From Chrysomallon squamiferum (taxonomy: Eukaryota > Animalia > Mollusca), in NCBI GenBank assembly GCA_012295275.1, contig CM022672.1, positions 35,402,001 to 35,466,000 of the forward strand: a stretch of DNA of 64,000 bases, read 5' to 3'. The notes beneath the pieces are model-generated. The model was not told where the DNA came from, ran no database searches, and worked only from the letters and a program-made list of their open reading frames with translations. The stretch's first letter is position 1. Each line of letters starts with the position of its first letter. Both the position numbers and the translations under genes were made by a program. This document shows positions 1 through 64,000 of this stretch, one piece after another.

Positions 1-2200
1 AGGCAGTTACAAATGATTGATACTTCACTATTGACTTCAGTGCCTTGAAGCCAAACACAGACAGTGACATCTTAATAAAACATCATCAATCACAACATAC
101 TTACTCCACACAACATACTTACACAATACAACATTTCTACTTCTGTCAACATACAGTAGATTCTAAAATCCCTGAAATATTGTAAGTTCTGTAAAACTAC
201 AGTATATTCTCAAGATTTTATTCTTCAATGACGTAATATAGTGTGAAAAAAAGTAAATGTTTTAAAAAGAATTACTCAGTGTTAGGTGAAACAGGATAAG
301 TCATTAAAAATAAGAATTCTGACAGCTTTATTAACACTAAATGGTACAGAAAATAAAGTCATTTAGAATTGAATGGTATATTTCTTTTCTTTAACTGTAT
401 TTAAAAAAATAAAAATTAATAATAAATAAAAAAATAAAAATAATTTTGTTCTTTTCACTTTTAATTGCAATAAAGCATGCCTTCATGTAGATACATACAC
501 AGAACACACACACACACACACACAAACAATTAATATATGTGTATGTAACTATTTTATGTCTTAACTATTAAAACTTAAAATCAAAACTGAATTCCTGTAA
601 AATGTTTAATTGTATCAAAAAATCACTTTAAGAATTTAACCCTGAAGTCTATGAAAACTATCCACCTGACACATTGGTTTATTTGCTGAAACTGCAGTGG
701 GCTAACTAGATAACTAACTAACTAACTAACTAAATGACTCTGTCTGAAGGACTCAGCTATGAGACTGGTGACAGATTTAATTCATCAAGTGGTTGAGGTG
801 AAAGACAAACAGTTCAAGAGGATTTCTCAGTAAACAAGATATCAAACCCAGACAGATGGCAGAGAAATCCTGTTACTAAAAAACAAGTGTGTACAGTATG
901 TGATCTACCACTGATGTATAATGAGCTGTTTAACATTCTCTACAGCTTATTGTTTGTACACTGCCTTCGTGTTGATTGTTCATCCCTCTATTGTCACTGC
1001 TGATAGAAAGCTGGTGATTAGGGTCATCAACAGTTGATCGTGTATATTGATCTGAATAGCCCTTCATCAACGCTCAGTTTCATTCTCATTAAAGCAAGGA
1101 GGACAGTGTCAATACTGCTTTCCCTCGCATGAAAGAGAAACTAACCAGGCAAGACTTTTGTCAACAAACTCAGACATGAAAATCTTTCGGCAATTTCATT
1201 TTTTTATAAGGGCTGGAGGGGAGAGAGTTTTGTCAAAGAAAGCAGTGAAGCCGGAGCTAGGAGAGTGTTTTAAAATTGTGTTTTTAATGAAGCGAAGTCC
1301 TCAGATCTCTCTCACACTTACTGCAGGAAGCAGAACAATGGGAGGTGACTGAAGCAGGATTCTGGTTAATGATACATGAACGTATCTTTCAGTGTGAAAC
1401 CCTCCACGTTTGTAGATGACTGAGTTCTCTGAGGACAGCTCATTATCTCAAGTCCACTCAGAAAGAAAACTTACACAGAAGAAAGTGGTGAACTCAGCTT
1501 TAAAACACTCGTGTTTGTGATATACTCTCATAATTAGTGACACCTGTCTCTGTACAGCTTTCTCCTTCTTCCTGGTCTCAAGTCAGACTAACTTCATTAT
1601 TTTAAAATCTGAATTTAAATTTATTAGACTAAATTCATTATTTCACAGTCTGAACTTAACATTAGAATGACTAACTTCTTCATCTTTGTTTTTACAGTGT
1701 AAATTAAGAGAATAACTAAATTCATTATTTTACAGTCTGAAGTTTCATTATAAGTCTGATTAACTTCATTATTTTATAATCTGAAGTTAACATTATTAGA
1801 CTGACTTCATTATTTTAGTCTGAAGTTATTATTATTATTATTAGTTTTAACATTGGCTCTTTAAGTACTTTTCATCAGATTTTGTCACATGCACATTTTA
1901 CATATTATAAAATTTTAGAGGAGTAAAGGGTGGAACAGAATATGCAGAAAAGGAACAAAATTCATTTTAGCATCTGCAGCTTTTATACTGCTTTATATTT
2001 TTACTAAGTTTATTTTAAAATTTTTAAAACATGGCCTTTTGAAACTAGCTATATGTATATAAAACTTTTAAAACTGAGTTTTCACTTGACAAGTCTGTTT
2101 GGAAAGACACTCACTTACACAAGATGAATGGTTGAGTAATAAAACATCAGACACAGTCTGACAAGACAAATGATAACACAGTCTCCAGCTGACACACAAT

Positions 2201-2296
2201 ATGTCACACAAAGTGTCATACATGTTCCCAGCTTCCCAGAGTTCCCCTCAAGCACAAACATCTCAGTGCAGAGTTTGTCTCAATCTGGACAGACTG
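2201..2296 (+). CDS. dae4-like putative first coding exon (MSHKVSYMF...CRVCLNLDRL)
   Basis: ATG at 2201 with an in-frame TAA upstream at 2174; donor CTG|GTATAA at 2297 is phase 0, matching the next exon. It could instead start at an acceptor at 2188. Confidence 0.5.
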
Positions 2297-3277
2297 GTAT
2301 AAAGTGGTCAGCTAACATTACAAGTGTCACAGTGTAGTTTTATATCATGTGAACTACACAGACTGGTATAAAGTGGTCAGCTAACATTACAAGTGTCACA
2401 GTGTAGTTTTATATCATGTGAACTACACAGACTGGTTTGAAGTGGTCAGCTAACATTACAAGTATCACAGTGTAGTTTTACAACATCATGTGACTTTTCA
2501 TGTGTATGTATGTTATATATATATTTATCAATGTATAAAGGTGTCAGACATAAGTGCATATATGATTTAATGTTTAAAAAAATAGCTACTATGAACGTCA
2601 GTTTTAATTTACTGTTTTGTTTTCCTCAGATTCCTCTTCCCTCATTCAGCCAACTGAAGGCTCACTACCCCGGCTACTGGAACTTCGGCGGCCGTCTGCA
2701 CAACCACCACCTCATCCACGTCCTGGGTGTGGACAGCAGCCTGCTGCTTCACGACACCAGCGCACTGCGCCTCTCCTACGCACTCAACAAGATCGGCGGC
2801 AACCACTCCCTGGGGACTCAGCTCATTCGACTGTCCAAGTTCGGACGAGACAGTGTCCCGGGGAGGGATGGACACCAGTACATCTACCACCCCATCGCGT
2901 ATGGCCCCTACCTAGCTGACAAGTACGGCTACCCCTCCATCTCAAAGCTGCACCAGACAGACGCAGACAACACCAAGAAGAACTTCTGGGGGAAGCAGGG
3001 AATCCTCAGAGTCATCACCTACACCAAGAAGCTGAACCGACCCAAAGGTCACGTGGCATTGTGGGATTGCAACCACTTCCACCAATCAAAAGACTGGATT
3101 GTTGATCATGGACTGATCACTGTGGAATTCTGGGAATCGCCAGGTAAGAATTCTCTTTATATAAAACATGTTTACTCTATTTAGTGTAACTCTAAAACAA
3201 TCAAATCTGTACTGTACACATGTATATCATGTGCACACGCACAGCCATAGACATGCATAAATACGTACATGTGAGTG

Positions 3278-3335
<58 letters not shown>

Positions 3336-3353
3336 CACACACACACACACACA

Positions 3354-3385
<32 letters not shown>

Positions 3386-3389
3386 ACAG

Positions 3390-3421
<32 letters not shown>

Positions 3422-3426
3422 ACACA

Positions 3427-3464
<38 letters not shown>

Positions 3465-3827
3465 TTAACACATACACAGACACACACACACGCTAACACA
3501 CACAGACACACACACACGCTAACACAGACACACACACACATGCAGACACACACACACACTAACACACACACTCACACACACATGTTGAAATGATGATGAC
3601 TAACACACATGAATAAAACATCTGGTCACTGTAAGACTATTTTCAATGTTGCAGACTCGGACTGTGAGAACAAGGACATGAAGCTGCTGAACACAGAGTA
3701 CAACTCCTACGTGTCAATGCTGCGGCCGACTGCTGAGTCGCGTCTGAAGAGTCTGTTCAGACACAAGTCCTGGAAGTCACATTTTGTCCAGTTCAACTAC
3801 AAGAAGTACAGAAAACAACACAACTAG
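2201..3827 (+). CDS. Tae4-family (T6SS peptidoglycan amidase effector)-like protein, dae4-like; 3 coding exons 2201-2296, 2630-3143, 3655-3827; about 260 aa
   Basis: GT-AG junctions join in phase (0 then 1) into one ORF. Motifs LPSFSQL, DTSALRLSYALN, GRDGHQYIY, FWGKQGIL, GHVALWD and VEFWE follow the recalled Tae4 pattern (RPSF..NxCAIRMSYxLN..GxDGxxYIY..GKKGII..GHVTLWNG..FW). The 5' start is uncertain. Confidence 0.8.
2290..2490. repeat. Tandem repeat, about 70-bp unit x3, each starting with the dae4-like exon 1 donor
   Basis: cagactggtataaagtggtcagctaacattacaagtgtcacagtgtagtttt repeated. Confidence 0.85.
2630..3143 (+). CDS. dae4-like exon carrying the whole Tae4-like domain
   Basis: Acceptor ttttcctcag|, donor CAG|GTAAGA; 514 nt open, GC-rich, Tae4 motifs. 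Confidence 0.9.
3279..3581. repeat. Imperfect (CA)n microsatellite in dae4-like intron 2
   Basis: Direct reading. Confidence 0.95.
3655..3827 (+). CDS. dae4-like last coding exon, cationic C-terminal tail
   Basis: Acceptor atgttgcag|, phase 1 continues the frame (DSDCENKDMK...KKYRKQHN*). Confidence 0.8.
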
Positions 3828-5400
3828 CTCTACACCTTCTCCAGCATCATTCCTTAACAAGCATCTGACACAAACTACATTTAAAAAAACATCATCACTG
3901 TTTGTAAAACTGGACTTCATAGACTCTCCTTCAGAAGCCTGGGACACAGATAACTACTGCACACACAACAAAAAAAAACAAAAAAACCTGTTCTCTGCCA
4001 GTTCCAGTGATTCTCATCATTCCAGAAACAGACAAAGAACAATTAAAAAATGTGCTTCTAAAGGAGAAATGGATACTGACTGAACTGGCAGTAATCAAAG
4101 CTTTTGTCTATCCTAGCTAAACAGGATATACAAAGTTATTAGTAAATAAACAATATTCTGTACTGATAAATGGCAGAGATGTTCCTTGAAGAAAACAGAA
4201 AACAACAACTGTGGGTTATGTAAGAGTCGAAGCATAACCATGTGTGAATAATTCATAATAATCAACTAGTGGCAAAAACAAAACTGTCAGTGTAACAGTC
4301 ACTATTTAGTGTAACAGTCACTACTGTTACAAGGTAACAATAATTAACTTGTGTAACAGTCACAAAGTCATTGAGTTTGTGTTACTACTAAGTGTAACTG
4401 TTACAGTGGTTACAATCACTAAGTGTTACAGTGGTTACAATCACTAAGTGTAACAGTGACAAGCTGAATGAGTTTGTGTAACAGTCACTAATAAAAGACT
4501 TCCTGGAAAAAACGCTGATTCTGAGAAAATTCTGAAAGTGCTATAATCAGAGTGAACAGTGAAACCAAAGCAGGTGAAAGCAGACGTGCCTGATTAACTT
4601 TACAAATGTCTTCATTTTAATTCAGTGTCTTTATTTAAGCTTCTTGTGGCCATAATGTGTGTACAATCAGTATTAATTTATAACCTGTACAAAGTTGATT
4701 ATATTTATCTAATTTTTTTTAATGTGATTAATGTTAGTTTTTTCATGCTCAAGGAAATTTCTGTTGTGAATAATCAGATTTGTAGTGTTAAATGTTTTTT
4801 AATTATTCTATCAGTAAATCTGAAATCAAACTCATCTTTTTTTGTGATTTTGAAACTAAGTTAATCCTTTTTGTGATTTTTGAAACATAATTAATCTTTT
4901 TTTGTGATTTTTAACTAATTTTTTTTTTTTACTTTGAAACTAAATTTCTCCTTTTTGTAATTATCTTCATCACAATTCAAAATAAAGTTTCAGTTTTATT
5001 TTAAAACGTGAACTATTTTAACTAATACAGACAAGGGTGTATTTGTAACATAAAACTGATTTTTCTACAACTGCTTGTTCTCACATGATCTTGACACCTA
5101 TAAAATAAACATAAATCTCAAATTCTTACTTTCCTGAAAAAAGATTTATAAAAATACTGTGACTACTAACATAAATCTTCAACTTTAACAAATTTGCTGT
5201 TTCATTTTGAACTGCAGATTAAGAAATAAAATTCTGTAGCAATAATAAAGCATTAATATCTGTTTCTGGATATAAAAGTTTTATAATCACAAACATTCCT
5301 CTGTATTGTTTGCCATGTTAACACTATGAACTAGCTAAGCATGGTATCCATGGATACATTCCCACAAAGAAGTGAAAACAAGCAGTAGACAGTCTGCAGA

Positions 5401-5532
5401 TTTCTTTCTAAAGTGCCTAGATACTGAATATTACCAGTCTATTTTCTTTCTAAAGTACCTAAATACTGAATATTACCAGTCTATTTTCTTTCTAAAGTAC
5501 CTAAATACTGAATATTACCAGTCTATTTTCTT
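5401..5532. repeat. Tandem repeat, about 42-bp unit x3
   Basis: ttttctttctaaagtacctaaatactgaatattaccagtcta repeated. Confidence 0.85.
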
Positions 5533-5860
5533 TTAAAATTCTTTCTGATAACCCAGAATCTTTAGTCAAATTGTGTGCTGGCATTTTTAATTTTAACTGA
5601 TTCTCGTGAAAAAGAGAAAAAAACAAAAAACAATGGTGCTAATGTTGTAACAATGATTAAGTTAGAAGAATCATTTTTTGTGTTGTGATTTTTTATTTTA
5701 ATTTCGTACTGATACCTCTGTGTTCTGTATTTTCGTGTTGGTTGTAACATGTGTGTTTGTGTTTTAATATTGTGTTGTGTGTATGTGAGTGGATTTGTGT
5801 GTGTGTGTGTGTGAAAAAGACAAAGACTAACATTAGTTGTTTTAACAAAGAAGATCATCT

Positions 5861-5901
<41 letters not shown>

Positions 5902-6595
5902 GTCATATGTATGTGTGCCTATGTGTTTTACTTAAACTGTAAGTATTTCAATTTTAAATCATAATTTGATGTGTATCAGTTTTAAAACTGTATTGTTCTT
6001 TTAGCAGTGAAAGAAAAGGAAAAACATACAACTAGCTAAACCAGTTTTCTAACAAAAACTTAATACAAACAGGAATCAATGATAACTGAAATTTATCACA
6101 GAATTTATTAAATAGAGACTAACAGTAAATTATACATAAATAAATAATTACTGTTTCTCCTAATGTAATGAATTTTAATCTAAAACAAGCCTGTAATAAA
6201 ATACAAAAAAAAAAAACATTATTTTCTGATTAATGTAAGGTGCTATTTTAACTTGCTCATGCTAAATACAGTTTTATAAACATTAACAGGATTTTGTGTG
6301 TGAAATACAAGCTGTGACTAACCAGACTGAGTCAGATAATGTTCACTAGGTTACTGAACTGTATCATATTAAATTGTAAACATTCTGGTCACAAAACTGG
6401 GACCAAAAACTTACAAACATGAACTGGATCATGTTAACCTCCTGGGACCAAAAACTTACAACATGAACAGGATCATGTTAACCTCCTGGGACCAAAAACT
6501 TACAATCATCTTAGGATAAGTAAAATATATGTAGGATGTTGACTATTACAGTTTGACTGAAAACTTATCTAAAGATTATACTGTCAGTGACAGAA

Positions 6596-6955
6596 ACATA
6601 GTGGATCATTTTGACTGGACTAAAACTTACATCACATAGTGGATCATTTTGACTGGACTAAAACTTACAACACATAGTGGATCATTTTGACTGGACTAAA
6701 ACTTACAATATATAGTGGATCATTTTGACTGGACTAAAACTTTTAACATATAGTGGACCATTTTGACTGGACTAAACTTTTAACACATAGTGGATCATTT
6801 TGACTGGACTAAAACTTACAACACATAGTGGAATATTTTGACTGGACTAAAACTTACAACATATAGTGGATCATTCTGACTGGACTAAAACTTACAACAT
6901 ATAGTGGATCATTTTGACTGGACTAAAACTTACAACATATAGTGGATCATTCTGA
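6596..6955. repeat. Minisatellite, about 38-bp unit, roughly 10 copies
   Basis: catagtggatcattttgactggactaaaacttacaa repeated. Confidence 0.92.
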
Positions 6956-7610
6956 AAGGGAGCAGAAACTTACAAGTGTACAGTTCATATTGACTCAGTG
7001 TATATATCATTCAGGAAGTAATTTTGTATTTATTCATTATTTCTGTTTTATTTATAACAATGTTTTAACAAAGTCAGCATTACTTTGCCTCTTTCTTTTT
7101 CTTTCTTATAAAAACTTTTATTAATTTTTTTTAATTTTTTTATTTTTTTAGATGAACCAACATAAACAAGATATAAATTACAATTAAAAAATTACTCTAG
7201 CATAATTATTAAGATTTACAGAATGGTGCATAATCCTTGTAAACTAATTTATTGTCAAATCTATGCAGATTACTTTTGTCTTTTAATATTTAAACAGTCA
7301 GTAATTATTTAATCACATTTAAAATATTTGTTGTGTATGATGATTATTACCTTGTATGTCTGAATAATAAAATGAATCATGACCAAACCAGACTTTATTT
7401 TTGTTTTTGTTTCCATGGCTACGTAACAGGTTAGTGTGTTAGTCAAATGTTTTGATATTGGTAAACTGAAAAGAAAAGATGGATCAGAGCTTTCCTAAGT
7501 CAGTTTTGTGTCTAATTTCACCTGAATAGCTGCATTCTCAACTTATTTCTTATTTTTTACATCAGAAGTCAGTGGCTTATCTACAAGTGGATAATTTATG
7601 ATGACAAGAT

Positions 7611-7861
7611 GAAATATCTTTTTTTCCTTTGTACCTCATTGTACAAAGAGCAGGACAGAGTGTAGTAATATATTTATTATCTAAACATACACATTAAATA
7701 TCTTTTTCTTCTCTGTACCTCATTGTACAAAGAGCAGGACAGAGTAGTAATATATTTATTATCTAAACATACACATTAAATATCTTTTTCTTCTCTGTAC
7801 CTCATTGTACAAAGAGCAGGACAGAGTAGTAATATATTTATTATCTAAACATACACATTAA
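7611..7861. repeat. Tandem repeat, about 82-bp unit x3
   Basis: tgtacctcattgtacaaagagcaggacagagtagtaatatatttattatctaaacatacacattaa repeated. Confidence 0.88.
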
Positions 7862-8458
7862 GACAAGACCACACAGCCATGTTATGTATAAAACAAAAAT
7901 CAGAACAAATAAAATAAAAATATTCGATATTCCAAGCACATTTTTAATCTAAGGTATCTTTACAAATTTTAATGAATGAATGTTTAATGACTCCCAGGCA
8001 TAAGAAAAAACAACATATTAGCTGCTGGGTGTCAACTGGAAGTTAAATAAAACACTGTCAGAGCACACTTAATTTTAAAAATGTCTGCTCCATGCCACAA
8101 AGTTTCTAACAAAGTATCTGTAACACTTTGTAAACAACTGATCATTCTTCAGACTGAAAGATTCTGATGAAATCAGATAAAAATGTCTTTTAGAATACAA
8201 CATTTTAAACACATATAACAATACAGTGTGAAATAACTGCCATAAATAAATGCACACAGATAAAAAATACAAACGTGTACAAATAGCCAGGCAAACCTGA
8301 ATCTAACTCGTGTGTATGTCTGTGTGTTTTTACATATAAAGAACAATTTTAAAATTCTTTGATTTTTCACAAACCAAAACATGTTCATTAACTTCTAATT
8401 GCTCTTACTGGCTGGTTCAGGTAATTATTTCACACCTGTTTTGTAATTAATGACTCAC

Positions 8459-40455
<31,997 letters not shown>

Positions 40456-40478
<23 letters not shown>

Positions 40479-40705
40479 CTCTCACTCCTAAAACAAAAAC
40501 ACTTCTTTATTATATATATTCTGTAGCCTCGCATTCCTTCATCTCTCACTCCTAAAACAAAAACACTTCTTTATTATATATAATATTCTGTAATATTCTT
40601 CATCTTCACCCTCAAAAACACTTCTTTATTATATATATTCTGTAGCTTCACCTTCCTTCATCTCTCAGTCCTACCTGAAACCAAACACACTAACACTTCT
40701 TTCTG
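40456..40705. repeat. Tandem copies (about 63 bp x3-4) of the ANAPC4 start-codon/acceptor region
   Basis: ttctgtagcctcgcattccttcatctctcactcctaaaacaaaaacacttctttattatatata repeated with decay. Confidence 0.85.
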
Positions 40706-40754
40706 TATAATAATATTCTTTAATGTATTTCAGTTTATATGCTCTTCATACTCA

Positions 40755-40834
<80 letters not shown>

Positions 40835-43099
40835 AATATATATACACATACGTACAGGCTTACGTAAGTTTAATCTGAAATATACTAAATGAAATAAGAA
40901 CCTTATAAATTTATTTAAAAAAAAATTAATATCTGAAATAGCTGTAAGATCCACTGGAGAAATATTCTGTAAAATTATAAACACAAATCTTAATATAATT
41001 ATAATTTATTTTTTAATTTTAAATTATTTATTTCTTGTTTTGTTGGGCTTTATTTCTGTTTTCTTTTCTTTTTTTCTTTTCCTTTTTCTTATTATTTTAA
41101 TAATTAAGTTATAATTTATTAAAAATAAAGCAAAGATTAAATATATGACTAATCTACTTTTTCCTAATTTGTATTTAAAAGAACCTTTTTTTTTTATATA
41201 TGCTATCTAAAACCTGAGTAAACATAAATAAAAAAAATTTAAAGTAATAAAATACAAAGATAACTAAGAAATTTGTTTTCTTTGATTTGGAGATGAGAAG
41301 ATTTCACAATTTGAGAATAACAATGAGCATGTATCAGACTGCATGTAAGCATGTGCGTGTGTGTTTGTATTCATGTGTGTGCAAGCATCTCTTTTCATGT
41401 TATCATAGCTTGGCATTTTAATGTATTTTTTTCTATGATGTCTAATGTAAAAAACCAAGCACATTTTTGCAATGAGATAAAAATGTGTCAGCAAACTCTG
41501 TGTTTTGAACTGCGGACAAAGGAGACAAAGAAGTGTTGACAGATCATCAAGAATCTTCCTAATAAATCAGTTACAACTACACAACCTCTTTCTGCATGTT
41601 GTTAACTCACCAAATTTTACATATAGTGTGTGTTTCATATAAATATATTACATATATATATAATTACATTGGTTTAGTTTGTACTTCAGATCCAAGTCGA
41701 GATATATACTACTGATATTTACTACTAAATATCTTTTAATGCAGTTCATATTTTAAATTTGTAGTGAAGGTGAATGTATTGTTTATAGCTGGACAGTAGA
41801 CAGACAGACAGTCAGACAGACAGACAAACAAATGTATAGACAAATACAGAGATACAGAAATGTAGACAGATATTGTATAAATAAATATTTTTTATCTCAA
41901 GACAAGTTGAAGATATTTCCATAATAAATTAATTTAAGAAAATTTACAACTTCACTCCTCTTACCATGATTAATATTTCAAATAAATGTTCAGTTTGTAG
42001 GGATGGCAGGATACTTTTTAATATATTTTTAATATTGTATAATTTTATCTTTAAACCAGTTTTTGCTAAGGTTAATAAAATAACAGTTATAAGAAAAGAA
42101 AAAAAAAAAAACATTTTTTATTGATTACATTCCACTGCACAGTTCAGGTGTAGCTGATAATAATAAAGAGAAATGCTTGTTTTTTCATTAGAATTCTTTG
42201 ACACATTCTTGCATTCCCTTGTTCTCAAGACTTGAGATTTTATTGTTATCTCCAAATCAAAGAAAATGTAATTCTAAATGGCATTTTGTTATTTGTTTCT
42301 AACAAGTTTCAAATATACAAAAAATGTATTTATATTTTCAAAACAGCAAAGTAGGAAATAAAAAATCTTTAAAAAAAAAATTGGTTTTCATTATTTCCTA
42401 AGAAAATATAATTAGAAATAAATATTGATTGACAAGATTTTTGTTTTTCACAAATAATTTTCTTTATGGAAATGACATAAATAAGCAAGTAACAATTTTA
42501 TTACTAATCTGTATCAAACATGAAAAATAAAATGTATTTCTATTTTTAAGACAGCAAAGTAAGAAATTAAAAACACCATTTCCTATTTTATTTATTGTAT
42601 CTGCTAGATCTCTCCAAGGACAACTAAATTACACAACCATAATTAGAAGTTGATTGACAAGATGTCTCTGTGTTCATAAATAATTAGTTTTGTACAAATA
42701 ACCTAACTCTTGATCTAACTGTGCCAGTTTATTAACAATACAGTTAAAACAAGATAACAGTTTCACAAATACTTTTTTATATTAGAGAAAATGATAACAT
42801 TTATTTCTGATACTGGGAATAATTAGCTGACATTTATTTCTGAAATTCAGCGCAGGTCACACCCAGTTTGAGCTGTGGGACTGACCACTGAGCTGTGCTG
42901 AGTTTGACTGACCAGTCTAGGAGTAAATAAAACAGCATCTAGCAGCACATTCCAATTGGACATGCAAATACCAAGAACAGCATCCACCTCATCACAGTGG
43001 CAACTGTGACACTGATGATTACAACATGAGGCAGAAAATACAGTTTTGTCAAATAACTGAAATTGTTCATCCGTGTCAGAGCACTCAGCATGACTTTCT

Positions 43100-43480
43100 G
43101 ATGGTCACAGCTTAGAACAGTTCTTTTTTTTACACTGTAGTCAAAACTTTCTAATGTCACATGTCAACAGCTAATGCCAGAACAGTTCTTTTTTACACTG
43201 TAGTCAACACTTTCTAATGCCACAGTAGTCAACACTTTCTAATGTCACAGCTTAGAACAGTTCTTTTTTTTAGTCAACACTTTCTAATGCCACAGCTTAG
43301 AACAGTTCAACAGTCAACACTTTCTAATAACTCATAACATTTCATGTCAACAGTTTTTTTACACTGTAGTCAAATTATATCTTTTTTTTAATGGTCACAA
43401 TTTTGAACATTTCATGTCAATAGAAATTATATCTTTTTAATGGTCACAATTTTGAACATTTCATGTCAATAGATTTTTTT
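43100..43480. repeat. Degenerate tandem repeat
   Basis: Units built from gtcaacactttctaatg..cacagcttagaacagttc. Confidence 0.7.
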
Positions 43481-44789
43481 ACACTTAATTCAATACCTTT
43501 TAATGGTTGTAACTTAGAATATTTCACATCAGTAGTTTTTTCTAAAATTTTATTTTACACTTGTTAATGTTATCTTGAGTATTATTTATAACTTTTAATA
43601 GTGTTTTAATAATCCAATTCAACATTATTAAACATTACTAAACTATTTATCACATATCCAATAAAATAAAATGAATTTAATAAATTAAATCCATTTGAAT
43701 ATAATGAAGTCCATATAATTGTCCATTAAAATAGTGATATTTAATATAATTATATCCATTAAAATCAATTTAAATACAATGAAATTCAATAATATATTTA
43801 GTTCCATTTAAATCAAATGAAACTTAATATAATTATATCCTTAAAACAGCTAAATCTAATATCTACATCCATTAAAAAGCAATGAAAATGAATGTAATTA
43901 CATGCATAAGAAGTAGTTTTATAATAATGCTAATAAAGTTTGATCCAAAGTGCACTAAACTGAACAGTTCTGAGAGACTAAAACAAAGTTTTACTGGAAT
44001 CTGTTTTATCACTGGACAGCTGATTCTCTGTAATTAGCATTGATCAACCTTGACAAAACTAATCACCCCCACAGCAGAATCCCAGGGAGACACAAATCAT
44101 CAGCTCTCCCATGAGGCCACAGCAAACTCCCCAAAGCCCAGATGAGATCAGAAACTGCCCACAGCTGTAGAGTTTATGTAACTCCAAGACAAGACTGTAA
44201 AAATTATTCTGACATTGAAAAATAGAGCCCACTTTTCTCTCCATTGTCATCAGACAGTGCACTTTGTGCTAAGAGAAATTAGCTGTATGACTTTTGTGTG
44301 TTATAAATCAAATTATTCCATGATGTAACTTCTCCCTAATTAACCTATGTTGTGTCACACTGAAAATAAGTACAGTGTTTTTCAGTTTTATTTAGACACA
44401 CACACAGAACCTGTACACACATCATACATAACACACTCTCGCTCACTGTACAGTATCACACTGTACGTATCACACATACACACACTGTACATATCACACA
44501 TACACACACTGTACATATCACACATACACACACATACAAAGTGAACATACTGTCTGTACACACATGCCCACACACACCCATACATATATATATTTATTTA
44601 TTTAATGTTTATTTATTTATTTACTTATTTATTTAATGTTATTTTATTATTAATCATATGTGTGTATGTGTCTATGTATATATTTATATACATAACTAAA
44701 TAAAATTCCAAGAAACAGATTATAAAATGAAAATGTTAAGAACTAAATTATTAACCCTTTATTTTTAACAATAAAATAATAATATATAG

Positions 44790-44824
<35 letters not shown>

Positions 44825-45111
44825 CGTAGAAATAAGGCAAACACACACAACACACACACACACACACACACACAATAGATAGATAGATATATATCAAGAT
44901 TTTTTCTGGAAGGTACTGATATCCAGTCGTTTATAATTTATTACAATTACTAAACATCTTTTTCACCAACAGCATCTGTCCTTTAACATTTCATTATAAT
45001 TCCACTGCACTGTTTATGAGTGGATAATCTTTAGATATCCTATTTTACTTATTGTAATATTACTTACACAAGTGTGTTAATGTTAAAGCTGGTTGTTTAG
45101 GTTGTAATTAT

Positions 45112-45156
<45 letters not shown>

Positions 45157-45159
45157 CTC

Positions 45160-45205
<46 letters not shown>

Positions 45206-46247
45206 ACAAAACTCGGAACAAATTTGCAAACCACAAAAATATGAATATTTAAAAACAAACCTGTACAGGGTTAAGAACCTACATCAAAACTATTTCATTG
45301 AGAAAATATCATTCAAAAACCACTAAAAAAACAAAACCAAAAATAAAAATCAGCTTTGTGATACCCTGTTATAAAATTAATTCTGTCATTGTAAGTCAGC
45401 TAATAATTAACACAATTCTAAGACTAAATTGTGGGTGGAAAATTGGTATCCACAACAGCAAGCTTTCTTTTGTATTGTGAAGTCAGAACTGATTTTATCA
45501 TGGCCTTTATCAGTGATTAAACACAAATGACTCTGATAAAGTTTAGCATCCAGTTATAAAGATTTATAAACTGTGTGAAGACTGAAATCAGATGCCACCA
45601 TAAAACTTCATCCCTGCATCAACACTCAGCTTAAACCACTAATTACAAACAGAGTGTGACTGGTCCCAGTTTTATCTCATAAACAGATTTATTTTTAATT
45701 CCTCTCTATTTTTATTTTCATTGCTTGTTACTGTCGGGTGCCAGAGTAGAAGTAATATATCTACTGTTGTTGTTTTTGTTTGGTCAGCTTTTTGTTGTTG
45801 TTGTTGTTTTTTTCTTCTTTTTTTTTAGACATTTTGTTCTCAATGAGGAAATTTAGATTTACCATTGTGTTGCTTTTCCTTTCGGTTTTAACTCCTGTAA
45901 TACTATTCTGGGGCAATAAAATATTAATTCAAATAAACAAAAAATAATAACAGTGGAAAACAAAATTGGCTGGTAGCCAGTCTAATTTTCTTTTTACATT
46001 AGTGCTTTAACTCTGATGTGTTCTTCTTCTTAATTTGCTTTAATACAAATTTTGCTTTTTATATTACTATAATATTGCAACTCTAACAAAAAGAGGTGTA
46101 TTTTGTGCATATAGCAGTAAATTAAAAAGAAAAAAACTTAACAGGAAATTTTTGAATGAATTTTTTGTTCTTTGTAAATATTTTACTCAGTACTTTGTTA
46201 TGATGATTTTCTTAACCTCTGATTGCATGGTGTAAGATTACCTGCAG

Positions 46248-46291
<44 letters not shown>

Positions 46292-46715
46292 ATCTTTTCT
46301 TCTGAGATATATAATTATTTATTTTTATGGTCAGTTTACTGTTATGTTTCTGACACTTCAGTTATGTGAAAGTGCCTAACCTATAAACATTTTAATACTT
46401 TTAACTGTCGAAACTATATCTTATCAAATTCGCGGAATATATAAATATGTAAATTATAGTTTTAATGTCAAATCAACTTAACAACTAATAAATTATATGT
46501 AATTTCGAATGTTTTTGACATGTCCCCAAAAAGGCCCCTTTCGAATTACACCGTACCAAATGTTCGTTTTAATTAGTATTAACAAATACAGATAGTAATG
46601 ACAATATCAATTCGTTTATTAATATTAAAAATATAAATAATACGAACAAAACAAATATTATGTAATTCAAGAATCATTATAAAATGATCAATGTTTACAA
46701 TAAATTATAACTTGC

Positions 46716-46770
46716 CTGTAAACCATGTGAAAGGTCGATTTCCTGTTGTCATGCGCAGTGATTCATTCTT
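46716..46770 (-). other. ANAPC4: Putative non-coding first exon of ANAPC4 ending in a GC donor (CAG|GCAAGT); 5' end approximate
   Basis: The ATG exon has an acceptor, so an upstream exon is needed. This otherwise consensus donor sits at the edge of the CpG-rich promoter. Confidence 0.5.
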
Positions 46771-46849
46771 TAATGTCCAACCAAAGAGACTTGCACAAGA
46801 TGAATGCGGATCCGTTATCCAATCAAATGTCTTGACTTAAATCAAACAG

Positions 46850-47017
46850 CCGACGAAGGTGCGAGGATAAACGAAGCGGTTATTTCAATCGCAGAATATT
46901 TTAATGGTTTTTTTTGACAGTTTTTGTAGCTTGTTAAGACATTTTAAAGAAATCTCTTTCATTTGGACTAATAACGTTTGGATGTATAAGTTTATGAGCT
47001 AGTTACAATAAAACAAG
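46850..47017 (+). other. ARHGAP19: Putative non-coding first exon of the ARHGAP19-like gene; 5' end approximate
   Basis: Strong donor AAG|GTAAGG at 47018; the ATG exon at 53270 begins with an acceptor. Confidence 0.55.
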
Positions 47018-50000
47018 GTAAGGATAATTTTGATTGACCAAAGCATAATTTTGTCTGTCAGTTTGAACATAACCAAAAAAACGTTAACTGTCAAAATTAT
47101 CCGATTATGAGAGACGCCGATTTTCTCCTAACCGTACACCTCTTTCCATTTCGTCCGTCCGTTCTATTTCTTCATGATTATATCTGGAATTTTATCATTC
47201 TTTAGAACAAGAATTTTTTATTATTATTTTATTTTTATTTATTATTATTGTTGTTTGATTTTTTCTTTCTTTAATTATTGATTTTTTTATTATTTAATTT
47301 GATGAGTTAGCCAAGTATTCATTTATTTAACTTATTATCTTTTTTATCTTTTTGTTGTATTATATAGTTTGTATATGTGTGTCTGTGTCTGGGTGTGTGT
47401 GTGTGAATTTATCATTAAATGATTAATATTCTTTACAAGAACATTTATTGTAATAGCTAATGGTGTTACTAAAATATTTTATTTTAAATTATTCTCAAAA
47501 ACATACAATGGAAAGCAAAACCACCAGTAAAACTATATCATTTCTAGAAACTGTTCAGAGTTTGATAGGATAATGTTGACTCCATTATGGACACTGCTTG
47601 AGAAAGCTGAATGATTGACAGGGTTTGATGCCTGCCACAAGAATCAAGGAATCATTCCCATGAGGCTGACCTTTATATACCCTTAAAGATATTTCGTCAT
47701 GCTTCAGTGCACTTCCTAAGAGCTGATTCTTCAGAAGTTTTCACAGTGAAACATTCTTAGAGGGAAACTGAGCCTGCGTCAAAGAGTGGACTGCATCACT
47801 GTTTTTATTATTTAATAGTTTGGGGACTTGAAGTGACTGTGCTGATAAAAGTGCCATGAATGCCAGTAATTTATGTTTTTGTATCTAGGAATCACAAATT
47901 ATCTGCATATGGACACAGAACTGTTGTATATGAATTGTGATGTGTTGACAAATATCTCGAATAAATGGACCTTTTTCATTCAGCACCAGGCTACTGCCCC
48001 GAGATGTAATTTATTAAAGGCTGTGAATGAACCTTCCTGTTTGTTTTTGTGGAGTTATCGGTAGTAGCAGCTGGGTCTCTTAGATAATACAAGATGTCAG
48101 TATTAATAACCCCTTAAAATCTTATATTTGCCTTTTTCTTCTTTCATTATAATAGTAATATTTACAAAGTATTTTCAAATATACTGACATGTCTATTTAA
48201 AAATGTCTATTTTCCTGAAAATCAATTATAAATAACGTTTTTAAAGTAAGGCTGTGAATTTGTGAATCATTAAATAATAATAACCAAACTGGAAAGAGAA
48301 GTATGCTCTGGGTCAAGAGATATTTATTTTCAAATGTTTGCTATTTTCACATGCTAATCAAACTAAATTCTTTCACTGATTTCAGAAGTGAATTCTGTTT
48401 AATTCATTTTTTATTTTTTATTTTTTATTTTAATTTTATTGTTAAAATAAATACAGACTTTCCTTAAAATGTAGGAAATCCTTGTATAACTGTAAACAGA
48501 CATTCACTGATGTGTTTCCAGTACACCTGTGATAGTTCACATTGTACCTGTATTAGTATCTCATGGCCTGTGGTTAAAAAAATTGGTGTTACTTTGTGTT
48601 TCTTAGGTCCATACTTCCTTTGACCATCACTTGATTGCTGGCCCGAAGCTTGGTCATCTCAAGGTGGTGAGGTGTCACAATGGGAGATACAAATCACAAG
48701 AAGCACTAAAGTATTCAGCGTGCAGTTGGCTACTTGCAGTCCTCACTGCCCTGGGCTCTTTATCCCCTGGCTATCATGCATCAGTGCTGATTGATTGGCC
48801 ATAGCCCAGACCCCTATTGTGATCCCTTCAGTGGCCCGTCCAATCAGCAGGTCCTGCCTCTCTACTTGGATGCCAACACTTGGGTGATTGTAATTAGTTT
48901 TGCAGCACAGTTAGCCTGTTCAGTCCCTGACCAGACACACACACACACAGTACTGCTTTCCCCTACTGTTTGACATCTTCCAGCAATTAGCTGTGTCACA
49001 TGGATTAACCCACCATACTGAGGATACACTCTTTCTACAAGATCTGTTCACTCTTAGATCTGTACTGAAGATTCTTTTCTTATTGGATATACATTATTTT
49101 CTCTTTTTTTATGAAACACAGAGAAACATGCCAGGTGAATTTATAGATTATATTTTAACTTTAGTAACAAGTTTAGTTTCTGTTACATTAATATCCTGAA
49201 TGTATTATTATATACTTAAAAATAATTTATTTTATTTTTTGTTTTTATTTTTATTTATTTGTTTATTATTGGTTAGTTTTTGCTAATAATACTGTATGGT
49301 AGTCACATTATAAGATTGTGTGAATACACGAAGCCTGTCATTGAGTATTTGTTGTACCTAACATTTCTTAAAAGAAAACTAAAAGAAAAAAATCCATTTA
49401 GACTGAATATTATGATATCACTATGACAAGACTATTCATCACTAAACATGTTCTTATTTCATTTGACCATCACATGCACTCACTAACCTACTATTCCAAC
49501 CCTTGTTATTAATAATGATCCTTAGCATTAAATCAGTTTCAAAACTATATTTTCAACATACAGTAACAAATCCAATTAATGTTTCATTAATTGATATTTA
49601 ATTGATACCTAACAGTTTTCTGTTTTCTCATTTACACATCTAATACAGAATGCTACATTTAACTGTTACTATAACATACCTTTGTATAACAAAATTACTG
49701 CAGCAAAAGTTTTACTGAAGGAGTAATCAATAAATTAACAACACTTTTTGTCTCTCTCACTCTTTCTCCCTCTCTCTCTTTCTCTCTCTTCCTCTCTATC
49801 TCACTATTTTTCTGTATCATTTTGTCTCTCTTTTTTTTCTATCTCTCACTATTTCTCTGTATCTTTTCTCCTTTTTTCTCTCTCTCTTCCTATCTCACTG
49901 TATTTCTATGTATCTTTCTCTCACTGTCGCTTTCAGATTCTGTACCTCAATGGTTAGAAGCATTGTTTGCAGCACTGATCAGGATGTTTGTTAAAGATAG

Positions 50001-50519
50001 TTCTTCCTACCTGACTGATTTATCATAAGCTTTTGAAAAGTACTTTCTTTATTAATGTTTTTTTAAATGTTTTTTAATAATATATTTTTATAATAAAATG
50101 AAAACATACACGTTCACTCTTGTCAAATAATAGAAAGTTCAAATCAGTTATATTAATTATAAGGAAGTTAATGAATATTAAGAAATTTGTTCTTGTTTAT
50201 CTAGTTGAAAATGCTTTTCGAATTGATTTATAATGAAGTGAGTGATGAAGAGAGAAAGAGGAAGTATGCTTCATTTTATGTTAATTTTTGTGTATCTCAT
50301 GCTAGGACGGACCAATGAGGAGATATATTTTGTGTTAATTTTTTATATAAGAATTGAGAGATATCTTCAGTTTATGTTTACTGATGATAAAAAGAGTGAT
50401 ATGCATTGGTTTATTTTGTTAGTTTGATGACAGGGAGCAAGAGGAGACAAGCTTCATTTTATATTAATTTTTATGAGAGAATGAACAGAAAATGCACTTC
50501 AGTTTATGTTCATTTTGGT

Positions 50520-50608
<89 letters not shown>

Positions 50609-53271
50609 CTGGTTATTTGATGATGAGAGACAGTGTTTCATTAAAAGGGGCTGACAACTGTTAACAAGCTGCCTCTAATTGTTTTCAATACATTACTAGT
50701 TGAAATATGGCAGCTCCACCAGATGTGATGACAGCCACACCCAGGTGATAATTTCCTAACAACCCTGATCAGAGTTTGGCAAGCACTGGTAACTGCTACC
50801 TGCACTCAACACAACAATGGCAATTGTCTAATTAATGTGCATACAGCTTGTTTTCATTAACATTAACAAAACAACCTATAAAATAAAAAATAGTTGAATA
50901 TTTATAAAAGCTCAACAGACAGTAATTAGAGAAATATGTTTTTGTTTTGTTTGAAACAGTGCTTAATGAGGAAACAGACTAAGTATTAACACAACAGTAT
51001 ACTGTTTGTGTGTGTTAATTACAAACACACCATTTTTAAATACATTTTTATTGACTGCAACTGTACCAATAGATGTATTTAACAGTTTTCAACCAGCTGT
51101 AGAGGTAAAAAAGGAAATTGTCTAAACTAAAAATATCCAAAGCCGCAGTTGCTATTTTGAAATTTTACTTTGATTAGTTGTTAATACAACTTTGAGTTGC
51201 TGTAGACATCTGTGAAACTATATAAAAATTAATTTATCTGCTTTGAAGGAAATCTTTGCCTTGGTGCCTAACATTTCTGATTAAACCTAAGCAAAATTAG
51301 AGATAAAACATAATAAAGAAAAAAGTTAATTTGAAGCCTAAATGCTTATTTATAATGAGGAATTTTTGTTGTTGCTGTTTTATCTATGCTGTAAATAGCT
51401 CTTCTATTTTTTCTCTTCCTTTTCCTTTTTAGTTTATTTATTTATTTACTTTTTTCTTTCTGTTTTCCACTGGCATCACAGTTTTGTAATTGTGCATCTA
51501 TTATTAACAAACTGAGTTCAGTGACTGTTAAGTTTTCTTTACATGCTAAGATATACTGCCAGGTTTTTTAACCAGTCAACTGTGAACACAGCTAATTTGG
51601 AAATAACTTGGTGCATAGTAAATAAGTCTTGATAATTAGCATGTTGATGTTTTTCTGCTTGAATTATCTTCTCTCTTCTTTTTTTTTACATTTTAGGGGC
51701 ATTTATATATTTTTTATTTTATTTTTTTTATTATTTGACAAATGACACTTCCTCACCAACTTACTTGGGTACTAGCTAGAGAGAGTACCTCAGAAATGAT
51801 AATATATATAAATATTATCCATCATATATAAAATAAAATTTAAATAACAATCTGACAAACAGAATCTTTTCATTTTTTCATCATATTTAATGGTTTTTAT
51901 TATTTATTTTTTTCTAAAGATTTTTGAAACTGCTAAGACAAAAGTTTTTAAAGAAGGATGTCAAATTTTCTGTCATATACTGTTGTATAAGGTTAAAAGT
52001 TTTAGTTTTCTTTTGTAAAAAAAAAAAAAGAAAAAATGAAGCAGAAAAAAACAATTATTTTCCTGGGTGAAGAAGCTGTTTCAACTGTACATATAAAACA
52101 GAAGGATGAGTAATTTAAACCATGTGATAATTTGACAAAAACATCACTGATCAGACATCCACTGGGAAAACACTAGATGTGGGAAAGAGATGCCTGTAAT
52201 GGAAGTGTCACTGTTTTCTGTGCAGATCAAAAGAACTTCTTCCCAGTTCAGAAAGATATTGCCTTACACTTTCTACACTGCTGCACACATATTTCACCTG
52301 GGGCTTTTTTTTAGTGTTTTGTCACTGCCTCCATTTCACAGTGCTTGCATAACTACAGTGGCCATTTTGTCTAATAAACACTTATAATTAGCTGTAACTT
52401 CAAAGATCAATACTCCTTTCTCACAGTTTGGAGGATTACTGCTTGAAGAAAGCTGAATTATTTTTCTAGATTAAAAGATTATCTCAACTGAAGAGATTAT
52501 CACACCTATTATCTTTTTATCTTCTGCTGTCTTGTCAGAAAAACAATCTTCAGGCTCTTTTACAGTTAGGATTATAAGTTATAAACTGGAGGTTGTTAAA
52601 TTACCAAACTTAAAAGCCGAGAATCAGCTGCTGCATATTTTGTATAGAAATTTATGGTAGCAAACTGAATGATGTCTCATAATATTACAGCTAGCCATAA
52701 ATAGCCGATAATACTAAAACTGTCTGTAATAGCCCAAACTAAAGTCAGCATGCAAACTTCTGTTAAACAGACCCAGAATAGGTTTCTCTATTTTAATTTT
52801 AAAAATTTTGTTTTTGTTTTTTTTATTGTTGTTTTCTTTTCTTTACACTATTTTTCAAAATTTTATCAAATACAAACAAGAAATTTTAAAAGTAATACAT
52901 TATGAACATTTGATATTACAAATAGATATTAATTAGAAAGATTTAAAATGGATTTTACTTTTTTCTTCTTTTTAATTTATTTATTTAATGCAAATGAAGT
53001 GACTCATTAGTTGATTATAGTTCATATGAAAATATTCGACAACACATAAATGACATTTGTAATTTTATAAAATGTGTTTCCATGGTAACAGCAAGCTTCT
53101 GTTAACTTTCATTATTTTTCAACATATCTTAAAAATTGCAAAATGCATTTGTGGGGTTTTCTTCATCAAAATATTTTTAAAAACTAGCGAATTTTTACAG
53201 TAATTACCACTCCAGAGAATAATTTTTAAACTTTTAAATTTTAAAATTATAAAATTTTAAATTTTTCAGTA

Positions 53272-53482
53272 ATGTCTTCATCAACCATCCGTCGCAGACA
53301 GACGGAGGAAGAGAAAAACGTGCATCGACTGCGCAACGTGATGCCAGACAAGCTGGCCGCCATGTGCAAAATGCATTTGTCTTTCATCCTGGATCTGAAC
53401 GGAACCAAACTGGATGAGCTGCAGGACGGAGAAACCAAACATGAAAAGAAGCGTGGGTGTACATCATCTTCAAAAAAAAAAG
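53272..53482 (+). CDS. ARHGAP19: ARHGAP19-like coding exon 1
   Basis: Acceptor at 53269, ATG at 53272, donor at 53483. Confidence 0.85.
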
Positions 53483-55644
53483 GTTTGTAAATTATTTTAT
53501 ACATATTTCACTTGATCTTTATTCTTTCTTTTTACTTGTTCATTTTTGTAAGTTTGTAATTTTGTATAATTAATTTTAAAAATTGTTATTTGTTTATCTT
53601 TTTTCATTTCTTCTCACTTTTTCTCTTCTTTTCTGAAAAATAAATTTTGTCTTAATTTTATTTTTATTATTGTTATTGTTATTTATTTATTTTATAATTT
53701 TTGTTTTTAAATGTGTCTGTTAATAGTTAAAACTGTTTTTAGTAATCATTTCCATTAGTTAATTATTATAAACATCTTACCAGTAAGATTAAAATAAATA
53801 GGTGAAAATGTTAAATTAACAATATAATGGTTTTCACATACTCAGATTTCTAGATTTATGCAAATTTGTTAAATGTGATTAATATATGTCATGTAGTTCT
53901 ACCAGTGGTAATGTTGTAGGTTTAAATCAGATTATCTGTCTTTTATATAATGTTACTTACAATCTAATATCTCAAAGGTCTGTTTTTCATCCTTCATGAA
54001 TGAAGCTTGTAGCTGTATGTAAGATTGTGTGTGGGTGAAGTAACATTATGCTGAAGTTAGTTCAAATTATATCACTTGCTGATTACTCATTACCTTATCA
54101 GGGAACAGGCCCCAACCAAATTCAAAATGAAATCTCTTTAGATCTCCACTTTCAAGAATTCATTTTATTCCCTCTTTTATTTGAAAGGATTTTTATGTCA
54201 TTGTCCCAAAGGCCACTTGGTTGTGGGTTTGTGGGATGTCATTGAGAGTGGACTGTTTAAATCAGCTGGGTGCCACATTCAGGCTGATCCCTGGTCCAGC
54301 CCCTACATCTAATGGTTGACTAGCGAGATTGGAGATAGTAGTTTCAATATCTTTTCACTGCTGGAGAAAGACAAAGAGTCTATTGTAATCCACAGGACAC
54401 TGACTATTCAATTGGGCCTTCATTAGACTTGTCTTGTCTGCAGTTTATGTGGGCCAAGTAGTTGTTTTACTGCCCCTGTCTTTGATGTGACATCTGACGA
54501 AACATTAAACTCTGAAGATATTCACTACTTTATCTTTATGGACAGTGGAGATTATCTCTTTTTTATGTGTTTACACATGATAAACCACAAGTTTAAACAA
54601 AATAATGATTCTTTTATGGGATTGAACAGAATTCTGCAGCCTTTTCCAGTTGTAAATAATACCAACTCATTTTAAAAGTAAATATTTGCAGCAGAATGTT
54701 ATTTTGTTAATAAAATTCTTATTATTATTTTTATTATATTACATTTTTTAACCGAATTAAATTTAAACATAGATTTAGGTGACTGATAAAAATAAATTAA
54801 TTAATTAAAAAATATAGCTTTGATTAGCAAGTATTTCTCTATCTTTAATTTAAAATTTTAATAAATGTTTTTAAAAATAGGTTTTAACCACACAGATGTA
54901 GCTTATTACAATGAAATTTTTTTTTTTTTTTCTTTTTTTAAATTTTTTAATTTAAAAAAAAAAGTCATCCACATAAAAATGTATAAAAGAAAATGATTTA
55001 GCCCAGGAAACGTGACAGAAATGGATTTCACACAGATTTAATGTTCTGCAAGATGACTTCTACTGACCTCGTATCACAACCACATAGTTAGCAGATTTAC
55101 TCAATACTGAAACTTCATGTACAGCATCATAAATGGCATCTCTGTTTCACTGTTGATGACATAAAATTGTATATTTTACATTTAATTGGTATAAATTTGA
55201 CATACTTAATTGCATTTATAAGAGAGGAATTAATGTGTAAACGAAACTTATTTGTGCAATAAAATATTTTCAAGTTAATTTACATGTTAACTTTTTTTAT
55301 TTGTTTTGCATTTTATAATTTTTCTGCAGAACATTTTGTGTGTATGTGTGTGGTGCTCAATATTAATATATATATATATATAGATAAAGATATATATTTA
55401 AAATTTGGGGTTTATTTTGGATAAGAACCTATTTGAGCCATGTGTAAATGATGAAGATGTTGCTGAAAATTATATTGTGTGTGTGTTTATTTGTGATAAA
55501 AGTCTGTTTAGAGACTGTCTAAATGAAGAACATATTACAGAATGTGTGTGTGTGTTAAACTGTTTATTTCAGATAAGAGTCTAAATAAGTAAATGTTGCT
55601 GAAAATTTTGTGTTTATTTTGTTAATGAATATATATATATATGA

Positions 55645-55693
<49 letters not shown>

Positions 55694-58600
55694 AAACTGT
55701 TTTTTTCAGATAAGAGTTTGTTTGGAGACTGTCTAAATGAAGAAAATGTTGCCCAGATTTATCAGCTCATTGAGTTCCTAGGAAGACCAGAAAGTAAATA
55801 TTTATATTTTTAATTAACAAAATTACCTGTTTATTCAAATCATAATTAACAATTTTTCCATCAAAGAAATTTTAAATTGTAAAGAGGTACCTTTTACTGA
55901 TTGCATGATTCATAATAATAATAATTGTTGGTATCTAAAATGAATATATTGAAATAATTTTTGAAAATATATATATAATTAAAAAGTATTGTAAATATAA
56001 AGAAAATACATTTTCTGAGATTTTTTTTTCACTGTAAGGAATTATTTAATACTATATTATTAAATTCTTATTATTCAGTTATAGTGTTTAATTTCTGTTA
56101 TTAATGTCTGTTATATTAATTGTATATGTAATAAATTTAATTTAAATATTTTTTAAATTCTGGGGTTTTTTACTGTAGGAATTGTTTAATTACTATATTA
56201 TTATTACTGAACTACAGTGTTTAGTTTCTGTTATAAATGTCTGTTTTATATTAACTGAATTTATAATAAATTTAAATAAATATTTTTTTGTTTAAGATAT
56301 AAAAACTGAAGGTCTGTTTCGGAAGTCAGGCAACGTCTGTCGACAGAGACATCTGAAACAACTTCTCAACCAGAACGCGTCCAACCTCGGCCTGGAGGAC
56401 GGGACGTTTTCACCCCACGACTGTGCAGCCACCCTGAAACACTACCTGTCAGAACTACCCGAGCCGCTGCTCACTGAGAGACACACAGAGGCACACAGAC
56501 AAGTCATTGGTGAGAGACATTTGCATTAAAAATACGTGTCTTGATATCTTCATGTATAACAAAGAATCAGTAACAGATATGATTACAGGAAAACATTTCT
56601 TTACAGATATATATACATATATATATAAAATCATATCTTGTATCTGTGTGTTTGTGTGTGTGTGTGTGTTATCTTCAAAGAAAAGAATTCTATTTCTATT
56701 TGCTTTTTTTTATTATATAATTAGTTTTATCAGATATTCTCGGTAATTTTTGAAAGAAAATTTTAAGAATTGATTTTACTATTTATATCATTCATGGAGA
56801 CAAATTACTATATAGTTATTGTTATTTTTGTCTTCTTAAAATGTAATTTCCCATGTTAACTGTTAAAAAAGACAACAGCAACAACATGATTTATTTTCTT
56901 ATTATTTTAATTTACTGTAGGTAAATTCAATGTAACTGTTGTTTTCTAGAACTGCCTAACAATCTGATGAATTCTGCAAAGAGTCGAGTCAGAGAAAAGC
57001 AGCTGAAAGCGATGCAGCTGTTGATTCTGCTGTTGCCGAGGGAAAATGCCCTGCTACTCGAATGTCTGCTGGACCTGCTGTACCGAGTCTCCATGGTTAC
57101 AGAAAACATGATGACTGCAGAGGCTCTTGGCACTATTTTTGCTCCTTCTCTCCTTTGCTCAAAGAAGGTAAATAAAAACTTAACATTTCAAAACTTTAAA
57201 AACTCATTTTCTTTACTGATATAAGTTTTGTGACTCTTTTTTTTTGTTCTGTTCTTCTGTTCCTTTTGAATACATCTCCACTCTATATTTATAAATTCTT
57301 AACAATCCTAAATTGACATAAAGCATGCAAGAAATTTCTATAAATATAAACGTAATTTATTTTAGCAGATGCACCAAATTAAAAAAGTTACATAGTCTAG
57401 TTAATTTGCATAACTGAACATGTGATTTTTATTTTTATTTTTTTTGATAAATTAATGGTTATAAATTTGTTTTAAAAATTGAAATTTTTCTAATCTTGTT
57501 GATGTTTTTTCTTTGCTTTCAGTTGTCACCAACAGAATTTCACATAGAATCCTGCCATTCCACAAAAATTGTTTCCTTTTTAATAGAGAACACCCACCAC
57601 CTGTTCACGGTTTGTTTAAAAATAAACTTTTATATTAAATTTATCAAAATCATTTGCAGTAAAAAAAAAATTAATATTAAAGCCATGTTAATGTTAGTGA
57701 ATTTTTTAAGGTTTGTTAATCAGTTGTTTTTGGTTTTGTTTCACTGTCAAGTCAAATATTTTTATTTTTATTTTTTTTTTTTTTTTTTGGTTTTTTATTA
57801 ATAGAATTCTTGCAATGGAATATTTTTTGAAGAAAATTCAAATGTTTATAAAACTGTTTTGTTCAGATACCTCGAGAGCTGGCAGTTGATGTAGCAAACT
57901 TCTGGACGAAGATGGAAACTCCAGACTACAATCACGACAAATGTGACATGCAGAAAATCAGCAGTCACTTCAAGGCAAAGGTAACTTGTCTTTAAATTTC
58001 CTTTTATTCTTGTTTATTCTTTGAGTCAAAATGAAAACTAACATTTAGTTAAATGTCCTGAGAGAAAATAAATTTATTTCAAAATTGGCCAAAATTTTCT
58101 TAAAAGTGTATAATGAAAGATAGCTTTTATTGATTAATATTTCAATAAAAGAAAGATTTGAAGTTTTGTGACAATTACAAGAAAACAATAATTTATTTTG
58201 TTACAAATGAAATTTCCCTAAGACACTTATAGCTAGTCAGTCCTACAGACAAAAATAACATGAAATGTAATAAAACATGCAAAAACAAATATTTCAAATA
58301 CAAAACATAATATCATTACAAAAAGATTGAAAATGAATGTATATTTTTATTAATATTATATTACATTTCACTACACAGTTTAAAACTGGATATTTCAAAT
58401 ACAAAGAGTAATATTACATAAAGACTGAAATGGAATGAATATTTTTATTAATATTATATTACATTTCACTACATGGTTTAAAAATACAAAGTACTATAAA
58501 GAGAGAAGTAATGTTAATGTTTTACAGAAGTGTAGCAGTGATGCTGACGGCCCACCCATCTCCACTGTTGTCAACTACACCATCAACCGCCACACCCCTA

Positions 58601-61600
58601 CAAAGGAGCAGACAATTTCAGACACGCAGATAGCTCTGGCTCAGCTCTACGCTCATGTCCAGGCCATGCCAGACTCCAGCAAGAAGAAGAAACTACTCAA
58701 ACAGGTTTCAAACATTTTCAAACATTTTCTTCACCGTTTTTAATCTATAGTCATTGATGTAAACATTTATCAGAATTTTCAGAATGTTGAAATATAATGG
58801 AATTATTTAGTATTCTTCTGCTTCCAGTAATGCATAATTCTTTTATATATCGAAGTCATTTTTCTTTTTTCACCTGTATTAGTTCTTTGTTGTAATTTTC
58901 TTTTTTCACCTATATTAGTTCTTTGTTGTAATGTTATGTGTTTATTGTTTCAGTTCAACAGAGCTAATGGACTGCCCATAAAAAACAAACATGTCAGAAG
59001 CAAAACATTTGGTGAATCTCTGAAGGTATATACACACACACCTGTACACACACTCAAACACATGTACACACATGTACACAAACGCAAACACACATACACT
59101 CAAACACATGTACACAAACGCTCACACACATGCACTTACAACCATGAATAATATGTTTCTATGTATATCAAATTGAAATGTTTATTTAATTAAAAAAAGA
59201 TTAAAGATAAAATTGCTTAATTCTGAAAACAAAGGCTTTCTTGTGGAGACTGATTTAAAATGGTAAAAACTGATGTCAAACTAAAATACTGCAAGCAGAT
59301 ATTTAACTGTATAAACAAAGGAAGAAAGAAATCATCACACTTTTCTAGTGACTGTTGTTGATAACCTGTGATGAATAAAAGTTAAGTAATATCTTAACAC
59401 TGTTATTTATACTCTTTACTTTATTTACAGAAACACTTTCCAGTTCTGCACAAACACAGGAGACAAGGCTCTAACGAACCCTCTCTCATTTCTAGCTGGG
59501 CTTTGTCAAAGGTAAAACATCACTTTGTAGATTTGTAAATCTTATTAATTATTTAATATTTATATTATTACATATCTCAGATTCTTAAATATTATCTAAC
59601 TGTACATGTCAGTTTAAGTTAAAAAGTCTCAAAAGGAAACCCATGACCCAGTGAATATGAAGATTTTAGTTAAAGCCAAGTAGTTATGTTTTATATTGTA
59701 AGTCATCTCCTAGTTTAAAACTTGTTTACTCTTCTGTTGTGCAGAGGTACAGTGATGGGGAAATGAGGGGGTAGGGGGCTGTGTTTCCCCGGCACAGGTA
59801 TAAAAGGCAACAAAATTTTGTCTTTCATTTATTAAAAAAATTTGTTATAATTTTTAATGAAGTTAATTTTGTGTAGACTTTGTCTCTCTGTTGTAAACTC
59901 TGTTTTTGGCCTGGGAAAAGTGGAAATTGATTCTTTATTTCAGAGGATATTAAATGATAAAAAAAACAAATGTTTCAAGGGTAAAATGCATTCATCCCTG
60001 GGCTCAGAAAACATGAGGTACACTGCTGTGTTACTTTATATAGATGTTACTTTGTATAGATGTTACTTTATATAGATGTTACTTTTTATAGATGTTACTT
60101 TTTATAGATGTTACTTTATATAGATGTTACTTTATATTTCTTGTTTGTAATTTCTGAGTGGTTATTTTATATTTCTTATTTATAATTTTTGAAATGTTAT
60201 ATTTAATATTTCTCATTTATGGTTTTTGATATGTTTTATTTAATTTCTTGTTTCTAGTTTTCTGAGATGTTGTATATTTCGTATTTACTGATTTTGTTTT
60301 TAATTTCTTGTTTCTAGTTTTCTGAGATGTTGTATATTTCGTATTTACTGATTTTGTTTTTAATTTCTTGTTTCTGGGGTATTATTTTATATTTTAAATT
60401 TCAGCCATTTCTGAAGGAATGTACTTACAGTGACCAAGTAGATGTGGGAGAAAGTGACCAGTCCACTCCTCAGAGATACAGGACACAGGTCAGTCACAAA
60501 TCTAAATTCATCTAGTAACATTATTAACCAAAGAAAAATCTTAACTGATATATTACTTGTAATGCCAGGAATATATTAATACTATTAATATTGTTTGTTA
60601 TTATTACTGTTTTTGTTGTGATATTATTGCTATTATTATTATTATTATTATGATATATATTGATTGTTCAAAATAGAAATAGTGCTGATAGTAGCAGTAA
60701 TCTTTTTATTTATTTTATAAAAACTTTTATATTTTTTGTATCTGCTTTATTGGATTAACACTGATGAGCTTATAGATTATTAACATAATTTACATATTTA
60801 TTTTTCTGTCACCAAGTAAATAAATGATTTGTATTCCAGCCGCCAAGTCCTGTGACACACTTTGCAGAGTCTGACCACAGCACACCATCGTCACGCAGCC
60901 CACGCAAGCGACGAAGTAGCGAAGACATGAATGAGAATGCCCCCCCATCTAAAGACAAGAAGTCGATAGTGCTGCCCTCTCTGGAGAATGAAATACACTA
61001 CATACCTGTGAACTTCAAAGCAAAGAAATCACTCAAGTACAACACACCTGATGGGCTGAAACCAGTAGCCATGGTGTCTCCCATCACACAAACCATGAAA
61101 AATGCGCCGTCTGATGTACAGGTAAGGGTCAAAGAGAATATCAAATGTTCTTTAAAAAACTGTCTGCTAAATCGAGAAGATTTCTGGAATCTAACTATTG
61201 TCTGTGACAGTTACCTTGGATATTGTGTCACTAAAATAAATAATAAAAAATGCTATTTTCTGGAATTTAAAATAATTAGCAGGTAAGAATCAAGAAGGAT
61301 AACTCCAACAGCATCCCAAAAATTTCCTAACAAAAATTTTCTAAAGGGAGGACATTTTAGTATGTGTTAAACTGTTGTCAGTGATTGTTATCTTGGTTAT
61401 TGTTTCACTAAAATCAATAATGTTATTTTCTTGTCTTTAAAATAAATGATCTATTAAAATGACTGAAGCTGTTAAACTCTGATGCAGGAAGGAGGTAGTA
61501 TTCAGTTATAATAAGCTTGTGTTTTAGAATGCCAGATTTTGTTGTGTTTTTGTTGTGTTTTTTGGATGATAATTGGGTCTCTGTGTTTGTGTTTTTCAGA

Positions 61601-61662
61601 GAGCAGTGATGACACCTCGATCTCGGAAGCCTATGAGTTTGAGGAACGAGAGTGTTGTGTAA
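53272..61662 (+). CDS. ARHGAP19: Rho GTPase-activating protein 19-like; 12 coding exons 53272-53482, 55710-55793, 56297-56509, 56950-57167, 57523-57609, 57867-57980, 58528-58704, 58954-59025, 59431-59511, 60405-60488, 60840-61121, 61600-61662; about 561 aa
   Basis: In-phase GT-AG exons. RhoGAP motifs EGLFRKSG (Arg finger), LKHYLSELPEPLL and NMMTAEALGTIFAPSL; ARHGAP19-type motifs VAQIYQLIEFL and ALAQLYAHVQAMPDSSKKKKLLKQFN. Confidence 0.88.
55710..55793 (+). CDS. ARHGAP19: ARHGAP19-like coding exon 2
   Basis: KSLFGDCLNEENVAQIYQLIEFLGRPE, GT-AG sites. Confidence 0.88.
56297..56509 (+). CDS. ARHGAP19: ARHGAP19-like coding exon 3 (Arg finger)
   Basis: IKTEGLFRKSGN...LPEPLLTERH, GT-AG sites. Confidence 0.92.
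56950..57167 (+). CDS. ARHGAP19: ARHGAP19-like coding exon 4
   Basis: RhoGAP C-terminal half, GT-AG sites. Confidence 0.92.
57523..57609 (+). CDS. ARHGAP19: ARHGAP19-like coding exon 5
   Basis: LSPTEF...VSFLIENTHHLFT, GT-AG sites. Confidence 0.88.
57867..57980 (+). CDS. ARHGAP19: ARHGAP19-like coding exon 6
   Basis: IPRELAVDVANFW..., GT-AG sites. Confidence 0.85.
58528..58704 (+). CDS. ARHGAP19: ARHGAP19-like coding exon 7
   Basis: TQIALAQLYAHVQAMPDSSKKKKLLKQ, GT-AG sites. Confidence 0.9.
58954..59025 (+). CDS. ARHGAP19: ARHGAP19-like coding exon 8
   Basis: FNRANG...HVRSKTFGESLK, GT-AG sites. Confidence 0.85.
59431..59511 (+). CDS. ARHGAP19: ARHGAP19-like coding exon 9
   Basis: Strong splice sites, phase 0 to 0. 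Confidence 0.75.
60405..60488 (+). CDS. ARHGAP19: ARHGAP19-like coding exon 10
   Basis: GT-AG sites; open only in phase 0. Confidence 0.65.
60840..61121 (+). CDS. ARHGAP19: ARHGAP19-like coding exon 11 (S/T-P rich tail)
   Basis: 282 nt open, CAG|GTAAGG donor. Confidence 0.82.
61600..61662 (+). CDS. ARHGAP19: ARHGAP19-like last coding exon (RAVMTPRSRKPMSLRNESVV*)
   Basis: Acceptor gtttttcag|, TAA at 61660-61662. Confidence 0.78.
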   Translation, partial: RAVMTPRSRKPMSLRNESVV

Positions 61663-62238
61663 AGAGTGCTATAACTGTTCACTTTGAGTTTTTTACCTAG
61701 TCAAGTGTAGATAGGTAGAAACGTAACTTTGTGAGTGCGTGGCTTCTTCAAGTCCAAAAACCAAGTGCTATTAGAGATATTGTTTAGCTGACAATAGACA
61801 TTTCATATTTTAATGCAGTTAAGAATTGTTTTATATATATTTTTTTTTTATTGACAAAACTGCATTTGTAATTTAGACATTGCTAAAAAATATTTTTTCA
61901 TAAATCCTGGAGTTATATTGTTTTATAAAAATTACTTAGTTGAGATTGTCTTTTAATTGCCAATATTTTTATATTTCTCATGTTGAAATACTCATCGGCA
62001 AAGTTTTTTAACATAAAAAGTCAAAATTTCACTGTTCACTATTCTGAAATTGTAAAAGTTCAACAATTATTTAAATTTAAATTTTTTGATTTTTGCTTAA
62101 AGCATTGCTTTTTGTTCATGTTAGCTGTTGTTGTTTGATGGTTTTTTAACTAAGAAATGAGATTTGTTTTATTTTTAAACACAAGTTTTCATTATTTAAC
62201 TTTACCATTACAGCTTGTTAATGAACTGTTGTACTGAA

Positions 62239-62279
<41 letters not shown>

Positions 62280-62775
62280 TATACATAAATACATACATAC
62301 TATGTGTACACACATATGCATACATAATAATAACATGAAAAACAAAACATTTTACTGGTTATAGTAACTAATAATCATTTTTTTAAATGTTTGCATATTC
62401 ATTAGCATTGTAGTAAGTAGCTTTACTGTTAGGTTTTAAAACAAAACCTGCTTTTCTTGAATAATTTATAGATTGCATTGATGCTTGCTTACTTATTATG
62501 TGTACTAACTTTACAAAAAACTTTTTAATTATATGTAGTAATTAGGCACAAGTAATTTGTAGAATATTTAAACAAAACTAAACGTAAAACAATATGTGTT
62601 TGAAATTAAAAGATTTTAAAAAATGTATTCATCAGCTTGTTCAAAAAGTAAATTTGAGTTAGTGGCAGATAGTGTTTATCTTGAATGTAAATATGACCAA
62701 ATCAAAGAAAATTGTTAAAATAATATAACACATTTTGCTATGTGAACTTTCTTGACTTTTTATTCCTTATTAACT

Positions 62776-62822
<47 letters not shown>

Positions 62823-63219
62823 CTTTGCACATATATATTCTCACAGATCGAATTTTATCACAACTTCAGTTGTATAGTGTTTATAACCACACTGTTTTAA
62901 CTAACAATTTGAATATAGTTACATTTGTATCTCATAATGTTTTAAATGATCAATTTTATTGTATTGTAATGTTTTAATTCTGACATTAAAATTCAATATT
63001 GTTAACCTTGCAATACTGCAGTGTTTTTTACTTTTTTTTACTTTTAATTTGTTATTAATGATATTTAAAGAGAGAGATTGAGTGAGTGAGTGAGTGAGTG
63101 AGTGAGCGAGTGTGTGTGTGTGTGTGTGTGTGGAGGTGTGTGTATCAATAAGTGTCAGCTCCAAGAGTTTTTGTTTTTCCTTTAGCGTGGTTATTGTCTA
63201 AGCTATTTCAGTTTACATA

Positions 63220-63570
63220 AAATGCGTTTTGGCTTTTGGCTGAATTAAGTGGGAATAATGTTCGTAATGTTGAGAAAGTATTGATCACAACAGAATAACC
63301 ATTCATATAAAATGTACTCAGTATATCATTACACAAAAAAATCCTTTACTTGAGATTGATGTTAGGTATCAGTTCAGAGTTACAAACTTTTCTCGTTTTT
63401 GTTAGTCCTTTTCGGATCAAATTGAATAAATCGGGCAGACTCGGGGCTATTCCGGAAACCTCCCGCCAAACGCGATTCTACGATTAGTTACTGTTTCCGA
63501 CTGCATTCGTGAAATTTGAACACGGCGCATTACGAACATATTCTGAGCCCATTAATGTCGATCGTCAACG
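63220..63570. promoter_or_regulatory. CpG-rich promoter-like block with ETS, E2F and CHR-like motifs
   Basis: Local CpG cluster; CCGGAA at 63452, TCCCGCCAAA at 63461-63470, TTTGAA at 63515-63520. Confidence 0.5.
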
Positions 63571-63965
63571 AATCATATCAGTTTATTAAATTATTAAATA
63601 AAAAAAATGTATTTTTTTTTTTTTTTAAATATATTAAAATAGATCTAGAACACATTCAAAATGTTTCCAGAACTTGGTTGGTATTTATACGAAAATGGAC
63701 AGAATCTTTAACTTTAAAGTTTGAAATAAGACTTGGCCACCAAACTGTTTGGAACCACTGCATTAGCCCCATATAACATGCACCAGGTGAATACTGCACC
63801 ACGATTAAGTATAGTCTATAATTATATACACTGTACATACATAAATATATATATAAAAACATCTTTCTCTCTGCATGTATTAAATTTAATTTTAAATTAT
63901 TACTTACAATATTATTTCCAATTAAACGATTTATCAGCTAATTATATGCAAATAAACATTATATA

Positions 63966-64000
<35 letters not shown>

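What the first reader, a model, noticed from the sequence alone, without database searches (positions are those of the whole stretch)
2201..3827. Intron-containing animal gene encoding a bacterial T6SS Tae4-like amidase domain (dae4-like domestication)
Seen: a spliced ORF whose middle exon carries, in order, LPSF, SALRLSYALN, GRDGHQYIY, GKQGIL, GHVALWD and EFW. Established: these resemble the Tae4 family of NlpC/P60-like peptidoglycan amidases, and tae genes are known to have transferred to eukaryotes as 'dae' genes, with dae4 reported in molluscs/annelids. Inference: this is a domesticated antibacterial or peptidoglycan-directed immune gene. Canonical introns and host-type microsatellites argue against bacterial contamination. 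The whole domain sits in one 514-nt exon flanked by two unrelated exons, as expected if an intronless bacterial gene was captured.
Basis: partly seen in the sequence, partly recalled or inferred. Interest (0 to 1): 0.85.

Follow-up and report, generated by a model that had tools for sequence, protein, structure and literature searches.

The report
Disarmed bacterial amidase kept by molluscs
A spliced, transcribed gene, likely from a snail, encodes a protein predicted to fold like the bacterial cell-wall-cutting toxin Tae4, but the cutting cysteine is missing here and in every close relative found, so molluscs and related animals likely kept a disarmed bacterial enzyme, probably to bind bacterial cell wall rather than cut it.

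Summary
The gene is real and Tae4-like, but two parts of the finding need correcting. Exon 2630-3143 passes Pfam Tae4 (E 4e-10), and its model matches solved Tae4 structures (Z 18.0, rmsd 2.2 A). RNA contigs splice at 2630 and 3143/3655. The proposed first exon (2201-2296) is wrong: transcripts join 2630 to a signal-peptide-like sequence not found in the window. The Tae4 catalytic cysteine is Ser here. None of 132 close relatives covering the site has Cys (Ser 112, Thr 9, Ala 8, other 3). Named relatives are molluscs, a brachiopod, an annelid and a nemertean. They form one supported clade with shared intron positions and signs of purifying selection. It falls apart from the Cys-bearing anemone, amphioxus and acorn-worm Dae4, although one animal origin is not rejected (AU p 0.37). 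Cys-to-Ala or Cys-to-Ser mutants of related enzymes are inactive. Best reading: an old, likely secreted pseudo-amidase that probably binds peptidoglycan, like mycobacterial RipD. I found no paper on it, but could not read Chou et al. 2015.

The parts
2630..3143 (+). Coding exon with the whole Tae4-fold domain (171 codons + 1 nt; phase-0 acceptor, phase-1 donor)
   Evidence: Pfam PF14113 E 4e-10, 40.3 bits against cutoff 27; RNA contigs start and stop at these bases in 4 of 4 runs; model pLDDT 92.9; Z 18.0 to Tae4 4hfl
2759..2761 (+). Ser44 (AGC) at the position of the Tae4 catalytic cysteine, first residue of the predicted helix 44-55
   Evidence: Aligns with the Cys of N-A-C-P-I-R-M-S in Salmonella and Enterobacter Tae4 and with the Cys of anemone P0207; coordinates; helix
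3050..3052 (+). His141, counterpart of the Tae4 catalytic histidine
   Evidence: Aligns with G-H-V-T-L-W of Tae4; His in 128 of 134 close relatives covering the site, Arg in 5, Tyr in 1
3068..3070 (+). Cys147 (W-D-C), clade-specific cysteine; likely disulfide partner of the exon-3 Cys (inferred)
   Evidence: Cys in 134 of 134 close relatives covering the site
3144..3654 (+). GT-AG intron with a CA microsatellite (3281-3582); donor position shared with relatives
   Evidence: an equivalent phase-1 GT donor in 13 of 13 genomic loci L002-L014 (several loci are near-copies, sites inferred from consensus)
3655..3827 (+). Last coding exon: conserved Cys (3663-3665), then a basic tail (net +8 in the last 30 residues), stop TAG
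   Evidence: RNA loose end behind 3143 equals the start of this exon; 51% identity to the Gigantopelta tail, E 4e-19; charge
1..2629 (+). Likely intron of the same gene; the true first exon(s), with 5' UTR and signal peptide, are not in the window and probably lie upstream of it
   Evidence: RNA contigs carry 273-426 further bases 5' of 2630 that lie on nothing in 1-3260; 0 matches of a 17-base piece in the window
2201..2296 (+).

Best explanation
The gene encodes a likely secreted protein with a predicted Tae4 amidase fold that has Ser in place of the catalytic Cys, so it is likely a non-cutting pseudo-amidase that probably binds bacterial peptidoglycan in its retained cleft. Shown: the spliced transcript, family membership, clade-wide absence of the Cys, one clade spanning named molluscs, Lingula, Owenia and Tubulanus, shared intron positions and conservation. 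Inferred: a bacterial Tae4-family gene entered an animal ancestor no later than the common ancestor of these phyla. It gained a signal-peptide exon, a disulfide-type Cys pair and a basic tail, and lost its nucleophile. It has since been kept as an extracellular peptidoglycan binder (sensor, opsonin or sink for wall fragments), with the basic tail helping it stick to anionic bacterial or mucus surfaces. Binding, secretion and the immune role are untested.
For: Family and fold: Foldseek E 1.8e-8, TM 0.74 to 4hfl; nine Tae4 entries at Z 17.0-18.0; next entry Z 7.3. No Cys in 132 of 132 close relatives covering the site, out of 144 examined, against Cys in 91 of 106 distant hits. The site varies (Ser, Thr, Ala, Asp, Lys, Glu) while its neighbours D42, A45, R47 and S49 are invariant in 95 of 95 full-length mollusc-like sequences. 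Eight relatives keep His with Ala at the site, and five keep Ser with Arg in place of His, so neither residue is kept as part of a dyad across the clade. Loss of activity in related enzymes: nvDae4 C63A (PMC8713801), StTae4 C44A and H126A (PMC3695027), Ssp1/2 C50A (PMC3852654), Trichomonas NlpC_A1 C179S (PMC6299479). Precedent for a non-catalytic peptidoglycan-binding NlpC/P60 protein: RipD (PMC12067865). Clade support 100/99 and 99 under a mixture model. Selection: dN/dS 0.05/0.23 (L002-L003) and 0.002/0.10 (L009-L010), and 3 of 3 RNA differences in the exon are silent. Secretion: hydrophobic N-termini in 12 of 15 relatives checked; the RNA loose end reads like a signal-peptide end.
Against: No binding, activity, localisation or infection-response data exist here. 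In molluscs the site is always hydroxyl-bearing (Ser 103, Thr 9 of 112), His is kept in 95 of 95, and Ser uses both AGY and TCN codons; this fits selection for a hydroxyl. Identity of 80% to limpets and 65-68% to octopus and chiton is high for an immune effector and fits a host ligand equally well. I could not inspect the cleft of the model. The bacterial donor is not identified, and most Cys-bearing rows of the trees have no taxon label.
Confidence: 0.5

Rival explanations
1. The protein is a dead enzyme co-opted for a host job unrelated to bacteria, for example an extracellular-matrix, mucus or developmental factor that binds a host peptide or glycan.
For: Very high conservation across mollusc classes, with 49 of 171 positions at least 95% identical to this protein. 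Apparently few copies in most named species. Clade-specific inserts relative to Tae4. A sister-group protein is fused to a Hint module (P0136, E 3e-44), a hedgehog-like layout.
Against: Peptidoglycan is an invariant ligand, so a binder of it can also be conserved (inference). The motifs around the old active site are the most conserved part. Both Nematostella tae4 homologs, including the one without the Cys, are induced by cGAMP through NF-kB (PMC8713801).
Confidence: 0.27
2. In molluscs the protein is a working Ser/Thr-His hydrolase on a papain-like scaffold, acting on peptidoglycan or another amide or ester. Silicatein, a Cys-to-Ser cathepsin L, is the recalled precedent.
For: Ser or Thr in 112 of 112 mollusc-like sequences covering the site. 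His141 in 95 of 95 and Asp/Asn155 in 95 of 95. Ser is reached by both codon families. The mollusc branch has a long stem.
Against: Cys-to-Ser inactivates a related eukaryote-acquired NlpC/P60 enzyme. Ala, Asp, Lys or Glu at the site, or Arg for His, occur in the sister lineages. Thr replaces Ser in 9 sequences, including bivalve second copies. A helix-start position favours small hydroxyl residues anyway (established knowledge).
Confidence: 0.17
3. It is an ordinary active Cys-His amidase like nvDae4 that lyses bacteria, possibly using Cys147.
For: Tae4 fold and His kept. Cys147 is invariant.
Against: The canonical Cys site is Ser. Cys147 lies six residues after His141 on the same predicted strand (138-147). 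It co-occurs with a second invariant Cys in the last exon (73 of 73), which suits a disulfide in a secreted protein.
Confidence: 0.04
4. The sequence is bacterial contamination or a recent unexpressed insertion.
For: The exon is GC-rich (0.56) against a window of about 0.30.
Against: Other host exons are also GC-rich islands. Spliced RNA. Orthologs across molluscs. Shared introns. Host neighbours. Only 1 weak relative (27%, E 1e-4) among 25 candidate stretches in the scan of 185,579 prokaryote genomes.
Confidence: 0

Closest known systems
Bacterial Tae4 amidases (Pfam PF14113; Enterobacter 4hfl/4hfk, Salmonella 4hff/4j30, Serratia Ssp1 4bi3, Agrobacterium 6ijf)
   Same: Fold over the whole domain (Z 17-18, rmsd 2.2-2.5 A, 146-149 residues); R-x-S-Y-x-L-N, G-x-x-G-I and G-H-V-x-L-W motifs.
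   Different: 17-25% identity; catalytic Cys replaced by Ser; spliced; signal peptide, extra Cys pair and basic tail; no Tai4 or T6SS context.
Animal Dae4 (nvDae4 of Nematostella, PMC8713801; anemone, lancelet and acorn-worm proteins)
   Same: Animal, secreted, Tae4-derived; a Cys-less paralog also exists in Nematostella.
   Different: Those keep Cys/His (12 of 12 rows) and nvDae4 cleaves peptidoglycan. They form a separate clade (100/99) about 24% identical to this family, although a single animal origin is not rejected (p-AU 0.366).
RipD (Rv1566c) of Mycobacterium tuberculosis (review PMC12067865)
   Same: NlpC/P60-type domain with substituted catalytic residues and a C-terminal extension; reported to bind peptidoglycan without cutting it. 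Best functional analogue.
   Different: Bacterial, a different NlpC/P60 family; no sequence relationship tested.
Tick Dae2 (bioRxiv 10.1101/2020.04.10.036376) and Trichomonas NlpC_A1/A2 (PMC6299479)
   Same: Peptidoglycan hydrolase genes taken from bacteria by eukaryotes.
   Different: Different families, catalytically active, Cys retained.

Membership tests
Tae4 family (PF14113) | Profile score above the curated cutoff | tested here: met
   40.3 bits against 27, E 4e-10
Tae4 family (PF14113) | Tae4-type NlpC/P60 papain-like fold | tested here: met
   Predicted model pLDDT 92.9; Foldseek 11 matches at E <= 0.001, all Tae4-family; Z 18.0
Active Tae4/Dae4 amidase | Catalytic cysteine at the start of the first core helix | tested here: not met
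   Ser44; Cys in 0 of 132 close relatives covering the site
Active Tae4/Dae4 amidase | Catalytic histidine | tested here: met
   His141 aligns with the Tae4 His
Active Tae4/Dae4 amidase | Third polar residue orienting the His (Asp137 in StTae4, Asp135 in Ssp1) | tested here: inconclusive
   By simple offsets the matching residues are Gln152 and Ala143; Asp155 is conserved (91 of 95), but its position could not be read from the model
Active Tae4/Dae4 amidase | Cleaves the D-Glu-mDAP bond of peptidoglycan | not testable with these tools
   Needs a sacculus assay
Domesticated amidase effector (dae) genes | Integrated in a eukaryotic genome, with introns, transcribed | tested here: met
Domesticated amidase effector (dae) genes | Eukaryotic secretion signal | tested here: inconclusive
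   Only the last 10 codons before the domain were seen; 12 of 15 relatives have a hydrophobic N-terminus; no signal-peptide predictor was run
Domesticated amidase effector (dae) genes | Nested among bacterial homologs (horizontal origin) | tested here: inconclusive
   Nearest Atlas clusters are 90-100% bacterial, but the trees are unrooted, the clade is not placed inside a named bacterial group, and no donor was found
Published dae4 clade (anemone, lancelet, acorn worm) | Groups with those proteins in the tree | tested here: inconclusive
   Separate in the best trees; a union of all animal-type groups is not rejected, p-AU 0.366
T6SS effector-immunity pair | Adjacent Tai4 immunity gene or T6SS locus | tested here: inconclusive
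   The neighbours found are ANAPC4 and a RhoGAP; no Tai4 hit among 71 minus-strand frames below 16,400; plus-strand frames and the region upstream of the window were not scanned

The most novel reading that the evidence does not exclude
This is an undescribed, independent capture of a bacterial Tae4 gene by the ancestor of molluscs, annelids, brachiopods and nemerteans. The enzyme was disarmed and turned into a conserved secreted peptidoglycan receptor, a pattern-recognition family built from a bacterial weapon, or in molluscs into a new serine-type hydrolase.
Probability: 0.3. Interest if true: 0.8.

Novelty: new variant of a known kind. Interest (0 to 1): 0.55.

Why it matters
The domesticated amidases I could read about (tick Dae2, nvDae4, Trichomonas NlpC) work because they kept their chemistry. 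This family lost the nucleophile yet is kept across four phyla and stays 65-89% identical among the named gastropod, cephalopod and chiton relatives. That points to a new use for a bacterial toxin fold. If it binds peptidoglycan, it adds an unrecognised extracellular bacterial sensor to molluscs, including farmed oysters, mussels, clams and abalone. It can be tested with one small recombinant protein. It also warns that a Pfam 'Tae4' label on mollusc genes should not be read as antibacterial amidase activity.

Tried and rejected
Single-sequence search of solved structures found no Tae4 (1 match at E <= 10, a viral glycoprotein at E 0.99); the profile search did. An alternative first exon inside the window: I noticed a hydrophobic frame near 921-1010 by eye, but RNA contigs do not join it to 2630. 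Whether the gene is nested in ANAPC4: 71 of 77 candidate minus-strand frames below 16,400 were scanned (6 overlapping the Tae4 exon left out) and none hit ANAPC4, so the end of ANAPC4 is unresolved. No whole genome is held, so the upstream exon and paralogs could not be sought. Reads over the last exon and 3' UTR were not obtained, so the 3' end (about 4,160-5,420 if unspliced) is only an estimate from contig lengths. Contig depth was not used to rank expression. A wide structural search (pdb_via_wide) was not completed. Literature searches gave no paper on a mollusc Tae4-like protein; one search returned only papers without the amidase term among the 30 listed. Chou et al. 2015 (Nature, doi 10.1038/nature13965) was not available; its extended data may already show some of these genes. 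Earlier scan notes: none by sequence or place, and none holding the words tae4 or dae4. No complex was predicted because no partner is proposed.

Full report
Observation. The exon 2630-3143 is 514 nt, bounded by AG and GT, with GC 0.56 and third-position GC 0.74. It scores 40.3 bits on Pfam Tae4 (cutoff 27, E 4e-10); the two flanking exons hit no family. Logan contigs from four RNA runs (X1-X4, one study, at most four samples) each begin at 2630 and end at 3143. The letters that follow match the start of the exon at 3655, so the last intron is spliced as proposed. The letters before 2630 are the same in all four runs and are not the proposed exon 1. They read in frame as LAVLCVAGEH, like the ends of signal peptides in orthologs (VLYVASEP before IPLP in Gigantopelta). 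The contigs carry 273-426 such 5' bases, no joint inside 1-3260 was listed, and a 17-base piece has no match in the window at three mismatches. The true first exon therefore probably lies upstream of the window. The proposed exon 2201-2296 ends in a 69-bp tandem repeat, is not hydrophobic and does not align with the ortholog. The last exon does align (51%, E 4e-19).

Context. The window also holds ANAPC4 on the minus strand and a RhoGAP on the plus strand. The pattern scan of one genome per prokaryote species gave 25 candidate stretches and one weak relative (27%, E 1e-4). This is a host gene. The closest named protein is from the gastropod Gigantopelta aegis (89%), so the window is likely from a related snail.

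Family. The first search gave 110 relatives among 126 candidates. Named ones are gastropods, bivalves, cephalopods, a chiton and the brachiopod Lingula, all 'uncharacterized' or 'hypothetical'. A profile search of 1.84 billion representatives gave 143 hits. Of 30 proteins looked up, the named ones added the nemertean Tubulanus, the annelid Owenia, Branchiostoma and bacterial clusters; most carry no name. A search with the Exaiptasia protein P0207 gave 21 hits, named ones from anemones, lancelets and acorn worms. An AlphaFold2 model of the exon (pLDDT 92.9, pTM 0.90) matches only Tae4-family structures strongly. Foldseek gave E 1.8e-8 and TM 0.74 to 4hfl. VIA-align gave Z 17.0-18.0 for nine Tae4 entries, then 7.3 for Tae3. 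The Atlas search agrees. A model of the full Gigantopelta protein shows an N-terminal helix and less certain C-terminal helices.

The active site. Profile alignments put Ser44 of the exon peptide on the catalytic Cys of Salmonella and Enterobacter Tae4, and His141 on the catalytic His; the anemone protein gives the same register. I examined 144 close relatives (90%- or 50%-identity cluster representatives, many unnamed, so not independent species; one shorter Owenia isoform dropped). Of these, 132 cover the site: Ser 112, Thr 9, Ala 8, Asp, Lys and Glu one each, Cys none. 134 cover the His site: His 128, Arg 5, Tyr 1. Of 106 distant hits, 91 have Cys. In 95 full-length mollusc-like sequences D42, A45, R47, S49, G140, H141, W145 and C147 are invariant, while position 44 is Ser 86, Thr 9. 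Removing this Cys abolishes activity in StTae4 (PMC3695027, passages), Ssp1 and Ssp2 (PMC3852654, passages) and nvDae4 (PMC8713801, passages, section 8 and supplement rows). Cys-to-Ser inactivates Trichomonas NlpC_A1 (PMC6299479, passages). Against a simple dead-enzyme reading, molluscs always keep a hydroxyl there, and the Ser is AGY in the window and five loci but TCC in two.

Additions. Cys147 is present in 134 of 134, and a Cys three residues into the last exon in 73 of 73 spliced-form relatives. I infer a disulfide that ties the last exon to the domain. The C-terminal 30 residues are net positive in 14 of 15 relatives checked and +8 here, and 12 of 15 have a hydrophobic N-terminus.

Age and origin. 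Fourteen related loci were fetched. One (L001) is in spliced form. The other 13 all show a phase-1 GT donor at the equivalent place, and 12 of the 12 that cover the 5' end show a phase-0 AG acceptor, 11 at the same codon and one a codon later. These sites are inferred from consensus, and some loci are near-copies. Selection looks purifying: dN/dS is 0.05/0.23 and 0.002/0.10 for two close pairs, synonymous differences are at or near saturation for distant pairs, and 3 of 3 RNA differences in the exon are silent. Trees on 173 columns recover the Cys-less group as one side of a branch: 98 SH-aLRT with 136 rows, 100/99 with 83 rows, though the bootstrap had not fully settled, and 99 under a mixture model with 45 rows. 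Its sister is an unnamed group that keeps Cys but lacks His, or has Asp in place of Cys (98/89, only 84). The Cys/His anemone-lancelet-acorn-worm clade (100/99) falls among unlabelled Cys/His proteins. A probe row for nvDae4 reads by eye as N-T-C-A-I-R-L-S-Y-A-L-I-H, like that clade. Forcing all animal-type groups together is not rejected (p-AU 0.366), so one or two transfers remain open. Fragments were left out of the trees, the distant rows were recruited with a mollusc-built profile, and the trees are unrooted. Horizontal origin is inferred from the mostly bacterial family and the patchy animal range; no donor is named, and a T6SS role of the donor gene is not shown.

Mechanism. Most likely (0.5) this is a secreted, disulfide-stabilised pseudo-amidase that binds peptidoglycan stems in the old cleft without cutting, as reported for mycobacterial RipD (PMC12067865, passages). 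Rivals are a host, non-immune ligand (0.27), a mollusc Ser/Thr-His hydrolase (0.17; the silicatein parallel is recalled) and a normal Cys amidase (0.04). Loss of the classical Cys chemistry is well supported; what replaces it is not tested.

What is known. Domesticated amidases are established (bioRxiv 10.1101/2020.04.10.036376, passages; PMC8713801). I recall, and could not check, that Chou et al. 2015 placed dae4 in anemones, lancelets and acorn worms and dae2 in molluscs and an annelid; that paper and its extended data were not available. PMC8713801 notes a Cys-less Nematostella paralog, so Cys loss in a dae4 is not new in itself. Nine searches found no paper on this mollusc family; PMC4832377 and PMC6006793 (passages) added nothing. 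The library lacks most subscription papers, and public databases already tag many of these proteins PF14113.

Verdict. A real, expressed gene of the Tae4 family by sequence and fold, but not a member of the active Tae4/Dae4 amidases, because the defining Cys is absent. It is a new variant of a known kind.

Noticed in passing
protein P0136 (407 aa), cluster of 5 unnamed members: A Tae4-like domain (Cys kept, His replaced by Ser) fused to a Hint module (PF01079, E 3e-44): a hedgehog-like layout with a Tae4 domain in front. Its group is sister to the Cys-less mollusc clade.
   Followed up: partly
proteins P0138, P0140, P0142, P0147, P0153: A second unnamed group with Asp at the Cys site and Ser or Val at the His site; several sequences end as if read through an intron at the same place as in molluscs (by eye).
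   Followed up: partly
proteins P0141, P0263, P0266 (Branchiostoma): Proteins with two or three tandem Cys/His Tae4 domains; P0316 is labelled as C-type lectin domain-containing.
   Followed up: no
proteins P0077, P0078, P0069 and six others: Several bivalves carry a second copy (Mercenaria LOC123546857 and LOC123546859, Dreissena LOC127871095 and LOC127871096); nine sequences have Thr at the nucleophile site.
   Followed up: partly
window 16821-40481, minus strand: ANAPC4 exons (Pfam PF12894, PF12896); its 3' exons below 16,800 were not located.
   Followed up: partly
window 56296-57221, plus strand: RhoGAP-domain exons (PF00620), with further coding-like frames at 53245-53487, 58429-58740 and 60828-61100.
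   Followed up: no
window 1585-1837, 2289-2480, 4387-4461, 4828-4962, 5401-5537: Short tandem-repeat arrays (periods 25-69 bp) around the gene.
   Followed up: no

Follow-up and report, generated by a model that had tools for sequence, protein, structure and literature searches.

Amidase effectors that animals have domesticated are a textbook example of bacterial weaponry turned to use in animal immunity, and those that have been characterised still cleave peptidoglycan. An active Tae4 or Dae4 amidase cuts the D-Glu-mDAP bond of peptidoglycan; in bacteria, a T6SS effector-immunity pair comprises a bacterial gene adjoining a tai4 immunity gene. The dae4 genes are said to have been listed first by Chou in 2015. 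The toxicity of Salmonella Tae4 is abolished by C44A, H126A, or D137A, each alone (PMC3695027); the third Asp of Tae4 lies either 11 residues past the catalytic His (Salmonella D137, Enterobacter D139) or two past it (Serratia, Agrobacterium) (PMC6277958); and the catalytic water network of Ssp1 includes Asn48 (PMC3852654). Among the animal Dae4 proteins compared here, antibacterial activity is shown for nvDae4 of Nematostella only, which is secreted and cleaves peptidoglycan in a Cys-dependent manner (10.1101/2021.05.13.443009). The same study notes, citing Chou 2015, a second Nematostella tae4 homologue that has no catalytic Cys and is induced by 2'3'-cGAMP through NF-kB alongside the active one (10.1101/2021.05.13.443009; for immune induction also PMC8713801).

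Here we describe a gene of Chrysomallon squamiferum that belongs to an old, conserved branch of Dae4 with a broken catalytic dyad. Animal Dae4 itself is already known and a Cys-less paralogue was noted in the Nematostella study cited above, so the initial annotation, which offered the locus as its best candidate for an undescribed system, claimed too much. Full-text literature searches turned up neither a Ser-type Tae4 family of molluscs or other lophotrochozoans nor a Tae4-Hint fusion, though the lists of Chou 2015 may already include these mollusc proteins. In PMC13514124, Tae4 appears among the abbreviations only.

The window, by which we mean the whole 64,000-nt stretch of DNA analysed, is AT-rich eukaryotic DNA. 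The open reading frame at 2510-3184 had been taken as an intact coding unit; both of its ends run into introns, and we rejected it as the gene. The real exon covers 2630-3143, with a phase-0 acceptor before it and a phase-1 donor after it: RNA contigs of two samples from one study (runs X6 and X7) start at 2630 with a loose 5' end, jump 511 nt after 3143, and resume at 3655. The same exon borders were found in seven genomic loci from metagenomes (L002-L008; L001 is spliced). The features of the gene are as follows:

1..2629 (+ strand): likely intron, given the loose 5' RNA end; the upstream exon lies outside the window
2630..3143 (+ strand): coding exon with the whole Tae4-like (NlpC/P60, papain-like) domain, from RNA contigs X6/X7 and Pfam Tae4
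2753..2755 (+ strand): Asp41 (P0001 numbering), replacing the Asn two residues before the nucleophile of active Tae4
2759..2761 (+ strand): Ser43 (AGC; P0001 numbering), aligned with the catalytic Cys of Tae4 and placed at a helix start in the model
3050..3052 (+ strand): His140 (CAC), counterpart of the catalytic His in GHxxLW
3068..3070 (+ strand): Cys146, clade-specific; Gly in 55 of 65 Cys-His rows
3083..3085 (+ strand): Gln151, at His+11, by an ungapped register the probable position of the essential Asp137 of Salmonella Tae4
3144..3654 (+ strand): 511-nt GT..AG intron containing a CA microsatellite, from the RNA contig joint with donor and acceptor read
3655..3827 (+ strand): last coding exon with a conserved Cys, basic tail, and stop, from RNA contigs and sequence
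3828..4300 (+ strand): 3' untranslated region, extending at least to 4300, covered by RNA contigs X6 and X7

The conserved Cys of the last exon is at 3663-3665 and the TAG stop at 3825-3827. The tail is basic (pI 9.7), with nine K/R against one D/E in the last 30 residues, and a helix is predicted for it in the Gigantopelta orthologue. At the other end of the gene, the loose RNA end encodes a hydrophobic stretch, likely the hydrophobic end of a signal peptide; its sequence, that of the upstream exon, had no match in the window with up to three mismatches allowed. Most named orthologues also have hydrophobic N-termini by a crude hydropathy score, and we infer that the encoded protein is secreted. 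The locus is thus a eukaryotic tae homologue that bears introns and is expressed (RNA contigs), as expected of a Dae, and an intron-bearing animal gene excludes a bacterial T6SS effector-immunity pair.

The other recognised coding pieces in the window were exons of an ANAPC4-like WD40 gene and a RhoGAP gene (36599-36823 and 40296-40481 on the - strand; 56296-56526 on the + strand). Neighbours were ordinary housekeeping genes; no immune gene cluster was seen in the window, and tblastn with 117 family members found no second copy there. A 69-bp tandem repeat of about three copies occupies 2289-2470 in the intron preceding the domain exon, and a contig joint in run X2 jumps back 69 bases at this repeat, where one more copy is likely.

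The product of this gene is a recognisable member of the Tae4 family, matching Pfam Tae4 (PF14113) with E = 4e-10 and 40.3 bits against a cut-off of 27. A single-sequence search against solved structures gave nothing useful, and the register alignment was therefore made with a family profile of 60 homologues. The profile puts HDTSALRLS on QNACPIRMS of the solved Salmonella and Enterobacter Tae4 chains, with Ser over the catalytic Cys, and pairs GHVALW with their GHVTLW. In the sequence read, AGC (2759-2761) and CAC (3050-3052) are both present, and the motifs HDTSALRLSYALN and GHVALWD share one reading frame. An AlphaFold model (pLDDT 93.9, pTM 0.90) used with Foldseek had Tae4/Ssp1 structures as its top 11 matches (E 3.8e-9 to 4.7e-5) and superposed on 4HFL with an rmsd of 2.2 over 148 residues (VIA Z 17.6); a Tae4-type NlpC/P60 papain-like fold is thus predicted. 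Profile, Pfam, and predicted model agree with the initial annotation that a Ser stands in the register of the catalytic Cys, and its reading of the retained His is borne out by the codon and by the paired GHxxLW motifs. An active Tae4/Dae4 amidase requires the Cys at the helix start, where the window gene has Ser, and the catalytic His of GHxxLW, which it keeps as His140. Judged by these defining residues, the gene is not a working Tae4.

A Ser at this site might in principle reflect a sequencing error, a private allele, or a decaying pseudogene of an ordinary Cys-His Dae4, and AGC is indeed one base from TGC, as had been pointed out. The codon distance is correct; it tells little of the mutational route, because codons at this site in nine DNA sequences include AGY (six), ACT, GCG, and TCC (one each). 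The Ser codon was invariant in all four runs that we compared, each spanning it and some with spliced mRNA (two RNA, one DNA as guessed, one of a kind not given; two studies; contigs only, which drop rare variants, and one run may be the source sample). Eight of the nine coding differences between the runs and the window were synonymous, compared with 22% synonymous sites (P = 4e-5), and dN/dS was ~0.22 for L002-L003, the one clearly unsaturated pair, dS being saturated for most pairwise comparisons. Runs of four other organisms contained a 60-base match around the His motif (3040-3099) with three differences each; they give no dN/dS because this segment alone is covered, without the Ser codon. 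The gene is under purifying selection. Together with the alignment of 117 proteins described below, in which none of the 110 filled rows has Cys, the run comparison refutes the error, allele, or pseudogene reading, to which we give next to no credence.

A first search returned 116 proteins from 126 candidates, making 117 rows with the query. The nucleophile column held Ser in 98 rows, Thr in 12, a gap in seven, and Cys in none; the His column held His in 108, a gap in seven, and Gln and Arg in one each. Every filled row thus has Ser or Thr (110/110), in line with the Ser conservation that the initial annotation had proposed to check in orthologues. Named members come from gastropods, bivalves, cephalopods, and a chiton, with 64%-89% identity, the nearest being a protein of Gigantopelta aegis (89%). 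Within the mollusc set proper (rows P0001-P0105), the nucleophile site carried a hydroxyl residue in all 103 filled rows, and the dyad pairs were S/H in 86, T/H in 12, and S/Q in one (n = 99). Since Ser or Thr replaces Cys in every close relative found, this is likely an old non-cutting protein. The suggested conversion of toxin to receptor cannot have been a recent one-step event, for the site is Ser or Thr in 110 of 110 rows, and deeper relatives have Ala, Ser, Asp, Gly, or Lys there. Within the first 117 rows, the Ser column ranked 61st of 170 in conservation, below all its motif neighbours, and Thr was gained at least twice within molluscs. Neighbouring duplicates were seen in Mercenaria (P0053/P0079), Mactra (P0031/P0082), and Dreissena (P0054/P0073); in the Mercenaria and Mactra pairs, one copy has Ser and the other Thr.

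Beyond molluscs the dyad drifts. Searching 1.84 billion representatives with a profile yielded 123 matches, and relatives were found in an annelid, a brachiopod, and a nemertean (Owenia, Lingula, and Tubulanus, from this search) and in a bryozoan (Bugula, from the first search). We defined a deeper set of 25 rows outside the supported mollusc clade, after dropping the poorly aligned fragments P0153 and P0160; four rows miss one dyad site, leaving 21 with both. Their pairs were A/H in eight, S/R in six, S/H in four, and K/Y, G/H, and D/H in one each. The Ser-His pair is therefore absent from 17 of 21 deeper relatives, including the sole copies found for Owenia (A/H), Tubulanus (S/R), and Bugula (S/R); Lingula has S/H. 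The proposal that the catalytic His is kept accordingly holds for the window gene and for 108 of the 110 filled rows of the first search, and fails outside the mollusc clade, where the site is Arg in six and Tyr in one of 25 rows. On a clade tree of 37 rows with a median of 10 changes per column, the Ser site changed six times and the His site three times. The Ser site is steadier than average, yet 48 columns are steadier still, and 14 of 170 did not change at all, among them R46, S48, N52, L143, W144, C146, and W167. That the Ser is less constant than these residues speaks for a dead enzyme; that 86 of 99 mollusc rows retain both Ser and His speaks against it.

Phylogenies placed the family on one side of a well-supported branch. 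In a tree of 81 chosen rows (LG+G4, two catalytic columns removed, bootstrap not fully settled), 48 dyad-broken rows were fully split from 33 Cys-His rows (98/99), and a tree of 38 rows under a mixture model gave the same split (100/97). The lophotrochozoan clade had supports of 100/99 and 94/90, respectively. Both trees are unrooted, their rows were gathered by a search seeded with the mollusc profile, and the Cys-His rows are mostly unresolved. The dyad-broken side also includes one group with Cys and no His and one with Asp and no His, whose predicted proteins diverge just past the last Trp, where the same intron would be expected to end the similarity. The Asp group (P0143, P0145, P0146, P0151, P0152, P0205, and P0270-P0283) lies on apparently intron-bearing contigs; in its six tabulated rows, Asp occupies the nucleophile site and the His is missing. 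In the Cys group (P0139, P0140, P0144, P0150, and P0189), a new Cys immediately precedes the lost His in five of five rows and could hold the old nucleophile in a disulfide. Pattern scans of GTDB, which reach close relatives only, found no relatives among six candidates for the mollusc profile and none among 17 for the Asp group. A search seeded with P0107 returned two proteins only, and an Atlas search with P0002 returned bacterial Tae4 clusters only. Two metagenomic loci on records sharing a prefix (L007:1264-1773 and L008:1501-2016) encode Ala/His and Ser/His paralogues; the Ser codon of L008 is TCC, compared with AGY in mollusc-like loci.

Other parts of the active site have changed as well. 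No Asp occurs at His+2 or His+11 in any of 126 clade rows (0/101 in the mollusc set, 0/25 in the deeper set). Even Cys-His rows do not all have such an Asp, which is present in 43 of 65. In the mollusc set, His+11 is Gln in 79, Glu in 15, and Lys in five (n = 101), and Lys stands at the third-residue position in nine rows. Asp154, at His+14, is 95% conserved and might be a substitute third residue. Position 41 is Asp in 103 of 103 mollusc-set rows and Asn in 63 of 65 Cys-His rows. At several points on the cleft side, molluscs have departed from what is usual in Cys-His Tae4 (N41->D, R86->H/L/N, V87->P, D136 variable, A137->P), which means that the original ligand may not be bound. Looking for another Cys at the active site, we found none in the nucleophile register, in keeping with the initial annotation. 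Cys146 is the sole Cys of the domain exon and showed no changes on the clade tree; we rejected it as a replacement nucleophile, since it follows the His by six residues within a single strand and is Gly in active forms. A nearly invariant Cys past the splice junction accompanies it, and the two are likely bonded in a disulfide.

On this evidence the protein has probably lost catalysis, and a pseudo-amidase, the reading that the initial annotation put first, is favoured because the dyad drifts outside molluscs and the third Asp is absent from 126 of 126 rows. Under its alternative of a rare Ser nucleophile, the mollusc protein would be a working serine hydrolase of papain fold whose site consists of Ser43, His140, and Gln/Glu151 (or Asp154). 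Such an enzyme would explain why molluscs keep Ser with His in most rows and a hydroxyl residue in all of them, and the 95% conserved Asp154 could serve it. Ser is encoded from both codon families (AGY in six of nine DNA sequences, TCC in L008), several Thr forms lie in tandem with a Ser duplicate (Mercenaria, Mactra), and the shared record prefix of L007 (Ala) and L008 (Ser) suggests that Ser and Ala paralogues can coexist. Deeper relatives are also incomplete as evidence, because paralogues could have been masked by clustering at 50% identity, and their presence could account for the drift. Against this stand the pair missing from 17 of 21 deeper relatives, the repeated origin of Thr in molluscs, the lack of Asp at either known third position, with Lys there in some rows, and a Ser less conserved than its neighbours. 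We consider a serine enzyme unlikely, and a pseudo-amidase considerably the more probable of the two.

A dead domain could act on bacteria or on the host. Littorina has a Ser-type protein (P0010) together with Cys-His Dae4s (P0224, P0269); P0224 and the Cys-His protein of Branchiostoma (P0204) are 25%-26% identical to the query. A search seeded with these Littorina and Branchiostoma proteins, of limited sensitivity, found no further named mollusc Cys-His protein, and the Cys-less Nematostella homologue was not retrieved by name in the homologue searches. Other Cys-His Tae4 homologues (P0284, P0178, P0215, P0162) begin with signal-like sequences and are extended N-terminally (by a Cys-rich stretch in P0284); one protein of this set has three Tae4 repeats.

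Hedgehog combines a signalling domain of bacterial cell-wall-peptidase fold with a Hint module. Sharing the dyad-broken side of the tree with the window family, P0140/P0228 (one cluster, two contigs) carry a Tae4-like domain, with Cys kept and His lost, in frame with a Hedgehog-type Hint module (E = 3e-44) that begins with a CF cleavage start. The window-family profile aligned to the Tae4-like part of P0140 (hhalign 98.8%, E = 7e-17), reaching the Cys past the shared intron. The Hint domain itself is absent from the full-length orthologue P0002, and the window gene ends 57 codons past the domain; the mollusc protein tail did not align to the Hint part of P0140, and an Atlas search with the fusion gave no usable match. 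A Hint fusion is the architecture of secreted autoprocessed ligands (PMC2362128), and published descriptions of Lophohog give it a Hog domain preceded by a unique N-terminal domain (PMC9695228, PMC5103448, PMC2362128); a scan of 9 of the 17 supplementary files of PMC2362128 found no Tae4-like motif. P0140/P0228 may be Lophohog or a new Hog family.

We tentatively prefer to see the window protein as a secreted, dead descendant of an animal-domesticated bacterial amidase that would bind peptidoglycan without cutting it. The fold and remodelled cleft would stay under strong constraint, with the dyad residues lost in several independent ways; the old cleft would hold a cell-wall peptide, likely peptidoglycan stem peptides, without turnover; the basic tail would anchor it to mucus, bacteria, or similar anionic surfaces; and its role would be that of a trap or of a recognition protein. 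The weakest step is the ligand. Provided that catalysis is lost, we lean slightly toward peptidoglycan because of ancestry, the precedent of RipD, and the fact that the Cys-less homologue of Nematostella is induced in an immune response. Counting against peptidoglycan are the Hint fusion in a related lineage, which points to other uses of the Tae4-like domain, and very slow evolution over all mollusc classes, which would be unusual for microbe-recognition proteins.

These points make a close second of a host ligand: a dead Tae4-fold domain acting as an extracellular ligand or matrix protein (signalling, mucus, shell, egg coat) whose partner is of animal origin and not peptidoglycan. We regard this as somewhat doubtful, and rank it second because of the slow evolution (64%-89% identity from gastropods to a chiton), the changed cleft, in which residues of the active type are swapped for new invariant ones, and the dyad-broken, Hint-fused relative to which the family profile aligns. 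The mollusc protein, however, has no Hint and no tail alignable to one, and the fusion is confined to a single cluster. A broader scenario, which we judge improbable, is that a cell-wall toxin domain entered animals early, lost its dyad once, and founded secreted non-enzymatic ligands in a pan-molluscan and a Hint-fused branch; if true, the recipe of Hedgehog would have been used again here on another fold, and the unique N-terminal domain of Lophohog might thereby be identified.

The dyad-broken branch is the widely kept, slowly evolving one, found in four classes of molluscs and in four other lophotrochozoan phyla. Should it bind peptidoglycan, it would be a new family of invertebrate recognition proteins with a bacterial origin; should it be a Ser enzyme, a rare nucleophile switch within the NlpC/P60 fold; and should it be a host ligand, the Hint-fused relative would tie the window family to Hedgehog-related gene evolution.

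Some parallels lie outside the family and serve as analogy only. Non-catalytic PGRPs, of an unrelated family, are hydrolases turned receptors, and Cys-to-Ser replacements in the papain fold have gone both ways: sponge silicatein, a cathepsin L relative, is active in a new way, and Plasmodium SERA5 is reported as non-enzymatic. A functional model is RipD (Rv1566c), a non-catalytic NlpC/P60 pseudo-enzyme with a C-terminal extension that binds peptidoglycan (PMC12067865); it differs from the window protein in being bacterial, in belonging to another NlpC/P60 branch, in having Ala-Ser-Glu for the triad, and in that its binding is shown there, whereas that of the window protein is putative. The Cys-less Nematostella homologue is, like the window family, a Cys-less animal Tae4, and is kept beside an active paralogue. 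The Cys-His Dae4s (Nematostella nvDae4, Littorina P0224, Branchiostoma P0204) are likewise animal Tae4 homologues with a likely signal peptide, and the window protein differs from them in having no Cys and in lying across the supported branch, at 25%-26% identity to the Littorina and Branchiostoma proteins. With bacterial Tae4/Ssp1 (PF14113; PDB 4HFL, 4HFF, 4J30, 4BI4, 6IJF), the window gene shares the predicted fold, the RxSxxxN helix motif, and the GHxxLW strand; it departs from them in its Ser for Cys, the absent third Asp, and an identity of about 22%, and adds introns, a likely signal peptide, a clade-specific Cys pair, and a basic tail.
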